Sequence record: NC_055721.1
Length of the DNA stretch: 64,000 nucleotides
From: Escherichia phage EcS1
Reading direction: 5' to 3' (one strand)
In this document: in pieces, positions 1 through 64,000 of the stretch
Layout: every line of letters starts with the position of its first letter
Position numbering within the stretch: position 1 is the first letter of the stretch
The notes under the pieces: generated by a model
What the model saw: the letters and a program-made list of their open reading frames with translations, nothing else
What the model was told of the DNA's origin: nothing
Database searches by the model: none
Translations under genes and position numbers: made by a program

Positions 1-109
1 CCTTCCTTTAACATCGTATCAGTTACCATTATTTCGGTATCTGAAAATAAGCTAACTAATTTATAGCGCCTTATTTCAGGCGCACATAAAAGGTGTTGGT
101 TTTGAAGTA

Positions 110-1792
110 TCATTGCATTACCGTAAAGCGACCTACCTTCAACATTTGAAGATGTTGGCCATAAGCTTGTGGGTCATGGTCTCGATGACTTATTATAAAC
201 ACGTTTGTGTTCTGCAAACTATTCAAAATAGTCGATATTGATTTAACACCATCAACATCAGTAGCAGAATCGAATACTTCATCCAAAATCAGAGTGGATA
301 TATTAACACCAGAAACACGAGAAGCAATATCACGCCATGTAAACAAAAGAGCGATATCAATACGTGCCTTTTCACCTTGACTAAATGAAGCATAACTAAA
401 GTCTTCACGGCCACGAGATTTAATAGTTTCATTAAACTCTTCGTCCAATGTGAACGAGTAATCGGCTTCCATAATTTTCAAATACATATTAATCTGTTTA
501 TTAAACAGTGGAATGTACTTTTTAATAATGGCACCTTTAATTCCAGAATCTTTCAACATCTCGGTTATGATACCACGATGATATTTTTCCATTACTAAAG
601 ATGTTTTAGACTTAACTATTTTATCAAGTTCTGTTTGAAGCTTAGCAATCTCATCAGCATGGTCAATGAACTCGGCTGCTGTTTGGTCAATAAGAGCTTT
701 AACTTTCTTAGCTTTATCGACAGCAGTCAGAACAATACTCTTCTGACCTTGGATGTTGTTTTTAATATCAACTGCTTTACCACGTTGAAGATGATATTCG
801 TCTTGAATAGCTTTCAAGTCACGTCTTTGTTGTTGTATTGTATCAATATTTTTTTGAAGCTCTTTGTTCTTATCTTTAATCTGAGAAACAACATTACCAT
901 GAGCTTCAAGATGTTGCATACATGTAGGACAATCACCGCCAGCTTCGTACAAACCGATAACCTTAGTAAAGGTTCTGAGTTCATTTTGAAGTGTGTATGT
1001 TTTGCCATCCAGCTTATCTAGGGAGTCGCTAGGGTCATCACCAATGACTACCTCAAGTAAATCATCAGTTAACTTTTCTATGTTCGCCTTGGCAGTCCTG
1101 GCTTCACTTAATAGTTCATCATACATATTCTGAAGACGAGCAACATTATCACCAGACAATTTCTTCTGACGTTCGACGTTGTCTTGATAAATCTTAACTT
1201 GTTGAACAACTCCATCATGACGTGTGTCAAGAACGTTCACTTGACTATTCACTTCACGAATCATTGTTTTGTTCAGTTTGTCCATATCAGCCAGCATAGA
1301 CACTTCGAGCAAATCTTCAACGAGTTTGCGTCGAGCGGGTGTCGATAAGCCCATGAACGGAGTATATCCCGCCGTTCCAAGTACGACAATCTGCTTAAAT
1401 GATGAATATGACATTCCAATGAGCTTTTCGAATTGGTCTTGGAAGTCTCGTACACTTGCGGACTCGTCAAGTTTTGCACCATCACGCTCAATTTCAAAGA
1501 CATTAGGTTTTTGTCCACGTTTGATATAAAACTGATGTCCGTCAAATTCCATCCAAAGTTCGACTAACATATCTTTCTTATTAGAACTGTTTACTAATTG
1601 TCCTTTCTTAATATCACGGAAAGGTTTGCCAAATAAAGCAAATGTGATTGCTTCAAGCATTGTACTCTTACCACCACCGTTCTTGCCAGTGATAAGAGTC
1701 TTTTGGACTTTGTCAAGTTCAATCTCAATAGTCTGTTGACCTACCGACATAATATTCTTGTACTTGACTTTTTTGAGTTTAAAAGTCTTCAT
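110..1792 (-). CDS. 46: recombination endonuclease subunit gp46 (Rad50/SbcC-like ATPase)
   Basis: 560 aa; N-terminal P-loop GKNGGGKST, long central coiled coil, C-terminal ATPase motifs; same length as T4 gp46 and directly downstream of gp47. Confidence 0.9.
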   Translation of the reverse strand: MKTFKLKKVKYKNIMSVGQQTIEIELDKVQKTLITGKNGGGKSTMLEAITFALFGKPFRDIKKGQLVNSSNKKDMLVELWMEFDGHQFYIKRGQKPNVFEIERDGAKLDESASVRDFQDQFEKLIGMSYSSFKQIVVLGTAGYTPFMGLSTPARRKLVEDLLEVSMLADMDKLNKTMIREVNSQVNVLDTRHDGVVQQVKIYQDNVERQKKLSGDNVARLQNMYDELLSEARTAKANIEKLTDDLLEVVIGDDPSDSLDKLDGKTYTLQNELRTFTKVIGLYEAGGDCPTCMQHLEAHGNVVSQIKDKNKELQKNIDTIQQQRRDLKAIQDEYHLQRGKAVDIKNNIQGQKSIVLTAVDKAKKVKALIDQTAAEFIDHADEIAKLQTELDKIVKSKTSLVMEKYHRGIITEMLKDSGIKGAIIKKYIPLFNKQINMYLKIMEADYSFTLDEEFNETIKSRGREDFSYASFSQGEKARIDIALLFTWRDIASRVSGVNISTLILDEVFDSATDVDGVKSISTILNSLQNTNVFIISHRDHDPQAYGQHLQMLKVGRFTVMQ

Positions 1793-2004
1793 GTATTGTT
1801 CTCACGAATATATTGTTCAGACCATTTTATCATATCTTCAGTATGCCCAAAACCCGCATTAAGACTGTCCATCCATACAATGCCTGGAGCGTATTCAGAA
1901 GTTACGTATAATGTTCCATTGAACCAAGTTCCTTCTTCAGTCCATTCAATATTACCAATATAGCCATCACCTAATCTGAATTCATGATAATAAGTTTTCA
2001 TCAT
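1789..2004 (-). CDS. hypothetical small protein (46.1 position)
   Basis: 71-aa ORF with start/stop overlap between gp47 and gp46. Confidence 0.4.
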   Translation of the reverse strand: MMKTYYHEFRLGDGYIGNIEWTEEGTWFNGTLYVTSEYAPGIVWMDSLNAGFGHTEDMIKWSEQYIRENNT

Positions 2005-3026
2005 TGGTTCTGTACCTCAACATAAAGTTGCTTAGATAATGCTTTCAAAGATTTAATATCTTCTTTAGATGCATCAGGCAGAGCTTCAATATATTCTTCC
2101 ATTAGTTCAAACAAACTCTTGACTTCGATTTCTTCATCGTCATCTGATTCGACAGAGTTATCAACCTTTGAAACAACACGTAATGAATGAACTACTTTTT
2201 CAAGTTCTGATTCGAACTTAGTAAGCTCTTTATCGACTTTTTCAACGATAACACGAACTGCAAGATTTTTAAAGTCTTCGAAGTTTATTGTGTCGTTTGG
2301 ATAGAAGATTTTTCTGTGCCAAGTAGTTTCATTGGGAATGAAATCCATGGAGCCCTTGGTTGTATCTTGAACCCAGAAACCTCGAGGGTCGTTTTCGTCA
2401 CCTGCTGTAAGGGTCCAAGGAGTACCGATATATTTGACGTTAGAAGCTTCACTGATAGTGTGGAAATGACCGGACCACACTTGTTTGTATTTTTTGAGGA
2501 AGTCTGGTTCGAGCCCATGAGATTTCATTCCTTTATAGAAGTAAAAGCCATTCAGCTCCCAGTGACCAATACAATATTCAGCAGAAGATGTACGAATATG
2601 CTCTAAGATTTCGGTTGTGTTTTCATCGCACATCCATGGAATCAAGTCAATCAGCGTACCGTCGAATTCCATTGTCATTGGTTTTTCAACAACAGTGATG
2701 TTTTTATACTTACCAAGAACTTCTGTTGCAGCATTAGGCGTCAACGTGTTCTTATAATGCATGTCGTGGTTTCCGACAATAGTAATTAAATGAATATCTG
2801 CTTCATCTAATCTTTCAGCAATTTCACGAGCGAATTCCATACACTTATGAGTAATAGCTTTTCGGACATCAAATATATCACCATATTGGATAATAGTTTT
2901 AATGTTGTGTTTCTTTGCGTAATCGATATGGTCTTGAATACCTTTACGCTGAATTTCTTGGACCCATGGGTCATCTGCCTTTACACCTAAGTGCCAATCA
3001 CCAGAATGTATAATTTTCATGTTCAC
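2001..3026 (-). CDS. 47: recombination endonuclease subunit gp47 (Mre11/SbcD-like phosphoesterase)
   Basis: 341 aa; N-terminal IHSGDWHLG and GNHD metallophosphoesterase motifs; T4 gp47 size and position. Confidence 0.9.
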   Translation of the reverse strand: MNMKIIHSGDWHLGVKADDPWVQEIQRKGIQDHIDYAKKHNIKTIIQYGDIFDVRKAITHKCMEFAREIAERLDEADIHLITIVGNHDMHYKNTLTPNAATEVLGKYKNITVVEKPMTMEFDGTLIDLIPWMCDENTTEILEHIRTSSAEYCIGHWELNGFYFYKGMKSHGLEPDFLKKYKQVWSGHFHTISEASNVKYIGTPWTLTAGDENDPRGFWVQDTTKGSMDFIPNETTWHRKIFYPNDTINFEDFKNLAVRVIVEKVDKELTKFESELEKVVHSLRVVSKVDNSVESDDDEEIEVKSLFELMEEYIEALPDASKEDIKSLKALSKQLYVEVQNQ

Positions 3027-3062
3027 CTCTTAGTTGGTTCATTATATCTAACGCCCTAGATA

Positions 3063-3083
3063 GCAAAAAAGGGCCGAAGCCCT
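3063..3083 (-). terminator. rho-independent terminator-like hairpin
   Basis: minus-strand GGGC-TTCG-GCCC stem followed by T6 immediately downstream of the 3083..3376 ORF. Confidence 0.5.
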
Positions 3084-3376
3084 TAAATTGGTTTAGTCAA
3101 TACCCAGCCATTTGCTTCTGCTTCTTTACGAAGAGCTTCAAATTTTCTGAGCATATGTTCTTTAGACTTTCTAATTTGTTCGAAATCTGGTACTTTAGCC
3201 TTAGCAGCTGTTTCGCAGACATAGCATCTCATTGAAAGTTTAGGACCAGTATATTGAGTAGAGCAAGTCATACACTTACCCATATACCACCCATCAGGCC
3301 AATCATTCACACTACGCCATTCGTTAGAGATCAGGTCTTTCATCGAAAAAATCCACGTCTTCGGCTGATTTAACAA
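3083..3376 (-). CDS. hypothetical Cys-rich protein
   Basis: 97-aa ORF with CxxC...CxxC pairs; co-oriented early array. Confidence 0.45.
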   Translation of the reverse strand: MLNQPKTWIFSMKDLISNEWRSVNDWPDGWYMGKCMTCSTQYTGPKLSMRCYVCETAAKAKVPDFEQIRKSKEHMLRKFEALRKEAEANGWVLTKPI

Positions 3377-3493
3377 TGATTTCAGTAATCACACGTTTTC
3401 CTTTTTCTGTACGATGATAATTCTCGGCAGCCTTTTTCAAGGCCTCTTTAGAATAGACAATACCATCACGATTAATAAAATCTGATTTAGCAA

Positions 3494-3691
3494 TTACCAC
3501 TTGTACCATGGTTTCACCTGTACATCATCAACCCAAACAACTTCTTTAGGATTAGCTTTAATGATCGTACCTTCAGTGCCTAGAACGCGGTAGTGTGTCT
3601 CGGAGAGCTTCACTGCCATAACACCATTAGATACAGATAGAGTGAACCCTGCGTTCACCTGGAGTCGTTTAAACTTTGCTTGAATGAGCAT
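3494..3691 (-). CDS. hypothetical protein
   Basis: 65-aa co-oriented ORF; no motif recognised. Confidence 0.35.
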   Translation of the reverse strand: MLIQAKFKRLQVNAGFTLSVSNGVMAVKLSETHYRVLGTEGTIIKANPKEVVWVDDVQVKPWYKW

Positions 3692-4022
3692 TGATGATGT
3701 CCCAAATCTGTTTACGAGTTGTCTGCCAGCCTACAGTAATGATTTCATCATTAAATGGCTGACGTAAGATAGTACGAGATTTTTCAATAGCGTACTTATA
3801 TGCAGCAAAATTATTTTCCAGAACAGCAGCCTGAGCATGGAGGTTCAGACGGTCAAGTTCACGTTTGTTCTTACGATAAATCTTTTGAGCTTTAGCATTA
3901 GCTTCTACGCGAGCAGCTTCTTGCATACGAGCAATTTCTTCTTGATATTCATTTTCGCTATGTTCAAGTTCTTCACGAAATGCTTCACCTGGTGCTAGGT
4001 CATTCTGATATTCTGGAGTCAT
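3669..4022 (-). CDS. hypothetical protein
   Basis: 117-aa co-oriented ORF. Confidence 0.45.
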   Translation of the reverse strand: MTPEYQNDLAPGEAFREELEHSENEYQEEIARMQEAARVEANAKAQKIYRKNKRELDRLNLHAQAAVLENNFAAYKYAIEKSRTILRQPFNDEIITVGWQTTRKQIWDIINAHSSKV

Positions 4023-4024
4023 AA

Positions 4025-4252
4025 TTATTCCGGTTTATAATTTAATTCAACGAAGAAACCTTCGTCATTAACTTGGTACTCGTAAGAAAGGACTCCCGAT
4101 TCGGTCGTTATTTCTTCTATACCAGGATTCTTGGGGTCAATAATAATAGGTAACTTTTCGATATCCCTTAGATACATTTTAAGTAAATAAGGAATAACGT
4201 TTTGGTCACCTACTTCTTCTAGGAACCCATTGAGGTTAAGCTTGAGCCTCAT
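4025..4252 (-). CDS. hypothetical protein
   Basis: ORF-track 4025..4330 trimmed to an internal Met to reduce overlap with gp55 3' end. Confidence 0.35.
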
Positions 4253-4769
4253 ATAAAAAATCCAATGCATTATCATCTTCAAGATCAAGTGCTTTATCTG
4301 ACCCTGGCACTTTAACAAGAGATGATTCATACTGCGTCATTTTATCGTAGATGTCCTGAATAAAGGTTTCATCTGCTAACGCAACCATATCATCGTCACG
4401 TGCGTCATACACATTGTGAACGAAATAGCTGTATTTCTTCGCGACTTCACGACGTTCTTTTTTGATACGTTGAACAAAGGCGTTGAAACAAGCCTGGGTT
4501 ATATACGCATGTGGGTTGTTGTACTTAGTTTCGTCGAAGTTTTTAAGACCTTTAATTGCAGCCTCAATACCGTCTTCAATCATTTCTTGCTTCCAGGATT
4601 GGGTATATCCAGAGAAGTTAAAACGTTTTGAAAGACCTTCTGAAATAAGCATAATAGCTTCACCAATCTTATCTGTCATTCGAACTAACGAATCAGGTTC
4701 GAGAGCACATCGTCTTTTCCAATCACAGATTTCAAGATAAAGCTCTTTATTATTTACATAGTTTGCCAT
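4236..4769 (-). CDS. 55: late-transcription sigma factor gp55
   Basis: 177 aa; near-identical blocks to T4 gp55 as recalled ([60 protein letters not shown]). Confidence 0.9.
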
Positions 4770-4835
4770 TTGTTTCTTCCGTCACTCAATATTAATATCT
4801 ATTATATCATTCAAAGGCGGAAGCAGTTTAAAGCA

Positions 4836-5102
4836 TTAACCTTTAATAACGTAGTACAGTTGAAACACCTTTTCAAGAATCTTGCAGAATTCATCGAATG
4901 TGATTTCGAATTCAGCAGCTTCTTCATAAGCAGTTTCTTTAAAGTTTTCCCAAAGAGAAGGATATTGTTTAACGTTCAACATTGAGACATGAGTTTCCCA
5001 ATAAACACCATAGTCTTCTTCATCAAACCAAACACCCATATCACCATCAACTGTGAACTGGCCAAGGCCTAATACAACTAATGAAGCAGTATTAATTTTC
5101 AT
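4836..5102 (-). CDS. hypothetical protein
   Basis: 88-aa ORF in tight overlapping start/stop array. Confidence 0.45.
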   Translation of the reverse strand: MKINTASLVVLGLGQFTVDGDMGVWFDEEDYGVYWETHVSMLNVKQYPSLWENFKETAYEEAAEFEITFDEFCKILEKVFQLYYVIKG

Positions 5103-5356
5103 GCAATTACCTCATGCAGTCGAACGATTTTATCAACTAATTGAGAGAAGCCATAAGCATTCATATCATATTCGATGACATCATTCTCGATTTCAGAATT
5201 AAACTCAGCCAACAAATCAATAGCAGGAGTATCAAACAAATGAGAGACTGTGGTTTCCCAAGTTGCTCCTACTAATGTATCAACACTCACTTGGCCATCT
5301 TCGAAAATAGAAATCAGGATATCAAGTTCATCTTCATGGAAATCAATTTTATTCAT
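5099..5356 (-). CDS. hypothetical protein
   Basis: 85-aa ORF, ATGA overlap with neighbours. Confidence 0.45.
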   Translation of the reverse strand: MNKIDFHEDELDILISIFEDGQVSVDTLVGATWETTVSHLFDTPAIDLLAEFNSEIENDVIEYDMNAYGFSQLVDKIVRLHEVIA

Positions 5357-5583
5357 TGTAAGTTCTTAGCGCAATCGTATGCGTCGTCAAATCCACCAAA
5401 AGCATCAACTGAAATATAATTGCCAGTTGTCGTAGCTTCATATACCCAGAAGGCTTCAAAGTCTTCTTCAATTAGATAATCAAGGCCAGCAGGAGATGTC
5501 CCTTCAACTAACACTCGGTCGTCATCAAGTTCTTTAACAAATAGACCAGCTAGTTGCAAGTCCATGATTTCTTGCTTAGTCAT
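5353..5583 (-). CDS. hypothetical protein
   Basis: 76-aa ORF, overlapping start/stop. Confidence 0.45.
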   Translation of the reverse strand: MTKQEIMDLQLAGLFVKELDDDRVLVEGTSPAGLDYLIEEDFEAFWVYEATTTGNYISVDAFGGFDDAYDCAKNLQ

Positions 5584-5824
5584 TCAAATATTCCTCAAGT
5601 TCTTCAAGAGTTCGACCATTATCCCAAGCTTCTTCAGTTGTTACATGAGTATACTTGATTTTAGAATCAATTAAATAAATTCTAATTTCTGGCCAAAATC
5701 TTTGAACTTCTTTGATAACATTGTTTAAGAAAACAGATTGAGAAATCTTTTGAGAACGATCGATGCTTCCGTCTTCGCATTTAGCTGTTAAAATGGCTGA
5801 TACACCTTCAGGTAATTCAATCAT
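5576..5824 (-). CDS. hypothetical protein
   Basis: 82-aa ORF ending ...LEELEEYLND. Confidence 0.45.
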   Translation of the reverse strand: MIELPEGVSAILTAKCEDGSIDRSQKISQSVFLNNVIKEVQRFWPEIRIYLIDSKIKYTHVTTEEAWDNGRTLEELEEYLND

Positions 5825-5874
5825 TCAAATATTCCTCAAGTTCTGTTCTAGTTAACCCTTCAGTCCACATATAT
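5821..5874 (-). pseudogene. truncated duplicate of the C-terminus of the adjacent 82-aa gene
   Basis: short minus-strand ORF MWTEGLTRTELEEYLND repeats the last 8 residues of the neighbour; a 23-bp nucleotide repeat occurs at 5579-5601 and 5820-5842. Confidence 0.3.
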
Positions 5875-5908
5875 TCTAGTGAGTACTTAGCTACTTCATT
5901 AGTCCCTA

Positions 5909-5941
5909 CTGGGAAATATTTGAAGTGATCATTAAGGTCAC
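5909..5941. repeat. 12-bp inverted repeat (hairpin) in intergenic remnant region
   Basis: TATTTGAAGTGA ... TCACTTCAAATA arms with 9-nt spacer. Confidence 0.5.
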
Positions 5942-6062
5942 TTCAAATAATTATTGGATAGAACTCTTCTGGCTTGTGAAAGAGATTCTGCATCAGTGTA
6001 GGCTCTGCACGTCTTTATAGTCGAATGCCATCCACTTGATTTAGAATGCATAACAATGATAG

Positions 6063-6371
6063 TTATGCCGTTTTCATGTCGCATAGCCATTCCTCTTTAT
6101 AACCTGGAACTCGGATTAGCAAATCATAACCTTTGCCGGTATTTGCTTCAATATCCATTCGCACAGAACAATTAGAAAATATTTCAGCGAACTTTTTGAT
6201 ATCCATATCACAACGAATATCAGTTGGCAAAGAATAAAGAATACCTCTGCCACCTAGATTAATCATTTTTAAAGTAGGACCAAACTCGCGACAGAGTCGA
6301 TGTCCTACTTCATTATATCGTGTGTATGGAAGAAAGCCATTATCAGCTTTAAAGAACACATGAAATTTCAT
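6063..6371 (-). CDS. hypothetical protein
   Basis: 102-aa co-oriented ORF. Confidence 0.45.
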   Translation of the reverse strand: MKFHVFFKADNGFLPYTRYNEVGHRLCREFGPTLKMINLGGRGILYSLPTDIRCDMDIKKFAEIFSNCSVRMDIEANTGKGYDLLIRVPGYKEEWLCDMKTA

Positions 6372-6733
6372 CGTGCATTCTTCACAATTTTGAGATCACA
6401 GAAGCCTTTCTTGCGTTGGTTCTTCATGCGACGAATAGTCTTATCAGAAATAACGCCTTTCTCTGGATCGTAGACACCTACACCAAATGCGGGAGTACCA
6501 AATTCAGACAAAATATAGCCAACTACAAGTTCACGGATACGAGCTTTACCAATCTTTTGTCCATCTTCTTTCATGGTGCCATGAAGAGACTGTTCCCAGA
6601 CATCAAGATGTTCAGGCGTAACATATTTCTCTGCAGCCAAAAGAGATTCGACTTTAGCAAATGCAAAAGAGTTCAGAACGTTTTTAATAGCTTGAGACAT
6701 TATGTTTTCCTCAGTTTGTTTTGACATAGGCAT
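6368..6733 (-). CDS. hypothetical protein
   Basis: 121-aa ORF overlapping stop of upstream gene. Confidence 0.45.
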   Translation of the reverse strand: MPMSKQTEENIMSQAIKNVLNSFAFAKVESLLAAEKYVTPEHLDVWEQSLHGTMKEDGQKIGKARIRELVVGYILSEFGTPAFGVGVYDPEKGVISDKTIRRMKNQRKKGFCDLKIVKNAR

Positions 6734-6761
6734 CTTAATTCAAAATGCCTATAGCAAATCA

Positions 6762-6995
6762 TTATCTAGTTAAAAGGTACAACAAACGCACGGCTTCATT
6801 ATTACTTACATTAATGCCTAGTTTTTTAAGTCCTATAATAAATGGTGTTTTGTTTACCGTATTATCCAGCATAAAACTATCTAAAATATAACCAACTGTA
6901 ACAACATCAGAAAGAAGGTCATATGTCAAATAAACGATAGAACCATTATGTTCGACCTGCATGTTTTTTGTTGAACGTTTGATTTCAAAGGTCAT
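6762..6995 (-). CDS. hypothetical protein
   Basis: 77-aa ORF. Confidence 0.4.
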   Translation of the reverse strand: MTFEIKRSTKNMQVEHNGSIVYLTYDLLSDVVTVGYILDSFMLDNTVNKTPFIIGLKKLGINVSNNEAVRLLYLLTR

Positions 6996-7002
6996 AAAGT
7001 CC

Positions 7003-7263
7003 TCACATCAGATGCTTGTAGACTTCACGAACAAGAAGGTCTAATTCTGTAGGAAAAACATCGCTAATTAAAGCACAGCAAGCATTAGCAATACGTTGAG
7101 GGTTTTGATGAGCTTGTATAGTACAGACTTCAGTCATGCAAGAACGAGCACGCAAAACAACTTGAGTGTCATCAATTTCAACATACAAACGTTCTTGTCC
7201 ACGGGATTCAGAGCGAATCAAGATAGATAATTCAATTTTCTTGGATTTAGATATGATGACCAT
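7003..7263 (-). CDS. hypothetical protein
   Basis: ORF-track 7003..7299, start moved to internal Met. Confidence 0.4.
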   Translation of the reverse strand: MVIISKSKKIELSILIRSESRGQERLYVEIDDTQVVLRARSCMTEVCTIQAHQNPQRIANACCALISDVFPTELDLLVREVYKHLM

Positions 7264-7328
7264 GTTAACTCCTTTGTTTATGTAGGAACATCTTAACATG
7301 AAGAAGGGTGCTTGTAAACACCCTTTGA

Positions 7329-7640
7329 TTAGTCTTCTATGAGGTCTTGGTCGTAGCCAAGTTCGATGAGTTTGTCTTTGAAGTATTTGATGTTGTACAT
7401 CTTTTCATCATTAACAAATATGACAGGATAGCGTATAGAGAGCGTAGGGAACCCTGCTCTCTTGGCTAGTGTAACAATAAGAGGTCTATTATGAACTATC
7501 CCCTGCTCCGTCTGACCAACAACTGGATAGAAAGTAAAGGGGATCTCAAGTTCTTTTAGGAGCTTAGTAGCCGTAAGACAGCCTGGGCATCGCCAGACTG
7601 TTTCAGGAATACCATAGATTTCAACTTTCAATTTGTCCAA
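7329..7640 (-). CDS. nrdH: NrdH-like glutaredoxin
   Basis: 103 aa; N-terminal CPGC redox motif; sits between gp55 block and nrdG as in T4. Confidence 0.6.
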   Translation of the reverse strand: MDKLKVEIYGIPETVWRCPGCLTATKLLKELEIPFTFYPVVGQTEQGIVHNRPLIVTLAKRAGFPTLSIRYPVIFVNDEKMYNIKYFKDKLIELGYDQDLIED

Positions 7641-7956
7641 GGTTCACCAACCCTACATTGAAGTCCCATTGTTGTTCGCCAATATAAACAGCAACAACAA
7701 AACCTGTTTCAGCCCATTGGATAGCAACAATAATATCATTAGTATCTTCGGCTTCAAGAGCTTCTTCAAAGATGCCCATTTGAACATCGCTAAAGAACTC
7801 AGGATTCAAGGTGCAATTATAAAACTGCATGCCATCATCAAGTTCGTCCCAACCAACATTTTTAGTAATTACAAATTCTTCAATACGTTTCATATTAACC
7901 TTTGATTTTGATTTCAAACTTACCAGTTTTGTCAATAGACTTAGTAGCGTCTTCAA
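7621..7956 (-). CDS. hypothetical protein
   Basis: 111-aa ORF. Confidence 0.4.
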   Translation of the reverse strand: MKTLLSLLTKLVSLKSKSKVNMKRIEEFVITKNVGWDELDDGMQFYNCTLNPEFFSDVQMGIFEEALEAEDTNDIIVAIQWAETGFVVAVYIGEQQWDFNVGLVNLGQIES

Positions 7957-8137
7957 GTTTCTTAGTCAGAGCTTCAAGTTTCTCTTTAGTGAGGATTTTA
8001 TCAGCTGAAGGACTAATCAAACCAACAAGCATAATAAGCAGTCCAATTGGAATCAGACACAATACACCAGCTGTCATTGCGATAGCTAGAAGAATCATTG
8101 CAATAGCGATACGGATTTTATCGAAAAACTTTTTCAT
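7895..8137 (-). CDS. small membrane protein
   Basis: 80 aa with one long hydrophobic segment. Confidence 0.4.
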   Translation of the reverse strand: MKKFFDKIRIAIAMILLAIAMTAGVLCLIPIGLLIMLVGLISPSADKILTKEKLEALTKKLEDATKSIDKTGKFEIKIKG

Positions 8138-8262
8138 TATTTACCTTAGTAAGCTAGAAAGAAAAGGAAAGAATACATGCTTGGGAACTCTTCACCCGCA
8201 GCAATTACATAGTTGTACGTGATTTCAGCTACTGCTTCAACTACTTCATGAATAACACTCAT

Positions 8263-8736
8263 TTAAATTTCCTCAGACCATTTATTGTCGTGGTTTCGCC
8301 ACATTGTTTGATTGTCACTACCACGCCAAGGCTTCAGAGTAGGTAATGATTGTTCGTATTTACCATCAATAATAACATCAACATTTTGAAGCAACTCAAG
8401 ATGTTTTATTTCTTCAAACTTATACCCAGTCCAAATCCAGATGTCTTTGTGCGGATGAGAATTATACAAACATTTTAATAAAGCATCAATTGTTTCTCGG
8501 TTATCAGGATAAAGTGGGTCACCACCAGTGATAGTTAACCCTTGAATATACTCAGGCTCAAGAAGCTCTCTGATTTCATCAATTGTTTCGCCTGTGAACT
8601 TCTTTCCATTACGTGGGTTCCACGTGCTCTTGTTATAACAACCTTCACATTTATGCGAACAACCTGTGACAAAAAGAACGACCCTGCATCCAGGGCCATT
8701 TACGAAATCATAAGGATAGATTCTATCGTAGTTCAT
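8263..8736 (-). CDS. nrdG: anaerobic ribonucleotide reductase activating protein NrdG (radical SAM)
   Basis: 157 aa; CxxxCxxC radical-SAM cluster (CSHKCEGCYN); overlaps nrdD stop. Confidence 0.9.
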   Translation of the reverse strand: MNYDRIYPYDFVNGPGCRVVLFVTGCSHKCEGCYNKSTWNPRNGKKFTGETIDEIRELLEPEYIQGLTITGGDPLYPDNRETIDALLKCLYNSHPHKDIWIWTGYKFEEIKHLELLQNVDVIIDGKYEQSLPTLKPWRGSDNQTMWRNHDNKWSEEI

Positions 8737-10546
8737 GTTTTGTACGATTCACCATTTCTTTGTTCTTACCTACGTTGAAGCCTCGAACTGATGGATTGCC
8801 TAAGTAGCCACACGTACGACGAACGGTATTCATTTTGGTAGGGTCTTTCTCGCCACAATGACGACAAATAAAGCCTTCTTCGGTAGGTTTCATCTCGTCA
8901 TGACTACCACATGTAAAGCATTTATCAACAGGCATATTAACACCAAAATAATCAAGCTTCTCTACAGCGTAGTCCCAAACGGCTTCAAGACCCTTAAGAT
9001 TATCTTTCATGTTAGGCAGTTCAACATAACTGATATGACCACCTTTAGCAATAAAGTGGAATGGTGCTTCACGATCAATCTTCTCGAATGGAGAAATCTT
9101 TTCTTCTACTGAAACATGGAAACTATTAGTGTACCAGCCTTTATCAGTGACACCAGGAACGAGTCCATGAACTTCAGTGTCAATCTTACAGAACCGATAA
9201 CAAAGATTCTCAGCCGGTGTTGAGTAAAGGCTAAATGAGTATCCTGTTTCTTGTGTCCAAAGTGTAAGGTAGTCATTAATAGTTTTGAGAACTATTTCGC
9301 CAAAACCTTTATAAGTCAAGAGGTCTAATTCGTGAAGTCCAATATAACCTAATGAGATAGATGATCGACCATTTTTAAAGAGCTCAATAATCTTATCGTC
9401 AGGTTTCATTCGAACACCAAATGCACCTTCTTGATACAAAATAGGAGCAACAGAAGCAGTCGTATTTTCTAATGAAGTGATACGACTCATTAATGCTTTA
9501 CGACAGATATGAAGTGTATCGTCTAAACGATGCATGAACTCAGTGAGATCCATACCACCTGCTTTAATAACATCAAGAGCAATGCGTGGCAGGTTTAATG
9601 TCACTACGCCAAGGTTATTACGACCATCAAGAATTTCTTGGAACTTATCGTTTTCCCATACGCTCAAGAAGCTACGACAACCCATTGGTGATACTGGAAC
9701 AAATGAACCTGTAATCTTTCGGTTGTTCTTAGATGAAATGATATCAGGATACATACGCTTTGAAGCACATTCTAACGCAAGTTGTTTGATATCATAGTTC
9801 ATATCGCCAGGATTCAGGTTGATATATTTTTCAACAAACATCACAAGTTTAGGGAACACCGGAGTAATTCCGTCTCGACCTAGTCCACGGATACGGTTCT
9901 TCAGAATAGCTTTCTGAATCATTCGTTCAGTCCAAGAAGTCCCGGTTCCGAATGTAACAGTCACGAAAGGAGTTTGTCCATTAGAACTAAACAAAGTGTT
10001 CACTTCATATTCATACGCCTGGAAAGCATCAAATACATCTTTCTCTGTTTTAGATTGAGCGTAATTAATCGAGTCTTCAACTTTATATTCTAAAGAATCA
10101 GCTAGATGCTTCAAATAAGTTTTAGAGACATAAGGAGCAAGTACTTTATCTACATTAGCGAAAGTAGTTCCACCATATTGATGAGAAGCAACCTGTGCAG
10201 TGATTTGGGACATAATAGCACAAGCAACACCAATTGATTTAGGCGTTTCAATTTGTGCATTACCAAGTTTGAAGCCGTTCTTTAACATGCCTTCTAAATC
10301 GACAAGACAACAGTTAGTAAACGGAAGAGCAGGGCTATAATCCATGTCATGAAAATGAATTAGGCCCTGCTCGTGTGCGGATAGTACATCAGCTGGAAGA
10401 ATACTCTTAGCAATATGCTTTGAAGCAATCCCAGCCATTAAATCTCGTTGCGTCGGAAAGACATTTCCGTCTTTATTAGCATTTTCATTAAGAAGGTCTT
10501 TATTTGACTTATTAATGACCGAGAGAATATCTTGTTCGATTGTCAT
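8723..10546 (-). CDS. nrdD: anaerobic ribonucleoside-triphosphate reductase NrdD
   Basis: 607 aa; C-terminal Zn-ribbon CxxC...CxxC and glycyl-radical motif RTCGYLG; uninterrupted (no intron). Confidence 0.9.
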   Translation of the reverse strand: MTIEQDILSVINKSNKDLLNENANKDGNVFPTQRDLMAGIASKHIAKSILPADVLSAHEQGLIHFHDMDYSPALPFTNCCLVDLEGMLKNGFKLGNAQIETPKSIGVACAIMSQITAQVASHQYGGTTFANVDKVLAPYVSKTYLKHLADSLEYKVEDSINYAQSKTEKDVFDAFQAYEYEVNTLFSSNGQTPFVTVTFGTGTSWTERMIQKAILKNRIRGLGRDGITPVFPKLVMFVEKYINLNPGDMNYDIKQLALECASKRMYPDIISSKNNRKITGSFVPVSPMGCRSFLSVWENDKFQEILDGRNNLGVVTLNLPRIALDVIKAGGMDLTEFMHRLDDTLHICRKALMSRITSLENTTASVAPILYQEGAFGVRMKPDDKIIELFKNGRSSISLGYIGLHELDLLTYKGFGEIVLKTINDYLTLWTQETGYSFSLYSTPAENLCYRFCKIDTEVHGLVPGVTDKGWYTNSFHVSVEEKISPFEKIDREAPFHFIAKGGHISYVELPNMKDNLKGLEAVWDYAVEKLDYFGVNMPVDKCFTCGSHDEMKPTEEGFICRHCGEKDPTKMNTVRRTCGYLGNPSVRGFNVGKNKEMVNRTKHELR

Positions 10547-11022
10547 TTAATACTTTTCCTGAGTTGTTTCTTGTATTCTTTTACAAGAGCAGCCTTAGAA
10601 TCAGACTCTTTGAAGATGAAGCTTTGGGCTTTCATTTCAGCAATCATTTCATCTTTGCCTAATCTTGAGAACCATTTGGCTTTGTCAGTGACATAATTTG
10701 GATGGATATTGTTTTTAGAATAGTCAGTTTTCAGATAGACAAGCAAATTCTCAAGCCACTCGAGGTAGTCAACATCTTGACCTTTCAAACCAGAGCGGTT
10801 GAACTTATGCTTCATTTGTCCTTCTGCAGCGTTACATAGATTACACAACAAACCACGAACCTTACCGGCTTTTGGTCCAGTCAGTTCGTGGTCATGGTCA
10901 AGATGGTTAGCTTGGATGTCAGAAGAGAGCTCGCGTTTACAGAGCAAACACTTACCGTGTTGTGCATCATAAAAGTTTTGTTTTTGTTCTTTGTACAGTT
11001 TGCCAGTTAATAACATGTTCAC
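10543..11022 (-). CDS. 49: recombination endonuclease VII (gp49)
   Basis: 159 aa; blocks matching T4 endo VII as recalled (HLDHDHELTGPKAGKVRGLLCNLCNAAEGQ). Confidence 0.9.
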   Translation of the reverse strand: MNMLLTGKLYKEQKQNFYDAQHGKCLLCKRELSSDIQANHLDHDHELTGPKAGKVRGLLCNLCNAAEGQMKHKFNRSGLKGQDVDYLEWLENLLVYLKTDYSKNNIHPNYVTDKAKWFSRLGKDEMIAEMKAQSFIFKESDSKAALVKEYKKQLRKSIK

Positions 11023-11046
11023 CTCAATATAAGATGAACATATTTA

Positions 11047-11349
11047 TCAAATTAAAACAAAGACTTCATTTTCACATTTATCTGAACCTTTAATACTAGA
11101 TTCAGTGAACAAGGCCCAACGATCGTCTATATCTTTCACGCCAAGAGTTGTGTTTGATTTAGAAACTAAAATCTTATACACACCAAAATATTTTCCACCT
11201 ACGACATGTTCATAGTCACCTTCTAAGATGACGATTTCATCGCCAGGCTCTACTAACTTTGCAAGTTCAATATAAGCATCCTTCATTAGGTCATAAATCA
11301 AAGTTGCTTGGTTAAACATAGGCGATACTATCAATTTACGATTTAGCAT
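11047..11349 (-). CDS. hypothetical protein
   Basis: 100-aa ORF. Confidence 0.45.
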   Translation of the reverse strand: MLNRKLIVSPMFNQATLIYDLMKDAYIELAKLVEPGDEIVILEGDYEHVVGGKYFGVYKILVSKSNTTLGVKDIDDRWALFTESSIKGSDKCENEVFVLI

Positions 11350-11797
11350 TTAATAGACCTTCTAAATGAACAATATATTCAGCAGCTTTCTGCATAGTGT
11401 CATATTCTTCTGAATCACAATTTTCTTGTCCAGCGAATGCACGTAATGCCATACTGATAGGAACGATTTTACCACCAAAATGATTAAGCTTAATCTCATT
11501 CATACCAGCAACTGGATCCCCATGACCAATTTCTTGAAGCTCTGACAAAATATTATCGTTACACCAGAAACAGTAGAACCAAGAATCAGGGTTATCAATA
11601 ATACGAATGACTTTAGCTGTGTCTAAACAAATGACAGATGTAATAACTAAACGAGTTCCGCTATAGCCATCTTCAGCATCAGTTAAGACTTGGAAACGAA
11701 AGCCTTTAACAAGTTCAGGGAACTGTTTAATAAGTTCTTCGTCTTCTTTAATAACTTCGTATTGTTTACCAACTAAAGATTCCATTTTTATCCTCAT
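11336..11797 (-). CDS. hypothetical protein
   Basis: 153-aa ORF, overlapping start/stop. Confidence 0.45.
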   Translation of the reverse strand: MRIKMESLVGKQYEVIKEDEELIKQFPELVKGFRFQVLTDAEDGYSGTRLVITSVICLDTAKVIRIIDNPDSWFYCFWCNDNILSELQEIGHGDPVAGMNEIKLNHFGGKIVPISMALRAFAGQENCDSEEYDTMQKAAEYIVHLEGLLNAKS

Positions 11798-11905
11798 AAT
11801 CTAAGAGTTCATTTTCTGTAGGCTCATCATAACACACTTCAGAATCTTTGTAAACCTCTTCAGGCTCTGGCTCGACAGTTTCCCATCGAGCCGAATACCA
11901 TGGCT

Positions 11906-12208
11906 TTAAACCTGCACCCATGACGTTACTGTGTGAGTCACAACTTTTTCTTGTTTCTCTACGATATAGACATCAGGGTCGCTATAGTACCAGTCGCTAT
12001 GATAAGAACCAGAACGTGATTCACATACTTGGATATAAACATTATGCTTATGAGACCAGTAAATCATATTACGATATTGGTACTTATGATTTTGAGTCCA
12101 TTCATCGTCTTCAATTTCTTCTAAGTATTCAGTATCATCGAAATCGTAGTTTTCAGAATAACCATTATGGTCTTCAAGGATTTCTTTTAAAATTTCAGCA
12201 TTAGTCAT
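11906..12208 (-). CDS. hypothetical protein
   Basis: 100-aa ORF. Confidence 0.4.
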   Translation of the reverse strand: MTNAEILKEILEDHNGYSENYDFDDTEYLEEIEDDEWTQNHKYQYRNMIYWSHKHNVYIQVCESRSGSYHSDWYYSDPDVYIVEKQEKVVTHTVTSWVQV

Positions 12209-12395
12209 TTAGTTTCACCATACAATCGCCATATTTCCACTTACTCATAACCTTATGGCCATTAGTGTAAGTGACTTCGACAATTGCTTTATGATTTTTA
12301 ATTTTCATGATTACACCTGTTTCAAGTGCACCATACCCATAATAAATGGCGACTACATCGCCTACGTTCAAAAGAGAACCGCGATAGTCGTTCAT
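12201..12395 (-). CDS. hypothetical protein
   Basis: 64-aa ORF. Confidence 0.35.
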   Translation of the reverse strand: MNDYRGSLLNVGDVVAIYYGYGALETGVIMKIKNHKAIVEVTYTNGHKVMSKWKYGDCMVKLND

Positions 12396-12544
12396 TTAAC
12401 CTCGAAGCTTTTGGAGCTCTTCATCATCAATCCAGGATTCAAGACCACTTGGAAGAGCACATTCTACTTCCCATAGAAGAGATTCAATCTTTTGGAGACG
12501 TTCTAGTTCGTCAAGCTTAATGAGCACTTCTTTATCTGTAACAA

Positions 12545-12868
12545 TCATTTATTCGCCTCGTAGTTTTTATCAACACACCAACTACAATCAACTTGGAAAT
12601 CAGGTTCACCATATTCCCAGCGATGCCCTACAACATTACCTTCAACATCGTATTCTTCTTCAACACCAACGTAAGACCATTGGATTGTATGAAGTTCTTT
12701 ACCTTGAAGAACATTGGTTTCACCCCATTGATTATTAAAAGCAAACCAAGGATTTGCAATTGCATTAGCAATCATATGAGATTCAAAAGCAGATTCTAAA
12801 TCGGATTGGTCACCAGCAGGTAAAACTAATTCAATCAACATTTTTAAAATTCCAGAATGAAGCAACAA
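12545..12868 (-). CDS. hypothetical protein
   Basis: 107-aa ORF. Confidence 0.4.
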   Translation of the reverse strand: MLLHSGILKMLIELVLPAGDQSDLESAFESHMIANAIANPWFAFNNQWGETNVLQGKELHTIQWSYVGVEEEYDVEGNVVGHRWEYGEPDFQVDCSWCVDKNYEANK

Positions 12869-12997
12869 TGAGCCATACAGGCCATAAGATTAAAGCAATA
12901 ACATTCACACCAAATTCATTCTCTTTGATAAGAGATGCTAATGTCTTAGCATATCCTATACCCATAATGATATAAGCAACTAAACAAATACCTTCGA

Positions 12998-13276
12998 TCA
13001 TTTCAAATATTCTCTGAGTTCGGTGAATCCACCAATTGCTGCACCTTTAGGGTCAAAGATTTGAGGCATTGTCAAACCTGATTGAGAAGGACGATTCAGT
13101 CGTACCAACAGTTCAGAAATGACTTCAGGGTCAAACAGAAGACCGTCAGGACCTTTTCCACTAACAACTGAGATAAACTCATATGAAATTTTCTTTGCGT
13201 CCAGCAGACGTTTAGCGTTGATACATGGGATACATTTATGAATGCTTTCGTCGTAACCAAAAATCTTGTACATCAC
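12998..13276 (-). CDS. nrdC: thioredoxin/glutaredoxin NrdC
   Basis: 92 aa; active-site CIPC and blocks matching T4 NrdC as recalled (KIFGYD, HKC, NAKRLL, GLTMPQIF). Confidence 0.85.
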   Translation of the reverse strand: MMYKIFGYDESIHKCIPCINAKRLLDAKKISYEFISVVSGKGPDGLLFDPEVISELLVRLNRPSQSGLTMPQIFDPKGAAIGGFTELREYLK

Positions 13277-13541
13277 TTTCTATTTCCTTAATCGTATCTT
13301 TAAGCCCGGCATCAAAATCAGGATGATTTGCTACATGATAAAGATGACGATCTGATTGAATACGTTGATGAACATCACTATAAATCATGCTGATAGCTTT
13401 ATCTCGACCTATAGTGCAGGTTCGTTTTAATTGAGAGTCAGTGGGCATCACACCCATCTCTTTATAATAACTTACAATGAGTTCAAGCATCATTCGCTCA
13501 GCGACGTTCAGATATTCTTTACGCTTTTTCTGTTTCGTCAT
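13236..13541 (-). CDS. hypothetical protein
   Basis: ORF-track 13236..13595, start moved to internal Met. Confidence 0.4.
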   Translation of the reverse strand: MTKQKKRKEYLNVAERMMLELIVSYYKEMGVMPTDSQLKRTCTIGRDKAISMIYSDVHQRIQSDRHLYHVANHPDFDAGLKDTIKEIESDVQDFWLRRKHS

Positions 13542-13673
13542 TACCAATACTTCCTTTAACAGAGATAAGCATAGTTTTATCGCCAAGCATTTCAATCAAA
13601 TCTTTAATACAACTATCAGGCATTGGTTGAACCGATACTAACATTTTAGCCAATTCATTAGGGTCTAGAATTT

Positions 13674-13961
13674 TCATTGTGTAGCTCGTTTATATGCTTC
13701 GTGAGCAGCTACTGCAACTTTGTCGTCTTGACATAATTTCGTTTCTGGTTGTTTAGCCAGATAATGAAACGCTAGTGACTTAAGCTTGATTATTGAAAAT
13801 GCTACATTAGTCTGGGTAGTAGATAATAAATTAATGAAATCAGCATGTTCGCCATTATCTTCGGCTTCTTGCAAGAACATTTTGCAAACAACACTGTCTA
13901 ACTCTTTAAAAAGAGCATTCATTTCATCAGAGCGCTTGAGATTAGTATCAAATGGATTCAT
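13674..13961 (-). CDS. hypothetical protein
   Basis: 95-aa ORF. Confidence 0.4.
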   Translation of the reverse strand: MNPFDTNLKRSDEMNALFKELDSVVCKMFLQEAEDNGEHADFINLLSTTQTNVAFSIIKLKSLAFHYLAKQPETKLCQDDKVAVAAHEAYKRATQ

Positions 13962-14467
13962 TACTTCACCTCTGGAAATACTTGAGCGATACGAACCTTG
14001 ATAGCTTCATCAAGAATAGTTGTCCACGCATTATTGATGCGATTACGAATCAGTTCATCAATTTTATTTTCGTTTTGACTGATGACATGCAGAATATGAT
14101 GCTCAAGCTTTTTATTAGCTCGTTGGGCTTGGTCAACAAGATAATCTTGAATTGCATTAGATGCAATCTTTTCAGCTTCTTCGCGAATCTTAAAATTAGC
14201 AATATCAGAAGCTTGAATACCTTTCCAACCTTGGTCAGACAGTAGTTTATTCATTTGCTTATTGACTTCATCTTTAACAGAAGGAATATCAACAGGGTGT
14301 GCCTTAATTTCTTCTTTAATTAAGGTAGACACACGGTTATTTGTGTCTTTCAAAATCAAGTCTTTAGTGATGTTCTGAATAACAGAACGACGAAGGTTAA
14401 CTTGAGCTTCAGTTCCTTCAGGGAACAATTGGCGTACTGCATGTGTATCAAGAGACATACTAATCAT
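13961..14467 (-). CDS. hypothetical protein
   Basis: ORF-track 13961..14485 uses a non-ATG start; first ATG is at 14465-14467 (MISMSLDTH...), exactly at the end of the tandem duplication. Confidence 0.45.
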   Translation of the reverse strand: MISMSLDTHAVRQLFPEGTEAQVNLRRSVIQNITKDLILKDTNNRVSTLIKEEIKAHPVDIPSVKDEVNKQMNKLLSDQGWKGIQASDIANFKIREEAEKIASNAIQDYLVDQAQRANKKLEHHILHVISQNENKIDELIRNRINNAWTTILDEAIKVRIAQVFPEVK

Positions 14468-14716
14468 TTTAATCCTCGAAATCAATTTTAATATCAGGGC
14501 GACCCATTTTACTCATAATAAGTTTAAGCAAATCACCTTCGTTAAAAGATGAACTACTACAACACGAAGCATGAGGTGTGAGATCGTCATCATTTTAATC
14601 CTCGAAATCAATTTTAATATCAGGGCGACCCATTTTACTCATAATAAGTTTAAGCAAATCACCTTCGTTAAAAGATGAACTACTACAACACGAAGCATGA
14701 GGTGTGAGATCGTCAT
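14465..14716. repeat. perfect 126-bp direct tandem duplication (2 copies)
   Basis: 14465-14590 and 14591-14716 are identical base for base; covers last 41 codons plus stop of the 85-aa gene. Confidence 0.9.
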
Positions 14717-14852
14717 ATTCTACGCCATCAATTATAATGTTGTATCCTTCGGCATCGTTACTACAGCCTAATTCGCATTCACTATAATCATAAAGTTTCT
14801 GTACTTTAATATTCATCATTGTCCTCAAAAGCAGAAGGTTTAGCAATACCAA
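14595..14852 (-). CDS. hypothetical Cys-rich small protein
   Basis: 85 aa; 3' end lies in the duplicated block. Confidence 0.4.
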   Translation of the reverse strand: MVLLNLLLLRTMMNIKVQKLYDYSECELGCSNDAEGYNIIIDGVEYDDLTPHASCCSSSSFNEGDLLKLIMSKMGRPDIKIDFED

Positions 14853-15219
14853 TCAGACACACTATACCGCCTACAATAGATATAGACCATAATATAACAC
14901 CACCAAAGAACCAGATAAGATTCTCCATAGGAGTTTGCTTAATGTCCATAGGGCGTAAATCAAATACGACCTTTTCACCAACCTTCAATTGAGAATAAGT
15001 AGAAGGTTTTAGGCGCAAATCGAAATAAACATTATCTTCTGTTTTAAAAACACCAATAAATTCCGTACTCGCATATCGCCCTGTTCCTTGTCCTGAATAG
15101 AGTTGAGTTGTTTCTACAGTATATGACTTCTCGGACATGTAATCATTGTTATGACTAAATGTAAACATTACGCTGATAATGATACATAAAGCAATTAAGA
15201 ACTTAGAGCGAGTTGTCAT
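14806..15219 (-). CDS. membrane protein
   Basis: 137 aa; N- and C-terminal hydrophobic helices. Confidence 0.45.
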   Translation of the reverse strand: MTTRSKFLIALCIIISVMFTFSHNNDYMSEKSYTVETTQLYSGQGTGRYASTEFIGVFKTEDNVYFDLRLKPSTYSQLKVGEKVVFDLRPMDIKQTPMENLIWFFGGVILWSISIVGGIVCLIGIAKPSAFEDNDEY

Positions 15220-15452
15220 TTTAATTCCTTCACAAATTTATGGTGACATTCACGACATTTCATTTTAAGGACTGGAGTTGACCAGTCCACTAATTGTACT
15301 TGCATAGTACCACACTTTGGGCATGGTGTTACTTGCTTACAGGCTGCTTCACGCCTGTCTACCATTGCAATAGTAGCACCCCAGTCGATTTCAAATACTT
15401 CTTCATCGCCTAAAGCTTCTAACTTATCGATTAAATTCTGTGTCTTAGGCAA
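15216..15452 (-). CDS. zinc-ribbon protein
   Basis: 78 aa; CPKCG ... CRECH pairs. Confidence 0.45.
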   Translation of the reverse strand: MPKTQNLIDKLEALGDEEVFEIDWGATIAMVDRREAACKQVTPCPKCGTMQVQLVDWSTPVLKMKCRECHHKFVKELK

Positions 15453-16491
15453 TTAACACCTCGATAGCATTTTTCAGCACATCGCGTTGAACTAAAAGAT
15501 TTGCATCTTGATGCGCAAGTTTTTGCAAACGCTTTTCAATTTCAATACGTTCTTGGCCATTTTTCTCTAGCTTGTCATCAATAGTCTTAATTGATGCACG
15601 CATCAAATTAGCATGATGAATTTCAATTTTAACTTCTTGCGGGTCGAAAGTATTAAATGACGCTGGTGTAGCTAATGAGCTTGCAGTGTAAGTTCCTGAC
15701 ATTTCTTTTGACACGGTATCGCCTTTTGGTGAAAGAATAAAGTCTGCACTATGTATATTGCGTTTATCGTATTGTTCTATTGTGCAAATATCAAGTTGAG
15801 TGAAAGCATTATATAACTGAGCAGCAAAACGGTCGCGAATTCTGGTGTAATTGTAAGCACTTTGGTCTTTATAATTACGAGCCTGAATCCGACAACGAAT
15901 CTGAGTGCCTTCAACAGTAAAGATAACACTTGTCATGTATTTGTTAGAAGGAGACTCAGTTCTAGTGTATGGCAAAATTTGACGGTCTTCACCTTCGACC
16001 AGTCGAGAGCCTTGCTCAAGAAGCCATTTAAGATTCAAATGCAAATTACCACATACGGTTTCAATATGAGATGGAGCTTGAGTAGATGGAGAAACCATAA
16101 AACGATTAGTAAAACTAACACCCTTACCATATTTTAAATTAACAATAGGCTTCAATTTATAATCTTTCAACTTGCATTGTGCTTTAATAGCACCTGCAGC
16201 ACGTGAACGACATAATGCTTTATAGAAGCCTTCAGCAGTATTACCAATTGAATGAAACTCAATCTTAGGTTTGAACTTATGAATAATAGGAAAATCTTCA
16301 GCAACTTTATTGATGAATGTAGCGCCAATGAAAGCTTGAGAAGAACTATTAGCCAAAGGTTTGAACATAGTCTCCATATCTGCATCAAGAGGATATTCAA
16401 TTTTCAATTGATTCGCCATTGGCCCACGAAGAATAAAACGCAAAGTGTCTAGTACATATTGACGCATTTCTTTAGAAGTTTTAATAATCAT
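15445..16491 (-). CDS. hypothetical protein (348 aa)
   Basis: long co-oriented ORF; no motif recognised. Confidence 0.55.
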   Translation of the reverse strand: MIIKTSKEMRQYVLDTLRFILRGPMANQLKIEYPLDADMETMFKPLANSSSQAFIGATFINKVAEDFPIIHKFKPKIEFHSIGNTAEGFYKALCRSRAAGAIKAQCKLKDYKLKPIVNLKYGKGVSFTNRFMVSPSTQAPSHIETVCGNLHLNLKWLLEQGSRLVEGEDRQILPYTRTESPSNKYMTSVIFTVEGTQIRCRIQARNYKDQSAYNYTRIRDRFAAQLYNAFTQLDICTIEQYDKRNIHSADFILSPKGDTVSKEMSGTYTASSLATPASFNTFDPQEVKIEIHHANLMRASIKTIDDKLEKNGQERIEIEKRLQKLAHQDANLLVQRDVLKNAIEVLIA

Positions 16492-16593
16492 TTTCTCACC
16501 TTACTGGCGCAGCCAGTATCTATTATCGTCGGATTTAAATAGGCCTTAACTAAAAGACCTTGATTCATTATACCGTACTCTTTATTAAAGCAA

Positions 16594-17370
16594 TTAGGCC
16601 TCATTAAACACTACTGAAGAAGGACGTTTGAAGAAAGAATGAGTGTTATCATCTTTAGCATGTTCAAACGTTGCTTTGAATTCGATTTCACCACGATAAT
16701 CAGCTGGAACTGCCTTTGGCAGAGAACCATAAACCGTGGCACCATTTTCTAAACGAACTGTCATCTTAAAGACAGGACCGTAGATATCCATCCAATCTTT
16801 AACTGAGACAACAATTCCTTTCACCACTAATTTACCCACAGGAGCTTCGCCTTTGTTGGCTTTCAATGATTCATAATAGTTATTGAACCATTGTTCAGAG
16901 TGTGCCTGAATCGCTTTCAGGATGTTCTTGTGGGCTCTTACTTCAACCATACCCACACGAGTTTCACCTAAGTCCCATAGTTTGTATGGAGCTTTCATTT
17001 CAATAAAGTTGAATGCTTTAAGTTCTAAGTACATATTAAAAGTTAAGCGCAGCTTCCACCAACCATGATCGCCTGTGTACTCAGGTTTATCCATTGACTC
17101 AAGTTCAGTAACATATGGAAGATAACTACCAGCATGATATGCTTCAACTTCACCTAATTCATTTTCCCACAAGTAGCCATCAAATGGAGCATGTGGACGA
17201 TCATCTTTACCCCAAGTAGGGCTAACACAACGATCAAATGAATCACGGCCATATTTTGATTTAGTCCAACCTGCATTTAATTCATATGCACGTTGTTCAA
17301 CACGTTTTCGTTGAGCTCTGTAAGCTGCACGATTTTCTTCGATTAAATCAGAAACGATTTTAGTTAGCAT
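16594..17370 (-). CDS. hypothetical protein
   Basis: ORF-track 16594..17406 trimmed to Met at 17368-17370. Confidence 0.5.
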   Translation of the reverse strand: MLTKIVSDLIEENRAAYRAQRKRVEQRAYELNAGWTKSKYGRDSFDRCVSPTWGKDDRPHAPFDGYLWENELGEVEAYHAGSYLPYVTELESMDKPEYTGDHGWWKLRLTFNMYLELKAFNFIEMKAPYKLWDLGETRVGMVEVRAHKNILKAIQAHSEQWFNNYYESLKANKGEAPVGKLVVKGIVVSVKDWMDIYGPVFKMTVRLENGATVYGSLPKAVPADYRGEIEFKATFEHAKDDNTHSFFKRPSSVVFNEA

Positions 17371-17428
17371 TTTATTCTCCTTGTTGGTGTAGGAGCATAA
17401 TACCACGTTCCTACACCATTGTAAACAC

Positions 17429-17635
17429 TTAGTTCACTACTATGTAAATCATCCATCCAGGCCAGAAGAACATCATAGACAGAGTCAATAGGTTACGTTT
17501 AAGTTTTTGATGCCATTCACGACACATGTGATCAGGCATACCTAAAGCCCAAGCACTAAGACACATGAAGTAAAAACCTGTGCCTAGATACACACATACA
17601 CCAAGGAAAATCAAAGCCATAATAATTGGAGTCAT
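17429..17635 (-). CDS. small membrane protein
   Basis: 68 aa, two hydrophobic segments. Confidence 0.35.
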   Translation of the reverse strand: MTPIIMALIFLGVCVYLGTGFYFMCLSAWALGMPDHMCREWHQKLKRNLLTLSMMFFWPGWMIYIVVN

Positions 17636-18000
17636 TAGTAAAAAGTCCTGTTTAAAGGTTCACCGGTGAACCAAGCTGAAGTCATCAGCTCTTGACCTTT
17701 AAGAGCAGTATCGCGTGATGCTACGATAACAATCTTTCTTGCATCAAGAAACTCTGTAGCCTTGATTTGAGCTCGGTCCATTTCGATAAGGTCTAAAGTG
17801 TTGCACTTTAACTTGAATCGCTTATGCTTTGGTTGGAACGAATTGTTCTCAAGTTCTTCATCTACGATAACCGAAGTAATCCATTTCTCGTTTTCATATT
17901 TGTCAATAGCTTTTTGCATTTCAGCCCTGAAATCTTCACGAGCCTCATTCAAAAAGTGTTCACATTGTCTAATGATTGAATCTGCAAAGTTCATTACCAA
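17635..18000 (-). CDS. hypothetical protein
   Basis: 121-aa ORF. Confidence 0.45.
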   Translation of the reverse strand: MVMNFADSIIRQCEHFLNEAREDFRAEMQKAIDKYENEKWITSVIVDEELENNSFQPKHKRFKLKCNTLDLIEMDRAQIKATEFLDARKIVIVASRDTALKGQELMTSAWFTGEPLNRTFY

Positions 18001-18167
18001 GGGTCCTTTTGTGAAAGTGGAATGTCATCAGCCCAGATAGACGCTATAGCAATTTCTTCGCCTTCAAGCAAGAGTTCAATGCGTAAAGTTGAATCCTTAT
18101 AGCTTGGAGACATGACATTGAAGCTTAAATTTTCTTTTAGATATTCTTTTAATTCTTCTTTAGTCAT
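17994..18167 (-). CDS. hypothetical small protein (57 aa, below ORF-track cutoff)
   Basis: hand-translated minus-strand ORF MTKEELKEYLKENLSFNV... filling the gap between neighbours. Confidence 0.3.
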   Translation of the reverse strand: MTKEELKEYLKENLSFNVMSPSYKDSTLRIELLLEGEEIAIASIWADDIPLSQKDPW

Positions 18168-18642
18168 GAGAAACCTCTTTAGGGTGATACTTTAATTGTA
18201 AGGCATCATGGACCTTAATAGCTTCGACATAAATTGTTGAGACTGTGAAGTCATAAACCCATTGAACAATTTCTTTATCTTTAAGCATCCATGGCTTATA
18301 GAATGACCATACGTCTTGGTGCTGTTTAAAAACATGGTCCATCTCGCGACGTGCTTCACGAGCCCAATACAAGAACGTTCCGATAACTTGAGCCCAATAT
18401 TCAGGTCGAACACTAATATGAGCTGGGCCTAAGTGGTGCATCTTTTCAGTAACTAACAGTTCTCGCCAGGCGTTTCTGAGTTCACCCAGAACGTTTGGTT
18501 TTGTACCGTGATTAAACTTATACAGGTCTTCACAGATACGTACTGCAGCCTTCTCTGGCTTACCTTGTGGCTTCCCAGCGTAGATATGAGCTGGAGGATA
18601 GATGCTGGTGTTTTGGACCCAATTGTTCATTAAAATAGACAT
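18160..18642 (-). CDS. hypothetical protein
   Basis: 160-aa ORF. Confidence 0.5.
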   Translation of the reverse strand: MSILMNNWVQNTSIYPPAHIYAGKPQGKPEKAAVRICEDLYKFNHGTKPNVLGELRNAWRELLVTEKMHHLGPAHISVRPEYWAQVIGTFLYWAREARREMDHVFKQHQDVWSFYKPWMLKDKEIVQWVYDFTVSTIYVEAIKVHDALQLKYHPKEVSHD

Positions 18643-18733
18643 TAGTAACCACCATGAGGACTGTTATCATTGACGCCTTGACTCATTTTATAGAGCATGA
18701 AAGCAAAAGCTATTACTATAATCGATAATGAAG

Positions 18734-19225
18734 CTATAAGCATGTTTTCACCGTTTCGTTAGATTGGACACTGATATAATTATCAGAATACTTACGCTGC
18801 ATAATATAATCGTATGGGTCATCAATATCATAACGCATCCAGAATACGCCCATATTAACGTTATATGGGTCATTGCCAGAAGAACCAGTAGCACGTCCTA
18901 CATCACGACGAGAATAACGATGATGTCCATGTTGGTCATATGCTGTTTCGTAAGAAGTACCAGTGCCAGTGATACCTTCAATAGTGATTTCTTCACCGCC
19001 ATTAGTGATGAACTTAGCACCTTTAGCGAAATGATTTGGGTTACCATTTTCAGATGAGACCATCACGATAACATCTTCAATATTTGGGTCATCATTGTAT
19101 GTTCCAAGATGCCATACTGCTTGATATTGATTTTCTGCAGTAACCGTTGTGATTCGGAACTTCTCGTCCCATACGCCATTAACAAAACGTTTGAACTTAA
19201 TATCATATTTCACTAAAGCACTCAT
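18734..19225 (-). CDS. hypothetical protein
   Basis: 163-aa ORF. Confidence 0.5.
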   Translation of the reverse strand: MSALVKYDIKFKRFVNGVWDEKFRITTVTAENQYQAVWHLGTYNDDPNIEDVIVMVSSENGNPNHFAKGAKFITNGGEEITIEGITGTGTSYETAYDQHGHHRYSRRDVGRATGSSGNDPYNVNMGVFWMRYDIDDPYDYIMQRKYSDNYISVQSNETVKTCL

Positions 19226-19446
19226 GCTGGAACCTTTTTAGTTTTTAAACCATGAACTAAAACAATAATTGCTGCAATAGCACCACCCACCATAATCATT
19301 AACAATGGGTCAATAAAGAAACGTTCTAAAGCTTGATGCCATTCAAGCCATTCCATACGCATACGGAAGAAAGCCATGAATTGTTCACCTTCACGGTCAA
19401 TGAACAGATTCACTATCCACCAATAAGCAAATACAATTGTAGCCAT
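19222..19446 (-). CDS. small membrane protein
   Basis: ORF-track 19222..19527 trimmed to internal Met; hydrophobic. Confidence 0.35.
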   Translation of the reverse strand: MATIVFAYWWIVNLFIDREGEQFMAFFRMRMEWLEWHQALERFFIDPLLMIMVGGAIAAIIVLVHGLKTKKVPA

Positions 19447-19447
19447 T

Positions 19448-19654
19448 TTATTTTCCTCGCTTATACGAGTAGAAACGAGCCTGATAGTTATTATCGAAGA
19501 ACTGCCAACCTTGCCAGATTGCATCATCAGGCTGAAGATTCAGTTCAAAGCCACCTTCTACTTTAGAGATTTCAGTTACGACTGCTGACCATTCAGCAAC
19601 CACTCCAAACCAAATTACATCACCAACTTTAACTTCATTGATAGGCTTTAACAT
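19448..19654 (-). CDS. hypothetical protein
   Basis: 68-aa ORF. Confidence 0.35.
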   Translation of the reverse strand: MLKPINEVKVGDVIWFGVVAEWSAVVTEISKVEGGFELNLQPDDAIWQGWQFFDNNYQARFYSYKRGK

Positions 19655-19713
19655 TTTATTCTCCGGTTCGTTTCAGTACAGCCATCATACCATGTACAAT
19701 GGCTGTTGTAAAC

Positions 19714-20007
19714 TTATAAATTCACTAATCTTTCTCGATCACCACGCCAACTAAGATCAATAGGAATCTTGTGATAAGAAGCAATATCATTTCTATTAGC
19801 CAATAATTTAGAGACCTTAACTTGGGTGTCTTTAATCAATTCCTGAAGTCTTTCACTTGTGGCTGATGGGTTATATTCCTTTTCTATAAAAGAGTCCAGA
19901 ATCATCTTCTCAACTAACGATTTGAACTGTTCTTCAATAAGGTCCGATAAAGGACCTTTTTCGTATTGAGCTTTATTACCAAATACATCTTTACCAGTTT
20001 TAAGCAT
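19714..20007 (-). CDS. hypothetical protein
   Basis: 97-aa ORF. Confidence 0.4.
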   Translation of the reverse strand: MLKTGKDVFGNKAQYEKGPLSDLIEEQFKSLVEKMILDSFIEKEYNPSATSERLQELIKDTQVKVSKLLANRNDIASYHKIPIDLSWRGDRERLVNL

Positions 20008-20013
20008 AAATCC

Positions 20014-20991
20014 TCATTTCAACATTGTTACTTCAGCGATTTCCATCCAGTTATCATGGTCAGTAGCTACGAAGTCTGCTACATAAAGAGCCGTACGGAG
20101 TGAGACGTTACGAAGACGATTAACGTTAGACTTCATCCATTGTAAAGCTTCGATTGTTTCACTGTTTGATAAGCCACGTTTCTGCAACATATCTGTGTTC
20201 ATGATTACATCTTCAACGCGAACCATGATTTCTTCGTTTGAATGAACACCAAGGTCCAAATAAACAGAACGTGAAACCAGAGCTGCAAGATGTGGAGCAA
20301 GTTTAGAACCACGTTCTAATTCTTTGTCAACATCAACGTTAGTGATGAACACAACAGTTCCAGCAAATTCGAATTCTTTATCGATGTCTTTGTCATCAAG
20401 ATAAGACGAAGCAGTGCTCCAACAAACTTTACGAGTCTCACCAGTGTCTAAAGCAGCTTTCAGAAGGTTCAGGATATCCATGTCAGAGAAGATATCAACA
20501 TCATCAATCAGAAGCACATTACCTTCTTCTTTATTGTTCCAGAGTTGTTCGTAGAGACCGATACCTGAAATTTTGCCATTAATGCTTTTGAAAACAATAT
20601 CACCTTTTGCATCAGCACGTTTTAGAGCTTTCTCAAGGCTGTATGTCTTACCAATACCTGCAGCACCAGAGATGATTAAAGAACGAATGTTACCATTTAT
20701 GATACCAGTTGTCATCATGTTCATTACGTTAAAGCGCTTAGTGATACGAGCTTTCATTTCTTCAACTGATTCAACTTCCAGTGGAGAAGTTTCAACACCT
20801 TCCATTTCGATATCAGTTTTGAACACCCATACACCACGTTCTTTGCCATCGATTTGAACGAATACTTTGCCATCTCCCAAGTGTGCTTCATGAGCTGGAA
20901 CCATGTCCGGGAACCAAGTACGAGAAGCAATGTATTTACCAGAGATTTCGTTACCGCGGTAAGTACCTTTATTGATTTGAACGTTGAACAT
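20014..20991 (-). CDS. P-loop ATPase (AAA-like) with N-terminal extra domain
   Basis: Walker A GAAGIGKT, Walker B LLIDDVD, sensor-like TVVFITN; start set to ATG at 20989-20991, downstream of repeated promoter-like element. Confidence 0.6.
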   Translation of the reverse strand: MFNVQINKGTYRGNEISGKYIASRTWFPDMVPAHEAHLGDGKVFVQIDGKERGVWVFKTDIEMEGVETSPLEVESVEEMKARITKRFNVMNMMTTGIINGNIRSLIISGAAGIGKTYSLEKALKRADAKGDIVFKSINGKISGIGLYEQLWNNKEEGNVLLIDDVDIFSDMDILNLLKAALDTGETRKVCWSTASSYLDDKDIDKEFEFAGTVVFITNVDVDKELERGSKLAPHLAALVSRSVYLDLGVHSNEEIMVRVEDVIMNTDMLQKRGLSNSETIEALQWMKSNVNRLRNVSLRTALYVADFVATDHDNWMEIAEVTMLK

Positions 20992-21018
20992 TTTATTTCT
21001 CCAAGTAAGTCTGTTTTG

Positions 21019-21060
21019 TTTCGATGTAGCTATAATAACATGTTTGAAGCAGATGTACAC
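21019..21060 (-). promoter_or_regulatory. early-type sigma70 promoter-like element (repeat copy 1)
   Basis: minus strand: GTGTAC - 17 nt - TGtTATTATAGCT then conserved leader CATCGAAACAA; shared with three other copies. Confidence 0.5.
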
Positions 21061-21062
21061 AC

Positions 21063-21503
21063 TTATTTGCAAAGATTCCACTGAATCAAAGTATATTTTT
21101 CGTTGTAACCAGCTTTTTCCATTTGAGCAGCAAATTCTTCAAAGTTTTTAGAAGATTCAAAGAAATTCACAGCCAATTTAGTAGGCTTAGCAACACGTTT
21201 TTCAGATTTAACTTCAACTGCTTTAACAACTTCAACCACTGGAGCTGATTCAATGATATCACATGAACCATCTGAATAACGAGCCCATACTTCGTTACCA
21301 ACTTTAAACATTGCTGCTTTACGACCGTTAGGCATTTCTACCATTTTACCTTTCAACTTAGTTACTTCAGTAATAACTTTGTCACCATACTCTTCAAAAC
21401 GATCTTTAGCCATTACGCCATCAGTAGAAGCAATCATTGGGAAGTTGAAATGGTAATAAGCAAAATTACGAATTGCATAATAAGTTTTCATTTTTAACTC
21501 CAT
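21063..21503 (-). CDS. hypothetical protein
   Basis: 146-aa ORF directly downstream of promoter copy 2. Confidence 0.5.
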   Translation of the reverse strand: MELKMKTYYAIRNFAYYHFNFPMIASTDGVMAKDRFEEYGDKVITEVTKLKGKMVEMPNGRKAAMFKVGNEVWARYSDGSCDIIESAPVVEVVKAVEVKSEKRVAKPTKLAVNFFESSKNFEEFAAQMEKAGYNEKYTLIQWNLCK

Positions 21504-21516
21504 TTACTTGTTTTGT

Positions 21517-21560
21517 TTCGATGCAGCTATAATAACATGTTTGAAGCAGATGTGTACTTT
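21517..21560 (-). promoter_or_regulatory. early-type promoter-like element (repeat copy 2)
   Basis: same conserved core as copy 1. Confidence 0.5.
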
Positions 21561-21590
21561 TATTTTTGCAAATCTAAAAATAAATGCCCG

Positions 21591-21612
21591 AAAGGGACCA
21601 CAAAGGTCCCTT
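21591..21612 (-). terminator. terminator-like hairpin
   Basis: AAAGGGACC-loop-GGTCCCTTT stem downstream of 21615..21896 ORF, T-rich tract after a short gap on minus strand. Confidence 0.45.
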
Positions 21613-21614
21613 TA

Positions 21615-21896
21615 TTAAGAGTGTTTATTAATCTGATTATGAGCTAGTTTTTTAGGTAAGAACCAAATAGCTTTAAACAAAGATACAATACCAATACAGA
21701 TAGCAATCCATAACCATAACGTCAAGAAGAACCAGAAATCAGTAGCTGTATCAACTACACCACGTTTAATCAGTTGACGAGTAATAATGTAGCCTACTAT
21801 AAAGTAGACAATAAGGATGAACCCAAATAATACCATAAGTGTTATACTCATATTTCGTCCCAATATAACTTGAACTCTATTTGATGACGAGCCCAT
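21615..21896 (-). CDS. membrane protein
   Basis: 93 aa with two to three hydrophobic helices. Confidence 0.4.
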   Translation of the reverse strand: MGSSSNRVQVILGRNMSITLMVLFGFILIVYFIVGYIITRQLIKRGVVDTATDFWFFLTLWLWIAICIGIVSLFKAIWFLPKKLAHNQINKHS

Positions 21897-22042
21897 CTTT
21901 TAAATTTACGAACTTGATTCTTAGTAGGTTTACAAGCAAACTTACTATTCACTCTGAAACCAGTTTCTCTGCAAACAGCTTCAAGATACCAACGTCTGCC
22001 TGTTCGAGGATGAGCTCTCCCGTAAGAGAGCCAGGTTTTCAT
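21848..22042 (-). CDS. hypothetical small basic protein
   Basis: ORF-track 21848..22093 trimmed to internal Met to remove overlap. Confidence 0.3.
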   Translation of the reverse strand: MKTWLSYGRAHPRTGRRWYLEAVCRETGFRVNSKFACKPTKNQVRKFKRWARHQIEFKLYWDEI

Positions 22043-22046
22043 TATA

Positions 22047-23060
22047 CTATCTGTTGTAATAAGCATCATGGTTTTCAAGATAAACCTCTTCAACGAATTT
22101 GTCCCAAAAGCTCATATCGACTTTAGAAGGCATACCGTTCTTGTGAGCCTGAACAGATAAACGCTCTACATCATCTACACAGATTTCTAACCATTCTTGA
22201 ACTTGTTTAAACGGAACAGTACCAGTTTTAACTTTAGTCAAGAATTCAGCATCTTTCAAAGGATATTTCAAGTCGCCAGTTGAATAGATTTCTTGAAGTT
22301 GAATACCACCACGTAATGCATGACTCAAAGCTTTCCAATCGATACCTTGGTTAGCTTCGGCCTTACGAGCACGTTCGCCATATTCGTCCCATAGTTTCAT
22401 GAGAGAATGTTTCATTTCTTTAATTGTGATAGTTGTCTGGAACTTACGGCCCAACACTTCATAGAAATGTTGTTGACCTGATTTATGGTCTGTAAACGTT
22501 GTCCATTCCAGGAATTCACCTAATGGAAGTTGAGAAGCAAAGTCAGACACACGCCAACGATCATTGATACCTTTCTGTTCTGGACGGTCAGAGTATTTCC
22601 ATTCAGGGATAGGTTCGATGACTTCGATTACTTTACGTAGGTCGGCCAGTCTTGAACCCTTTACACCATATTTCGCAGCTTGCTTACGGACATAACCAAG
22701 ATAGGCTTTCATGTCTGTCGTATAGAACTTGCTACGGTTGTCTTGGATAAACTTCCAGATATCAGGCAGGTCAGACTTAACTACAAGATTGCTAGGAGTA
22801 TGAAGCATGTCAAGAGCAACAGTTTCTCCTTCAGCAGCGAGTTTGAAGAAATACTTGAGAGAAAAGAGTTCATGGTCAACGTCATCTTTAGAGTTCTTAG
22901 AAGAACTGTTGTTAGTGTTCAAGTTAGTGTGATTCATTGCCTGGCACATCAAGATATCACGTGGATGTGGCACAAAGATTTCTTTATAGTCGACATCACT
23001 TTCTGGAGTAGATGTGCCATAAAGATGTGAGCCAAAATAACCTTTCATTACTGTTTTCAT
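22047..23060 (-). CDS. Pol-beta-superfamily nucleotidyltransferase (predicted)
   Basis: 337 aa; N-terminal GSHLYGTSTPESDVDY fits the GS-x(9-13)-DxD nucleotidyltransferase signature. Confidence 0.6.
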   Translation of the reverse strand: MKTVMKGYFGSHLYGTSTPESDVDYKEIFVPHPRDILMCQAMNHTNLNTNNSSSKNSKDDVDHELFSLKYFFKLAAEGETVALDMLHTPSNLVVKSDLPDIWKFIQDNRSKFYTTDMKAYLGYVRKQAAKYGVKGSRLADLRKVIEVIEPIPEWKYSDRPEQKGINDRWRVSDFASQLPLGEFLEWTTFTDHKSGQQHFYEVLGRKFQTTITIKEMKHSLMKLWDEYGERARKAEANQGIDWKALSHALRGGIQLQEIYSTGDLKYPLKDAEFLTKVKTGTVPFKQVQEWLEICVDDVERLSVQAHKNGMPSKVDMSFWDKFVEEVYLENHDAYYNR

Positions 23061-23500
23061 AAGTAGATATGTTCCCGTTTAGCGAATTTAACCAGCTCAT
23101 TAGCTTGTTTAATCTTGCCTTCAATTTCAGCTTTATCTGTACTTTTTTTAGAAGTTACTTGAATATTTCCAATTTGCTTATACGTATAGAAATATTCTAC
23201 TTCATGCTGGTGATACATTTCGCCGTCAGGATGTTGTTCACGATTCACTACAGAACGCATCTTAGTTTCAATAATAGGCCAAACCGCCCAATCAGATGGA
23301 GTCTTAATGATTGCAACAGAGATTTTATATTTCTCATACTTGTAGTCATTAATATAACCTAAAATACGTGCAGCAGGATCCATCATCGCAAAACGAATAT
23401 CAGCATGACTTGCACGAGGCATTTGATTCACGATGCTCATTGTGAGCTTCTTTTTAGTCGTTACGATTTCAATATCCACGGATGAATTCCCATTGACCAT
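23057..23500 (-). CDS. hypothetical protein
   Basis: 147-aa ORF, stop overlaps nucleotidyltransferase start. Confidence 0.45.
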   Translation of the reverse strand: MVNGNSSVDIEIVTTKKKLTMSIVNQMPRASHADIRFAMMDPAARILGYINDYKYEKYKISVAIIKTPSDWAVWPIIETKMRSVVNREQHPDGEMYHQHEVEYFYTYKQIGNIQVTSKKSTDKAEIEGKIKQANELVKFAKREHIYL

Positions 23501-23708
23501 TATGATAACGAATCATTGACTCAGGGTCTAATCGACCTTCAGTCACAGAAGTATTGCCTGTAATAATATTATGCTTAACTTTAATTACTTCACCGTTTTC
23601 AAAAGTGAAAATAGCAATAGGGTAAAGAGATATTAAACCTCTTTCGACTGAAGCATTAAACACGGCCTTACGGTCGTTTACTACACAATTACTATATTCT
23701 TTAAGCAT
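23469..23708 (-). CDS. hypothetical protein
   Basis: trimmed ORF. Confidence 0.35.
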   Translation of the reverse strand: MLKEYSNCVVNDRKAVFNASVERGLISLYPIAIFTFENGEVIKVKHNIITGNTSVTEGRLDPESMIRYHNGQWEFIRGY

Positions 23709-24255
23709 TTTGAAGTCCAAAGGCTGCAATAGCTGTGTTATCACGAGGGTTAACCATAGAAGCTTTGCCACGAGGGTCTGTCAAGAACAGAGTACCGTCT
23801 GGAGCTACAGCAACAACTGTATAACACTTACTATCTTTAAACAAAATATCAGAGGCCACTACAGGAGTGAATTCAGGTTCAGACACGCGTTTCATTTTAC
23901 AAGGCATCATAGCTTCGTTGAATGTAACTTTCTCATTGCCAATAGAGTCAACAGACATTTCGCCTAAGTTACTAGCATTCATTGAAGTACTATTAACCAT
24001 AGTGTATGTCTTACCCATAAGGTCAATAATAATCAAATGATTATCGTTAGATGAAAGATGTTGAGCATACATCACAGTTTTACTTGGTGTTTTATGAATC
24101 AAGCGGATAATATACTTAGTCCAATCAGAAATAGAATATCGTCCTCGATCAAGATAGATATTATCACCAACAGCGAACTCTACTAATTTAGTTTTTGATA
24201 CGTTTTTAGAATGACCAATCATTTTGTGTTCCTCAATGAGGGCCTTGCGGCCCAT
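23701..24255 (-). CDS. hypothetical protein
   Basis: 184-aa ORF. Confidence 0.45.
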   Translation of the reverse strand: MGRKALIEEHKMIGHSKNVSKTKLVEFAVGDNIYLDRGRYSISDWTKYIIRLIHKTPSKTVMYAQHLSSNDNHLIIIDLMGKTYTMVNSTSMNASNLGEMSVDSIGNEKVTFNEAMMPCKMKRVSEPEFTPVVASDILFKDSKCYTVVAVAPDGTLFLTDPRGKASMVNPRDNTAIAAFGLQNA

Positions 24256-24260
24256 TTTAA

Positions 24261-24749
24261 TTATTTAGATTTTTCTACATCAATGAATTCAAGGCTCGGG
24301 CAGTATTTAGACTTTTTAGCCTTAATAAAACTTACCAGCAAAGATGGTTCTTTTTCAGGCACGCCTGATTCAATACGTTCACGTCGTTTACGATAGCGAC
24401 GTTCTTCAAAATAATCTTTAATATATTCATAGACCCAATGGGTACCAAATGCAATACCTAAACCCACTGCGATTGTAGTAGCTAACATGATAGCGCCGAC
24501 AATAACACCTGGAACAATAGCACCAATTGTACCTAAATGAATGCCAATATAACTTGCCAGCCAAATAGCTATTTCATGACCTAAGAACCAAGCAAAGAAT
24601 CCAATAATCAAAGCTTTAAATGATGCAAAGCAAGTAAAGAACAAAGTTTTCCAGAAATAAGGACATAATGAAGTAGGAATACGCCATTCACTGTTATTAC
24701 AATAGAACATATTCAGTTTGTAGTGCCAAGAATTACGTTTAATTTGCAT
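24261..24749 (-). CDS. integral membrane protein
   Basis: 162 aa; several hydrophobic helices, basic C-terminal tail. Confidence 0.45.
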   Translation of the reverse strand: MQIKRNSWHYKLNMFYCNNSEWRIPTSLCPYFWKTLFFTCFASFKALIIGFFAWFLGHEIAIWLASYIGIHLGTIGAIVPGVIVGAIMLATTIAVGLGIAFGTHWVYEYIKDYFEERRYRKRRERIESGVPEKEPSLLVSFIKAKKSKYCPSLEFIDVEKSK

Positions 24750-24966
24750 TTAATGCCTCTTTCATTGAAGGAATAACTGAAGTCAGATAACGAACCATTG
24801 CTTCTGCTTCTTGTTTAGTAAATGTAATCGTATCTCGGTCTTGACCAATTATAACGATATCAACGTTTTTAAATTTAGAACGGCTCAAATGAGTCGTTTC
24901 ATTTTTGAAAGGTCCTACATCCGATTTGATTACGGCTTTAGTTCCAATTCCAGTCCATAACAACAT
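24739..24966 (-). CDS. hypothetical protein
   Basis: 75-aa ORF. Confidence 0.35.
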   Translation of the reverse strand: MLLWTGIGTKAVIKSDVGPFKNETTHLSRSKFKNVDIVIIGQDRDTITFTKQEAEAMVRYLTSVIPSMKEALNAN

Positions 24967-24974
24967 AATACACC

Positions 24975-25238
24975 TTAGAGCAAGTTATATTCGGGATCAT
25001 TAGCTTTGATAGCTTCGAGAATGTTATTATAACCTTCAGAATCTTTACGCACAATAGTCATACAATATGGTAATGATTCAGTTTGTTTCACGAAACGTTC
25101 GAGATAATGAACATTAGGTTGGTTCATACCATACATCAATGAACCAGTAGCGCCTTCATATTGGCAAACTTCAACTAGCATTTTATTGTTATATTGGCGA
25201 GATAAAATAAAGTCGCCTACATGAATTTTAGTTGTCAT
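24975..25238 (-). CDS. hypothetical protein
   Basis: 87-aa ORF. Confidence 0.4.
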   Translation of the reverse strand: MTTKIHVGDFILSRQYNNKMLVEVCQYEGATGSLMYGMNQPNVHYLERFVKQTESLPYCMTIVRKDSEGYNNILEAIKANDPEYNLL

Positions 25239-25410
25239 TGAAAACCTCTTTAAGCATCAAATAGAGCTCTTTAGTTTGCTGCTCATCTAGAACAACAAGG
25301 TCTTTAACTTGTTCTAAGGTAATTTTAGGACCACGGTCCATTATGTTGTATTGGCTAACAGAACAAGTAAAATTAGCATCATATGATTTATTGAATATAA
25401 CTTTTTTCAT
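25228..25410 (-). CDS. hypothetical protein
   Basis: 60-aa ORF. Confidence 0.3.
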   Translation of the reverse strand: MKKVIFNKSYDANFTCSVSQYNIMDRGPKITLEQVKDLVVLDEQQTKELYLMLKEVFNDN

Positions 25411-25411
25411 A

Positions 25412-25705
25412 TTACCTCAATTGTGAGTCTTTTGACCCACGGCGGTTGTAGTAGCTTTTAACCATGTTATCAGCCTTGCTTTGACATTCAACACAAAGTA
25501 GACAACCACGAACAGCCTGACGACGAGCCAAAGGAATAGGTTCATCACAATCCTCACAGAATTCATTACTTTCACGTTTTGAAGCAATTTCTAATTCAAG
25601 GCGAGCCCAAGAAACTGCATCATCGATAACGGCTTCACGAGTAGCAAAACCTTCATCACTTGGACCCCATCCGTTCATTATAAGTTCTCCTGATTGAGAG
25701 GACAT
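25412..25705 (-). CDS. DksA/TraR-type C4 zinc-finger protein
   Basis: 97 aa; CEDCDEPIP...RRQAVRGCLLCVECQ with CxxC-x17-CxxC spacing. Confidence 0.55.
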   Translation of the reverse strand: MSSQSGELIMNGWGPSDEGFATREAVIDDAVSWARLELEIASKRESNEFCEDCDEPIPLARRQAVRGCLLCVECQSKADNMVKSYYNRRGSKDSQLR

Positions 25706-25732
25706 CTTATAATGACCTCTCTGTGTTGTAAA

Positions 25733-26278
25733 CTAGTCTTCGTACCAAAAATCAGACCAATCGTTCATTTCTTGTTGCTCAAAATGGTCTTGAGCAGTTA
25801 TACGTTCAGCATAAGCAGCATCATCAGGGTCACTGAACTTGTCATCACGAAGTTCCTGAAGGAACATCATAGCATCTTCTTTAGAAGGCATGACTCGGTT
25901 CAAGTTATGAGCAGAACGATGTTGATGAGCACCATCAAATACACCACAATCAGCAATTGATGTTTCGGTTTCATAAGAACGTTCTTCACCATCTGACATA
26001 TAAACACAGATAATCTTAACAAACATAGCAGTATATGGTGTTGAACTATGAGTACCTAAAGCAACTGGATAAGGCTTACTCAAGATAATGTATTTGCTGA
26101 TTTCAGATTCATCAACTTTAGTGTTAGTACGATTAACTCCGTACACATGATACATGATACGACCTGGGTAGAACTCGGAAACAGATTTGATACGTTTCAT
26201 TTTAATTTCCTCAGTTTGTTTCAGTAGGTCTATAGTATCACGTCCCTCGAGGATGTAAACATCTAAACAAAAAGGCAC
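25733..26278 (-). CDS. hypothetical protein
   Basis: 181-aa ORF. Confidence 0.45.
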   Translation of the reverse strand: MPFCLDVYILEGRDTIDLLKQTEEIKMKRIKSVSEFYPGRIMYHVYGVNRTNTKVDESEISKYIILSKPYPVALGTHSSTPYTAMFVKIICVYMSDGEERSYETETSIADCGVFDGAHQHRSAHNLNRVMPSKEDAMMFLQELRDDKFSDPDDAAYAERITAQDHFEQQEMNDWSDFWYED

Positions 26279-26297
26279 TCCTCTTTTGAGAAGTGCC
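26269..26297 (-). terminator. rho-independent terminator-like hairpin
   Basis: minus strand GGCACT...AGTGCC stem followed by T5, just downstream of 26303..26683. Confidence 0.45.
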
Positions 26298-26302
26298 GAT
26301 AA

Positions 26303-26683
26303 TTATTCCAACGAAAGCAAATATTTCGTTTGGTAACATACGCCTACGATCTCATCGACCGTGTTCTGGATAGCGGATGGTAACGTTTTGTGAATAGTGT
26401 TGGATTCATTTACTATCATGTCCAACATCTTGATTGTGTCAGTCGGGAATGCAGGTTGAGGTGCAGGCACGAATTTTTTGCCACTGAATCCTAACCATTG
26501 TTCGCCAAACTTGTCGGTTAACTCTGGGATTTCACTAAAGAACTTATCATAAGCTTTATGTCTTGAATAGTTCTTAGTTTCGAAATGTGCTGAATGGAAG
26601 TATGATGCTGAAGCAAGCAAAAGACTAATATATGAATCAGCTGGTTCTACTTTCCCATCCTTTATGAACTCATTAAATTTCAT
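26303..26683 (-). CDS. hypothetical protein
   Basis: 126 aa; N-terminus MKFNEFIKDG weakly resembles a capsid targeting sequence. Confidence 0.45.
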   Translation of the reverse strand: MKFNEFIKDGKVEPADSYISLLLASASYFHSAHFETKNYSRHKAYDKFFSEIPELTDKFGEQWLGFSGKKFVPAPQPAFPTDTIKMLDMIVNESNTIHKTLPSAIQNTVDEIVGVCYQTKYLLSLE

Positions 26684-26963
26684 TTTCTAAAGGAACCTTC
26701 ATACGATTAGCGTATTCTTGACCTGCACTTTTCCCATCAATAGAACAGTTGTTATAGCACTCACCTTCTTGTTCTTGCCATTTAGCACTAATAAAAGCAA
26801 AGAACTTTTCGGACTGTTGTTTACTCGGTTCTTTGAACTTAGAATAAACTGTTAATGCTCCTTCAACGTATTGATTGAAACTAGCATCTTGTGCCGATGA
26901 AACTGATGGAGCCAAACAGGCTCCAATTAATATTGTTGTTGATAAAACACGAATAAGGCCCAT
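26673..26963 (-). CDS. secreted or periplasmic small protein
   Basis: 96 aa with signal-peptide-like N-terminus (hydrophobic core, ...SSAQDA). Confidence 0.4.
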   Translation of the reverse strand: MGLIRVLSTTILIGACLAPSVSSAQDASFNQYVEGALTVYSKFKEPSKQQSEKFFAFISAKWQEQEGECYNNCSIDGKSAGQEYANRMKVPLENEI

Positions 26964-26972
26964 AAGGACTCC

Positions 26973-27185
26973 TTATTTTTGCCCTGTATTTTTCTTATGC
27001 TGCAGAACAGCCTTAACCGTAACGAGGTATTTTTCTAGCAATCGACAGTGAATGTAATCAGCTTCGAATCCGTTATCTTTGAAATCTTGTTTAGAAGCAG
27101 CGATAGCCGTTCCTAGCTCACGACGGATTTCATCGAGAGATTCAGTGCGTAGATTACGAAGTTTCTTTTCGCTCAAATATTGCAT
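26973..27185 (-). CDS. hypothetical protein
   Basis: 70-aa ORF. Confidence 0.35.
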   Translation of the reverse strand: MQYLSEKKLRNLRTESLDEIRRELGTAIAASKQDFKDNGFEADYIHCRLLEKYLVTVKAVLQHKKNTGQK

Positions 27186-27231
27186 GTAGACCTCTTAGGT
27201 TAGTTACACAAGTATTTATATTCTTTTACAG

Positions 27232-27576
27232 TTAGTCCCACATCATCTGGGCGACGCCTTTTTCGTACTTACGAGCAGCAATTTCGTCCCAGTTGTAGTC
27301 GGTACCATTTTTCAACGAACTTTTTATTTCCATTTTATGCATATTACGAGGAATAGGCATTGAATATTGAGACCAACGAAGAGTTTTCCAAAAGGAATCA
27401 CGATGGCGTTCTTTCTGAAGCTTCTCAGCTTGAGCAGGCATTTCTAAATTATCTTCAATGTAACGTTTAATGCAATAAGAATCTTTACGTACATGATAGA
27501 AGATATTTGTGTTCTGGTCATTCCACTTTGAAGATGTAGTGCAATGCCAGCCTTTACGACGGATAGTTCTTGACAT
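27232..27576 (-). CDS. hypothetical protein
   Basis: 114-aa ORF. Confidence 0.45.
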   Translation of the reverse strand: MSRTIRRKGWHCTTSSKWNDQNTNIFYHVRKDSYCIKRYIEDNLEMPAQAEKLQKERHRDSFWKTLRWSQYSMPIPRNMHKMEIKSSLKNGTDYNWDEIAARKYEKGVAQMMWD

Positions 27577-27912
27577 ATTAACCTCTGAGTTTACATTAAA
27601 GTAGCTCAGTGGTAATAGAATCCTGATTTAAACATTAGCTGTTCCTTACGATTTCTACAACTATCATAATCATTGCTAGAAAACCCATAGCAGCATAATC
27701 ACTTGTACCAAGTGCAATAAGCGATAGGATAAGCATAGCAATGGAATAGATAATCATATTAACCTCTGTCAATTATTTCATAGATTTCATTTAGCGAATC
27801 ATTACCGTCTCGAGCTATAATAAGTTCTTCAAGACTGATTTCTTTTTCACCACAACCTAACTGTACAAAATGTTCTTTTAAGAGAGAACGTAAAGCTTCT
27901 AGAGCTTCTTGT

Positions 27913-28506
27913 TTAGTTTGTACTGTCATACATACCTACTTTATCACACCAATGTTTTCTGCACAATGAAACATACTTATCATTACCACCCATTACTACT
28001 TGGGCTCCATCAATAACAGCATTACCTTCTTCATCGAGACGAGCTACCATTGTTGCTTTACGTCCGCAATGACAGACACCTTTAAGTTCTACTAACTTAT
28101 CGGCTACGGCTAACAATGCTTTAGAACCTTCGAACAGATCGCCACGGAAGTCAGTTCTGAGCCCGTAAGCCATCACAGGGACATCATATAAATCAACAAT
28201 ACGACACAGTTGGAACACCTGTTCAGCCATTAAGAACTGTGCTTCATCAATCAGAACACAATGAATATCTCGTTGAGCTTGAGCCCATTTAAAGAATTCA
28301 AGGATGTCCATATCACGTGTGATAATGTTAGCTTCTTGACGAAGACCAATGCGAGAAACAACTTCAGAGGCCGAATCACGATCATCTAAAGCAGGTTTCA
28401 TTACTAGCGTACCCATACCACGTTCTTTGTAGTTATGAGCTACCGAAAGAAGCGCAGTACTTTTACCAGCGTTCATTGATGCAAAATTAAAATAAAGTTG
28501 AGCCAT
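27913..28506 (-). CDS. tk: thymidine kinase
   Basis: 197 aa; P-loop NAGKST, C-terminal Zn-binding cysteines; T4 tk position. Confidence 0.9.
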   Translation of the reverse strand: MAQLYFNFASMNAGKSTALLSVAHNYKERGMGTLVMKPALDDRDSASEVVSRIGLRQEANIITRDMDILEFFKWAQAQRDIHCVLIDEAQFLMAEQVFQLCRIVDLYDVPVMAYGLRTDFRGDLFEGSKALLAVADKLVELKGVCHCGRKATMVARLDEEGNAVIDGAQVVMGGNDKYVSLCRKHWCDKVGMYDSTN

Positions 28507-28718
28507 TATTTAGGTTCCTTTGATTCAATCCATTCAGGGGTAGTTTGAAAGAACCCTTCACCAGCATGGTTTTTGCAGGTCTTATTGGAACAATACAACC
28601 ACCAGTCCCATTCGCTATAAGGTAGTTGATTAAACATACCGTCATTACATAAAGTGAATACAATAGGCCAATGACAATCTTTACAACGACATTTATCTTT
28701 TGTATGAGCTTGTGGCAT
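28506..28718 (-). CDS. Cys-rich small protein
   Basis: 70 aa with CxCxxC and further cysteines; ATGA overlap with tk. Confidence 0.4.
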   Translation of the reverse strand: MPQAHTKDKCRCKDCHWPIVFTLCNDGMFNQLPYSEWDWWLYCSNKTCKNHAGEGFFQTTPEWIESKEPK

Positions 28719-28918
28719 TATAGTTTACCTACTTCACATCCAGCTGGAGGAGTCCAAAAATTCTCTTGGACAAAGTCAATTAAAGCCTGACGTTGAAAAT
28801 CAGCTTCAGTTTCGCGAGTTCGCCATTCCATATCTGAAATTTCTGAATCGCAATTAGCTTCTTCTGCTGCACGAGCTGCATCTTCGAAACGCTTTAATAC
28901 TGCAAAGAATTCTTTCAT
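28718..28918 (-). CDS. hypothetical protein
   Basis: 66-aa ORF. Confidence 0.35.
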   Translation of the reverse strand: MKEFFAVLKRFEDAARAAEEANCDSEISDMEWRTRETEADFQRQALIDFVQENFWTPPAGCEVGKL

Positions 28919-29093
28919 TCTGATATACTCTCAAGAAATTGGTTTAATGCGAATTGAGCATTATTTTTGTATTCAAGGGCTTTATCATACCCATCCATAT
29001 CACCTTGTGAAGACTCATAACAAAGGTCTCCTTCGGCTTCTACAACATCAGCGACTAAATCAAGAATAACTCGAACATGTTCTTTAGTAATCA

Positions 29094-29291
29094 TTATACA
29101 CCTATTACGTCAAGAAGCTCTTTATACACAGAAGCTAATTCATCAGCGGATTCTTTAACTAATTGACTAGGCCCTTCCATTGATTGATACTGATGGTCTT
29201 TAGCTGCATCAATTAGTCGATCAATAACTTCACAAATCATAGCATGTTCTTCATCAGATCGTGTGCTCATATCCATTGGACCCTTAAACAA
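29094..29291 (-). CDS. hypothetical protein
   Basis: 65-aa ORF. Confidence 0.3.
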   Translation of the reverse strand: MFKGPMDMSTRSDEEHAMICEVIDRLIDAAKDHQYQSMEGPSQLVKESADELASVYKELLDVIGV

Positions 29292-29447
29292 AATTCTTCA
29301 ATATGTTGTGTTCGTTTCTTTTTATCAATATAATTATATTCGATAAAAGTGCCAAGATATTCTTTTTCTTGAACTTTAGAAATAATAGGACAACGAGTTT
29401 TGCGGACTTCTTGCCATTGTCTAATTATTGTTGCTTTATTTTTTGGA

Positions 29448-29939
29448 TCAAATGGGTGTGGATAGTGTATTTTCATTAGGAGCCCAATCAACAATAACCA
29501 CGTCAATATTAGGTGTGAACATATTGATTAATGCTTCAACTTTAGTCCAATCACCACCTGCAATACCACATCCAATACGAGGCATATAGATTTGAGGAAT
29601 ACAAATCTGATTCTCGGCCCATTTGTTCAATTCTATCAAAGAATCTACTAATGCACCATAGCGTAAATCAGGCCCAGCATAATATTGAGTATAAAGATTA
29701 AAGCAAATATTTTCTTGCTTATTGAAGCGAGTGCTTAATACGGCTTTAGTAAAGGTACCAAGTTTTCGGATATCAGCAAAATCTGTATCTTTGTCAATAG
29801 CTTCAATAGGATAATAAGCTTTAGCTAATTGACCCGCTATGCCACCACCCATTGTATGGAAACAGTTACAGCCATGAGCGATATTTTTACCTGAAAGAAA
29901 CAAGGCGACGATGTCGCCTTTAATATATTTTGTAATCAT
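29448..29939 (-). CDS. macro-domain protein (ADP-ribose binding/processing)
   Basis: 163 aa; glycine-rich macro-type motifs HGCNCFHTMGGGIAGQL and RIGCGIAGGDW. Confidence 0.6.
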   Translation of the reverse strand: MITKYIKGDIVALFLSGKNIAHGCNCFHTMGGGIAGQLAKAYYPIEAIDKDTDFADIRKLGTFTKAVLSTRFNKQENICFNLYTQYYAGPDLRYGALVDSLIELNKWAENQICIPQIYMPRIGCGIAGGDWTKVEALINMFTPNIDVVIVDWAPNENTLSTPI

Positions 29940-30289
29940 CTTTTACTCAATCCACGGTTATAAGAATCAACTAATCTATCTACCATTGAAGCACACATAT
30001 CTTTATAATGTGCTTGTGCTGGTATACATTCTAGCGTCATCAATCGACCTTCATATCGACGAATTAGCGTATCGTTTTTAAAACGAGACTTACTATCCCT
30101 TTCGCCATCTTTATATGAAGACATCATTTGTAAAGAAAAACCATTGATGCAGTCGATATTAGTAGGAGAACAGTAATCCTTCGCTGTTCGCGTAACATAT
30201 TCTAATACCTCAGTCGGTTCAGTCGACTGTTCTGCATGGACTCCCAGACCCACGGTTAACCCAAGGATTAGAACTGTTTGTTTTAGCAT
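29936..30289 (-). CDS. secreted or periplasmic protein
   Basis: 117 aa; signal-peptide-like N-terminus MLKQTVLILGLTVGLGVHA. Confidence 0.4.
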   Translation of the reverse strand: MLKQTVLILGLTVGLGVHAEQSTEPTEVLEYVTRTAKDYCSPTNIDCINGFSLQMMSSYKDGERDSKSRFKNDTLIRRYEGRLMTLECIPAQAHYKDMCASMVDRLVDSYNRGLSKR

Positions 30290-30837
30290 TATTCCACCGT
30301 TTGATGTAACATCTTATTTGATTTAAGATAGTTCGCTTTAGATAGAACATCAGAAGCATATTTGTTTCCGGCCTTTACTGCCCAACCTGCATTATAACTA
30401 GACAGAGCCTTACGCATATCACCTTTATGAATTTCAAGCCAATAGCTTAATTCAATATATGCCCATGCTGCAGAATTTTCTCTACTCTTGACCATTCGAA
30501 TAATTTCACGGTCAGACATGTTGTAGCCTAATTGCTTAGTACGACTACGTAACGTTGGAAGATAATTCTGAAACATTCCATACGCATGATGTTCTTTCGA
30601 CTTTTTTGTAAGAACTCCAGCAGAAGATTCTTGCCAAGCCAAACCGGCCATAATATACCCAAGGCCATTATTATTGTATCGAGCGTTGTGCTCTTTGAAC
30701 TTACCCGACTTCTGATATTGTTCACCAAAAGCATACGCGAATTGTAAATTATCGAGTTGTTCATTACTGAAGTTAGGCGTAGACCCATGGGCCATAGAAC
30801 TAATAGCCAATAGAACTACTGCTATTGCTTTTTTCAT
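30289..30837 (-). CDS. lytic transglycosylase (SLT domain) with signal peptide
   Basis: start set to internal ATG at 30835-30837 (MKKAIAVVLLAISSMAHG); SLT motifs WQESS, YGMFQ, SYNAG. Confidence 0.7.
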   Translation of the reverse strand: MKKAIAVVLLAISSMAHGSTPNFSNEQLDNLQFAYAFGEQYQKSGKFKEHNARYNNNGLGYIMAGLAWQESSAGVLTKKSKEHHAYGMFQNYLPTLRSRTKQLGYNMSDREIIRMVKSRENSAAWAYIELSYWLEIHKGDMRKALSSYNAGWAVKAGNKYASDVLSKANYLKSNKMLHQTVE

Positions 30838-30847
30838 GATTTCTCTC

Positions 30848-31306
30848 TTATAGGTCAATAACTTTTGTGCTAATTTTTCCTTCAAGACGTTTGTTGTTGA
30901 TGAATGCCATACGACATGTGAGCCCATAAGAGCTAGCCGTTTGACCTTTGTCTACTGTCATACCAAGCCACAAGTTGCGGTCAGTAATTTCGAGACGGAG
31001 TGGACGATATTCTACACCAGGAAGAATATGATCTTCAATATCAGGCAATGGTTTCAGACGTAGATATTCTACGACATCAACCACTTTTCTGTGAAGTTTA
31101 TGGAACAAGTTGAACACATAAGTTTCGTCGATTTCACGTTGGATAGCACGGTCCAATAGATGAGGTGAATACTTAAGGTGAAAAACTTCTTTTATACCAT
31201 ATTCTTTACAGGCCTTTTTAAGTTCAGCATTGATTGAGTTAAACTCCGTTTCAAAGATACGACGGAGTTTGTTACGACGGATATAAACACTAGAATCAAT
31301 AGACAT
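30848..31306 (-). CDS. regB: endoribonuclease RegB
   Basis: 152 aa; blocks matching T4 RegB as recalled (FIRRNKLRR, HLKYS.HLLDRAIQREIDETYVF, GVEYRP.RLEITD.NLWLG). Confidence 0.85.
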   Translation of the reverse strand: MSIDSSVYIRRNKLRRIFETEFNSINAELKKACKEYGIKEVFHLKYSPHLLDRAIQREIDETYVFNLFHKLHRKVVDVVEYLRLKPLPDIEDHILPGVEYRPLRLEITDRNLWLGMTVDKGQTASSYGLTCRMAFINNKRLEGKISTKVIDL

Positions 31307-31361
31307 TTTCTTCTCCTTTGTTTGTGTAAGGTCATCTTAACACATCCTTAGGAGAAGTAAA

Positions 31362-31634
31362 CTAGTAAGATTCTACTGGTTGGAATACTGCACGACAGGC
31401 CCACATGCTTGCTTCTTTCAGACGTTCTTTAGCAGTAGAAACTTGGTGCACACGGTCCATAAGATCATCTAAGACCTTAACATCTTCATTATATGCTTTA
31501 GAGTATTGATCAGAGAGTTCAGTTTCAATTTCAGTAAACAATGCACCTAACTCAACTTCAAGAGATTTGATACGATTTACAGTTTCGATCTTTTTATTGG
31601 TATGAGGCTTATAGCCTTTGATGTCTTCAATCAT
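31362..31634 (-). CDS. hypothetical protein
   Basis: trimmed ORF. Confidence 0.35.
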   Translation of the reverse strand: MIEDIKGYKPHTNKKIETVNRIKSLEVELGALFTEIETELSDQYSKAYNEDVKVLDDLMDRVHQVSTAKERLKEASMWACRAVFQPVESY

Positions 31635-31878
31635 AATGAATTTCCTCATTAGTTTCTTTATCATATTCAACAAGTTCAATAGGTTCTAAGTGACCATAAC
31701 CTCTGGTACCGAGATAACTATTGCTATCTTCATATGTCATGGTTTTAGGATTCCAGCCTGAATCAGCCCAAGCTTCCATTAAACCTTGTTCACCTGAATT
31801 ACTGAACCAGCTACAGAATTCAGCTATTGCTTTTTCACTACCCTTTATAATAACTTGCGCCATGTAGGCTCCATACAA
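31627..31878 (-). CDS. hypothetical protein
   Basis: 83-aa ORF. Confidence 0.35.
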   Translation of the reverse strand: MYGAYMAQVIIKGSEKAIAEFCSWFSNSGEQGLMEAWADSGWNPKTMTYEDSNSYLGTRGYGHLEPIELVEYDKETNEEIHYD

Positions 31879-32183
31879 ATGATTCGTTGGTCATAAGTGA
31901 TAAGACTTGATGTTCTAAGTCCGTCGAGTTTGCCGCCTAAAAATACGACAGAAAAATGTGGATGCTTATTCATCAAACTCACATCAGGAGATGTACATAA
32001 AAATCGTTGACCTTTAAAAGGTCCTGACATGAATCGATACATTTTATAATCTAATACATCAATTGAATGAAGTATCTTAAAGAAGACTTTTTGATCGGTC
32101 TGCTTTGAAGCCGTCATAAAATCAATGTATTCGGAAATGGTCATGCCTAGAGCATTCATAGCTTTTAAAAACGAAGTTTTCAT
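31845..32183 (-). CDS. hypothetical protein
   Basis: 112-aa ORF. Confidence 0.4.
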   Translation of the reverse strand: MKTSFLKAMNALGMTISEYIDFMTASKQTDQKVFFKILHSIDVLDYKMYRFMSGPFKGQRFLCTSPDVSLMNKHPHFSVVFLGGKLDGLRTSSLITYDQRIICMEPTWRKLL

Positions 32184-32701
32184 TGTATTCCCATCACGAA
32201 GAAAAGAGGTAGAGGAACTTCACCTTGAGAAGTATAATTCACCCGCATAGATTCCCATGCTTCATAGAACTTATACATCTCAGGGATACGAATTGGTTCT
32301 TCAATTATAATCAATGTTCTCTGAAGCGAAAGGCCTCGATAACGATCTTTATTATCACTCAAGAAGTTTCTGATTGTATCATCAACTAATACACCTTTGA
32401 CTTTATCGATATTTTCTAAAGCCATCCATCGACGCATAATACGGTCTCTGGTTTTTCGAGCATAAGGAGATTTGTTGGCTAGAACAATTACTGATTTACC
32501 GTCAGCGAGCCATTCAGCAGCGAATCTAGAGACAGCTTCAGTTTTACCAGATTGACGACCACCGTCAATACGAAGTGTGCAATATTCTTGCAGCAATGAG
32601 ATAGGGTGTAACCCTTTATTATTCTTGTCTTCTAAACAATCATCAGCACGGTTATTAAAAGCATGCATCAAGGTTAGATAGATTGGAGTTAAGTATTTCA
32701 T
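32180..32701 (-). CDS. P-loop NTPase-like protein
   Basis: 173 aa; GGRQSGKT Walker-A-like and hydrophobic-EE Walker-B-like (TLIIIEEP). Confidence 0.45.
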   Translation of the reverse strand: MKYLTPIYLTLMHAFNNRADDCLEDKNNKGLHPISLLQEYCTLRIDGGRQSGKTEAVSRFAAEWLADGKSVIVLANKSPYARKTRDRIMRRWMALENIDKVKGVLVDDTIRNFLSDNKDRYRGLSLQRTLIIIEEPIRIPEMYKFYEAWESMRVNYTSQGEVPLPLFFVMGIQ

Positions 32702-32951
32702 GTTGCCTCAGTTAGGGTATGCTTAAGAGGGGACATCCATGTCAATAAATCCATCAGCCGAATGTAACCTTTAGAGACGCGGTCTCACCTTAATTAAGAT
32801 TAAGGTAGGAAGGCCCATTATTAAGAGGGTCGGGGTCCTTTTTTCTCGATTGTAACTGGCTTTACCGCACTTGGGCTAGACCTTTTCACAGGTACCAGAA
32901 GCCACTTCACTAGAGGAACGAATGTTCATAGGAGAGGTTCGAGTTAGCTTT

Positions 32952-33401
32952 TTACATATCTACCAATTTGCCGTTTTTAACTCGCATAACTTTAGCGGCT
33001 AATTTATTAGTTGGATTTTTCTGACGGACAATAGATGCTAAGCTATTAGCTGCTGTTTTAGCTGCGGCATAATCGTCATACCAATCACGACCAGTTTTAA
33101 TACGCTTAGTTCCTTTGTCTACTGTAACAATCCATTGAGATTGATCATTAGGGTCCATTTCTATGCGAATATCACCACCTGATACTAAACCAGATTGGAC
33201 CTTAGTAGGTTTGTTAGGGACAGTACCACCTAATGCTTTCGCCGCCTTTACAGCATCTTCATAACTCAGCCCAGCTTCAATAGTTTCAGCCTTGCGTCCT
33301 TTGCCACGATTAACATTAAAGGTTGTACCCCATCCAGGAACAATTTCAATATCCATTTCATGTTTTGCCGCTTCAGCTATAAATTCTTGATAAGTTTTCA
33401 T
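32952..33401 (-). CDS. internal (capsid-packaged) protein, IPII/IPIII-like
   Basis: 149 aa; N-terminus MKTYQEFIAEA is the T4 capsid targeting sequence with gp21 cleavage context; adjacent to denV as in T4. Confidence 0.6.
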   Translation of the reverse strand: MKTYQEFIAEAAKHEMDIEIVPGWGTTFNVNRGKGRKAETIEAGLSYEDAVKAAKALGGTVPNKPTKVQSGLVSGGDIRIEMDPNDQSQWIVTVDKGTKRIKTGRDWYDDYAAAKTAANSLASIVRQKNPTNKLAAKVMRVKNGKLVDM

Positions 33402-33415
33402 AATATCCTTTGTAG

Positions 33416-33829
33416 TTAGTTAATAGCCTTACCATAATGTTTATACCACAAAGGCTTTTGAGTAATCTTTTCGTCAAGACGTTCCTGAGATAAACGAAGA
33501 GCACGTTGATTAGGAATATAATCATTACACCACTCGACAGGAATATCTGTTATGGGCTTAACAGTAGTATCAGTAATTTTGAAACCACGTTTTAAGCATT
33601 CATTGATGAGCTTAAACTGACGATTATGTAAGAACTTTAACTTGTTATAGAAGAATGTAACATGACCAGTCCCAAGCAAAAAGGTATCAGAGATTTTGAA
33701 ATCAGAAACCTTTTTACCAGCAGCAATATGCTTACGAACAGCACCAAACACACGAGGGAGCTCGCGATACTCCGCCATTAGATGTTGATCAGTTAATTCA
33801 GAAACAGGTGTTAAGTTAATACGTGTCAT
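33416..33829 (-). CDS. denV: endonuclease V, pyrimidine-dimer DNA glycosylase
   Basis: start at MTRINLT; long blocks matching T4 DenV as recalled ([45 protein letters not shown]). Confidence 0.9.
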
Positions 33830-33884
33830 GATGTCCTCCATTAGTTTAGGAAGACATCATACCACAGTACTATCTTGTTGTAAA

Positions 33885-34172
33885 CTACTTCTTAGAGTAA
33901 TCACTCATTAGTTTAACTATGTCACCAAGTTTCTTGTTGAACAGATAATCTACTTCTTTACCTGCTTTGTTAACAATCTGCCATTGGCCATCGCCTTTGT
34001 TACCGAAAGTGTAGTCGCCAACTTTAAATGAGTAGCCGCCTACTTTTTTAACAGGAGTTACTTCAAAGCCAAGTTTTTTAGCTTGGAAAGTTACACGACG
34101 CAGAGTGTCGTCCATTTCGCTTTCAGTTAGTGGTTGGGTATAAGTTTCAAGGTAAGATTCTAGTAAAGTCAT
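33885..34172 (-). CDS. hypothetical protein
   Basis: trimmed ORF between e and denV. Confidence 0.4.
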
Positions 34173-34657
34173 TCGTATGCACCCCAAGTGCCAGTTTTAA
34201 AAGTAGAGATAACACGCTTAGCGCGATTAGGTGTCTGATTATACCATCGGGATTTAGATAAATTAACTGCTGCTTCATCCCAACGTTTTTCTTTAAGCAT
34301 ACGCATAGAATTCGTAAATCCTGCGACGCCTGCAACACCCATTTGGAAGACCATATTAATCAGTGCAGCACGACGAACACCATCCAGAACATCATATACA
34401 GGCTTCAGAACTGAGTTGCCTAAGATGCCTCGAGTTGCCTTTTCAACATCTTTATTAAAGATGCTTTCAGCTTCGGCTTGACTGAGCTGACCGTTACAGT
34501 CGCGTCCAACAAGTTTATTAAGTTCAGTTTTAGCAATATCAAGAGATGGTTCTTTGGTCAAAAGATGACCGATACCAATTGTGTAATACCCTTCGGTATC
34601 TTTATAAATTTTAGAATCGTATCCTTCATCGATACGAAGCATTCCGAAAATATCCAT
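34169..34657 (-). CDS. e: lysozyme (endolysin e)
   Basis: 162 aa; near-identity blocks to T4 lysozyme as recalled ([46 protein letters not shown]). Confidence 0.9.
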
Positions 34658-34695
34658 AGAAACTCCTATACATTAATATAGGAGTATTTATTTAG

Positions 34696-35208
34696 TTACT
34701 TCCAGTTAGCTTCATGGATTTCCTTTCCGTAAAGCTTCTGCATTACATTGTAAAGAGATGGGCCCATTACGTAGTTCCACATACGAGGTTGGATAAAAGC
34801 AAATGCATCTAGTTCCGGGAAACTGACGCCGTCTTCACCAGTGTGTTGAGCTGTACAAACACAACCCTTGAAGTCCTCGACTTCGACAGCAAATGGATAG
34901 ACAAACAAATGAATATCTTTATTGGGCGCGTAGTCGTGTCGTCCTAGGTCCACTAGGGCTCCAGGATTGTACTTCTCGAAACTGGTTTCTTCTGTACATT
35001 CACGGACTGCAGCTTGAAGAACAGTTTCGCCTTCTTCAACATGTCCTTTAGGAATGTCCCAACGATGACCCTTGCCTGCTAGTCCCGAACCCGTAACGCG
35101 TCCCATGAATAAATGGTGTTCTTTTGTGAAGAACAAAATACCTGCTGATAATTCTTTTACTTTAGTCATTAAAGTCGTCCCCGAGCCATGATAGGCTATA
35201 GATTTCAC
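34696..35208 (-). CDS. nudE: Nudix hydrolase
   Basis: 170 aa; Nudix box GHVEEGETVLQAAVRECTEETS; T4 nudE position upstream of e. Confidence 0.75.
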   Translation of the reverse strand: MKSIAYHGSGTTLMTKVKELSAGILFFTKEHHLFMGRVTGSGLAGKGHRWDIPKGHVEEGETVLQAAVRECTEETSFEKYNPGALVDLGRHDYAPNKDIHLFVYPFAVEVEDFKGCVCTAQHTGEDGVSFPELDAFAFIQPRMWNYVMGPSLYNVMQKLYGKEIHEANWK

Positions 35209-35401
35209 GAATCGTTTCTTCTACATCAGATTCTTCATATTCTGAATTTTCACTAACCGCTATAGTCCAATCAGCTATTGGTGAAAAATAGTCTAAATTT
35301 TCAGATAATTTAGAATGGATGGAATCTAATGATTGTGAATCTTCAAAAGAATACAGGTAAGAATCACCAGATTCAGATTTAATATAAACTGCTACAGCCA
35401 T
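35162..35401 (-). CDS. hypothetical acidic protein
   Basis: 79-aa ORF. Confidence 0.35.
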   Translation of the reverse strand: MAVAVYIKSESGDSYLYSFEDSQSLDSIHSKLSENLDYFSPIADWTIAVSENSEYEESDVEETIREIYSLSWLGDDFND

Positions 35402-35706
35402 TAAAAGGCCTCCACAAAGTTATAGAGATTAAAATCTTTTGCATCATACTTACCATAATGAATGGCTTTCATAGTATCGTACATATCATAATACTTTTCA
35501 CGAGCCAGCGTACCAAAGAGATGAATCTTGAGAATGTCCCAATCTTTGCCTAATTCACCACTACTGAAAGAATAAACCTTTTCTACTATTTTAATAATAC
35601 GAAGAGCAACTTCTTGGTCAGTAGGTGAGACCCAACCCCAGTTATGATAAACTGTTCCAGTCACTACACCATCTTTAAAACTTGCTAATCCGGTTGGACA
35701 ACTCAT
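35401..35706 (-). CDS. hypothetical protein
   Basis: 101-aa ORF. Confidence 0.4.
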   Translation of the reverse strand: MSCPTGLASFKDGVVTGTVYHNWGWVSPTDQEVALRIIKIVEKVYSFSSGELGKDWDILKIHLFGTLAREKYYDMYDTMKAIHYGKYDAKDFNLYNFVEAF

Positions 35707-36056
35707 GAGCGAATACCTTTTATGAAATCAAGTGCTTCATCTTTTTTAGATGGTTTAGTTTCTTTAACTATTTTAGGTTTCACAACATCAAAAGTTCCTC
35801 TTTGGACTTGACCTACAAAGAACACCCAACGAGCTGTGATACTTGAAAATGTAATTATTGCTGCAGCTATAGCTAAAAATAACAGTGGACTTCCAAAGAT
35901 AGGACTAAAGAAGAATAAAGTATAATAAGTCCCGAAGCCAGCTATTGCGGTTGAACCAAAAAGAACCAGAATGAAGAAGAATACCCAGCCTTCTTCATTG
36001 TAAGAAGACTTTCGGTACCCACGATAAATGGTCTTAATCATTTTGAACCTCTGCAT
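35703..36056 (-). CDS. membrane protein
   Basis: 117 aa; two hydrophobic helices. Confidence 0.4.
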   Translation of the reverse strand: MQRFKMIKTIYRGYRKSSYNEEGWVFFFILVLFGSTAIAGFGTYYTLFFFSPIFGSPLLFLAIAAAIITFSSITARWVFFVGQVQRGTFDVVKPKIVKETKPSKKDEALDFIKGIRS

Positions 36057-36583
36057 CCTTGAATAAAGTCAGCAATTGATTTCTGTGCTTCATATTTCTT
36101 CTCTTTACGAATAGCAAAAGGAAGTTTAACTAATGACCAAATGAGTCCATCAATCCAAGTTGTTAGAACAGAAAATAAAATCAATGTAATGTTAAGAAGA
36201 ATCCCTACAAAGATTAATTCAATTGTAGAATGAGACTGAGTTATAAAAGTAAAATTAGCTAAAACAATCATTGCAATAGTGATAGGGCCTAAGACACGGT
36301 TGATTCCAGTATCCTTAGGTTTCTTAATTTGAGGCTGATAACCTCTTGCTACGTAAGCCATAGTATTTTCCTCATAATGAAGACCAAGTTCTTCGGCTAC
36401 TTCTATTTCGGCTGATTTACGAATTTGGCGATCATAGTCACCATATTTTTCTTCAAAATTACGTACTCTTCTACAGAGTTTACAATCACAGTCGTCACTA
36501 TACCCTTCGCTAGTAGGCCAAAGGTCATGATGTTGAACAACCATTTTTAATCTCCAAAATTGAGTGACCAGTATATCACTCAA
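36038..36583 (-). CDS. membrane protein
   Basis: 181 aa; Cys-containing N-terminal region plus C-terminal transmembrane helices. Confidence 0.45.
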   Translation of the reverse strand: MSDILVTQFWRLKMVVQHHDLWPTSEGYSDDCDCKLCRRVRNFEEKYGDYDRQIRKSAEIEVAEELGLHYEENTMAYVARGYQPQIKKPKDTGINRVLGPITIAMIVLANFTFITQSHSTIELIFVGILLNITLILFSVLTTWIDGLIWSLVKLPFAIRKEKKYEAQKSIADFIQGCRGSK

Positions 36584-36650
36584 TCTATTTGTTGTACACT
36601 ACTTTTTAACGTAGGTGATGAACTCAAGAGCATCAGAGATTTCAGCGCGT

Positions 36651-36989
36651 CTAGCTTCGGCTTTTTTTTTGTTTCTTAGCTTCTTTTGTTTCTTTGAATT
36701 GTTTACCGATCCATCCGTCTTGAGAATGAACTTGACAGCTGCTGTCCATTTTAACCCACCAACACCAACGGTAAATCCAATGAGCCCAAACATAGAATCC
36801 TGATACTATAAAGGACCAAACCAAGATACCTGAGTCTTCAACTTTAAAAATGGTTTCTAATCCAGTATAAACTGTGATTGCTGTCAACGTGCTGAAAATA
36901 ATTGAACATAAAAGGAACAAGAAGAATTTCTCAGTCTTCCAGATTTCACGAGAGTTACGATAATACATGTACAGAGTTTCAATAATCAT
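36651..36989 (-). CDS. membrane protein
   Basis: hydrophobic helices; basic tail. Confidence 0.4.
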   Translation of the reverse strand: MIIETLYMYYRNSREIWKTEKFFLFLLCSIIFSTLTAITVYTGLETIFKVEDSGILVWSFIVSGFYVWAHWIYRWCWWVKMDSSCQVHSQDGWIGKQFKETKEAKKQKKSRS

Positions 36990-37363
36990 TATTTCACCTT
37001 ACATTCTTTGATGAACATCTCTATTTTAAGACTAGTTTTATTAGCTTCGGCTGCAGCTTCTTCTATTTGATTTTGTAGTTTGAGCTTTTGATTCCGAAGA
37101 CGAGCTGGGATAAAATAAATCCATCCTAATGGTTTATACCCAAATAATGCTAAAAATTCTACAATTACAAGAGAATAACCACCAATTGCGAAAAACAGTT
37201 TACCAAACTCTTGTCCAGAAACACCTATAATTCCTAAAGTCATAATTAATATTAATAAAACAAGACACCAAACTAATAATCCAATAAGAGCAGAAGATAT
37301 TTTATCAGGTTTATCAAATGAAGTGCGTTCAAAAGAATTATAACGAAAATAATGAGCCATCAT
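36989..37363 (-). CDS. membrane protein
   Basis: 124 aa; two to three transmembrane helices. Confidence 0.4.
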   Translation of the reverse strand: MMAHYFRYNSFERTSFDKPDKISSALIGLLVWCLVLLILIMTLGIIGVSGQEFGKLFFAIGGYSLVIVEFLALFGYKPLGWIYFIPARLRNQKLKLQNQIEEAAAEANKTSLKIEMFIKECKVK

Positions 37364-38172
37364 TTCACCTCAACATGCTTAGTACGACACATCTTAACAA
37401 ACTCTTCTACAGCAAGAAGATTTACGCCTTTATCATGATCAACAAATGATTTCATTTGTTCTGGTAAATCTTCTAAGAACCATTGGCGATTTTTATCACT
37501 ATAACTTCCACGAGAAGATTCAAAATTATACACACTCATGCATAAAGCAAATCGGAATGTTTTACCTTCAATACGAGCTTCAAACCAGGCACCATATAAA
37601 GATTCAGTAGAATATTTACTTGAATCAGGTTTAATAAAATGATTAGCAGCATCATTATAATGCATCAAAGAATATTCATAAGCTCTGAGACCTAAGAACT
37701 TAATACCTTCAGACATACAAGAAACATCTTTTATAACTTTCAAAAATGTTTTTGAATCTTTAACATATACTGGAGCTGGGATTTTATTACCAATAGCATA
37801 TTGATGCATACGGATTTTATCAGTGCTCTGACGTTCGATATGCTTTACAATGTAATGTAAAAATGTATTAGGTGCTCCAGTATCAATTAGCTGTTGCATC
37901 ATAAGTACTCCGCCTGCGCTTGTTACATTCGACGGAATTTTAAATTTTTCTGGCTCTGCAGTCCAGACACCATCGCCTTCATAAAACATATTATTTCTCT
38001 CACTTAAAGGTAATGAATTTAATGCAATGAGTGCTTTCACTACGTATGAATCAAGTTTGCTCAATTCATAATTATCATGTAACAATGGTGTAATAAAACC
38101 TACACTCAGAGCATGTTCTTGACCTTGTTTGTTCGCATAGAAAACACGAAAGTCGTTAGTGAAAATAAACAT
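37360..38172 (-). CDS. hypothetical protein (270 aa)
   Basis: long co-oriented ORF; no motif recognised. Confidence 0.5.
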   Translation of the reverse strand: MFIFTNDFRVFYANKQGQEHALSVGFITPLLHDNYELSKLDSYVVKALIALNSLPLSERNNMFYEGDGVWTAEPEKFKIPSNVTSAGGVLMMQQLIDTGAPNTFLHYIVKHIERQSTDKIRMHQYAIGNKIPAPVYVKDSKTFLKVIKDVSCMSEGIKFLGLRAYEYSLMHYNDAANHFIKPDSSKYSTESLYGAWFEARIEGKTFRFALCMSVYNFESSRGSYSDKNRQWFLEDLPEQMKSFVDHDKGVNLLAVEEFVKMCRTKHVEVK

Positions 38173-38211
38173 TGTTCCTCCAAAGAGGACCGAAGTCCTC
38201 TTTATTACGAT

Positions 38212-38817
38212 TTATGCTTTCAGAGATTCGAGGTATTCAGCCAAGTCAGCGCTGGTAGACTCGACACCTGTTGCATTGCTGCCGTTGAATGTATCGATAC
38301 GAGAGATAATGGTATCAACATCAACTTTAGCGAGTTCAGCTGTTTCAATGATATCGTCTGCGGTAGAGAGACCCATTGAGTTGGCTGCATTACTTTCACG
38401 GATGAACTCAAGCTTAACAGCCAGGTCAGCACGTTGGTCATCAAGAGCAACTGTAGTACGTTCAATTTCTTCTTGCATTGCTACAAGTTCAGAAGCTTTA
38501 GTACGAAGAGCTGCTGCGGTACGACGATACAGAAGACCCAGTTTAGCGTGAGTGGTCACATCAACTGTAGGCTGAGTTTGCATCAGATGACGGATTTCAC
38601 GTTCTTTAGAAGCTGCATTTTGGTCTTTTTCATCAGCCAGAGCTTTCAAACGTGAGATTTCTTTCTTAGAAGTCGCATAACGTTTACGCAACTGATTGAT
38701 TTTATCGATGATTTTGTTCGCTGCTTCAGCATACTGTTGTTCGATTGTAGTGTGCTTAGTCATGAAGAAAGACAGCTGAGAACGAATGAATTCAACGATT
38801 TTTTTCAGAATAGACAT
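38212..38817 (-). CDS. coiled-coil protein, possibly PspA/IM30-like
   Basis: 201 aa predominantly heptad-like helical sequence; weak resemblance to PspA. Confidence 0.5.
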   Translation of the reverse strand: MSILKKIVEFIRSQLSFFMTKHTTIEQQYAEAANKIIDKINQLRKRYATSKKEISRLKALADEKDQNAASKEREIRHLMQTQPTVDVTTHAKLGLLYRRTAAALRTKASELVAMQEEIERTTVALDDQRADLAVKLEFIRESNAANSMGLSTADDIIETAELAKVDVDTIISRIDTFNGSNATGVESTSADLAEYLESLKA

Positions 38818-38874
38818 AATATTTCCTTTCAGTTTAAAGTAGATGTATTTTAATACTCAATAATATAAGCAAAC

Positions 38875-39075
38875 TTAGATTGTAGAACCAATCACAACTT
38901 TAGCGAAAGACCAATTTTTGTTAACATGCTTAACAATATCAGCCATTTTAACAGCTTCAAACAAATCAGTAACATGATACTCATGAGTTTCGGTATTCAG
39001 TATTGCACGGAAGTTTTCAAAACAGCCAAAGTCATCAGTGATTTCATCGATTGTTACTGTATTGAAAGTAGTCAT
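38875..39075 (-). CDS. hypothetical protein
   Basis: trimmed ORF downstream of promoter copy 3. Confidence 0.35.
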   Translation of the reverse strand: MTTFNTVTIDEITDDFGCFENFRAILNTETHEYHVTDLFEAVKMADIVKHVNKNWSFAKVVIGSTI

Positions 39076-39100
39076 TTTATTTCTCCAGGTTTCCATCATT

Positions 39101-39146
39101 TGTTTCGATGGAGCTATAATAACATGCCCTCAGGAGAAGTAAACAG
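39101..39146 (-). promoter_or_regulatory. early-type sigma70 promoter-like element (repeat copy 3)
   Basis: minus strand GTTTAC - 17 nt - TGtTATTATAGCT then CATCGAAACAA leader. Confidence 0.55.
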
Positions 39147-39162
39147 CTTTGTTTAAAGACCC

Positions 39163-39190
39163 GAAAGGGACCGCTAGGGTCCCTTCTTTT
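39163..39190. terminator. GC-rich hairpin, terminator-like
   Basis: AAGGGACC-GCTA-GGTCCCTT stem with T-run on the plus side; lies just downstream of the minus-strand IP-like gene. Confidence 0.4.
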
Positions 39191-39794
39191 ATTTACGTGA
39201 TTTTTCGTAACGAGCAGCGTCAGCAGCCAGAGTACCAGCGTTGCGAAGCTTATTGCTGATTTCTTTATGCAGAGGCTGAGTATAACGCAAACTTTCAATT
39301 GTTAGATACAGATTGTAAAGGTCTGGAGTTTCAAGGTTGTTCATGTGTTGATTATTACGCAGCTTAGCATATTCACGAACCAGAACGTTAGTTTCACTTT
39401 CAATCTCATTAATCAGTGAAGATAATTGCTTATACTTTTTAACTAATGAAGAAGTATCAAAGTTAAACTTAGGTCCTGCAACTGGTTTAGGAGCTGGCTT
39501 TGCGGCCGCAGGCTTAGGAGCCACAACTGGTTTAGCAACAGGAGCAGACTTAGGTGCTGGAGTTGCTTTTGGAGTTGCTTTAGCAGTACCGCCACCAGCT
39601 ACGATATCTTTAAACGCTTTAGATGCTTTATAATAGTCTTTTTGACTATCAGTACTAAAGCCATACATGTCTTTCACTGCTTTAAAGAACTCTGTAGTGG
39701 TTTTAGTTCCTTTAATCGAATCATAAGCAGCTTGCCACTTGTCTTTAGTCATACGCTCAGTAGCTTCTGAGATGAATTCTTTGAATTTTAACAT
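39189..39794 (-). CDS. internal-protein-like with capsid targeting sequence and Pro/Ala-rich linker
   Basis: 201 aa; N-terminus MLKFKEFISEA (CTS-like); central PA/K-rich low-complexity region. Confidence 0.55.
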   Translation of the reverse strand: MLKFKEFISEATERMTKDKWQAAYDSIKGTKTTTEFFKAVKDMYGFSTDSQKDYYKASKAFKDIVAGGGTAKATPKATPAPKSAPVAKPVVAPKPAAAKPAPKPVAGPKFNFDTSSLVKKYKQLSSLINEIESETNVLVREYAKLRNNQHMNNLETPDLYNLYLTIESLRYTQPLHKEISNKLRNAGTLAADAARYEKSRK

Positions 39795-40119
39795 TTTTGG
39801 TTCCTTTGAATATGAATTAGGTTTATTTTATATTTATCATATTCGTCCAGTGCGCACCGCTTGCTCAGATAGCCCGAAAGGGTCCCACCGAAGTAGAACC
39901 CTTTCAGAAGAATTGACAGCACTACCCACTTGCGGATAGCCTGCAAATGTTCATTTTATTATGCTCGTAGAGGCAAGTCTCACATAATAAAACATAGCGT
40001 CAGGAGGTGTCACTTTGCAGGTGATTAACAACTATGCTCATCCTCGGATAGAACATAGCAACGTAAACGTTCTCTTCTAGACTGACGTCTTATCGTAGGG
40101 TTGCAGCCCTAAACGAAAT

Positions 40120-40195
40120 TGGTGCTGAATGCAGGAATCGAACCCGCGACCTTCTCATTACAAGTGAGCTGCTCTACCTACTGAGCTAATTCAGC
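40120..40195 (-). tRNA. tRNA-Thr (anticodon UGU)
   Basis: 76 nt; perfect 7-bp acceptor stem, canonical D and T arms (TTCGATT), anticodon loop CTTGTAA, encoded CCA. Confidence 0.8.
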
Positions 40196-40199
40196 AATT

Positions 40200-40284
40200 T
40201 GGTGCATCGAGAGGGATTCGAACCCTCAATCCTCGCGGCGTGGCATTTTAAGTGCCATGTGTATACCAGTTCCACCATCGATGC
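40200..40284 (-). tRNA. tRNA-Leu (anticodon UAA)
   Basis: 85 nt class-II tRNA; anticodon arm TGGCA-CTTAAAA-TGCCA, T loop TTCGAAT, CCA encoded. Confidence 0.8.
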
Positions 40285-40288
40285 GAAT

Positions 40289-40364
40289 TGGTCGAGACAG
40301 TAGGGATCGAACCTACGACCTAGGACTTAGAAGGTCCTTGCTCTTCCGTCTGAGCTATGCCCCG
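40289..40364 (-). tRNA. tRNA-Arg (anticodon UCU)
   Basis: 76 nt; anticodon arm AGGAC-CTTCTAA-GTCCT, T loop TTCGATC, CCA encoded. Confidence 0.75.
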
Positions 40365-40537
40365 TCTTTGTATAAACGTTCTAAGTAAACATGCTCCATC
40401 GGTTTAACGATTTCGCCTTGTTTCAATAATTGTGTTTGAATAGGATTCAAATTATAAAATTTGATCACATCTCTGAGATCTTGTTCGCTATAATTAAAAG
40501 TTCCTACTTCTACTCCGATTTGCATAAGTATCCTTTT

Positions 40538-40624
40538 TGGAGCTAGGAGTGAGATTCGAACTCACGAAAGCATAACGCTACTGGATTTGCAATCCAGCGC
40601 CTTTGACCACTCGGCAATCCTAGC
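40538..40624 (-). tRNA. class-II tRNA with anticodon GCA (Ser/Tyr-type architecture, Cys anticodon)
   Basis: 87 nt; perfect acceptor stem GCTAGGA/TCCTAGC, D arm GCC-GAGTGGTCAAA-GGC, anticodon arm CTGGA-TTGCAAA-TCCAG, long variable arm, T loop TTCGAAT, CCA. Confidence 0.65.
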
Positions 40625-40755
40625 AAATGTTCAGGTGGGAGTCGAACCCACACGATTGAAGCCTCTCATCGGGTTACCTCTTACTCAGCTGGGTGCTTAA
40701 ACCAGCGTTTCAAACAGAGTCCGCCAACATGTCTACCGATTCCATCACTGAACAA
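40625..40755 (-). ncRNA. tRNA-like structured RNA, about 130 nt (possible stable-RNA analogue)
   Basis: canonical T arm GTGGG-TTCGACT-CCCAC and 7-bp acceptor pairing, but the ends are about 130 nt apart and no standard anticodon arm was found. Confidence 0.3.
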
Positions 40756-40758
40756 TTT

Positions 40759-40983
40759 TTACATATCTACTTGACAAAACCAGTTCATTTCAAAATATTC
40801 ATCAAAATGTAATGCAGGTTCTACTTGACAATTTTCTTCTAATAAGACCAAATTTCTTCTAACAATAGGGTCTAATGACGTGATGGTCAAAGCACTATCA
40901 TGATAGTAAATCAGAACACGAAGCGAATCTGTATCAACTAAATACCGAACATTCATATCAGGATGTTTGTAGAGGTTAATCAT
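40759..40983 (-). CDS. hypothetical protein
   Basis: 74-aa ORF. Confidence 0.35.
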   Translation of the reverse strand: MINLYKHPDMNVRYLVDTDSLRVLIYYHDSALTITSLDPIVRRNLVLLEENCQVEPALHFDEYFEMNWFCQVDM

Positions 40984-40989
40984 AACATT

Positions 40990-41436
40990 TTATCCTTGAA
41001 GCATTTCACGAACACGATAAAGATTAGAACAGAATTCTTGTTCAGTTAGAACAGTTTCATTCTTTTTATTCTTACCCATGCTATGAGTTAATGTTGAGTT
41101 ACGCGTAGCTAGGAGTGCTCTCTTGAATCCTTCATTCAAAGCCAGAGAATCATATGCTCGCTGAATTAAAGACGTATAGGCTATACTTTGACGTAAAATA
41201 GGGACACCTTTCCAGTACAACGTTTGGGTGCGCCACCAGTTCTTTTTCTTACCTTTGAACTTAGCTTTCTTACCAACTAATGTACAGACATGCTCTTGCA
41301 TTTCTACTGAAGAAAACTTCAATGATTGCAAGAAACCTTCCATTGATGCACACTGTACTCCATCAATTTCGAAAGCATGAGGAGCAAAGTTACTTAATGC
41401 ACAACTTGGGTACATTGAACCTGAACCAATATCCAT
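40990..41436 (-). CDS. NADAR (YbiA-like) domain protein
   Basis: 148 aa; SNFAPHAFEIDG...SMEGFLQSLKF, KRALLATRN, NLYRVREML align with remembered YbiA/NADAR blocks. Confidence 0.7.
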   Translation of the reverse strand: MDIGSGSMYPSCALSNFAPHAFEIDGVQCASMEGFLQSLKFSSVEMQEHVCTLVGKKAKFKGKKKNWWRTQTLYWKGVPILRQSIAYTSLIQRAYDSLALNEGFKRALLATRNSTLTHSMGKNKKNETVLTEQEFCSNLYRVREMLQG

Positions 41437-41527
41437 TATCCATTATTCCTTTGATGATAATAACAGCGTTTACATCGATACCAACCGAAATAATCTTTGT
41501 AGATTATTCTATTGCAGTTGGGACATT

Positions 41528-41782
41528 TCATGCTGGTTCTACCTCAGTCATTGTTGTCCGTTTCAGAACCACACAACCTTCTATTTCAGGGTCTTTCTTA
41601 ACCAGAACTCGTCCAGTAGGCGAAATAAGGCCAGTAATATGATTCAGAGCTTTAGCAGCATCATTGAAGCCATCAGCTTGCATAATCGTTCCGAATGAGA
41701 ACCCTTGATAGTGATTACTAAACTCGTAATAAGCGTATTCTTCACGAATAGGGCAATAAATCACATAATCAACATTCAGCAT
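41528..41782 (-). CDS. hypothetical protein
   Basis: 84-aa ORF. Confidence 0.35.
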   Translation of the reverse strand: MLNVDYVIYCPIREEYAYYEFSNHYQGFSFGTIMQADGFNDAAKALNHITGLISPTGRVLVKKDPEIEGCVVLKRTTMTEVEPA

Positions 41783-42114
41783 AAGTCACCTACACATTGG
41801 AGAGCACGATGGTGTGACCATATTTCTAAAGTCTTTTCGTTGGCTTTATTAATTCGACGAAGGTCATTTAAATTACCTTTAACATATAACCCAAGTTCAC
41901 TTAACAAATGATCGATAGTGAAATAAGAAATATCTCGCAGTGGAGCATAACGGAACTTAATGAAGTGCCATTCATCAAACTCGTTTTTGGTAAACGCATA
42001 ATCAGCATGCATCATGAGTTCGCGAATCGTTTCACGCATCAAAAAGACATTACCGTGATAAGAATCATTTATAGCAACAATATGTGGACCTACACCTAGA
42101 TAGATACGAGACAT
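41776..42114 (-). CDS. hypothetical protein
   Basis: 112-aa ORF. Confidence 0.45.
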   Translation of the reverse strand: MSRIYLGVGPHIVAINDSYHGNVFLMRETIRELMMHADYAFTKNEFDEWHFIKFRYAPLRDISYFTIDHLLSELGLYVKGNLNDLRRINKANEKTLEIWSHHRALQCVGDLC

Positions 42115-42324
42115 AATATTTTCCTCAGTCAGTTTATTCTACATCATATTCAACTACAAGCACTTCTTCATAATCTTCAGGATTAAGAGTTTTAATGTAG
42201 TCTTCTGCTTTTTCTTTACTCGATAGAATCTTTAATGGCTTTGAATATTCATCATATCCATATTCACAGTTAAACTCTGACATAACAACTGCGTATACTA
42301 TCATAATATTTTCCTCATTTGAAT

Positions 42325-42401
42325 TGGTGGCCCTTGTCGGAGTCTAACCGACCTTACACCAGTTATGAGCTGGGCACTTTCACACGAAAGTATAAAGGGC
42401 C
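42325..42401 (-). tRNA. tRNA-like element with CAU anticodon (Met or Ile2), atypical T loop
   Basis: 77 nt; perfect acceptor GGCCCTT/AAGGGCC, anticodon loop CTCATAA, T arm GTCGG-TTAGACT-CCGAC, CCA encoded; 5' end overlaps a terminator hairpin. Confidence 0.5.
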
Positions 42402-42434
42402 ATTATTAAAATATTTTTACTTTAATAATGGCCC
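42397..42434 (-). terminator. rho-independent terminator (14-bp perfect inverted repeat)
   Basis: GGGCCATTATTAAA ... TTTAATAATGGCCC with 10-nt loop; on minus strand followed by TTTATAC; downstream of 42459..42743. Confidence 0.55.
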
Positions 42435-42458
42435 TCTCCGAAGAGAGGACAGAGGGTA

Positions 42459-42743
42459 TTACTTACACATGAACTTAGCAACTTCATCGAAGCTGTTCAA
42501 GATGTAATAAGACTTAGGCGCACTGTATTCAGTAGGTTTAATAGTAATACGTACACGACCATGCAAGTCTTCAACTAATCCAACAACAGCACTTGAACGA
42601 ACAACAGCACGAGCAGTTGTAGGAATCTGACCGGTAGTCAGAGCTTGAAGTTCGGTGTCAATAAGGATTACAATACGTTCAGACATTTTAATTTCCATTT
42701 GTTGTTTCGATGTAGTAATAATAACATGATTATTTTGAAGCAT
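42459..42743 (-). CDS. hypothetical protein
   Basis: 94-aa ORF downstream of promoter copy 4. Confidence 0.4.
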   Translation of the reverse strand: MLQNNHVIITTSKQQMEIKMSERIVILIDTELQALTTGQIPTTARAVVRSSAVVGLVEDLHGRVRITIKPTEYSAPKSYYILNSFDEVAKFMCK

Positions 42744-42750
42744 AACCGTT
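42703..42750 (-). promoter_or_regulatory. early-type promoter-like element (repeat copy 4)
   Basis: minus strand ATGCTTCA...TGtTATTATTACT...CATCGAAACAA. Confidence 0.45.
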
Positions 42751-42801
42751 CAGAGACTAAAAAGCCCAGTACAAGATTTCTCTTGCCCGGGCGTCATTAT
42801 T

Positions 42802-42876
42802 TGGAGCAGCATATCGGACTCGAACCGATGTCGACTGGGTGGAAGCCAGTAATATTAACCACTATACGAATGCTGC
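42802..42876 (-). tRNA. tRNA-Gly (anticodon UCC)
   Basis: 75 nt; anticodon arm ACTGG-CTTCCAC-CCAGT, T arm ATCGG-TTCGAGT-CCGAT, CCA. Confidence 0.75.
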
Positions 42877-42877
42877 A

Positions 42878-42951
42878 TGGCAGGCCCTGTAGGAATCGAA
42901 CCCACGTCGCTGAGGTTGGAGCTCAGAATGATACCACTATACCAAGGACCC
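42878..42951 (-). tRNA. tRNA-Trp (anticodon CCA)
   Basis: 74 nt; anticodon arm CTGAG-CTCCAAC-CTCAG, T loop TTCGATT; D stem weak. Confidence 0.6.
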
Positions 42952-43262
42952 GTTGATTGTACGGAACGCCTGGATTCGAACCAGGTTACAAAGCAGTTGA
43001 CGCTCCTTTGTATTTTGTAAGGCCATCATCTCGACCATATCCGAACGTTTCGTCAAAAACGCTACTCGGCTTATGGCAAAGACAAATCCTCGAACCGATA
43101 ATTGGTGGGAGCTGTTGGTAACGATCCAACCTCTCGAGCTCTTCAGGCAAGCGCTAATCCGTCTCAGCTAAACTCCCAGATCCACAAGAACTTTACAAGC
43201 ATTGCGCTTAACCTTTTCAGGAAGTTAGGGTACTATTTCTAGTCTGTGGTTATCCCTATTTT
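42952..43262 (-). ncRNA. structured non-coding region inside tRNA cluster (tRNA-like fragments)
   Basis: contains a canonical T arm CCTGG-TTCGAAT-CCAGG at about 42967-42985 and several hairpins but no complete cloverleaf was found by eye. Confidence 0.25.
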
Positions 43263-43338
43263 TGGTGGGAATAGCTGGATTTGAACCAGCGACCTATCGC
43301 TTATCGGGCGAGTGCTCTACCAACTGAGCTATATTCCC
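43263..43338 (-). tRNA. tRNA-Ile (anticodon GAU)
   Basis: 76 nt; GGGAATA acceptor, GCTCAGTTGGTAGAGC D arm, anticodon loop CCGATAA, T loop TTCAAAT, CCA. Confidence 0.8.
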
Positions 43339-43344
43339 ATAATT

Positions 43345-43421
43345 TGGTCTCCATATAAGGATTTGAACCTTAGACCTCCTGGCCCCAAACCAGGCGCTCT
43401 ACCAAACTGAGCTACACGGAG
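43345..43421 (-). tRNA. tRNA-Pro (anticodon UGG)
   Basis: 77 nt; anticodon arm CCTGG-TTTGGGG-CCAGG, T loop TTCAAAT, CCA. Confidence 0.75.
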
Positions 43422-43422
43422 A

Positions 43423-43668
43423 TTAATTTATATCAAATATGGTGCCATCTTTCCACATCATTGCGAAAAGAGGTGAAACTTTTGTTAAACGGTGTGCAAC
43501 TTTAACTTGACGGCTAAAACCTTCAATTTGAGCACCATAACCATTTATATCTAATACAAGACCAATATGAACTTTGCCAATATCAGACATACCATTTGAA
43601 GGTAATCCAATCATGACATAATCGTTAACTTCGATTTGTTTACCATATTTGTCAAATAATATCTTCAT
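43423..43668 (-). CDS. hypothetical protein embedded in tRNA cluster
   Basis: 81-aa ORF between tRNA-Pro and tRNA-Ser. Confidence 0.35.
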   Translation of the reverse strand: MKILFDKYGKQIEVNDYVMIGLPSNGMSDIGKVHIGLVLDINGYGAQIEGFSRQVKVAHRLTKVSPLFAMMWKDGTIFDIN

Positions 43669-43693
43669 AATTATTTATTCACCATATTTTAAT

Positions 43694-43787
43694 TGGAGGA
43701 AGCTGTGAGATTTGAACTCACGGAACCTGTCCCCAGGACCTCTAGTTTTCAAGACTAGTGCAATAAACCAGACTCTGCCAAGCTTCC
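43694..43787 (-). tRNA. tRNA-Ser (anticodon UGA)
   Basis: 94 nt class-II; anticodon arm CTAGT-CTTGAAA-ACTAG, long variable arm, T loop TTCAAAT, CCA. Confidence 0.75.
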
Positions 43788-43791
43788 GAAT

Positions 43792-43867
43792 TGGGGTGAC
43801 CTGTGGAATTCGAATCCACGACTACGAGAATCACAATCTCGAGTTCTACCAACTGAACTAAGGCCAC
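43792..43867 (-). tRNA. tRNA-His (anticodon GUG)
   Basis: 76 nt; anticodon arm CGAGA-TTGTGAT-TCTCG, T loop TTCGAAT, discriminator C, CCA. Confidence 0.7.
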
Positions 43868-43967
43868 ATCAATATTCACTCAGCCACTTCGTGCGGACCT
43901 GTCTCGATATTACGTGTAGTGGATTAGCTAGTTCACACCACTATATCGTCTAGAATGAATATTAATT

Positions 43968-44043
43968 TGGCTAGAGCGCTTGGATTCGAACCAAGGAATA
44001 CCAGAATCAAAATCTGGTGTCGTAACCGCTTGACTACGCTCTA
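43968..44043 (-). tRNA. tRNA-Gln (anticodon UUG)
   Basis: 76 nt; anticodon arm CCAGA-TTTTGAT-TCTGG, T loop TTCGAAT, CCA. Confidence 0.75.
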
Positions 44044-44045
44044 AT

Positions 44046-44121
44046 TGGAGGCGAGTGATGGAATCGAACCATCGCGTAAAGGGATATGAACCCTTTATTC
44101 TACCACTGAAGTTAACTCGCT
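44046..44121 (-). tRNA. tRNA-Met (anticodon CAU), initiator-like
   Basis: 76 nt; anticodon stem ends in three consecutive G-C pairs (AAGGG/CCCTT), loop TTCATAT, position 1-72 unpaired (A-C), CCA. Confidence 0.65.
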
Positions 44122-44248
44122 ATTGTCCGGGTTCTCGAAGTAAAAACAAGTAGCTTGATGTAGAACACATAAAGTGGGAACAACTCACTTCATCTCCTAG
44201 CATTATTGTATGGAGACTCAAACTCATCTTCAAGAACTGCTTCGTATT

Positions 44249-44325
44249 TGGCGGACGTGCTTGGACTCGAACCAAGGACCTATCGCTTAACAGGCGACCG
44301 CTCTAACCAACTGAGCTACACATCC
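44249..44325 (-). tRNA. tRNA-Asn (anticodon GUU)
   Basis: 77 nt; anticodon loop CTGTTAA, T loop TTCGAGT, CCA. Confidence 0.75.
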
Positions 44326-44329
44326 AAAA

Positions 44330-44461
44330 TTTACTTTCAGGGTTACTCGAAGCTCTCAAACCTTCCGGAAAGTCGAATAAGCATCTCATCCTCTCAGAAT
44401 CCCGTGCACAGGAAAAATCTTTATTAGGAGGAGACTAAATCAATATAACCCTGAAAGTAAA
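44330..44461. repeat. 16-bp perfect inverted repeat flanking a 100-nt spacer
   Basis: TTTACTTTCAGGGTTA at 44330-44345 and TAACCCTGAAAGTAAA at 44446-44461. Confidence 0.8.
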
Positions 44462-44475
44462 CTTACTTTCGAATT

Positions 44476-44552
44476 TGGTGGGACATCATGGACTCGAACC
44501 ATGGACACCCGGATTAAAAGTCCGGTGCTCTAACCAACTGAGCTAATATCCC
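44476..44552 (-). tRNA. tRNA-Lys (anticodon UUU)
   Basis: 77 nt; anticodon arm CCGGA-CTTTTAA-TCCGG, T loop TTCGAGT, CCA. Confidence 0.8.
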
Positions 44553-45015
44553 ATAGATATTTATCTATAAATCTCTTAGCTTGAGTATGACTTATATTTA
44601 AACTTTTACTAAACTTGGTTAATGCACCTCGTTTAGTAAAATCTATTAAATTATAAGCTTCAATTCTAGAAGCAATTTCTTCTTCAGACAAAACCAAAGC
44701 ATGGTTTTCTGAAATCTTTTTACGAGATTCTGTTGTATGTGACATACCAGTAAAACCAAGAGTAGGTTTTAGTCTACCATTAGCTTTAGCGTCTTGTGCA
44801 TTTTGTTTATTTGTCGCACAATAAATGTTTTCTAATGAATAAGGACCTATATCGCCTTTACGACACATGCAATAATCCAAACTTGCTTTACCACGTAAAT
44901 GATATTTACCTGTTGATTTCCACCAAGTAAACCACTCATCAAAAGTTAGATTAAATTCAATACCACGAGCTTTGGCATGAACTTTTTGCATACGGTACTT
45001 TTCATAATCTTCCAT
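44530..45015 (-). CDS. homing-endonuclease-like protein (NUMOD3-like motif, C-terminal DNA-binding region)
   Basis: start set to ATG at 45013-45015 (MEDYEKY...); GFTGMSHTTESRKKISENH resembles NUMOD3; 3' end reads through the 5' part of tRNA-Lys. Confidence 0.4.
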   Translation of the reverse strand: MEDYEKYRMQKVHAKARGIEFNLTFDEWFTWWKSTGKYHLRGKASLDYCMCRKGDIGPYSLENIYCATNKQNAQDAKANGRLKPTLGFTGMSHTTESRKKISENHALVLSEEEIASRIEAYNLIDFTKRGALTKFSKSLNISHTQAKRFIDKYLWDISSVG

Positions 45016-45030
45016 ACAACTCTCACAAAT

Positions 45031-45106
45031 TGGCAGTGCCGACGGGATTCGAACCCGCATGGTCTCCCGTGACAGGGGAGTATATTACCAAGTCTACCAC
45101 GGCACT
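45031..45106 (-). tRNA. tRNA-Asp (anticodon GUC)
   Basis: 76 nt; anticodon arm CTCCC-CTGTCAC-GGGAG, T loop TTCGAAT, CCA. Confidence 0.75.
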
Positions 45107-45112
45107 ATTGTT

Positions 45113-45187
45113 TGGTACTCTGTAGGAGAATTGAACTCCTCTTCCCAGGTTGAAAACCTGGTGTCCTAACCGATAGACGAACAGAGC
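45113..45187 (-). tRNA. tRNA-Glu (anticodon UUC)
   Basis: 75 nt; D arm TCGTCTATCGGTTAGGACACC, anticodon arm CCAGG-TTTTCAA-CCTGG, CCA. Confidence 0.75.
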
Positions 45188-45195
45188 TAAGAATT

Positions 45196-45284
45196 TGGTG
45201 CACCGAGAAGGACTCGAACCTACGAAGCTCATTACAAGCAGGAGATTTACAGTCTCCACCCTTTGCCACTCGGGTCATCGATGC
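45196..45284 (-). tRNA. tRNA-Tyr (anticodon GUA)
   Basis: about 89 nt class-II; anticodon arm GGAGA-CTGTAAA-TCTCC, long variable arm, T loop TTCGAGT, CCA. Confidence 0.7.
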
Positions 45285-45394
45285 ATTGAAGACGTTATAT
45301 TTTATTTATATCATCGAAATGATATCGTCTTCGGCATGACTTGCTTCATTAGCAAGTCCATGTATTAATAATAACACTTAAAACTTAAAGCATA

Positions 45395-45586
45395 TTACAA
45401 ATCGCCACTTCCAACAACAGTGAATGAAGAATCAACAATTTGGTATTCACCACCACAACTGTAGCCTGATTCATTCTGTTTGGCTTCTACGGTCTTCATA
45501 GCTTCTTCAAGAGAATCGTATTCACCTTCAAGGTCGTTCAGCCCACCACGTGGGTAATAATTGTCCCACAAAAATAATTTATACAT
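45395..45586 (-). CDS. hypothetical protein
   Basis: trimmed ORF. Confidence 0.3.
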   Translation of the reverse strand: MYKLFLWDNYYPRGGLNDLEGEYDSLEEAMKTVEAKQNESGYSCGGEYQIVDSSFTVVGSGDL

Positions 45587-45788
45587 CTTCACGTTTCCAA
45601 GACATATGAATAACAAACAGACCAACAAGTAAAGCTAACATAAAACTACCAATATTTACTAAAGTAGCACCAGCAGCCATACCCATCATAGCGTAGTCCC
45701 ACTTGCCAAGTTCATCTTTAACTTCGTAGTTCTTTTTGAACCAAGTTTTAGCTTTCAAGAACAGTTCATTAACTTTTTGCATTTGCAT
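45579..45788 (-). CDS. small membrane protein
   Basis: trimmed ORF; hydrophobic helix. Confidence 0.35.
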   Translation of the reverse strand: MQMQKVNELFLKAKTWFKKNYEVKDELGKWDYAMMGMAAGATLVNIGSFMLALLVGLFVIHMSWKREDV

Positions 45789-45960
45789 TTGCAATTTTAT
45801 CCATAATGAATGATACAATACCAGATGCAAATGATGCACCTAGCACAATGATTGTTTCTTTAGTATCGATAACTCCAAGACTTCCAGCGAAGATTGCAGT
45901 ACCGACAGCTCCTAATGTTACTACACTTGCAATGTTACGAATCAGTTCACAACGTTTCAT
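45769..45960 (-). CDS. small membrane protein
   Basis: trimmed ORF; glycine-rich hydrophobic helices. Confidence 0.35.
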   Translation of the reverse strand: MKRCELIRNIASVVTLGAVGTAIFAGSLGVIDTKETIIVLGASFASGIVSFIMDKIANANAKS

Positions 45961-46021
45961 TTTACATCTCCATTTAGTTTGTAGGAGTACTATACCATGT
46001 TCAAATGGAGATGTAAACACC

Positions 46022-46933
<912 letters not shown>

Positions 46934-46934
<1 letters not shown>

Positions 46935-47623
46935 TATATTACCTTTTTAATTTGTTCAAATAGTTGTTCTAAAGTACCAGTGTTCATTATAACACTGTCA
47001 CCAGGAGAAATTGGAAGACCTGCTTCAGTTATGTGCTGGTCTGTATTTTGATCGGTTTCAGGACGAACTACATGAATAATCGTAGCACCCATCGCCCTGA
47101 GCGAATCAATTTCGTGCACTTGACGGACATCAGGAATAACATAATAGTTATAACCTGAATAGAAGTTATCAAGATAGTTTTCTGTAAATAATTTAACCCA
47201 ATACATACGGTCGAGTTTATTAACAATCACATCAGTCCCAAGGGTCTGCATGAGACGACGGATTGTCCATTCCTCTACATTATTATTTAATACAGAAGAA
47301 ATCGCATCTTGGACTTTACTATCATATCGAGTGTATCTGAAATTGAAAACTTCATGAAGGACTTCAATACATTCATGCAGAAGAACACACACATCTTCAT
47401 TGTTTATAGGAAGGACCATTTCACGATCTATGCCAGTTCCTTCCCAATCACAATATAGTAACTGATGTAGTTCATTGATACCAGAGCGTTCCCAGGCACA
47501 CCTAAGAGCATACTTAATAGGCATAGCAAGTTGCCATTTCAAAGAACTAAAATTTTCAGTTATGTAATCAGCCGTAGTATCTTTACCACTACGTTTTTTA
47601 CCCACAATCACTAAGAGTTTCAT
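46934..47623 (-). CDS. 1: deoxynucleoside monophosphate kinase (gp1)
   Basis: 229 aa; N-terminal P-loop VGKKRSGKDTTADYI as recalled for T4 gp1. Confidence 0.8.
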
Positions 47624-47624
47624 A

Positions 47625-48212
47625 TTACCTCATTGATGGATGCATAGCCATTCTGGCCTCTATATTACTTTGCGCCGCAGAATCAATCTGAGGACGACCT
47701 TGTACTATTTTACCATCAATTTCAACTTCAAAATATTTGTATTGGAATGTTGCTGTAGAAACAATTGCCGGGTCGCCATCTTCAGCATAGTTAAATTCAA
47801 CTTCGGTTAAATCTGATGGCCAAGCACCATAATAATGAATGGACATCACGATACTAGTTTTCTTATTGTCAAGGATATGTAGAGTTACCGCTTCAGGCTG
47901 TCCCTTTGGATGCCAGGCGGTGCTCTCGTGTGTAGAATAGTTATTGAGTGTTAACATCCATTTATAGATGTCGAGCCAACTGACGAGTTCCCTGTCCACT
48001 AGGAAGCGCACGACCAAAGGGTCAAATTCTATAGTTGAACCTGGTAGATTAGCACGGGCTATACCTTGAGTACCTGAAGGCACGTTTGATGGCGGAATAT
48101 GAATCCCAGGAATCAAAGCCATTTGTACATTCATTTTGAATGTTTCAGTTAATCCTGAATCAGCTACTTCAAGAATAAAGTTAGTTGTATTTGTTTGGTT
48201 AGATAATGACAT
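47625..48212 (-). CDS. 3: tail completion / sheath stabiliser gp3
   Basis: 195 aa; synteny 1-3-2-4. Confidence 0.6.
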   Translation of the reverse strand: MSLSNQTNTTNFILEVADSGLTETFKMNVQMALIPGIHIPPSNVPSGTQGIARANLPGSTIEFDPLVVRFLVDRELVSWLDIYKWMLTLNNYSTHESTAWHPKGQPEAVTLHILDNKKTSIVMSIHYYGAWPSDLTEVEFNYAEDGDPAIVSTATFQYKYFEVEIDGKIVQGRPQIDSAAQSNIEARMAMHPSMR

Positions 48213-48306
48213 AGTTCCTCCAGGGCCGAAGCCCTGTTTGCTAAATTATAATGACGGTATAATGGTTTTAGGTCTTTAAAACAGGGTGATTCAGTTGGTG
48301 ATAGAA

Positions 48307-49149
48307 TTAAGAAGACCAGACTTTGGTTGCTGAATAACGCTTACCTTGAGACATAAATTGCTGAGTTGGTAACATAACGACATTAGCCCAATCAGAAGGT
48401 TTTATTTCAATCAACTTTCCTTTTATATTGCCTGGAATATAGGCTTTAATCATCTTATCTGCACCAGCAAATCCTTTCACAGAAGACCAATCAATTTTTA
48501 ATTTAGTATTATTAGTTATCGTAGGTGTGCTTGCATATTGCTTCAGCAATTCTTCTAAGAACTGTTGACGAGCCTTAGGTGGAATATAGTGCAAGTTCAA
48601 ACCATACATTAAATGACCAGTAGTACCTGAACCACGTCCTAGATAAATGATAAGTGGATACTTATCCCAGAATGGAAGAGTATCTTTATGCTTTGCATCG
48701 TAGATGTAAGCATATAACTTACCAGCCATTGGTTTGGTTACTTGGTGACCACGCACGTTCTTTTTAATAGTTTCAGCAAACCATTTAGCTGATTTATTAT
48801 TGACTGCAGCACCTTCGTTAGCGAGTTTATCTCGAATCGAAGTACGAAAACTATTAATCATTAAAACTTGACGTTCTTGCTTAGTCATTTTATTAGGAGA
48901 TTTCTTTCCTAAATCATCAACTTGTAAAGCAACCTTGATTCGCGAAGCGTATCGAGACATCGATTTAGTAAATGTAGCATAATTGATACCACGTTCGTCT
49001 GCGAATGCTTTAGCTGTTACACCTTTACGCTTTTCTTTTTGATACTCTACACCAATCTTAACCCATTGTTGTTCTGATTTCGTAGCTGGTCTTAATGGTT
49101 TAGCAACTGATTCGTTTATTAATTGAAAAATAGCCATTATCCTCTCCAA
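48307..49149 (-). CDS. 2: DNA end protector gp2
   Basis: 280 aa basic protein; synteny and size. Confidence 0.6.
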
Positions 49150-49586
49150 CCTATTTTCTTCAATCCATCCTCAGTTAGAACTCTAAAGATGATACCCATT
49201 TTATCTGCTGTAGCTTGAGCAGCTTTCCATTTATCTTGATTCACACTCCATGTATAAACTTCATTGATATATCGTTTTTTAGCTGCTGTAGTAAGCTTAA
49301 CAGGCGTAGGTGGAGCAGTTGTTTCTTTCTTAGGCTTCACCTCAATGAAGAATTGTTTACCGTCTTGTGTTTTGAACCAAAAGTCCATAAAATAACGGCG
49401 CTTCTTTCCTTCAGCATTACAGAAATAAGGAATCACAACCTCTTCAGAGTTCCATTGAATTACTTCATTGTTATTATCTAACCATTTCATGAAGTAATGC
49501 TCCCAAGAAGAACGGTATGTAATCTTTCTGAAATCGCCTTTATATTTTTCTAATTTAGTTGGCAGAAACTTCCCGCTATAGGCCAT
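49137..49586 (-). CDS. 4: head completion protein gp4
   Basis: 149 aa; synteny, divergent from gp53. Confidence 0.65.
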
Positions 49587-49596
49587 AATGCCTCCT

Positions 49597-49604
49597 TATA
49601 AATA
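49597..49604 (+). promoter_or_regulatory. T4-type late promoter TATAAATA (for gp53-gp8 operon)
   Basis: exact TATAAATA about 30 nt upstream of the gp53 ATG. Confidence 0.65.
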
Positions 49605-49614
49605 TTCATATACT

Positions 49615-49622
49615 TATTTATA
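49615..49622 (-). promoter_or_regulatory. T4-type late promoter TATAAATA (for gp4)
   Basis: exact TATAAATA on minus strand about 29 nt upstream of the gp4 ATG; divergent pair with the plus-strand promoter. Confidence 0.6.
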
Positions 49623-49634
49623 AATGGAGACTCT

Positions 49635-50210
49635 ATGATCTTTTCATTTTTTGACCCAGTCTCATACCAGGCAAAAACTGTCGATGTGAATGCACCAGTT
49701 GTTAAGCTAACGGATATTTATCGAGACTACCAAACATACTTCAATCGTGTGATCGCTAAATTCAAATTAAAAACATATTACATTAGTGGTGCTCCACGCC
49801 CTGAAGAACTAGCTAACATTCTTTATGGTAATACTCAATTATATTGGGTCCTACTGATGTGTAATGCTAATTTCGATCCGTTCCATGGTTGGATTACATC
49901 TCAAGAAGCAGCATATCAATCAGCAATCCAAAGATATCAAGATGTTGGCGGCGAACAAGTTTTATACCATATTGATGCCCTAGGCGAACTCTGGTATAAC
50001 TTAGTTGAAGACCCAGCGAACCCAGGTAATTGGTATGATAAAGGCGATAAGCTTATGCGATATAGACAATATCAAGGGCCTTTAGCGGCTGTAGATACTT
50101 ATGAAGATGCTATTCGTAAGAATGAACACGCTCGCGAAATTAAAATAATTGACCCTAATGATATTGAGTCGTTCCTTTCCGGATTAATTAGAGAAATGGA
50201 AAAAGCATAA
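49635..50210 (+). CDS. 53: baseplate wedge protein gp53
   Basis: 191 aa; synteny and size. Confidence 0.7.
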   Translation: MIFSFFDPVSYQAKTVDVNAPVVKLTDIYRDYQTYFNRVIAKFKLKTYYISGAPRPEELANILYGNTQLYWVLLMCNANFDPFHGWITSQEAAYQSAIQRYQDVGGEQVLYHIDALGELWYNLVEDPANPGNWYDKGDKLMRYRQYQGPLAAVDTYEDAIRKNEHAREIKIIDPNDIESFLSGLIREMEKA

Positions 50211-51937
50211 TGTTGAATATGAATACACACGTTGAGTGGTTCGTTGGCGTAGTTGAAGATCGAATGGACCCTCTAGAACAAGGCCGTGTACGCACCCGTG
50301 TATACGGTCTACACCCTTACCAGAAAACTCAAGGTAATATCTCTGGTGTCCCTACAGCAGAATTACCATGGATGTCTATCCTTCAAGGAACAAATTCAGC
50401 AGCTATTTCAGGCGTACAATCTGCAATTACCGGTATGGTTGAAGGGACCCATGTCTTTGGTCTTTGGTTAGATGAATATAAATTGAACGGTTTAATTATT
50501 GGAACATATTCATCTAATTCAAAAACAAAACCGAACTTTAATGAAGGCTTCTCTGACCCAACAGGTCAGTATCCTCGTTATTTAGGTAATGACACAAACC
50601 CATTAAACCGTGGTGGAGAATCGGGTTTTACATCAACACCAAACGTTATTCAAGATGCGAATTTAGACACAGGCATTAATCCAGATGATACAGATTTATC
50701 TGATATTCCTGAAGATGATAACCCAGACTATACAATCCAAGCAATGCTTCGCCGTGATGAAGGACTCAGATTAAAAGTGTATTGGGATAGTGAAGGATAT
50801 CCTACTATTGGTATTGGTCATTTAATAATGACAACCAAAACACGTAATATGGATGAAATCAATAAAGCATTAAGTAATCAAATAAAACGTGAAGTTAGAG
50901 GTAATCCTGGCTCAATCTCTATGGATGAAGCAGTTTCTTTATTCCAACAAGATTTAAAAAAGATGCAGGACGATATCACTAAAAATTCCACTGTTGGTCC
51001 TGTTTATGCTAAAATGAACAAATCCCGTAAAATGGCTCTTGAAAATATGTCATTCCAAATGGGCGTAGGTGGGTTAGCTAAATTTACTAATATGTTAGCT
51101 GCTATGTTTATCGGTGATTGGACTACAGCTTATAATGAAGCAAGAGATTCAACATGGTATAACCAAACTAAAGGCCGTGCATCAAGAGTATCAATGATTA
51201 TTCTTGTAGGCAACATGGAATCATATGGCATTCCTGTTTCAACTTCAACACCTAAATCATTATCGGCAGCAGCGACTGTAAGAACTAGTTCTGACCCTAG
51301 TGACCCATGGACTCCTACTGATTCTCGTATTCTGTTTAAAGAACCTATAAGTTCATATAAAGGACAATATCCTTATGTCCAAAGTATGGAAACTGAAGGT
51401 GGTCATATTCAAGAGTTTGATAATACTCCAGGACAAGAACGTTATCGCTTAAGTCATCCTACAGGAAGTTATGAAGAAGTTGCTCCTGACGGACGCAGAA
51501 CAATTAAAACTGTGGCTGACGGTTATTACATCACTAATGGTGACGGGAATACTTTAATTTCAGGTGACAATAAAGTCAACGTTGGCGGTGATGAAGTTTA
51601 TTACAACATGTCCAGCAGACGTCAACAAATTGACGGAAACCAAGAAATCTTTATAAGAGGAAATGATACTTGTACTGTTGAAGGCGATGGGACTTTAATT
51701 GTAAAGGGTAACATCAAAATTGTCGTAGAAGGTGATGCTGATATAGAAGTTCAAGGTAATGCCAAGTCTCATGTTGTTGGCAATCATGAATATACTGTAG
51801 ATGGGAATCTTGTTTGGAAAGTTGCTGGAACAGTTGATATGCAGGCTGGTGGCGCATGGACACAAACAATGGCTTCGATGTCTTCTAAAGCAGCTGGACA
51901 ATACACAATCGACGGTTCACGTATCGATATAGGCTAA
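50210..51937 (+). CDS. 5: baseplate hub / tail lysozyme gp5
   Basis: 575 aa; internal lysozyme domain YWDSEGYPTIGIGHL, C-terminal beta-helix repeats (VxGxxxxxV). Confidence 0.9.
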   Translation: MLNMNTHVEWFVGVVEDRMDPLEQGRVRTRVYGLHPYQKTQGNISGVPTAELPWMSILQGTNSAAISGVQSAITGMVEGTHVFGLWLDEYKLNGLIIGTYSSNSKTKPNFNEGFSDPTGQYPRYLGNDTNPLNRGGESGFTSTPNVIQDANLDTGINPDDTDLSDIPEDDNPDYTIQAMLRRDEGLRLKVYWDSEGYPTIGIGHLIMTTKTRNMDEINKALSNQIKREVRGNPGSISMDEAVSLFQQDLKKMQDDITKNSTVGPVYAKMNKSRKMALENMSFQMGVGGLAKFTNMLAAMFIGDWTTAYNEARDSTWYNQTKGRASRVSMIILVGNMESYGIPVSTSTPKSLSAAATVRTSSDPSDPWTPTDSRILFKEPISSYKGQYPYVQSMETEGGHIQEFDNTPGQERYRLSHPTGSYEEVAPDGRRTIKTVADGYYITNGDGNTLISGDNKVNVGGDEVYYNMSSRRQQIDGNQEIFIRGNDTCTVEGDGTLIVKGNIKIVVEGDADIEVQGNAKSHVVGNHEYTVDGNLVWKVAGTVDMQAGGAWTQTMASMSSKAAGQYTIDGSRIDIG

Positions 51938-52452
51938 TGGCTCAAATACTCCCAGTAAATACTACCCTAGATGAAGATATCGAGGGTAGTTCAATAGACA
52001 TAATGTTTACTCCTGTATTTGATACAGGAGAAAGTCTTGTCTCAATAAATATAACTGACTATCAACCTACTCCTGGTATAAATGTTGATGGAGCTCATTT
52101 ATATGGAACTTATTCAAGCGTATTTTCATTTAGTGGAGATGCATTAAGTTATAGAATAGGTGATGAATTAAAAAGTGCTTCAGCATGGGAGGACCTTCCT
52201 CCTAAAGAAGATGCTGATTTATACTTATGGAGAGCCCCCTCTAAGCTCGAGAGGACATTCACTTATACGGTTGAGTTAATCTATATGTACCAGGCTCCTG
52301 ATGTCCCTGGCGCTACAGGAAGTGACGGATCGGCTGGTACTCCAACTACGCCTCCTCCAGTTCAAAAGACCTTAACTCAAGTTTATTCAAAACGAATAGT
52401 CGGTAATTGGTCTAAATGGGCAATTCAACTTCGTAACTATGTGGTGAGATAA
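51937..52452 (+). CDS. baseplate-associated protein (5.1 position)
   Basis: 171-aa ORF with ATGA overlap between gp5 and gp5.4. Confidence 0.5.
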
Positions 52453-52745
52453 TGGCAGGTCTTTCATTCAATCAATGCGTAACTGCTGGACATGATGCTT
52501 ATCCTCCTACAGCAGTTAATGCAACGCAATCTAAAGTATTCACTGGTGGAATCCCAGTATTAGTAGATGGTGATAAAATTACACCTCATACTAAAACAGT
52601 TAAGCCTTATGACACACATGATGGCACTGTTCAACCTCGTACGTCTAAAGTGTATGTGACAGGGAAAAAGGCAGTCCAAATGGCCGATCCTATTTCTTGT
52701 GGTGACACTGTGGCTCAATCCTCAAATAAAGTGTTTATAAAATAA
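52452..52745 (+). CDS. 5.4: PAAR-repeat spike tip protein gp5.4
   Basis: 97 aa; PAAR-like pattern; same size as T4 gp5.4. Confidence 0.7.
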
Positions 52746-54700
52746 TGGCAACTACTCAACCAGTAAATTACCAACTGACACGTACAGTTAATGCAATCCC
52801 AGAAGCATTCGTGGGTGGAACGTTCGATGAAATTAAAAAGAACTTAACTGACTGGCTACGTGGTCAAAAAGAATTCTTGGATTATGATTTCACCGGTTCA
52901 AGAATTAACGTCCTTTTAGACCTTTTAGCATATAACACTCTTTATATGCAGCAGTTCGCGAACACGGCAATCTATGAAAGTTTTATCGGAACTGCTAACC
53001 AACGTTCTTCAGTTGTTCAGGCTGCTCAAGACGAAGGATATCTGCCTTCATCTAAATCGGCTGCACAAACAAGTATCCTTTTAACATGTACTCATGCATT
53101 GAATCAGCCTAATATTAAAATTCCACGTGGAACAAGATTCTTGGCTTATGCTCGAGATACAAGCGCCGATCCATATGCATTCGTCGTATTAGAAGACGTA
53201 ATTGCAATTAAAGACAACAAGAGCCAATACAAGCCTATTGTTAATTTAGCTCAAGGTCGTATTATTCGTACTGAATTACTTTATGACCCAACACAACCTA
53301 TTTTGATTCGCGACGAAAAGATTGACCGTAAACAAGTCAACTTATCAGTGAATGGCGTTTCATGGACTGACTGGACCAATAAATCAATGGTTCATGCTGG
53401 CTCTACCTCTACTATTTTCTATATGCGTGAAACCATTGATGGTCATACTGAATTCTTCTTTGGTGAAGGTGTTCAGTCTAAAGCTGTTGCAGGTGGCGTG
53501 TTAGAATCAAATTATATTGGTGGGTTGAAGCCAACTGCCAATTCAAGTATTGTAATCGAATACTTACGTACTGATGGTGAATCAGCTAATGGTGCAACAG
53601 ACTTTAGTTATGCCGATTCATTGCAATATATCACTGTAGAAAAAATCACTGAAAACTACGATGAGAATCCTGATTATGTAGGTGCTGATGGTGGTGGTGA
53701 ACCTGAAAATATTGAACGTATTCGCGAACTAGCCGTAGTGAAACGTGAATCACAGATGCGTTGTGTAACAGCAAGTGACTATGATACATTTGTTTCCGAA
53801 CGTTTTGGTTCTATTGTTCAAGCTGTTCAAACGTTTACTGACTCTGAAAAACCTGGTTATGCATTCATTGCGATTAAACCTAATTCTGGTTTATACTTGA
53901 CTGCAGTACAACGTGAAGATATTCAAGCTTATTTGAATGACTACAACTTGGCTCCAATTACTCCTTCAGTTATTTCACCAAACTATCTTTTCTTGAAGCA
54001 TAATATCAAGGTGTCATATGCCTTAAATAAACTCCAAGAATCAGAACAATGGTTGAGAAGTCAGGTAATTGATCAAATTGATGCTTATTACACTAAAGAA
54101 GTTGAAATCTTTAATGCTGGATTTGCTAAATCTAAGATGTTGACTTATGTCGATAATGCAGACCATAGTATCTTGGGTTCAACTGCAGTAATAACAATGG
54201 TTCGTGAAATATTGAACTTTGCTGCGACTCCTTCAGCTGGTATTAAATACTATAATCAATATACGCCGCGTTCTGTAGTTTCAAGTCCATTTGAATTTAC
54301 CCCAGTAGCTCCACTCGTTCCGTATATGGTTCGAATTGCTTCAACTGATAAAGGCGAAGATGGAATGGGTAAAATGGTAATCGGTCCATTCAGGGATGGA
54401 GATGTTAAAGAAAATGCTAACATCGTTCCTTACACAGGAACTGATTTCAATAAAATGACTGCTCCTGCAGACCAAACAAAATATTACGTCATTGGTGAAT
54501 TAAGCTATTATTCTGATTACATTTATTGGGATATTGCTAAAATTGATTTAACTTCTGCTCAATTTGAAGTCCAATCAATTGAATTATCTGCTGACCCAAT
54601 AGAAGATAATATCTTTACTAAAGACGGTTCACTTATCGTATTTGAAGACGATCTTCGTCCTCAATACACAGTTATCACAATGGAGCCAATTACTCAATGA
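52745..54700 (+). CDS. 6: baseplate wedge protein gp6
   Basis: 651 aa; synteny and size. Confidence 0.8.
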   Translation: MATTQPVNYQLTRTVNAIPEAFVGGTFDEIKKNLTDWLRGQKEFLDYDFTGSRINVLLDLLAYNTLYMQQFANTAIYESFIGTANQRSSVVQAAQDEGYLPSSKSAAQTSILLTCTHALNQPNIKIPRGTRFLAYARDTSADPYAFVVLEDVIAIKDNKSQYKPIVNLAQGRIIRTELLYDPTQPILIRDEKIDRKQVNLSVNGVSWTDWTNKSMVHAGSTSTIFYMRETIDGHTEFFFGEGVQSKAVAGGVLESNYIGGLKPTANSSIVIEYLRTDGESANGATDFSYADSLQYITVEKITENYDENPDYVGADGGGEPENIERIRELAVVKRESQMRCVTASDYDTFVSERFGSIVQAVQTFTDSEKPGYAFIAIKPNSGLYLTAVQREDIQAYLNDYNLAPITPSVISPNYLFLKHNIKVSYALNKLQESEQWLRSQVIDQIDAYYTKEVEIFNAGFAKSKMLTYVDNADHSILGSTAVITMVREILNFAATPSAGIKYYNQYTPRSVVSSPFEFTPVAPLVPYMVRIASTDKGEDGMGKMVIGPFRDGDVKENANIVPYTGTDFNKMTAPADQTKYYVIGELSYYSDYIYWDIAKIDLTSAQFEVQSIELSADPIEDNIFTKDGSLIVFEDDLRPQYTVITMEPITQ

Positions 54701-57700
54701 CTGTAAAAGCACCTATCGTTACCAGTTTACGAATTGATAAACTGTCTGCGAACCAGGTTCACATTCGTTGGGATGACGTTGGTGCTAATTTCTACTATTT
54801 TGTAGAACTTACTAATACACGAGATGGTCTTGGGGTCGTAATTGACCCCTCTCGTTATCAGTGGAGAGCACTAGGTTATACCGCGGACAATGACTGGTTT
54901 GAAGAAGCATACATCTATCCACTCTCATATTATAAAATGCGCGTAGGCGTAGCTGCTGCAGGCTTCGAACAATCTGAATGGGTTACAACTGAAGAATTCC
55001 AAACATTTGAGACAAATGCGTATACATTTGAGACTATGCGTGAATTAACTTTAGTTAATAAGTTTATTCAAGAAAAATTTACAAAAAACAATCAAGATTA
55101 TATTAATTTCAACAGAGATTCTATTGAAGCTTCTTTAATGAATGAGAGCTTCCAATTTAGTCCTTCTTTTGACGACTTATCTTCAGTTAAAAACTTTATT
55201 TTAAATGAAGATCAATATCATGAGGTCCAAGGTCCAATAGTCCATGTTTGTAATCCGGACACAGACCGAGTAATGTTAGCTGAGATGGATGATGTTCTTT
55301 ATTTGTTTGAGCGCTTCCAACCTATGGTTAAAGTGTCAAATGATAAAGGACAGAACTGGCAATATATCCAATTGTTTAATGACCGTGTAGGCAATCCTGT
55401 TTCACGTATTTGTCATTATCAATCTAAATCGACTACGTATGTTCTTGGATATGACCGTATATTTTATGGACGTCGTTCTAATGATATCAGATGGTCAGCT
55501 GATGATGTTAAATTCAGTTCACAAGATATAACCTTCGCTAAAATCGGTGACCAATTAAAACTTGGATTTGATGTTGAAATCTTTGGGACTTATTCTAGAC
55601 TCCCAGGTGAAGTCTCTCGTATCGCAGAGGCAATCGTATGTAATGATGACTATGTCTATGTGGTTGCTCGTGATAAAGTCCGCTATGCTAAGCTGAAGAA
55701 TGCTCCTATAGATGTTGACCCAGCTTCTCCTACCTTTGGTGAGAAATTATTTGAAACTGAAGTTTTGAATATCACAGGCAATCCTAAAGCTGTATGCTTT
55801 AAAATGGATTCAATTGGCGGTCGTATATTTGCTTTAATCACAGGTGAAGTTAAAGTAGAAAAACAAGACCCAACGAATCCTGAAAATGTCATTGATTCAG
55901 CATCTAAAGGCGTTTATGTTCTTGAAGGTTCTACATGGCGCAGAGTATTCGGTAACACTGATGAAGAACGACGTCGGATTGAGCATCAATATACTTCAAT
56001 GTCTACTGATGGTATCGAATTATTCTTTAGCTCAAGTAACTTCAAATATCTTGAAACTGTTAAAGACACTGCACTGCTTCTTGAATACCCAGAATTATCA
56101 GATGCAATAAAATACGTCCCAGTCGAAGAGTTCTTGCATGATAAGCATTATCATATGATGAGCTTCCGTTCAGGCGAAGATTCTAATTGGGAAACATTTA
56201 AACCAGGACGTATGAAGTATTATGCTGAGCCATTCTTTGCTTGGATGAAACGTTCTGGGAATCGCAATTGGATTACAACTGATGACCACTGTATGGTTGT
56301 TTATGCAGACCGTTTGTATACAACTGTAATTGATGAATATGGTTCAGGTTCTCCAGACCGTATTATGCATGAAACTTGGAACAAAGGTGAATGTATTGTC
56401 AATTCGCCTAACATTGAGTTCAGAGGTTTTAAAAAATATGCCGGTGGTGTTTTGATTCATAAAAACACCGGTGAGCTTATTGGATATTTTGAATTTGACT
56501 ATCGAGTTCGTGATGAAGCTCGTATCATTTGGAAACCAAAAGAAGTAATGCTTAAAGCATATCTTCAGAACCAGGTTCGTGAAGTTCCTTGGACTCCAGA
56601 AGTAAACGATGCAGAACGTGATCCTGATTTACGACCACTAATTAATAAAATGATGCCTGACACTTACTTACTTCAAGATACTAATTTTGAAAAGTTTAGT
56701 GAATACTATTTGCAATATATTTCAGATGGATATGGCACTCATTATAATAAATTGTTGAATCTTATCAAAGAGAAATATCCTAGAGAAGAACATGCTTGGG
56801 AATACCTTTGGTCTGAAGTGTATAAACGCAATATCTATTTGGATAAAGAAAAACGTGATACAGTAACTCGATTCTTTGAGGCTCGTAAAGCTGACTTCTT
56901 TAAAACAAAAGGTATTGAAGAATCATATAAGTTCTTATTCAAAGTTCTTTATAATGAAGATGTTGAAATTGATATTGAATCTAAGAACACAACTGAATAT
57001 GGTGTTATTGTCGAATCTGATAATATCAGTGAAGATTTAGCAGGAAGAACAGTTTATACGCCAACAGGTCGTTGTAATGTGACTTATATCGAACGAGTTT
57101 ATTCTGAAGGTAAGCTGCAATGGCGATTAACTATTCATAACCTTTTAGGACGTTTCTTAGTTGGTCAAACTATTAAATCTGAAAAGACTAATTTCACTGG
57201 GACTATTGTTCAAGGTGTAAGAGGTAAAGAACTTCTTTCTAACAATATCGATTATATTAATCGTAATCGTTCTTATTACGTTATGAAGATTAAGTCTAAC
57301 CTGCCTACATCACGTTATCGTAATGACGTGTTAAGATTCGTTCATCCAGTTGGCTTTGGCTTTATTGGTATAACTCTTTTAACCATGTTCATTAACGTTG
57401 GTCTTACATTAAAGCATTCGGAAACAATCATCAATATGCTCAAAACATATCGTTGGGATGCTGGTTTACCTAATGTCTGGCCTGATAGAATTGCCGTCCT
57501 TGATTCAAATGGTAATATTGAATTTGACTCAGTTACAGGTGAAGCTAAATATGATAACCACCCTAATTCAGGACAACCGTTCCCATTGCCTACAGATTAT
57601 AATTCTGAAAATGACGATAGTATATTTGGTGGACAAACTCCGGATGAACGCCGTAAAGAATTAAGTCCAACTATGGACCAATCTGCAGTGACGTTCTCTA

Positions 57701-57786
57701 AATTCCGTAATTTGGTTGATAAGAGACTTAAAGATAATATTGGACATCCTCGTGACCCAATTAATCCAACACAGGCTAAAGTATAA
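54697..57786 (+). CDS. 7: baseplate wedge initiator gp7
   Basis: 1029 aa; synteny and size. Confidence 0.8.
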   Translation: MTVKAPIVTSLRIDKLSANQVHIRWDDVGANFYYFVELTNTRDGLGVVIDPSRYQWRALGYTADNDWFEEAYIYPLSYYKMRVGVAAAGFEQSEWVTTEEFQTFETNAYTFETMRELTLVNKFIQEKFTKNNQDYINFNRDSIEASLMNESFQFSPSFDDLSSVKNFILNEDQYHEVQGPIVHVCNPDTDRVMLAEMDDVLYLFERFQPMVKVSNDKGQNWQYIQLFNDRVGNPVSRICHYQSKSTTYVLGYDRIFYGRRSNDIRWSADDVKFSSQDITFAKIGDQLKLGFDVEIFGTYSRLPGEVSRIAEAIVCNDDYVYVVARDKVRYAKLKNAPIDVDPASPTFGEKLFETEVLNITGNPKAVCFKMDSIGGRIFALITGEVKVEKQDPTNPENVIDSASKGVYVLEGSTWRRVFGNTDEERRRIEHQYTSMSTDGIELFFSSSNFKYLETVKDTALLLEYPELSDAIKYVPVEEFLHDKHYHMMSFRSGEDSNWETFKPGRMKYYAEPFFAWMKRSGNRNWITTDDHCMVVYADRLYTTVIDEYGSGSPDRIMHETWNKGECIVNSPNIEFRGFKKYAGGVLIHKNTGELIGYFEFDYRVRDEARIIWKPKEVMLKAYLQNQVREVPWTPEVNDAERDPDLRPLINKMMPDTYLLQDTNFEKFSEYYLQYISDGYGTHYNKLLNLIKEKYPREEHAWEYLWSEVYKRNIYLDKEKRDTVTRFFEARKADFFKTKGIEESYKFLFKVLYNEDVEIDIESKNTTEYGVIVESDNISEDLAGRTVYTPTGRCNVTYIERVYSEGKLQWRLTIHNLLGRFLVGQTIKSEKTNFTGTIVQGVRGKELLSNNIDYINRNRSYYVMKIKSNLPTSRYRNDVLRFVHPVGFGFIGITLLTMFINVGLTLKHSETIINMLKTYRWDAGLPNVWPDRIAVLDSNGNIEFDSVTGEAKYDNHPNSGQPFPLPTDYNSENDDSIFGGQTPDERRKELSPTMDQSAVTFSKFRNLVDKRLKDNIGHPRDPINPTQAKV

Positions 57787-58790
57787 TGTTAAATTCAAGC
57801 GTAATTTATCGTGCAATTGTTACTTCAAAGTTTCGTACTGAGAAATTGCACACGTTTTACCAAAACGTAGGTGATGGTAAAACACAAAATACCTTGTTTA
57901 TTACATTTGGTCGTTCTGAGCCTTGGGCTGCAAACGAAACGGAGGCGGGCTTCGCCCCGCCTTATCCAAATGATAGTGAAGAAGGCGTAGTAGATATGTG
58001 GACTCATATGATGGGTTCAGTTAAAGTAATGCCATCAATGTTAGATGCTGTTACTCCGCGTAAAGACTGGGGTGATATTCGTTTTCCAAACCCAAGAAAC
58101 TTCCAAATTGGTGAAATAATTGTATCTAATACTGCTCCATATAACAAAACAGATGTAGGCGCAGGTTGGATGGTTTATCGTTGTGTCGATATTCCTGAAG
58201 ACGGAACTTGTTCTGTTGCTTCCATTACCAATAAGTCTGAATGTATTAAATTAGGCGGAACTTGGACTGCTAACCATGAATCAGCATTCCCACCTCGTGG
58301 TCGTGGCGATACAGAGGGAATGGTAGATTTAGGTGATGGATATCTATGGGAATATCTTTATGAGATCCCTGCCGACGTCTCTATTAACCGTTGCACTAAC
58401 GAATACATTGTTGTGCCATGGCCAGACGAAGTAGCTGCTGATCCTGAACGTTGGGGCTACAATAACAACTTGACTTGGCAACATAATGATTATGGAATCA
58501 TTTATCGAGTTAAGGCTAATACTATTCGATTCAAAGCTTATTTGGATTCGGTGTATTTCCCAGAAGCTTCTTTACCAGGTAATAAAGGTTTCCGTCAGAT
58601 TTCTTTAATCATAAATCCATTAGAGAAAAAAGTTCATCCAAGTGACCCTAATGTTAAAGCAGTTAAAGACTATTATAATGTAGTCGATATGGAACGTCAT
58701 TCAGGTGAAATGGTGTATATGGAAAACCGTCCTCCAATTGTTCGTTCAATGGACCAAACAGAAGAAATCAATTTGATCTTCGAATTCTAA
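57786..58790 (+). CDS. 8: baseplate wedge protein gp8
   Basis: 334 aa; N-terminal blocks match T4 gp8 as recalled (SSVIYRAIVTSKFRTEK, FITFGRSEPW, GFAPPYP, DMWTHMMG). Confidence 0.85.
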   Translation: MLNSSVIYRAIVTSKFRTEKLHTFYQNVGDGKTQNTLFITFGRSEPWAANETEAGFAPPYPNDSEEGVVDMWTHMMGSVKVMPSMLDAVTPRKDWGDIRFPNPRNFQIGEIIVSNTAPYNKTDVGAGWMVYRCVDIPEDGTCSVASITNKSECIKLGGTWTANHESAFPPRGRGDTEGMVDLGDGYLWEYLYEIPADVSINRCTNEYIVVPWPDEVAADPERWGYNNNLTWQHNDYGIIYRVKANTIRFKAYLDSVYFPEASLPGNKGFRQISLIINPLEKKVHPSDPNVKAVKDYYNVVDMERHSGEMVYMENRPPIVRSMDQTEEINLIFEF

Positions 58791-58794
58791 TAAA

Positions 58795-58816
58795 GGGCCG
58801 AAAGGCCCTTTCGGGG
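58795..58816 (+). terminator. hairpin after gp8
   Basis: AAAGGGCC-GAAA-GGCCCTTT stem immediately after gp8 stop; no clear T-run. Confidence 0.4.
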
Positions 58817-58817
58817 C

Positions 58818-58825
58818 TATAAATA
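58818..58825 (+). promoter_or_regulatory. T4-type late promoter TATAAATA (for gp9)
   Basis: exact TATAAATA 28 nt upstream of the gp9 ATG. Confidence 0.65.
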
Positions 58826-58852
58826 TAACTATAACTTATATGAGGCTAAATT

Positions 58853-59722
58853 ATGGTCGTTCAAACTCCAAAACAAATAGTAGACACCGGTGAAATCGGT
58901 AACGCCTCGACTGGCGACATTTTATTTGACGGTGGTAAAAAACTAAACGATAACTTCAATGCTGTGTATAACACCTTTGGAGACCAACGTCTTTTTGCTG
59001 GTAATGAAGGCGAAGCAACACAAGTTCTTCATGCTACTGGCTATTATCAAAAAGCTGTGAGTCCTAGTGAATTCGCAGTAGAATTACCACTTGGCTCTCA
59101 ACACGATATTGATAGCACAACTGGTCCTATAGTTGTTCGACTTAAAAAGGGTAAACTTGGCGAAGGCTATGTATTCATTAACTCTAACGGAACACTTAGT
59201 CAAGATAATCCATTAATCATTCAACCTAATGGTTCATTCGTTAATTTAGGTGGTGATGGTAATCTTCGAGTAACGTCTCCTCATTCTCGAGTACTAGTTT
59301 GGTGTATATCTGATGTAGGTGGCGTATCGCGCTGGGATTATTCTATTGAATCAATGTTTGGCCAGAAATATATTCCACTCGACAGAACTTACTCATTAAA
59401 TAATACTATTAAAGAGATTCGTATTTCATATCGTGACGAATTCCACACAATGAAACTTCTTTTGACTGCTGCAACAACGGATGACTCTAAAGTTAAAACT
59501 TCTGAAGTTATGGTTTCAGCTGATTGGAAGAACAAAAAAGTATATTCTACAGAGTATGCTGTTGTTCGTCGTGGCAATCTTAATGAAGAAGATGAAATAT
59601 ATGATCTTGACTTCAAATATGATAGTGATGGGTATTTGATTGCGGCTGCGCGCTCAGATAATAACAACTTACGCTTTGCTATTAAAGTAATTGCGACTCA
59701 GAAGATTGGGGTATCAGTATAA
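58853..59722 (+). CDS. 9: baseplate protein gp9 (long tail fibre socket)
   Basis: 289 aa; synteny and size. Confidence 0.75.
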   Translation: MVVQTPKQIVDTGEIGNASTGDILFDGGKKLNDNFNAVYNTFGDQRLFAGNEGEATQVLHATGYYQKAVSPSEFAVELPLGSQHDIDSTTGPIVVRLKKGKLGEGYVFINSNGTLSQDNPLIIQPNGSFVNLGGDGNLRVTSPHSRVLVWCISDVGGVSRWDYSIESMFGQKYIPLDRTYSLNNTIKEIRISYRDEFHTMKLLLTAATTDDSKVKTSEVMVSADWKNKKVYSTEYAVVRRGNLNEEDEIYDLDFKYDSDGYLIAAARSDNNNLRFAIKVIATQKIGVSV

Positions 59723-61548
59723 TGAAACAAAATTTAAAAATAGGTAATGTCGTTGATGATGGTACTGGCGACTATCTTCGTGCTGGTGGTTTAAAATTAA
59801 ATTCCAACTTTGACGAACTTTACTATCAATTAGGCGATGGCGATGTACCACATGCTGCTGGTGCCTGGAAAACTCATAAAACCTCAGATGGTGCTGATGT
59901 TGCTGCAGATTTTGGTAAATCCTACACATTAGATACAACTGCCGGTCGTATTAACTTTAAATTGCCTAAAGGCTCAATTACCGATTATAATAAAGTAATT
60001 CGTGTACGTGATGTATTCAATACTTGGCAACGTCAACCGGTTTCTTTGATTCCAGCTACAGGTGATACCATTAAAGGTGCTGCTACACCTAAAGAAATTG
60101 CTCGTAATTTAGCTGACCTTGAATTAGTTTATTGCGCACCAGGCCGTTGGGAATATATCGACAATAAACAAGTCGACAAAATTTCTAATAACGATTTAGC
60201 TACTGTTGTTCGTGAAGACTTTGTTGCTACTGAAGGTCAAACTGACTTCTTAGATGTCTTCTCTGGGTATGATTATAATATCGCAAGTCTTCAAGTTTAT
60301 CATCGTGGTAACTTGCTGTTTTATGCTGAAAAAGGCAAAGACTTCGATAAATCAATTGCTGAATTTGGTTCTCCTGATACTAACCCAGCTGATATCAAAG
60401 CCTTAGATGGAAGAAATATCCGTATTAAAATGGCTTGTAAAGCAGGTGATACTGTTACAGTTGTGTCATTTATGGATGGTATTAGCCAATGGCGTTCATC
60501 TTATAATCGTCGTGAAGTTCGTATTTTAGATAAAAACTTTACTCAAAAAACTACTATTAATGGTTCAATTGTTGTTGCTGATTTAGCTACTAAAACAAGT
60601 ATCACTGTTGCCGAATTAGGTATTGATACTTCATCACCAATAAATCCAAGATCGCTTCAAGTTTATTTGAATAGTACTTTGTTATATGAAGCTGGCACTG
60701 CTGGTTTACCTACATTTATTTGTGAAGGCTATGATCATATAACTGATAGTGCATCGTGTGCAACAGTAAATGGTAATTGGAAAGAATCTTATACTGATTA
60801 TTTGTTTACCACAGATGATGCTACAGGTATTATTGAAGAATTTAAATTCGATAGAAAATTCGAAGATAATGACGTTCTTTCAATTGTTTGGTATAATAAT
60901 GATATTGGAACTACATTAGATATTGATGATATCACTGATGTGACAAATGAAATGTATGTTGCAATTGGTAGCACACTTAGTATCACCGGTGCTGTTAATA
61001 TTACAGATTTTGATCACCCAGGTTGGCCTAACGTAGAACCAGCAGCGGCATCCGAAACAAAACCTTCTTCTGTTGGCTCTATTTTTGAATTAGTTTATCC
61101 AATTGGAACAATTTACGAAAATGCAGTGAACCCAAACAACCCTGCTACATATATGGGATTTGGTCAATGGAAACGTTGGGGTGAAGGTAAGTTTTTAGCT
61201 GGTTGGTCATCTGATTCAAGCAATGCAGCATTTGGCTTAAATAACAATGACATTAATGCTTCTGGTGACCCTTCTCATACAGCAGGTGGTACCCACGGTG
61301 TTGAAAGCATTTATATTAAAGATGTTAACGTTCCTAAGCTTAAAACTGACGACAAAGTTTTAGTATCTGACGCTAATGGAAACATTGTTATTGGTGGGTG
61401 TCAATTTGACCCAGATGACAACGGTCCTGCTTATACTAAATATCGTGAAGATAATGCGACAATTAATAAGCAATTTGACCCAGATGCTCAAGCCGTTGCC
61501 ACTATGCCGCCATATATCACCGTTTATCGCTGGTTAAGGATTTCATAA
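59722..61548 (+). CDS. 10: baseplate wedge protein gp10
   Basis: 608 aa; synteny and size. Confidence 0.75.
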   Translation: MKQNLKIGNVVDDGTGDYLRAGGLKLNSNFDELYYQLGDGDVPHAAGAWKTHKTSDGADVAADFGKSYTLDTTAGRINFKLPKGSITDYNKVIRVRDVFNTWQRQPVSLIPATGDTIKGAATPKEIARNLADLELVYCAPGRWEYIDNKQVDKISNNDLATVVREDFVATEGQTDFLDVFSGYDYNIASLQVYHRGNLLFYAEKGKDFDKSIAEFGSPDTNPADIKALDGRNIRIKMACKAGDTVTVVSFMDGISQWRSSYNRREVRILDKNFTQKTTINGSIVVADLATKTSITVAELGIDTSSPINPRSLQVYLNSTLLYEAGTAGLPTFICEGYDHITDSASCATVNGNWKESYTDYLFTTDDATGIIEEFKFDRKFEDNDVLSIVWYNNDIGTTLDIDDITDVTNEMYVAIGSTLSITGAVNITDFDHPGWPNVEPAAASETKPSSVGSIFELVYPIGTIYENAVNPNNPATYMGFGQWKRWGEGKFLAGWSSDSSNAAFGLNNNDINASGDPSHTAGGTHGVESIYIKDVNVPKLKTDDKVLVSDANGNIVIGGCQFDPDDNGPAYTKYREDNATINKQFDPDAQAVATMPPYITVYRWLRIS

Positions 61549-62231
61549 TGATTAAAAGTAAAATTATTACCAAAGCGGGAGTTTACTCTCGTGATGCAGA
61601 CCATATTGAATTTAGACAAGACTTAACAAAACCTGCCGTAGTGGCAGGTAACAACAAATTTGGCGATGTGACTGTATCCCAATTGAGTTCTGGATTTGAC
61701 TTCCCAACAGTTCAAAGCGCGATTAATGACCTTCAATATCGTTGTGAAGTCCCAGTTAATGGTGTTGTAATGAATACAAGTGGTGTTATTCCAACATTCT
61801 TACAACAAAATGACCAATGGAAAATTACAGGTGAAATCAAACCAACTGCATCTTCATCTACAACTGGCGATGCTGTAATGATTTATTTCCTTGGGTTCCC
61901 AGTGATGGTATCTGTTGGTGACCAACCTGTAAAAATAGCATCAGAAATTCAAAAAGTATTGAATGAAGCTTCTATTAATTTAAAGGCTATTTCAACTGCT
62001 GCTATTGATGCTACAGATACGACTATCATTAATGTTAAATACTTAGATTACCAACATCATGTATTTGAGCCATTAGAATTACAAGGTGCGTTGGCTACCC
62101 AAACCACAGTCGTTTTACCACAAGCTGGATATGGCACATGGGAACAAATGGGTACTCAATCAGTAACTTTAGCAGGTGGTTCAGCTAATGGTACTCCATT
62201 CACTATGTATTATTTTAAGAGAACAGCATAA
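61548..62231 (+). CDS. 11: baseplate protein gp11 (short tail fibre attachment)
   Basis: 227 aa; synteny and size. Confidence 0.7.
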   Translation: MIKSKIITKAGVYSRDADHIEFRQDLTKPAVVAGNNKFGDVTVSQLSSGFDFPTVQSAINDLQYRCEVPVNGVVMNTSGVIPTFLQQNDQWKITGEIKPTASSSTTGDAVMIYFLGFPVMVSVGDQPVKIASEIQKVLNEASINLKAISTAAIDATDTTIINVKYLDYQHHVFEPLELQGALATQTTVVLPQAGYGTWEQMGTQSVTLAGGSANGTPFTMYYFKRTA

Positions 62232-63775
62232 TGGCTACTAATACTATTGCTCACATCAGTGATGATTCAAGATATAAAACATTTGACCCAGCGGGAACTA
62301 GTTTCCCTGGAAATATCACTAATGTTCAGGCAGCTTTGGCTGCCTTAAAACCTATTGCAGTTGATGGCATTCCTGATGCAACAACAACTGTAAAGGGTAT
62401 TATTCGTATTTCGACTCAACAAGAAGTAACAGATGGCGTTGATACAACATCAGCTGTTACTCCTGCTACTTTAGCTGTTCGACTTCAACACCCACAAGCA
62501 ACTGAAACTGTTTTAGGGATAACTCGTTATTCTACTTTAGCTGAAACAAAAGCCGGAACTATTTCTAATGCTGCTGTTGTTCCTTCAACATTAAAAGGAA
62601 CATTAGATGAAGCTTTCACTGTAAGAACTTCTTCTGAAACTGTTTTAGGTGTTATTAAGCTTTCAACCACTCCGGCTGCTTTAGCTGGTGTTGATGATAC
62701 TACCGCTATGACCCCTCTAAAGACCACTCAGGCTATTAATGCAGCTACTGCTAAGATACCATCACCTGCAGTAGGTAATGAAACAGTGACTGGCTTGCTA
62801 CGTTTAGCGACGGCAGCAGAAACTCGTGCAGGAACATTCCGTGATGGCGTGGCTGTTTCACCATTTGGATTAATGTCCTTACGCTCATCTGCTACAGAAT
62901 TTGGTATTGTTAAAGGAACATCTCAAGCTGAAGTTGCTGCAGGTGCAATTACTAACCAATACGTTTCGCCACAGTCTTTGTTAGGATTAACAGGTAATAC
63001 TGGACGTCTTGGGTTAGTTAAATTAACAACTACCGCTGGTGCCGGTGATGCAAATACCGCTTTAGCCTTTAATGCTGATGTTGTTCATTTACGTGGTGGA
63101 CAAACAATTAACGGTTCATTGGTTGTTGGTGGTAATTTTAATACAAACCGTATTGATATGACTTCAGGTTTTATTAATGGTCAACAAATCATGACTACCA
63201 ATATGATTACGGATGACGTTCCAGTTGGTTGTATTATGATGTGGCCTACAGATAATTTGCCTAATGGTAAGTGGCGCTTCTGTCATGGTGGAACATTGCC
63301 AAGTGCTAGTTTCCCTACTTATTATAATACTGTAGGAACTACGTATGGTGGTGATGGCGGAAATGCTGGTATACCTGATATGCGAGGACTTTTTGTTCGT
63401 GGTACAGGTCGAAGTGCTATGATGGCTGCATTTGACGGTAATGATTCTAAAGGTAAACAAGGTTTAGGTTATGGATGTTCAGGTGCAGGTATTGGACAAG
63501 TCCAGGCACAACAAAACCGTGTTCATAAACATGAATCTGGATGGGGTGAACATTATCAACGTGGTGAAGCTCGTAATGGGTGTTCGGTTTATAGCGGTCA
63601 ATTAGGTTCCAACAAAACTGACTGGGACAACTACAAATATTTTACCAATGATGGACAAGAAGTAGAAGCTGCTAATGTTCGAGACTCATGGGGTACGATG
63701 AATACTGAAAATCTTATGGGTTGGGAAAACCGTCCTTGGAATATATCAATGAACTATATTATCAAAGTAGCATAA
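62231..63775 (+). CDS. 12: short tail fibre protein gp12
   Basis: 514 aa; repetitive N-terminal segments (VxGxIRxST...), Gly-rich C-terminal domain. Confidence 0.75.
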   Translation: MATNTIAHISDDSRYKTFDPAGTSFPGNITNVQAALAALKPIAVDGIPDATTTVKGIIRISTQQEVTDGVDTTSAVTPATLAVRLQHPQATETVLGITRYSTLAETKAGTISNAAVVPSTLKGTLDEAFTVRTSSETVLGVIKLSTTPAALAGVDDTTAMTPLKTTQAINAATAKIPSPAVGNETVTGLLRLATAAETRAGTFRDGVAVSPFGLMSLRSSATEFGIVKGTSQAEVAAGAITNQYVSPQSLLGLTGNTGRLGLVKLTTTAGAGDANTALAFNADVVHLRGGQTINGSLVVGGNFNTNRIDMTSGFINGQQIMTTNMITDDVPVGCIMMWPTDNLPNGKWRFCHGGTLPSASFPTYYNTVGTTYGGDGGNAGIPDMRGLFVRGTGRSAMMAAFDGNDSKGKQGLGYGCSGAGIGQVQAQQNRVHKHESGWGEHYQRGEARNGCSVYSGQLGSNKTDWDNYKYFTNDGQEVEAANVRDSWGTMNTENLMGWENRPWNISMNYIIKVA

Positions 63776-63784
63776 GGAAAATAA

Positions 63785-64000
63785 ATGATTAACGATCTGG
63801 TACTAAAAGACATTCCTTTTGTTGATGGGCTCCCAGATGATGGTCAGCAGCGTATCCGTTGGATACGCACTGGCGATTGTTTAAGTGCCGCTGAAACAAA
63901 AAATGGCAATGAAGGTTTTCTTAATACAGCAGGAGTAGAGATTCAAAAGAACGTAGTTCTTCTGGATGAGAATGCTGAAACTACTAAAGCCACTGTTAAT
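63785..64000 (+). CDS. wac: fibritin (wac), N-terminal fragment truncated by window end
   Basis: ATG at 63785; MINDLVLKDIPFVDGLPDDGQQRIRWI parallels the remembered T4 Wac N-terminus. Confidence 0.7.
   Translation, partial: MINDLVLKDIPFVDGLPDDGQQRIRWIRTGDCLSAAETKNGNEGFLNTAGVEIQKNVVLLDENAETTKATVN

What the first reader, a model, noticed from the sequence alone, without database searches (positions are those of the whole stretch)
40625..40755. About 130-nt tRNA-like RNA adjacent to the first tRNA cluster
A canonical T arm (GTGGG-TTCGACT-CCCAC) and a 7-bp acceptor-like pairing (TGTTCAG/CTGAACA) are present, but the two ends are about 130 nt apart and no standard anticodon arm is visible. T4 encodes two small stable RNAs of unknown function next to its tRNA cluster; this may be an analogue, an intron-containing or permuted tRNA, or a degenerate tRNA.
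Basis: partly seen in the sequence, partly recalled or inferred. Interest (0 to 1): 0.45.

Follow-up and report, generated by a model that had tools for sequence, protein, structure and literature searches.

The report
tRNA-Leu-derived phage RNA with swappable arm
This T4-like phage encodes a conserved, essentially unannotated 128-nt RNA with a leucine-tRNA body whose anticodon arm is replaced by a long structured arm; the arm exists in three versions exchanged between otherwise identical phages, which suggests a working non-coding RNA of unknown partner rather than a broken tRNA.

Summary
On the minus strand, 40627-40754 holds a 7-bp acceptor stem, a Leu-type D arm and a canonical T arm, about 128 nt end to end. 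tRNA finders and Rfam do not call it. It is conserved in about 220 T4-like phage genomes of Enterobacterales. On 21 distinct copies 95% of proposed pairs form (35-46% in slid controls), and 24 of 29 pairs show compensatory double changes. My covariance model's best outside hits are genuine tRNA-Leu genes once about 44 nt are deleted. So it is a class II tRNA-Leu frame whose anticodon stem-loop is replaced by a 59-nt three-helix arm. It is not T4's species 1 RNA: a true rnaC orthologue lies at 42960-43098, and no homology to rnaC or rnaD is detectable. It is not permuted, not coding, not decaying, and no consistent spliced tRNA can be derived. The arm occurs in three discrete types. Near-isogenic phages (100% identical flanks and tRNA frame) carry different arms. 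I infer a non-decoding stable RNA: the tRNA frame directs RNase P processing and stability, and the arm is the functional, exchangeable module. The partner is unknown and expression is untested. It is a new RNA family of a known general kind, of moderate to high interest.

The parts
40627..40754 (-). Whole element: 128-nt tRNA-Leu-derived tRNA-like RNA (discriminator U at 40627)
   Evidence: Model R1 scores it 147.2 bits, E = 1.7e-38, full length. Orthologues are in about 220 phage records. Coordinates were verified.
40748..40754 (-). Acceptor stem, 5' strand UGUUCAG (pairs with 40628-40634)
   Evidence: All 7 pairs show double compensatory changes across 21 sequences. Examples are GUACCA/UGGUAC in Cronus, UACUCAG/CUGAGUA in CW742 and AUUUGUU/AACAAAU in Kosakonia phage 305.
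40729..40745 (-). D arm: 3-bp stem AUG/CAU with loop GAAUCGGUAGA (class II, Leu type; A14, R15, G18, G19, A21 invariant)
   Evidence: Invariant columns in A2. The model aligns this region to genuine tRNA-Leu D arms. Two of 3 pairs covary.
40669..40727 (-). 59-nt long arm replacing the anticodon stem-loop. It comprises stem 3 (40724-40727/40669-40672), internal loop 1 (CGGA/GUAAC), stem 4 (40716-40719/40678-40681), internal loop 2 (GUUUGAAAC/UGAGUA), stem 5 (40701-40706/40688-40694) and the apical loop UUAAGC (40695-40700)
   Evidence: RNAalifold consensus. Stem 4 is 100% paired and 4/4 pairs covary, stem 5 has 6/6 covarying and stem 3 has 2/4. A37, UUGA, G81 and A83-A84 (A2 columns) are invariant. 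The arm occurs once in the window.
40652..40668 (-). Variable region (UGAGAGGCUUCAAUCGU), in the position of a class II variable arm; it is swapped together with the long arm
   Evidence: It aligns to the variable arm of tRNA-Leu. It lies inside the divergent cassette. Its pairing is only weakly supported by eye and is not part of the tested structure.
40635..40651 (-). T arm GUGGG-UUCGACU-CCCAC
   Evidence: 100% paired and 3/5 pairs covary. The T-loop GGUUCRA..CC is invariant.
40628..40634 (-). Acceptor stem, 3' strand CUGAACA; no CCA is encoded; a UU spacer follows, then the next tRNA starts at 40624
40538..40624 (-). Downstream neighbour: class II tRNA called Cys(GCA), the likely partner in a dimeric precursor
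   Evidence: ARAGORN and Rfam, 59.1 bits. It begins 3 nt after the element's discriminator.
40759..40983 (-). Upstream 74-aa ORF whose stop codon ends 4 nt before the element (co-transcription context)
   Evidence: and the sequence. No terminator-like site lies between it and the tRNAs on the minus strand.

Best explanation
The element is a gene for a non-decoding small RNA that evolved from a class II tRNA-Leu. It keeps the whole tRNA 'frame': a 7-bp acceptor stem, a Leu-type D arm, a canonical T arm and all elbow nucleotides. The 17-nt anticodon stem-loop has been replaced by a 59-nt three-helix arm with two conserved internal loops, followed by a 17-nt variable region. What is shown: the structure, its conservation, its tRNA-Leu ancestry, and the exchange of the arm as a cassette among phages. 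What is inferred is the rest. It is transcribed with the upstream ORFs and downstream tRNAs. It is released by RNase P cutting at its own 5' end and at the 5' end of the tRNA that starts 3 nt downstream. It is then trimmed and probably CCA-tailed by host enzymes, giving a stable RNA of about 128-131 nt. The tRNA frame serves as a processing and stability scaffold. The arm is the functional module, most likely a binding site for a protein or RNA partner that is still unknown. It cannot read codons, and it is unlikely to be leucylated because the discriminator base is unconstrained.
For: Structure: RNAalifold finds acceptor, D, T and three arm helices. On 14 sequences 96.6% of cells pair against 36-47% in slid controls, and 22 pairs carry double changes against 2-7. 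On 21 distinct sequences the figures are 95.4% against 35-46%, and 24/29 against 4-9. Ancestry: model R1's best non-family hits are T4 tRNA-Leu (46.9 bits) and the window's tRNA-Leu(UAA) (46.2 bits), with about 44 nt of the arm deleted. Frame integrity: U8, A14, R15, G18, G19, A21 and the T-loop are invariant. Not decoding: there is no anticodon loop and ARAGORN and Rfam are negative. Not Leu-accepting in a conserved way: the discriminator is U, A, C or G, and differs even between 97%-identical copies. Processing context: U at -1, no encoded CCA, and the next tRNA 1-5 nt downstream in 18/21 copies; no terminator-like site in the unit. [quoted passage not shown] Functional arm: M12a and KPV15 are 100% identical for 600 nt upstream and about 110 nt downstream and in the tRNA frame, but only 38-57% identical in the central ~80 nt. 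gp30.3 is 100% or 99% identical while the elements are 68% or 58% identical. Arm types are found in 13, 64 and 144 records. A frame-only search finds only these three types. The family is restricted to T4-like phages.
Against: There are no expression, end-mapping or modification data, so the transcript and its processing are inferred. The single-sequence fold is no more stable than shuffles (z = 0.18). Much of the covariation is between the three arm types, so the number of independent events is smaller than the cell counts suggest, although within-type compensations do exist (Virsaitis, L104, L137). Alignment A3 was fitted to the model and so leans towards it. No partner, target or recognisable RNA motif was identified in the arm; my by-eye tests for loop E and K-turn motifs did not fit. 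Only three arm types exist, so 'exchangeable module' may reflect recombination in a homing-endonuclease-rich region rather than selection.
Confidence: 0.6

Rival explanations
1. Cis-acting processing element. The tRNA-like fold exists only to recruit RNase P (tRNA punctuation), separating the upstream mRNA from the downstream tRNAs; the excised RNA has no function of its own.
For: It lies 4 nt after an ORF stop codon and 1-5 nt before a tRNA in most genomes. No promoter or terminator signal stands out locally.
Against: The first downstream tRNA would already provide an RNase P site. Punctuation does not explain a 59-nt arm kept by compensatory changes with invariant internal-loop bases. It also does not explain the maintenance of three old arm alleles. 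In Cronus, FBB1 and Kosakonia phage 305 no tRNA follows the element.
Confidence: 0.12
2. Counter-defence decoy, a specific version of the best explanation. The tRNA frame makes the RNA look like a tRNA to a host tRNA-targeting immune or toxin enzyme, and the non-cleavable arm traps or blocks that enzyme; arm types match different host factors.
For: The tRNA frame is perfectly conserved while the anticodon arm is replaced. It is located in a phage tRNA cluster. Allelic arm swapping occurs between near-isogenic phages infecting the same host genus. From my own knowledge, not checked here: phage tRNA sets are known to counter anticodon nucleases.
Against: There is no direct evidence. Only three arm types exist, with no sign of ongoing diversification. 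Arm type does not map cleanly to host genus. No similarity to any known RNA anti-defence element was found.
Confidence: 0.2
3. A functional decoding tRNA whose gene carries a small intron or an elongated anticodon arm.
For: The tRNA frame is complete. Type A apical loops contain UUAAG, reminiscent of a Leu(UAA) anticodon loop, and type B loops (UUGGUAC, UUAGUAC) have 7 nt with U33-like and A37-like positions. ARAGORN in intron mode calls tRNA-Leu(AAG) with a 39-nt intron in the window copy. Two GenBank records label it tRNA-Ser or tRNA-OTHER.
Against: Intron-mode calls disagree among orthologues (Leu, Ser, Pro, Pro, Phe, and none in 6/14). Residues flanking the arm would give 9-nt loops without a conserved U33. 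Apical loops differ in length (6-9 nt) and sequence among types. No group I intron or other intron model matches. From established knowledge, bacteria lack the tRNA splicing endonuclease. The arm is conserved as structure, unlike a discarded intron.
Confidence: 0.04
4. The orthologue, or a very divergent homologue, of T4 species 1 or species 2 RNA (rnaC or rnaD).
For: Same genomic neighbourhood and size class. rnaC shares the design of paired ends, a T arm and an expanded middle. The element adjoins tRNA-Arg(UCU) in most genomes, as rnaD does in T4. By eye, short motifs are shared with rnaD (CGGACU, CUGAGUAAGG).
Against: A true rnaC is present separately in the window and in CW742 alongside the element. 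The model scores rnaC at 15.5 bits on the acceptor and T arm only, and gives nothing on rnaD. nhmmer --max at E<=100 finds nothing. The position relative to tRNA-Arg is upstream here and downstream in T4.
Confidence: 0.04
5. A decaying tRNA-Leu pseudogene carrying an insertion.
For: tRNA finders reject it. The discriminator is unconstrained and the first pair is U-A or a C.A mismatch.
Against: It is 88-98% identical across genera where flanking DNA has diverged. Compensatory changes occur in every helix, including the inserted arm. Elbow nucleotides are invariant. It is retained at the same locus in about 220 genomes.
Confidence: 0.02

Closest known systems
Bacteriophage T4 species 1 RNA (rnaC, 139 nt) and species 2 RNA (rnaD, 119 nt)
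   Same: They are small RNAs encoded inside the tRNA gene region of T4-like phages, abutting tRNA genes, of similar size and unknown function (PMC3014915; PMC9697503). rnaC also pairs its 5' and 3' ends into an acceptor-like stem, with an A-U to G-C compensation between T4 and the window copy. It has a canonical T arm and carries an expanded, covarying middle.
   Different: There is no detectable sequence or structure homology. rnaC is present separately in this window at 42960-43098. rnaC lacks the Leu-type D arm. The distributions differ: rnaC is mainly in Tequatrovirus plus Karamvirus and Kanagawavirus, while this element is in Winkler-, Karam-, Jiaoda-, Kanagawa-, Roskilde- and Marfavirus and is absent from T4.
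Class II tRNA-Leu (for example the phage's own tRNA-Leu(UAA) at 40200-40284)
   Same: A 7-bp acceptor, UG at positions 8-9, a 3-bp D stem with a GAAUYGGUAGA loop, a variable region, a T arm and all tertiary elbow nucleotides. It is the best non-family hit of the model (46 bits).
   Different: The anticodon stem-loop is replaced by a 59-nt arm and there is no anticodon. The discriminator is not fixed as A73. Neither ARAGORN nor Rfam RF00005 calls it.
Bacterial YrlA Y RNAs (tRNA-mimicking ncRNAs that bind Ro60/Rsr)
   Same: [quoted passage not shown] Its authors proposed that the tRNA fold gives nuclease protection (PMC4201824).
   Different: In YrlA the RNA ends lie in the Ro-binding stem, whereas here they form the acceptor stem as in a real tRNA. 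There is no Rfam match, and the adjacent genes are gp30.3, small ORFs and tRNAs with no rsr gene. No sequence similarity was found.
Engineered 'tRNA scaffold' RNAs (a foreign RNA inserted in place of the anticodon arm for stable expression in E. coli); from my own knowledge, not checked here
   Same: The same architecture: an intact acceptor, D and T frame with a cargo RNA replacing the anticodon stem-loop, relying on host tRNA processing and stability.
   Different: This is a natural, conserved phage gene, and its cargo is an evolved arm of unknown function.

Membership tests
Canonical tRNA (Rfam RF00005; class II tRNA-Leu) | 7-bp acceptor stem, D arm with G18 G19, T arm with a UUCRA loop | tested here: met
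Canonical tRNA (Rfam RF00005; class II tRNA-Leu) | 5-bp anticodon stem with a 7-nt loop (U33, anticodon, R37) | tested here: not met
   It is replaced by a 59-nt arm. Apical loops are 6-9 nt and not conserved, and the flanks of the arm give no U33 loop.
Canonical tRNA (Rfam RF00005; class II tRNA-Leu) | Recognised by tRNA gene finders or reaches the Rfam gathering score | tested here: not met
   ARAGORN finds none. Rfam has no match even at E<=10.
Canonical tRNA (Rfam RF00005; class II tRNA-Leu) | Discriminator A73, the major LeuRS identity element in E. coli (established knowledge) | tested here: not met
   It is U in the window, and U, A, C or G across copies.
T4 species 1 RNA (rnaC) | Sequence homology to T4 rnaC | tested here: not met
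   The covariance model gives 15.5 bits on the acceptor and T arm only. nhmmer finds nothing. The true orthologue is elsewhere in the window.
T4 species 1 RNA (rnaC) | Encoded in the tRNA region, about 130-140 nt, tRNA-like ends and T arm | tested here: met
   This is resemblance in design only.
T4 species 1 RNA (rnaC) | Accumulates as a stable small RNA in infected cells | not testable with these tools
   This needs a Northern blot or small-RNA-seq. It has been shown for T4 RNAC (PMC9697503).
T4 species 2 RNA (rnaD) | Sequence homology to T4 rnaD | tested here: not met
Intron-containing tRNA (group I intron in the anticodon loop) | A recognisable intron core, and exons that reconstitute an anticodon stem-loop | tested here: not met
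   No intron family matches. The insert is only about 50 nt. ARAGORN intron calls are inconsistent among orthologues.
Circularly permuted tRNA | The 3' half is encoded upstream of the 5' half | tested here: not met
   The order is the standard acceptor5'-D-...-T-acceptor3'.
tmRNA | A tRNA-Ala-like domain (G3:U70) plus a tag reading frame | tested here: not met
   ARAGORN and Rfam find no tmRNA. Pair 3:70 is U-A. No open frame is conserved.
YrlA / bacterial Y RNA | Rfam or sequence match; a Ro-binding stem formed by the RNA ends; an rsr gene nearby | tested here: not met
   There is no Rfam match. The ends form the acceptor stem. The neighbours are gp30.3, small ORFs and tRNAs.

The most novel reading that the evidence does not exclude
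Phages use an intact tRNA frame as a natural display scaffold for exchangeable RNA 'cargo' arms. In this reading the family is an RNA-based host-takeover or anti-defence factor: for example a decoy that captures a tRNA-recognising host enzyme through the frame and blocks it with the arm. The three arm alleles would then be specificity variants traded between phages. T4 rnaC, and the unrelated 113-177-nt tRNA-like RNAs seen in other viral tRNA clusters, would be further instances of the same strategy.
Probability: 0.2. Interest if true: 0.85.

Novelty: new variant of a known kind. Interest (0 to 1): 0.58.

Why it matters
T4's two small stable RNAs in the tRNA cluster have had no known function for about fifty years. 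This element is a third, independent family of the same general design, present in about 220 sequenced phages of Klebsiella, Enterobacter, Serratia, Erwinia and relatives, many of them phage-therapy candidates. It is almost never annotated. Nature has also supplied the experiment. Pairs of phages are identical in flanks and tRNA frame but carry different arms (M12a versus KPV15, CW742 versus myPSH1140), so arm function can be tested by comparing or swapping alleles. If the frame-plus-cargo logic holds, it would explain why phages keep tRNA-like RNAs that cannot decode. It would also add an RNA class to the list of phage host-manipulation tools. On the practical side, genome annotation pipelines should stop labelling it tRNA-Ser, tRNA-OTHER or a hypothetical protein.

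Tried and rejected
(1) Rfam at gathering score and at E<=10 gave no family for the element. (2) ARAGORN found nothing in normal mode, and its intron-mode calls were inconsistent. (3) Homology to T4 rnaC or rnaD was rejected. The covariance model with filters off gave 15.5 bits on rnaC's generic acceptor and T arm and nothing on rnaD. nhmmer --max with the whole element or the arm alone found nothing at E<=100. The naive MAFFT alignment was uninformative. (4) A small ORF was rejected, because no frame is stop-free in all 14 copies; the 'hypothetical protein' annotations over it in EI, CW742, Vettismorki and the Roth phages are likely spurious. (5) Promoter and terminator scans found nothing above shuffle expectation. 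(6) I tested by eye for a sarcin-ricin or loop E (AGUA/GAA) motif and for a K-turn in the conserved internal loops. The strand adjacency required by either motif is not met. Only a possible tandem G.A pair is conserved across types, and I make no claim on it. (7) An SD-like sequence in the arm's 3' strand (AAGAGGU) was dismissed, because it is paired in stem 4 and no ORF follows. (8) For hammerhead-like CUGAUGA/GAAA motifs, the residues are not conserved in types B and C. (9) About 15 long tRNA-Leu-like hits in unrelated viral contigs were examined as possible family members. Only the tRNA frame aligns and the inserts do not, so I treat them as analogues. (10) A scan of bacterial and archaeal genomes gave one weak hit (27.6 bits), not a member. 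(11) Five literature searches found no description of this RNA.

Full report
1. The observation. All tRNA genes of the window lie on the minus strand, so I read the candidate there. It spans 40627-40754 (128 nt with the discriminator). It has UGUUCAG (40748-40754) pairing with CUGAACA (40628-40634), and a T arm GUGGG-UUCGACU-CCCAC (40635-40651). There is no anticodon stem-loop. ARAGORN does not call it, and Rfam gives nothing there at gathering score or at E<=10. The feature combination is not chance. T-arm-like hairpins number 19 on the minus strand against about 1.4 in shuffles, and T arm plus 7-bp acceptor is expected 0.08 times per window. The single-sequence fold is not unusually stable (z = 0.18), so the case rests on comparative data.

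2. Context. The window is a T4-like myovirus (Straboviridae) close to Winklervirus and Karamvirus. The element starts 4 nt after the stop codon of a 74-aa ORF, which follows a gp30.3 gene (PF08010, E = 1.5e-57). It ends 3 nt before a tRNA (40538-40624), which is followed by a small ORF and by tRNA-Arg(UCU), tRNA-Leu(UAA) and tRNA-Thr(UGU). No terminator-like site interrupts this minus-strand unit, and promoter-like sites are at shuffle level. No CCA is encoded.

3. Orthologues and structure. BLAST finds the element in Serratia, Kosakonia, Erwinia, Klebsiella, Raoultella and Enterobacter T4-like phages. It always lies between the gp30.3 region and the Arg-Leu-Thr tRNA cluster, and it is essentially never annotated. 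Two records call it 'tRNA-OTHER' (128 nt) or a 133-nt 'tRNA-Ser', and a few place a 34-aa hypothetical ORF over it. An alignment of 14 copies (A2) gives an RNAalifold consensus with six helices: acceptor, D stem, T stem and three helices forming one long arm. The named-structure count gives 96.6% of cells paired against 36-47% when partners are slid, and 22 pairs with double changes against 2-7. A model-guided alignment of 23 copies (21 distinct) gives 95.4% against 35-46%, and 24/29 against 4-9, with all seven acceptor pairs covarying. Kosakonia phage 305 has an entirely different but perfectly paired acceptor stem, AUUUGUU/AACAAAU. Compensations also occur within arm types, in stem 5 of Virsaitis27, L104 and L137. 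Invariant unpaired bases include every tRNA elbow nucleotide (U8, A14, R15, G18, G19, A21, the T-loop). In the arm they include A37, UUGA, G81 and A83-A84 in A2 columns.

4. What it derives from. A covariance model of the family (R1) scores the window copy at 147 bits. Its next best hits are genuine tRNA-Leu genes, T4 tRNA-Leu at 46.9 bits and the window's tRNA-Leu(UAA) at 46.2 bits. They align end to end once about 44 model positions of the arm are deleted, exactly where the anticodon loop sits. The element is therefore a class II tRNA-Leu frame in which the anticodon stem-loop has been replaced by a 59-nt arm (40669-40727). The arm has stem 3, internal loop 1 (CGGA/GUAAC), stem 4, internal loop 2 (GUUUGAAAC/UGAGUA), stem 5 and an apical loop. 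A 17-nt variable region follows.

5. Relation to T4's small RNAs. T4 rnaC and rnaD lie downstream of tRNA-Arg, and their roles are unknown (PMC3014915; PMC9697503). The window contains a genuine rnaC orthologue at 42960-43098 on the minus strand, 85% identical over all 139 nt (nhmmer E = 1.3e-26). The candidate is therefore not this phage's rnaC. With filters off, R1 aligns only rnaC's generic acceptor and T arm (15.5 bits) and nothing in rnaD. Sequence profiles of the element or of its arm find nothing in that T4 region at E<=100. rnaC and the element co-occur in Karamvirus CW742 and lie about 75 nt apart in Kosakonia phage 305. rnaC does share the design: paired 5' and 3' ends (A-U in T4, G-C in the window), a canonical T arm, a covarying hairpin and a large extra domain. 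The candidate is thus an analogue of rnaC, not a homologue.

6. Rival readings tested. Coding: no frame is stop-free in all copies. Intron-bearing tRNA: ARAGORN's intron mode returns Leu(AAG), Ser(GGA), Pro(CGG), Pro(AGG) or Phe(AAA), or nothing in 6 of 14 copies. The residues flanking the arm would form 9-nt loops without a conserved U33. Apical loops vary from 6 to 9 nt. No intron model matches. Permuted tRNA: the order of the parts is standard. Pseudogene: this is contradicted by covariation in the non-tRNA arm and by 88-98% identity across genera. Leucine acceptor: the discriminator is U, A, C or G and differs between 97%-identical copies, whereas A73 is the main LeuRS determinant in E. 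coli (established knowledge).

7. The arm is an exchangeable cassette. The copies fall into three discrete arm types. Type A is found in the window, Winklervirus and Roskildevirus. Type B is found in Marfavirus, some Jiaoda-, Karam- and Kanagawavirus genomes, and PEi20. Type C is found in other Jiaoda- and Karamvirus genomes. The types ignore taxonomy. M12a and KPV15 have 100% identical gp30.3 proteins but 68% identical elements. CW742 and myPSH1140 have 99% identical gp30.3 and 58% identical elements. M12a and EI are in different genera but share a 97% identical element. Window-by-window comparison shows 100% identity for 600 nt upstream, through the acceptor and D-arm frame, and again from the T arm for about 110 nt downstream. 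Only the central ~80 nt drops to 38-57%. The arm cores occur in 13 (A), 64 (B) and 144 (C) phage records. A search for the constant frame with an unconstrained middle recovers only these three types in IMG/VR and in metagenomes. So there are a few old alleles that recombine, not open-ended hypervariability. A family-specific pattern finds members only in ~170-kb T4-like contigs, and one weak non-member among 185,579 bacterial and archaeal genomes.

8. How it most likely works. The following are shown: a conserved, structured, tRNA-Leu-derived RNA gene that cannot decode, and a tRNA frame and arm architecture under purifying selection, with arm alleles exchanged by recombination. The following are inferred. 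The RNA is co-transcribed with its neighbours. RNase P cuts at U1 (U at -1, a 7-bp acceptor, an intact elbow) and at the 5' end of the tRNA 1-5 nt downstream. The short trailer is then trimmed and CCA is added, as happens for T4 tRNAs lacking encoded CCA (established knowledge) and for M. smegmatis YrlA (PMC4201824). The frame would then act as a processing and stability scaffold, and the arm as the functional surface for an unknown partner. I put about 0.9 on 'functional structured ncRNA derived from tRNA-Leu'. I put about 0.6 on the whole scaffold-plus-module mechanism, and about 0.2 on the specific decoy or anti-defence version.

9. Novelty. The kind is known: tRNA-like stable small RNAs in T4-type tRNA clusters, and tRNA-mimicking ncRNAs such as YrlA. 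This family is not in Rfam, is not homologous to rnaC or rnaD, and is not described in the searchable literature. Its allelic arm exchange inside a constant tRNA frame is, as far as I can tell, new. I classify it as a new variant of a known kind.

Noticed in passing
window 42960-43098 (-): A true orthologue of T4 species 1 RNA (rnaC): 85% identity over 139/139 nt, nhmmer E = 1.3e-26. It lies between an aberrant tRNA-like gene and tRNA-Trp. A four-sequence consensus fold shows paired ends, a T arm, a covarying hairpin with the conserved loop GCGUCAAC, and a large 5' domain.
   Followed up: partly
window 43106-43177 (-): A tRNA-like gene called only by Rfam (36 bits, against a gathering score of 29) and not by ARAGORN. 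It has a non-canonical T-loop (AUCGUUA) and an encoded CCA. It sits 7 nt upstream of rnaC, in the slot that rnaD occupies in T4. No rnaD homologue was detectable in the window.
   Followed up: no
window 40538-40624 (-): The tRNA called Cys(GCA) is class II: 87 nt with a long variable arm, a Ser-type D arm (GCCGAGUGGUCAAAGGC), discriminator U73 and an encoded CCA. This is an unusual body for a cysteine tRNA. Homologues are annotated tRNA-Cys in CW742 and fGh-Ecl01. Its charging identity (Cys or Ser) is unclear.
   Followed up: no
L052:2212-2331 and 2818-2932; L055:2005-2128; L080:10087-10232; L088:1688-1812; L113:4950-5076; L132:1234-1350; L026:5114-5226; L077:7827-7956; L039:3623-3743; L138:1480-1604, 1682-1774, 1839-2015; L139:326-463: Unrelated IMG/VR viral contigs carry tRNA-like genes of 93-177 nt with an intact acceptor, a Leu-type D arm and a T arm, but large central insertions. 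Several lie in tRNA clusters, and the L138 trio follows a tmRNA. The inserts are not homologous to this family. Some reach Rfam's tRNA threshold, and ARAGORN calls none in L138 or L139. This may be a wider 'tRNA frame plus cargo' phenomenon. The search pattern required a Leu-type D loop, so the restriction to Leu is an ascertainment bias.
   Followed up: partly
L147:425-560 and 634-762 (Kosakonia phage 305): A divergent rnaC-like RNA lies about 75 nt upstream of a type B copy of the element that has a completely different acceptor stem. No tRNA follows. A 42-aa 'hypothetical protein' is annotated on the opposite strand across both RNAs.
   Followed up: partly
window 40355-41436 (-): The locus is mosaic. 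The gene order (gp30.3, a 74-aa ORF, the element, the class II tRNA-Cys) matches Karamvirus (CW742, myPSH1140). The element's arm is the Winklervirus type, 98% identical to Serratia phage X20, and gp30.3 is 96% identical to Erwinia phage Virsaitis27.
   Followed up: partly
window ~4869 (-) and ~49734 (+): Two isolated T-arm-like hairpins (a 5-bp stem with a UUCRANY loop) lie outside the tRNA region. This number is in line with the chance expectation of about 1.4 per window.
   Followed up: no
phage records PQ657792.1 (Roth19) and PQ657822.1 (Roth78), among others: In some Klebsiella phage records the feature annotated over the 5' part of the element is 'anti-CBASS protein acb1' or 'hypothetical protein'. 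These are probably over-extended or spurious CDS calls across an RNA gene.
   Followed up: no

Follow-up and report, generated by a model that had tools for sequence, protein, structure and literature searches.

A putative AdfN-type guanine-ADP-ribose DNA glycohydrolase encoded within the tRNA cluster of Escherichia phage EcS1

Introduction

What is the role of a small, free-standing NADAR-like protein encoded between the tRNA genes of a T4-like phage? The question is raised by KNT65_gp293 of Escherichia phage EcS1 (Kagamiyamavirus, Tevenvirinae), which is annotated as 'hypothetical protein' and is 100% identical to the product of the gene studied here. A sequence-only reading of the locus had recognised NADAR/DUF1768 blocks in this product and proposed that it counters DarT1-type DNA ADP-ribosylating systems or, alternatively, reverses a modification made by the phage itself. 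Here, we follow up these proposals in a window of EcS1 DNA (the whole stretch analysed, 64,000 nucleotides of record NC_055721.1) and by comparison with related phages.

In phage T4, gene 30.3 was renamed adfN, for 'anti-DarT factor NADAR', by Johannesman et al. (Nat Commun 2025, PMC11825919). The AlphaFold model of AdfN-T4 has a NADAR fold, and the purified protein frees DarT1-modified DNA of ADP-ribose, which its E36A variant does not (PMC11825919). Activity is lost upon the E36A exchange, the K43A variant rescues only partially, and the allele of RB69, which misses the C-terminal helix due to a frameshift, is non-functional; a truncation that mimics this allele impairs rescue by AdfN-T4 (PMC11825919). 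T4 without adfN is sensitised to DarTG1. AdfN-T4 acts specifically on guanine and not thymine adducts, and has no effect on DarTG2 (PMC11825919). In line with this, a T4 transposon screen (HIDEN-SEQ preprint) found adfN insertions to be lost only on DarTG1 hosts (10.1101/2025.11.20.689424).

Hydrolysis of guanine-ADP-ribose (G-ADPr) in vitro by a phage gp30.3 NADAR was also described in Toxins in 2024 (PMC11125620), and the structural basis of NADARs is represented by PDB entries 8BAT and 8BAU (PMC11543638). DarTG1 protection and guanine de-ADP-ribosylation have been reported for the T4 (and T2) alleles (PMC11825919, PMC11125620, 10.1101/2025.11.20.689424). In uninfected cells AdfN-T4 fails to detoxify DarT1, and its rescue of phages other than T-even ones is poor; for these reasons a T-even cofactor is suspected (PMC11825919). 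The presence of adfN homologues across the Tevenvirinae was already remarked upon by the same authors (PMC11825919).

Results

The gene is intact and under purifying selection

The ORF listing shows an ATG-initiated reading frame from 41436 to 40990 on the minus strand, which encodes 148 residues (Table 1). All motif strings quoted in the sequence-only reading are present in the translation, where they occupy residues 15-19 (SNFAP), 22-26 (FEIDG), 35-41 (FLQSLKF), 105-113 (KRALLATRN) and 138-146 (NLYRVREML). The start codon overlaps the stop codon of an upstream 31-aa ORF in the sequence TAATG, which suggests that the two genes may be translationally coupled.

Comparison with the orthologue of Erwinia phage Virsaitis27 yields 36 nucleotide and 6 amino-acid differences and a dN/dS of 0.045, indicative of strong purifying selection. 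Together with a highly significant family match (PF08010, see below) and 4,666 homologues at E<=1e-3, this value argues against a chance ORF. A pseudogene was likewise ruled out, given the dN/dS, the full length of the gene and the presence of every key residue.

Table 1. Features of the adfN-like gene of EcS1 and of its surroundings in the window
Feature	Position	Strand	Remarks
adfN-like gene (T4 gene 30.3 orthologue)	40990..41436, including stop codon	minus	product 148 aa, phage-type NADAR ADP-ribosylglycohydrolase (predicted)
AGGA Shine-Dalgarno-like motif	41447..41450	minus	10 nt 5' of the adfN-like ATG, read from sequence
Glu33 codon	41338..41340	minus	corresponds to T4 AdfN catalytic E36 and E. 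coli C7 DarG1 E88
Lys40 codon	41317..41319	minus	corresponds to T4 AdfN catalytic K43 and E. coli C7 DarG1 K95
His118 codon, in 'LTHSMG'	41083..41085	minus	corresponds to T4 H123 in 'LKHSMA'; mark of phage gp30.3-type NADARs
C-terminal alpha-helix, residues 132-147	40996..41043	minus	model pLDDT 92-93; aligned through to the end of T4 AdfN
Lys-rich loop GKKAKFKGKKKNWW, residues 55-68	41233..41274	minus	from alignment; T4 counterpart GLAAQQAGRSYARAQ
tRNA group Thr/Leu/Arg/Cys	40120-40624	minus	ARAGORN
tRNA group Gly/Trp...Tyr	42802-45284	minus	ARAGORN
Acb1 gene (anti-CBASS nuclease; T4 57B)	46231-46686	minus	151 aa, PF23474 E=3.5e-58
Gene 1 (dNMP kinase)	46934-47623		
Tk.4/AdfM-like macrodomain gene	29448-29939	minus	163 aa; PF01661 23 bits (cut-off 22); 52% identity to T4 Tk.4, E=2e-54
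Thymidine kinase gene	~27949-28506		71% identity to T4 tk

The product belongs to the phage gp30.3 branch of the NADAR superfamily

The 148-aa protein matches PF08010 (Phage_30_3, 'Bacteriophage protein GP30.3') across profile positions 2-138 of 138, with an E-value of 1.5e-57 and a score of 193.7 bits, where the cut-off is 36 bits. It also matches PHROG 652. BLASTP aligns it with T4 gp30.3 over the full length at 42% identity (E=1e-33), the T4 protein measuring 152 aa. Judged by sequence, the EcS1 protein is a full-length orthologue of T4 gp30.3/AdfN.

The sequence-only reading had staked its family assignment on PF08719, the Pfam NADAR profile. This profile gave no match to the protein at E<=0.1, though PF08010 matches so strongly, and the recognition of NADAR/DUF1768 blocks thus holds at the level of the superfamily but not for PF08719 itself. 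We attribute the missing match to the partition made by Pfam, in which the phage branch is modelled apart as PF08010. As an effect of this partition, it is no evidence against membership of the NADAR superfamily. Moreover, 27 of 134 diverse PF08010-family representatives match PF08719 as well (best E=6e-07), and at sequence level the two families appear to be bridged by these members.

Two further profiles gave weak matches. TIGR02464, which describes YbiA-type 'riboflavin biosynthesis intermediates N-glycosidase', stayed below threshold (E=0.0014; 18.9 bits with a cut-off of 73.7 bits) and covered residues 11-57 only. The PADLOC candidate-defence model PDC-M42C matched at E=9e-5.

Searching the PDB with the single protein sequence returned nothing relevant, and the same was true for a 28-sequence profile, which yielded a spurious 47-aa knottin alone (E=0.38). 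Kinship to solved NADARs is therefore visible only at the level of the fold. Structure prediction, which the sequence-only reading had named as a check, produced a NADAR/YbiA-like alpha+beta fold that comprises the core only, with E. coli YbiA as its top single structural match.

Catalytic residues and the C-terminal helix are retained

In both a pairwise alignment and an alignment across seven genera, E33, K40 and H118 of the EcS1 protein align with E36, K43 and H123 of T4. All three are invariant among 28 aligned close relatives and throughout the seven-genus alignment, which includes T4 and Aeh1. Among the 134 cluster representatives from the exhaustive search, Glu occupies the E33 position in 133, Lys the K40 position in 132 and His the H118 position in 129. 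The Glu-to-Lys spacing amounts to 7 residues in the EcS1 protein, T4 and C7. Conservation of the catalytic residues, on which the sequence-only reading had made its proposal depend, is thereby borne out for all of E33, K40 and H118.

The residue on the last strand follows a published rule, being Glu in YbiA, Asp in DarT1-associated NADARs and His in phage gp30.3 proteins (PMC11125620, PMC11543638). The C-terminal helix (residues 132-147) is intact in the EcS1 protein, as seen from the alignment to the T4 C-terminus and from model pLDDT values >90. As far as alignment and model can tell, every residue and segment known to matter in T4 AdfN is kept.

A distinctive element is the loop formed by residues 55-68, GKKAKFKGKKKNWW, in which 7 of 14 residues are Lys or Arg; the family median is 4. 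It is kept in the relatives that carry the gene in their tRNA cluster (see below) and recognisable in Aeh1, and reads GLAAQQAGRSYARAQ in T4. The loop is the part of the model with the lowest confidence (pLDDT 68-79), and we tentatively consider it a possible nucleic-acid contact.

The gene is widespread and has moved into the tRNA cluster in a sublineage

Homologues were found by tblastn in 1,508 phage records, with a single matching place in all but one, and the exhaustive search gathered 1,100 clusters at E<=1e-3. The EcS1 protein is 64-97% identical to its homologues in a sublineage made up of Kagamiyamavirus, Winklervirus, Jiaodavirus, Biquartavirus and Tegunavirus, and the identity of this sublineage to T4 AdfN is about 40%. 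The T4 gene is flanked by 30.4 and 30.2 and adjoins the DNA ligase gene, and that of the distant Aeh1 is located in the 31-30.2 region. A position within the tRNA cluster, with gene 1 and 57B upstream, is shared by EcS1, Virsaitis27 (Winklervirus), phiR1-RT (Tegunavirus), KP1 (Jiaodavirus) and Aeromonas phage 31.2 (Biquartavirus). The gene directly precedes tRNA-Arg in most of the four relatives; in EcS1 the two are separated by a 74-aa ORF, tRNA-Cys and a 56-aa ORF.

Across six loci compared, the small ORFs that flank the gene show 46-80% identity or no match, whereas the NADAR gene is 96.6% identical to that of Virsaitis27. This difference indicates a retained gene in a hyperplastic region. 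Two neighbours are without counterpart in the six related loci, namely the 31-aa ORF (41436-41531, minus strand), which encodes a CxxC...CxxC mini zinc-ribbon, and the 74-aa ORF (phrog_27825; 40759-40983, minus strand) directly downstream of the NADAR gene. The immediate flanks are therefore mosaic.

Several further observations concern the family at large. In phiR1-RT (HE956709.1), gp30.3 is annotated as a 105-aa CDS that begins at an internal ATG (4136), and a full ORF of 150 aa spans 4001-4453. Since the reading frame from 4001 holds the catalytic Glu/Lys region, the annotated protein is probably a truncated mis-annotation. By megablast, Tenacibaculum phage pT24 (LC168164.1) shares 79.6% nucleotide identity over 145 nt between its positions 44965-45108 and 41206-41350 of the window. 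This stretch covers the N-terminal core of the gene, and the similarity is high for so distant a host (Bacteroidota). Among the cluster representatives, gp30.3-type NADARs occur fused to Tpt1/KptA RNA 2'-phosphotransferase, ASCH, DUF6939, NT5C nucleotidase, histidine phosphatase and LRR domains, and one representative of 480 aa has three NADAR stretches in tandem. Some of these fusions may have arisen artificially in gene calling on metagenomic contigs.

Neighbouring genes include further T4-type counter-defence functions

ARAGORN predicted 17 tRNA genes, encoded on the same strand as the NADAR gene and arranged in two groups that flank it, in agreement with the placement between tRNA clusters given by the sequence-only reading. 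A divergent 18th tRNA may be located at 43106-43177 (minus strand), between tRNA-Trp and tRNA-Ile, where Rfam gives 36 bits at a gathering score of 29 and ARAGORN makes no call. The tRNA-Cys (GCA) at 40538-40624 (minus strand) measures 87 nt, an unusual length for tRNA-Cys that implies a long variable arm, and the closest relatives examined have no tRNA at that position. The gap between tRNA-Lys and tRNA-Asp is filled by a 176-aa ORF (44530-45060, minus strand) that overlaps both by about 20-30 nt and has no Pfam match.

The T4 genes 1, 3, 5, 57B and tk are all present in the window, as befits a T4-like phage, the setting in which AdfN-T4 is fully active. Gene 1 is followed by the gene for Acb1, which shares the strand of the NADAR gene and is located about 4.8 kb upstream of it. 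A macrodomain gene resembles T4 Tk.4, lately named AdfM, an anti-DarTG2 factor (10.1101/2025.11.20.689424). From these assignments, the window is predicted to carry T4-type counter-defence genes against CBASS, DarTG2 and DarTG1.

Pfam and PHROG profiles detected no ART or DarT domain in the ORFs that flank the NADAR gene. The NADAR gene, with no ADP-ribosyltransferase gene next to it, is an orphan like its T4 counterpart. A role as DarG1 antitoxin of a phage-borne toxin-antitoxin pair was rejected, there being no DarT neighbour.

A sigma-70 promoter scan of 40300-43000 returned 8 promoter-like sites with 8.0 expected, and a terminator scan of the same interval returned 0. MotA-box-like motifs (TATGCTT[TC]A...TATTAT) on the minus strand, which are consensus matches only, are found at 45394, ahead of the first tRNA, and at 42744, ~1.3 kb upstream of the NADAR gene. 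At 45310 (minus strand), the late-promoter motif TATAAATA is likewise a consensus match only, and the search for MotA and late-promoter motifs gave a further consensus match at 41005. Of the six strict MotA matches on the minus strand of the 64-kb window, three fall within 40900-46800.

Discussion

A probable orphan antitoxin against DarTG1

Taken together, we hypothesise that the EcS1 protein is, with high probability, a guanine-ADP-ribose DNA glycohydrolase of the AdfN type, which undoes the DarT1 modification of phage DNA in the course of infection. Upon infection of a DarTG1 host, the DarT1 toxin would ADP-ribosylate guanine in the phage DNA and block its replication. The phage enzyme would then hydrolyse the guanine-ADP-ribose bond via Glu33, Lys40 and His118, and replication could resume on the cleaned DNA, so that the enzyme would act as an 'orphan antitoxin'. 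By analogy with the experiments on the T4 orthologue, we infer guanine-ADPr on DNA as its substrate and DarTG1 as its target, and a second T-even factor might be required for full activity.

The sequence-only reading of a free-standing NADAR as a counter-defence enzyme against DarT1-type systems coincides with the published role of the T4 orthologue, and orthology, the Glu/Lys/His residues, the helix and the fold are all kept in EcS1. The idea is right, but it had already been published, as family, chemistry and role became known between 2023 and 2025.

Comparison with known NADAR proteins

The overall design of the EcS1 protein is that of T4 AdfN. Both have a core-only NADAR fold, the catalytic Glu and Lys, the phage-type His and the C-terminal helix, and both are encoded by a single copy in a Tevenvirinae genome. 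They differ in genomic position and loop: whereas the T4 gene is found near the ligase gene and has the GLAAQQAGRSYARAQ loop, the EcS1 gene is found in the tRNA cluster and has the GKKAKFKGKKKNWW loop. Given this other locus, the 42% identity and the Lys-rich loop, the EcS1 enzyme could differ from T4 AdfN in the range of substrates that it accepts or in how far it depends on a phage cofactor.

When comparing the EcS1 protein with DarG1 (E. coli C7; G. lovleyi, PDB 8BAT), there are several differences. The EcS1 gene has no adjacent DarT1 toxin gene, and its product lacks the N-terminal beta-sheet/helix extension of DarG1, measuring 148 instead of 219 aa with 132 residues aligned (DarG1 features: PMC11543638, PMC12945103). 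Where DarG1 has a catalytic Asp (D171 in C7), the EcS1 protein has His118. DarG1 rescues DarT1 toxicity in uninfected cells, unlike T4 AdfN (PMC11825919).

E. coli YbiA (PDB 2B3W) and the PF08719 NADAR domain differ from the EcS1 protein, which has His118 in place of the Glu of YbiA and no PF08719 match. Proteins of the YbiA type have housekeeping roles (riboflavin intermediates, swarming) and confer no DarT1 protection in vivo (PMC11125620).

A functional parallel exists in AdfN-Bas32 and AdfN-Bas60 of T5-like and Vequintavirinae phages, which are also free-standing phage NADARs that counter DarTG1 through guanine de-ADP-ribosylation (PMC11825919). However, these belong to other NADAR clades that were acquired independently, and they are autonomous in uninfected cells, in contrast to the gp30.3 clade, as tested with T4 (PMC11825919).

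Alternative substrates

DNA need not be the sole substrate, as the in vitro activity of the T4 NADAR extends to G-ADPr on RNA (PMC11833690), but not to C-ADPr (PMC12945103). The enzyme might accordingly serve mainly to reverse guanine ADP-ribosylation of RNA, be it phage tRNAs or host translation RNAs, and so counter an RNA-targeting ADP-ribosyltransferase rather than DarT1. Hydrolysis of G-ADPr on RNA by T4 NADAR (PMC11833690, PMC12945103), the consistent position of the sublineage gene within the tRNA cluster just upstream of tRNA-Arg, and the one representative in which a gp30.3-type NADAR is joined to the RNA 2'-phosphotransferase Tpt1/KptA are in line with this, and RNA-targeting systems were raised as a possibility by the AdfN authors (PMC11825919). 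Even so, we regard it as improbable that RNA is the main target. T4 NADAR is less active than DarG1 on RNA (PMC11833690), DNA de-modification accounts for what is seen in vivo with the orthologue (PMC11825919, 10.1101/2025.11.20.689424), and the literature cited here contains no guanine-specific RNA ADP-ribosylating defence of enterobacteria. Co-location with tRNAs carries little weight, because small ORFs pile up in the hyperplastic tRNA region of T4-like phages.

A soluble substrate is less probable still. In this reading the enzyme would degrade molecules derived from ADP-ribose, for instance NAD-derived immune signals or toxic nucleotides, instead of adducts on macromolecules, as was proposed for phage NADARs on contextual grounds in a survey of viral NAD/ADPr systems (PMC9503650). 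YbiA-branch NADARs do cleave N-glycosidic ribosyl bonds in small molecules, and Acb1, encoded upstream on the same strand, degrades cyclic-nucleotide signals. Yet the survey (PMC9503650) is older than the experiments, and those on T4 gp30.3 directly show action on ADP-ribosylated DNA and protection against DarTG1 (PMC11825919, PMC11125620, 10.1101/2025.11.20.689424); in the literature cited, no small-molecule substrate is given for the gp30.3 branch.

The sequence-only reading had offered as its second option that the enzyme reverses a modification by the phage's own ADP-ribosyltransferases, of the Alt, ModA or ModB type. The ADP-ribosyltransferases of T4 modify arginine of host proteins (ModB also joins RNA to proteins) and not guanine bases, which counts against this option. 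Several T4-like phages are said to co-express viral NADARs and phage ADP-ribosyltransferases as early genes (PMC9503650), but all NADARs assayed are guanine-specific base glycohydrolases (some also act on cytidine), with T4 NADAR acting on G-ADPr only (PMC11825919, PMC11125620, PMC12945103). With no ADP-ribosyltransferase gene adjacent in the window either, this option found no support, and we deem it highly improbable.

Finally, a housekeeping function of the YbiA type, in which an N-glycosidase detoxifies riboflavin-pathway intermediates, as hinted at by the weak TIGR02464 match and by YbiA being the best single structural match, was rejected as the least credible of these functions, given His118 in place of the family-defining Glu, a TIGR02464 score far under the cut-off that reflects the N-terminal motif only, and a published phylogeny that sets gp30.3 proteins nearest to DarG1 NADARs (PMC11825919).

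Implications

With an AdfN-type role against DarTG1 as the preferred reading, a 'hypothetical protein' of EcS1 and its relatives becomes a confidently assignable counter-defence gene. EcS1 would thus encode at least three T4-type anti-defence enzymes (AdfN-like, AdfM-like and Acb1) in one 64-kb stretch. Phage annotation can benefit from this, as can the prediction of host range on DarTG-carrying strains for phages that include therapy candidates.

There is, in addition, an outside chance that the tRNA-cluster sublineage is functionally distinct from T4 AdfN. Nucleic-acid binding by its conserved Lys-rich loop could render the enzyme independent of the suspected T-even cofactor, or widen its activity to ADP-ribosylated RNA or tRNA. 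In that case, the conserved place of the gene among the tRNA genes would point to the translation apparatus being protected along with DNA. The comparison of this relocated, Lys-rich sublineage with the T4 allele bears on why AdfN-T4 needs the context of a T-even infection.

Follow-up and report, generated by a model that had tools for sequence, protein, structure and literature searches.

All T4-like genomes that have tRNAs were reported in 2006 to carry a putative lysidine-type tRNA-Ile with a CAU anticodon (PMC1524935). The C4:G69 and C5:G68 pairs are the dominant identity pairs for EcTilS, and some TilS enzymes depend on D-loop features (PMC12514573). The bacterial Ile determinants are A73, C4-G69, and C29-G41, and the bacterial Met acceptor determinants are U4-A69 and A5-U68; a CAU tRNA that stays unmodified would be a substrate of MetRS (PMC9976931). 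Further IleRS determinants, namely U12-A23 and the D-loop residues G16, U20, and U21, are minor and were defined for E. coli tRNA-Ile (PMC9976931).

The window analyzed here is a 64,000-nt stretch of the Escherichia phage EcS1 genome (NC_055721.1). Its tRNA region contains 17–18 minus-strand tRNA genes (40120–45284). Inside this region, 400 nt from the tRNA-Gly gene, there is a 77-nt tRNA gene with a CAU anticodon and an encoded CCA (42325–42401, minus strand), recognized by its sequence, a covariance model, and helix covariation. An earlier note, made from the sequence alone, had called this element isolated, but it belongs to the cluster. Read along the minus strand from 42401 to 42325, the 5′ part consists of GGCCCUU, UA, UACU, UUCGUGUGAA, AGUG, CCCAG, CUCAUAA, and CUGGU, and the 3′ part of GUAAG, GUCGG, UUAGACU, CCGAC, AAGGGCC, A, and CCA. 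The perfect acceptor and T stems (7 and 5 bp), the CTCATAA loop, the CCA, and the A56 that the note had listed are thus all found on the minus strand. The anticodon occupies 42365–42367 within the CUCAUAA loop (42363–42369). In the T loop UUAGACU (42341–42347), A56 (42345) stands where C56 is near-universal, and its Watson–Crick partner, as deduced from covariation, is the U19 equivalent (42382) in the D loop UUCGUGUGAA (42378–42387). This D loop reads GUGUG and has no G18G19 consensus, position 14 is not A, and positions 27 and 43 form a C·U mismatch. The stems, loops, discriminator, and CCA of a generic tRNA cloverleaf are all present in the window copy; the canonical elbow (G18, G19, T54-Psi55-C56, and the G19:C56 pair) is replaced by G18-U19 and U54-U55-A56. 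The minimum free energy fold is a cloverleaf, except for an extended D stem and a shifted top of the anticodon stem. The predicted 6-bp extended D hairpin was rejected as a feature of the family, as column 14 varies without compensation in other members.

Homologues 75–88% identical to the element are present in 31 phage records, with tRNA-Ile2, tRNA-Ile, and tRNA-Met among their labels. The family alignment comprises 19 distinct sequences, the window copy and 18 others, from Tevenvirinae (Karamvirus and Kanagawavirus), Tulanevirus, the jumbo phages CBB, fHe-Yen9-04, and JNE01, Plateaulakevirus, and metagenomes. The metagenome scan added nine loci, eight of which are family members (seven distinct sequences). 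The earlier note had regarded an absence of homologues from related genomes as evidence against the element and had proposed a covariation analysis across related phages. In this analysis, 95.9% of the paired cells were standard pairs, and compensatory double changes, found in 15 of the 22 pairs, were present in all four helices. None of 500 shuffled controls reached any of the five covariation measures, and pairing dropped to 33–50% when the register was slid. The anticodon loop CUCAUAA is identical in all 19 sequences, and CCA is invariant as well. Family members with other anticodons were ruled out, since a scaffold scan of viral contigs with the anticodon left free returned only CAU members. 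Positions 27 and 43 are mismatched in 13 of the 19 sequences, which leaves an anticodon stem of 4 bp. A blastn search with the element against 5426 E. coli genomes gave no match. Scanned with a strict pattern, 185,579 genomes of bacteria and archaea contained four matches, none of them a family member (one canonical GG/C56 CAU tRNA of Ca. Endobugula and three non-tRNAs); at this strictness, the scan lends no support to a cellular origin. The family is a conserved, already annotated kind of phage tRNA.

At the elbow, positions 19 and 56 (alignment columns 20 and 58) are Watson–Crick paired in 19 of 19 sequences: U:A in 16, C:G in two, and G:C in one. The C19–G56 combination occurs independently in a metagenome locus (L022) and in Aeromonas phage PAc, while the copy of Escherichia phage JNE01 has G19 with C56. 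Judging by this covariation, the elbow interaction is retained in the window tRNA and its sequence signature, G19:C56, is lost. A literature search for U19-A56 and its variants found no paper, and a broader search for A56 in phages gave only irrelevant matches. Other viral CAU and Arg(UCU) tRNAs show this swap too; the idea that a non-G:C 19:56 pair is CAU-specific was dropped after viral tRNAs with GU/A56 and GC/G56 also turned up in a control scan based on the Arg-UCU loop. The 19:56 pair is a contact for RNase P, the ribosomal L1 stalk, and protein L5, and the natural series of U:A, C:G, and G:C shows that selection acts on the geometry of the pair rather than on its sequence.

These peculiarities affect detection. 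ARAGORN, the check suggested in the earlier note, did not call the element when run on the whole window. Rfam RF00005 gave no match to it in positions 42200–42550 (351 nt), either at the gathering threshold (29 bits) or at E ≤ 10; an Rfam gathering score or an ARAGORN call is an operational threshold and not a biological criterion. Among the homologues, those of PAc, IME13, Aes012, Kosakonia 305, and Entb_43 score 35–41 bits with RF00005, that of KLB31 scores 22 bits, and those of TS9, CBB, Yen9-04, and JNE01 give no match, so that five family members are below the gathering score or unreported. ARAGORN calls four of the five homologues tested and labels every CAU tRNA as Met. The low scores of the window tRNA with generic tRNA models can be explained by the U19:A56 swap and the atypical D loop. 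A leave-one-out covariance model, R1, was built from the 18 homologues with the window copy left out. It matches the window copy over the full length (model positions 1–77) with 99.1 bits (E ~1e-24), and its second-best match in the window is tRNA-Ile(GAU) with 36.7 bits. The window copy agrees with R1 at every strongly conserved position, and the cloverleaf at 42325–42401 is far above chance expectation. The sole Rfam match at the element, to the opposite strand with 17.8 bits, comes from the Plastid-ycf2 model and is an artefact. We read the consensus of that model as plastid trnI-CAU in reverse complement, and the model matches the antisense of other family members better, with up to 40.2 bits.

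As for the amino acid identity, the window copy has C4:G69 and C5:G68, and both pairs are invariant in 19 of 19 sequences. A73 is also invariant across the family, and C29:G41 occurs in 18 of 19 sequences, with the neighbouring pairs covarying freely. The MetRS acceptor pairs U4-A69 and A5-U68 are absent from the window copy and from all 19 family sequences. The minor IleRS determinant U12-A23 is lacking as well, 12:23 being C:G in 18 of 19 sequences, the window copy included, and G16, U20, and U21 have no confident mapping onto the atypical D loop. Since some TilS enzymes depend on the D loop, its alteration might impair lysidinylation. The homologues of KLB31 and ZX14 (87–88% identical) are labelled tRNA-Ile2, and that of Entb_43 was labelled tRNA-Ile by tRNAscan-SE. 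No second GGCCC-type CAU tRNA was found in KLB31, Entb_43, or Aes012. Only one other CAU tRNA is present in the window, and it is initiator-like; an elongator-type tRNA-Met is absent from the window. AUA codons are modestly frequent in the phage (6.8 per 1000 codons, about 10% of Ile codons), which weakly supports the reading as an AUA decoder. The earlier choice between elongator Met and Ile2 can accordingly be narrowed: the CAU tRNA stands, and Ile2 is favoured over Met by the TilS and IleRS determinants, the homologue labels, and the syntenic slot.

This slot lies between two small ORFs on the minus strand. The upstream ORF (42459–42743; 94 aa from the first ATG) has no Pfam match, and its transcript reads into the hairpins described below and the tRNA; its 3′ end has the same position relative to the tRNA in Winklervirus and Karamvirus. 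The downstream ORF (42134–42304; 56 aa) has a weak DUF7336 match and a Shine–Dalgarno sequence, and its ATG start is 21 nt past the tRNA CCA; the GAGGAAAATA motif and the subsequent ATG are kept in both genera. In three Winklervirus genomes, the flanks match on both sides and the slot contains a tRNA of the canonical form that shares about 79% identity with E. coli tRNA-Ile(CAU). Three further Winklervirus genomes have the upstream hairpin and the start of a CAU tRNA in common with the window, and in Karamvirus the equivalent slot is occupied by the non-canonical form. In JNE01, a sigma-70-like promoter sequence directly precedes the tRNA, and weaker ones were noted by eye in two metagenome loci (L025 and L027). 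The neighbours of the window copy are gp30.3, the DUF7336-like ORF, and small ORFs without assignment; a Pfam search of these neighbours found no homing endonuclease of the kind that accompanies the jumbo-phage copies. Sequence comparison shows that the element is a conserved structured RNA with the acceptor- and anticodon-stem identity pairs of tRNA-Ile2, located in the slot that the canonical T4-type tRNA-Ile(CAU) occupies in sister phages.

A long A/U-rich leader hairpin with a 4-nt loop (42396–42435, minus strand) overlaps the 5′ end of the tRNA. Its arms, 42396–42410 and 42421–42435, form 15 perfect base pairs, or 17–18 bp with a G·U pair (18 nt at 94% complementarity). The earlier note had described a 14-bp repeat sharing the first 5 nt of the tRNA; the hairpin is real, but it is larger and therefore covers nt 1–6. 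Among the perfect short-loop hairpins of the window it is the longest, and stems of at least 12 bp occur at only two loci there; in 20 composition-preserving shuffles of the window, no such locus appeared in 18, one appeared once, and two appeared once. The leader fold has an energy of −28.8 kcal/mol (z = −8), and at equilibrium nt 1–4 of the tRNA are predicted to be paired inside the hairpin with a probability of about 0.94–0.98. The claim that the hairpin excludes the acceptor stem and vice versa is upheld by constrained folds, in which the two states are nearly isoenergetic (−50.8 versus −49.2 kcal/mol) and the secondary-structure model leans slightly to the hairpin. Since the hairpin sequesters nt 1–6, the precursor would be a near-isoenergetic two-state RNA.

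A second hairpin with a UUCG tetraloop (42431–42450, minus strand; core CCUCUC-UUCG-GAGAGG, at most 8 bp) was recognized in constrained folds. Its 3′ G residues double as part of the long hairpin's 5′ arm, and it is predicted to form fully only if the long hairpin releases GGGCC. Six Winklervirus genomes retain the long hairpin, and in two of them, CHI14 and X20, two of its pairs have changed in compensation from T:A to C:G. Karamvirus Entb_43 lacks it, and no hairpin overlaps the tRNA in Karamvirus, Kanagawavirus, or the jumbo phages. The UUCG hairpin is kept in Winklervirus and has a shorter version in Karamvirus. The role of terminator of the upstream gene, ascribed earlier to the long hairpin, is doubtful, because the six Winklervirus relatives retain the hairpin followed by GGCCC-UGUAGCUCAG without a U tract. 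In the window, it is followed only by UUUAUACUUU, which is the tRNA's own sequence, the sole U run being U6–U8 of the tRNA, and a consensus terminator scan did not flag it.

Taken together, the element is probably an intact phage gene of the tRNA-Ile2 type, a lysidine-dependent decoder of the rare AUA codon, for which the following maturation path can be proposed. The minus strand would be transcribed into a polycistronic RNA carrying the tRNA between the two small ORFs. RNase P would cut at G1 (42401), and the 3′ end would be trimmed to the encoded CCA. Assuming efficient maturation, the forming acceptor stem, together with tertiary folding and the binding of RNase P, would strip GGGCC from the long hairpin, after which the neighbouring UUCG hairpin could close fully, and cleavage would leave the upstream mRNA with a hairpin-protected 3′ end. 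The L-shape would be held by the swapped elbow U19:A56 together with the atypical D loop. Host TilS would convert C34 to lysidine via C4:G69 and C5:G68, IleRS would charge the tRNA via A73, C4:G69, C29:G41, and the modified anticodon loop, and the charged tRNA would read AUA codons.

The same anticodon would also suit a functional elongator tRNA-Met with unmodified or acetylated C34, charged by MetRS and reading AUG. MetRS has its major determinants in the CAU anticodon and A73 (PMC9976931), and the atypical D loop could block recognition by TilS, as one TilS is D-loop dependent (PMC12514573). The window offers no other elongator-type tRNA-Met, and many records label the homologues as tRNA-Met. 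However, these labels are probably derived from the anticodon alone, as ARAGORN does for all CAU tRNAs, while other homologues are labelled tRNA-Ile2 (two records) or, by tRNAscan-SE, tRNA-Ile. The acceptor pairs invariant in 19 of 19 sequences are C4:G69 and C5:G68 of the TilS/IleRS type and not U4:A69 and A5:U68 of the MetRS type, and in sister phages the slot holds the T4-type tRNA-Ile(CAU). A tRNA-Met is therefore unlikely. The decaying tRNA suggested by the earlier note, a pseudogene with drifted T and D loops, would account for the silence of ARAGORN and Rfam, A56, the missing G18G19, and the C·U mismatch at 27:43. But these apparent defects are conserved across the family, in 19 distinct sequences of unrelated phage groups, the helices are kept by compensatory changes in all four of them, and A56 covaries with position 19. 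With the anticodon loop and CCA invariant and the window copy fitting R1 at every strongly conserved position, decay is effectively refuted and has hardly any probability left.

It is also conceivable that the main role of this tRNA-like element is not decoding: it could serve as an RNase P punctuation signal, where the element and the overlapping hairpins would set the ends and stability of the flanking mRNAs, or as a decoy or competitor for a host enzyme or defence nuclease. Its position, flanked by two small ORFs and separated by 21 nt from the start codon of the downstream one, the three mutually exclusive serial structures, and the hairpin–acceptor overlap conserved in Winklervirus whichever tRNA body follows are consistent with this. 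The altered elbow would also change recognition by elbow-reading factors (PMC4810234). Yet the invariant anticodon loop, A73, CCA, and synthetase/TilS pairs are requirements of decoding and needless for an RNase P signal; moreover, the Karamvirus, Kanagawavirus, and jumbo-phage tRNAs have no overlapping hairpin, and that of JNE01 has a sigma-70-like promoter sequence. We know of no defence system targeting tRNA-Ile2, and a non-decoding role seems very unlikely. An unlikely and quite speculative extension of the tRNA-Ile2 reading is that the family is a phage-restricted lineage with an adaptively rebuilt core (the U19:A56 elbow, no A14/G18G19 consensus, and a 4-bp anticodon stem), spread over unrelated phage families and exchanged at one orthologous slot for the T4-type gene of canonical form. 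Such rewiring might evade a factor of the host or of a competitor that reads the canonical elbow or gene sequence; a defence nuclease directed at tRNAs and a homing endonuclease from the tRNA region would be examples. Alternatively, its effect might be to retune TilS–MetRS discrimination. For the window lineage, the hairpin that captures nt 1–6 would then be a folding switch, through which tRNA maturation is coupled to 3′-end formation of the upstream mRNA.

These results leave the current understanding of phage tRNAs unchanged, as lysidine-type CAU tRNAs of T4-like phages have been known since 2006 (PMC1524935). Since ARAGORN and Rfam miss an intact tRNA that is probably the phage's AUA decoder, the decoding capacity would be under-annotated. 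The hairpin–acceptor overlap provides a small, testable case of competing folds at a tRNA–mRNA junction.

When the element is compared with bacterial tRNA-Ile2 (E. coli ileX/ileY) and T4 tRNA-Ile(CAU), the CUCAUAA loop, the 5′ GGCCC, the 3′ GGG(C/U)CA, C4:G69, C5:G68, A73, and C29:G41 are common, as is the slot, which holds the canonical gene in Winklervirus. Reading of AUA after lysidine formation would be expected as for tRNA-Ile2 (PMC1524935, PMC12514573, PMC9976931). The family differs in having U19:A56 for G19:C56, C:G for U:A at 12:23, a usually mismatched 27:43, and a D loop of the form N-U-C-(G)-N-G-U-G-A-A without A14 and G18G19. The annotated homologues include those of KLB31 (Klebsiella) and ZX14 (Enterobacter), labelled tRNA-Ile2, Entb_43 (Enterobacter), labelled tRNA-Ile, and Pectobacterium phage CBB and Aeromonas phages Aes012 and TS9, labelled tRNA-Met. 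They are 82–88% identical to the window copy over the matched part and have the same D loop, T loop UUAGAYU, and identity pairs. The window copy differs from them in its own T-stem and anticodon-stem pairs and, unlike the Karamvirus, Kanagawavirus, and jumbo-phage copies, has its first 6 nt within a Winklervirus-type leader hairpin. Elongator tRNA-Met resembles the element in its CAU anticodon, in A73, and in the sequence of the anticodon loop, which is identical; the element lacks U4:A69 and A5:U68 and has the TilS pairs instead.

RNase P cleavage at tRNAs embedded in mRNAs punctuates transcripts in bacterial tRNA–mRNA operons, the T4 tRNA region, and mitochondria. As in those systems, the tRNA of the window lies between two same-strand ORFs with very short spacers, so that its processing would generate two mRNA ends, a 3′ end upstream and a 5′ end downstream. 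To our knowledge, there is no precedent for a leader hairpin that pairs with the tRNA's own 5′ strand. It is in this pairing that the window differs from the known mRNA-embedded tRNAs: folding of the tRNA and of the 3′ hairpins of the mRNA would be coupled and mutually exclusive.

The CAU tRNA-like element is located on the minus strand at 42325-42401 and reads GGCCCUU-UA-UACU-UUCGUGUGAA-AGUG-CCCAG-CUCAUAA-CUGGU-GUAAG-GUCGG-UUAGACU-CCGAC-AAGGGCC-A-CCA. Its description in the earlier note is borne out by the sequence: the 7-bp acceptor stem and the 5-bp T stem are perfect, CCA is encoded, the anticodon (42365-42367, minus strand) lies within the loop CUCAUAA, and the T loop UUAGACU carries A56 (42345, minus strand). 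The element is not isolated, as had been supposed; every tRNA gene of the window is on the minus strand within 40120-45284, and the element sits in this region between a Thr-Leu-Arg-Cys tRNA block and a Gly-Trp block. The window has 17 tRNAs by ARAGORN, which had been proposed as a check, and 18 by Rfam, and the element is absent from both sets; even with the cutoff relaxed to E<=10 over 351 nt, Rfam does not call it. On its relatives, the Rfam tRNA model gives from 41 bits to no match. Generic tRNA detectors miss these sequences because of their D and T loops. The Rfam model Plastid-ycf2 (RF04354) matches the strand opposite the CAU tRNAs with up to 40.2 bits (window 42327-42401, plus strand; sequence loci L011 386-458, L009 385-458, L004 604-677, and others). 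These matches are an artefact of the family definition, since the consensus of RF04354 corresponds to plastid trnI-CAU in reverse complement, and they incidentally mirror a likeness to a tRNA-Ile(CAU).

Homologues, whose absence from related genomes the earlier note would have counted against the element, occur in 31 phage records that match its 77 nt by blastn. They are found in Karamvirus (Entb_43, Pet-CM3-4, KMB17, KMB19, EnA02), Kanagawavirus (KLB31, Kosakonia 305), Enterobacter phage ZX14, Tulanevirus and relatives (Aes012, Aes508, IME13, phage 25), Plateaulakevirus (TS9, PAc), and jumbo phages (Pectobacterium CBB, Yersinia fHe-Yen9-04, Escherichia JNE01). Pattern scans added further viral and metagenomic members, while none was found in the 185,579 bacterial and archaeal genomes or the 5,426 E. 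coli genomes scanned. In GenBank, the homologues are labeled tRNA-Ile2 (KLB31, ZX14), tRNA-Ile (Entb_43, by tRNAscan-SE), tRNA-Met, or not at all. In all three jumbo phages, the family tRNA has an HNH or homing-endonuclease gene at a distance of 18-62 nt (L006 504-877; L007 497-878; L008 1-338), and the Aes012 tRNA cluster contains a Seg-like GIY-YIG gene. Such genes are a possible vehicle for the spread of the family; no homing-endonuclease gene adjoins the window copy.

The 19 distinct family sequences, including the window copy, aligned easily (alignment A3) and have in common an odd D loop, N-U-C-(G)-N-G-U-G-A-A, and the T loop UUAGAYU. The cloverleaf with one tertiary pair is 95.9% paired, changes on both sides are seen in 15 of the 22 pairs, and none of 500 shuffles reaches any of five measures; when the 3' partners are slid by 1-3 columns as a control, pairing falls to 33-50%. 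The covariation analysis called for in the earlier note thus finds compensatory pairs in all four helices (two in the acceptor stem and four each in the D, anticodon and T stems), and the RNA structure of the family is being maintained by selection. R1, a covariance model of the 18 members other than the window copy, matches that copy over its full length (99.1 bits, E about 1e-24), and the copy agrees with the model at every strongly conserved position. There are departures from the textbook tRNA: position 14 is variable and is not A, and pair 27:43 is mismatched in 13/19 sequences (C.U in the window), which leaves an anticodon stem of 4 bp.

It was on account of A56 that the element had been suspected of being a decaying tRNA. 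However, A56 is matched by a U at the D-loop position equivalent to 19 (42382, minus strand), and across the family the 19:56 pair is U:A in 16 sequences, C:G in two and G:C in one, with no mismatches. Apart from this pair, the C:G carriers (metagenome sequence L022 and Aeromonas phage PAc) cluster with different members of the family; G:C is found in JNE01, in which the T loop GGCAGCA is otherwise aberrant. Since a Watson-Crick pair at 19:56 has been described for the elbow of canonical tRNAs (PMC4810234), the covariation indicates that this pair is retained in other letters, and decay is rejected for the element. The JNE01 member (L008 401-476) has the D loop AUCCAGGAA and is without annotation in GenBank; it keeps all helices, and immediately upstream there is a sigma-70-like promoter sequence, judged by eye. 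This copy may be decaying, or it may be a more extreme variant of the family. When viral contigs were scanned for CAU tRNAs with the T loop UURGAYU, 44 loci matched, which, minus six previously collected, represent 27 distinct sequences (L040-L077). They have many unrelated acceptor stems, and their D loops have GU with A56 and GC with G56, as in the pair L053 (AAGUGUUA, UUAGAUU) and L062 (AAGUGCUA, UUGGAUU). A control scan with the Arg(UCU) anticodon loop revealed a few tRNAs with a like swap (L078-L105). Thus, 19:56 elbow swaps seem to recur in viral tRNAs and are specific neither to the family nor to CAU. One Arg tRNA, at 16 loci, combines A56 with a canonical GG D loop. No paper naming a U19-A56 pair was found in a search covering literature outside subscription journals, which is weak evidence of novelty.

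As for the amino acid, the earlier note left the choice between elongator tRNA-Met and tRNA-Ile2. All 19 family sequences have C4:G69 and C5:G68 in the acceptor stem, the two pairs that dominate recognition by E. coli TilS (work of Ikeuchi et al. summarised in PMC12514573). In the compilation of Giege and Eriani (PMC9976931), the bacterial Ile set comprises A73, C4-G69, C29-G41 and the anticodon loop, whereas U4-A69 and A5-U68 belong to the Met set. In the family, A73 and C4:G69 are present and both Met acceptor pairs are lacking; C29:G41 is present in 18/19 sequences, whereas the three adjacent pairs covary freely. At the minor Ile determinant U12-A23, the pair is C:G instead. In the long ORFs of the window, AUA is used 6.8 times per 1000 codons and makes up 10% of Ile codons, which is compatible with Ile2 identity but is not strong evidence. 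In the KLB31 cluster of six annotated tRNAs, the family member is the sole CAU tRNA, and no second CAU tRNA of the GGCCC type was found in the clusters of Entb_43 and Aes012. Because the identity pairs and the genomic context agree, the element is probably the tRNA-Ile2 of the phage, with elongator tRNA-Met as the chief alternative. The only other CAU tRNA of the window (44046-44121, minus strand), called tRNA-Met(CAU) by ARAGORN, is initiator-like, with an A1xC72 mismatch and three successive G:C pairs (29-31 with 39-41), yet its loop is UUCAUAU and its discriminator U73. The window contains no elongator-type tRNA-Met.

The leader RNA (minus strand) reads ...UAA-UACCCUCUG-UCCUCUC-UUCG-GAGAGGGCC-AUUAUUAAAGUAA-AAAU-AUUUUAAUAAU-GGCCCU..., running into the tRNA. 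A UUCG hairpin (42431-42450, minus strand), a long A/U-rich hairpin (42396-42435, minus strand) and the acceptor stem overlap in series. The inverted repeat noticed earlier is present and does overlap the 5' end of the tRNA, although it is of 15 bp (42396-42410 with 42421-42435; alternatively 18 nt at 94% complementarity) and takes in tRNA nt 1-6, not 14 bp and the first 5 nt. No other perfect short-loop hairpin of the window is as long. Stems of at least 12 bp occur there at two loci and almost never arise from block shuffles; the second such perfect hairpin is at 5917-5949 (TATTTGAAGTGA-loop-TCACTTCAAATA, loop of 9 nt). The unconstrained fold of a 138-nt precursor (-50.8 kcal/mol) keeps the long hairpin intact, with tRNA nt 1-4 paired inside it at a probability of about 0.94-0.98. 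With the acceptor stem enforced, the energy is -49.2 kcal/mol, the long hairpin is cut to 12 A-U-rich pairs and the UUCG hairpin is extended to 8 bp; the leader alone, after a cut at G1, folds into the shortened long hairpin and the UUCG hairpin (-19.6 kcal/mol). These folds uphold the mutual exclusivity of hairpin and acceptor stem, and the two states are predicted to be nearly isoenergetic by a model that leaves out tRNA tertiary structure. The long hairpin is kept in six Winklervirus genomes (in CHI14 and X20, two pairs have changed compensatorily from T:A to C:G and one is mismatched) and is absent in Karamvirus, where UUU separates the UUCG hairpin from the tRNA. Its reading as the terminator of the upstream gene is unproven, because the Winklervirus relatives have no U-tract-like run 3' of the stem, the only U run in the window is the tRNA's own U6-U8, and a consensus terminator scan does not flag the site. 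We provisionally regard it as a hairpin for RNA stability or processing that takes its base from the fixed GGCCC of the tRNA; tRNA folding and RNase P cleavage would then reshape the upstream mRNA at its 3' end.

Another gene of the region (43103-43177, minus strand) is tRNA-Phe(GAA)-like and was detected by Rfam (36 bits), with no ARAGORN call. Its T loop AUCGUUA has A54...U58 where U54...A58 is usual, two mismatches lie within its anticodon stem, and the syntenic gene of Erwinia phage Vettismorki is annotated as tRNA-Phe; it could be a non-canonical functional phage tRNA or a degenerate one. Between the tRNA blocks are a gp30.3 homologue (40990-41436, minus strand; Pfam Phage_30_3, E = 1.5e-57) and a 56-aa ORF (42134-42304, minus strand) with a sub-threshold DUF7336 match; the remaining small ORFs there have no Pfam match.

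Overall, the element is a conserved phage tRNA of functional appearance, most probably a tRNA-Ile2, combining a covarying non-canonical elbow with a lineage-specific leader hairpin. Two modest curiosities can be noted: standard tRNA finders miss it, and the leader hairpin competes with its acceptor stem. EcS1 is a T4-like phage, nearest in the phage collection to Winklervirus (CHI14, Kc304, Vettismorki and others; ~80% identity across ~58% of a 10-kb probe). In Vettismorki, Kc304 and CHI14, the end of the upstream ORF, both hairpins, and the downstream Shine-Dalgarno and ATG are as in the window, and the slot holds a canonical tRNA starting GGCCCUGUAGCUCAG; the upstream hairpins and this tRNA start recur in X20, Gravdalen and Virsaitis27. 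In Karamvirus Entb_43, the slot is filled by the non-canonical form. The window therefore has Winklervirus-type flanks with a Karamvirus-type tRNA. The slot is mosaic when 42270-42475 is set against L002 and L003: its upstream hairpins resemble Winklervirus (about 90% identity), the tRNA with the next 25 nt resembles Karamvirus (86.5%), and the boundary falls inside the GGCCC common to both tRNA types. The Winklervirus slot tRNA shows ~79% identity to tRNA-Ile(CAU) genes of E. coli and is similar to T4 tRNA-Ile. In each T4-like genome that carries tRNAs, Nolan et al. 2006 (PMC1524935) noted a CAU tRNA bearing the signatures of tRNA-Ile, for which lysidine modification is presumed, and tRNAs of the same kind as the element are already known in other phages under the names tRNA-Ile2, tRNA-Ile or tRNA-Met.
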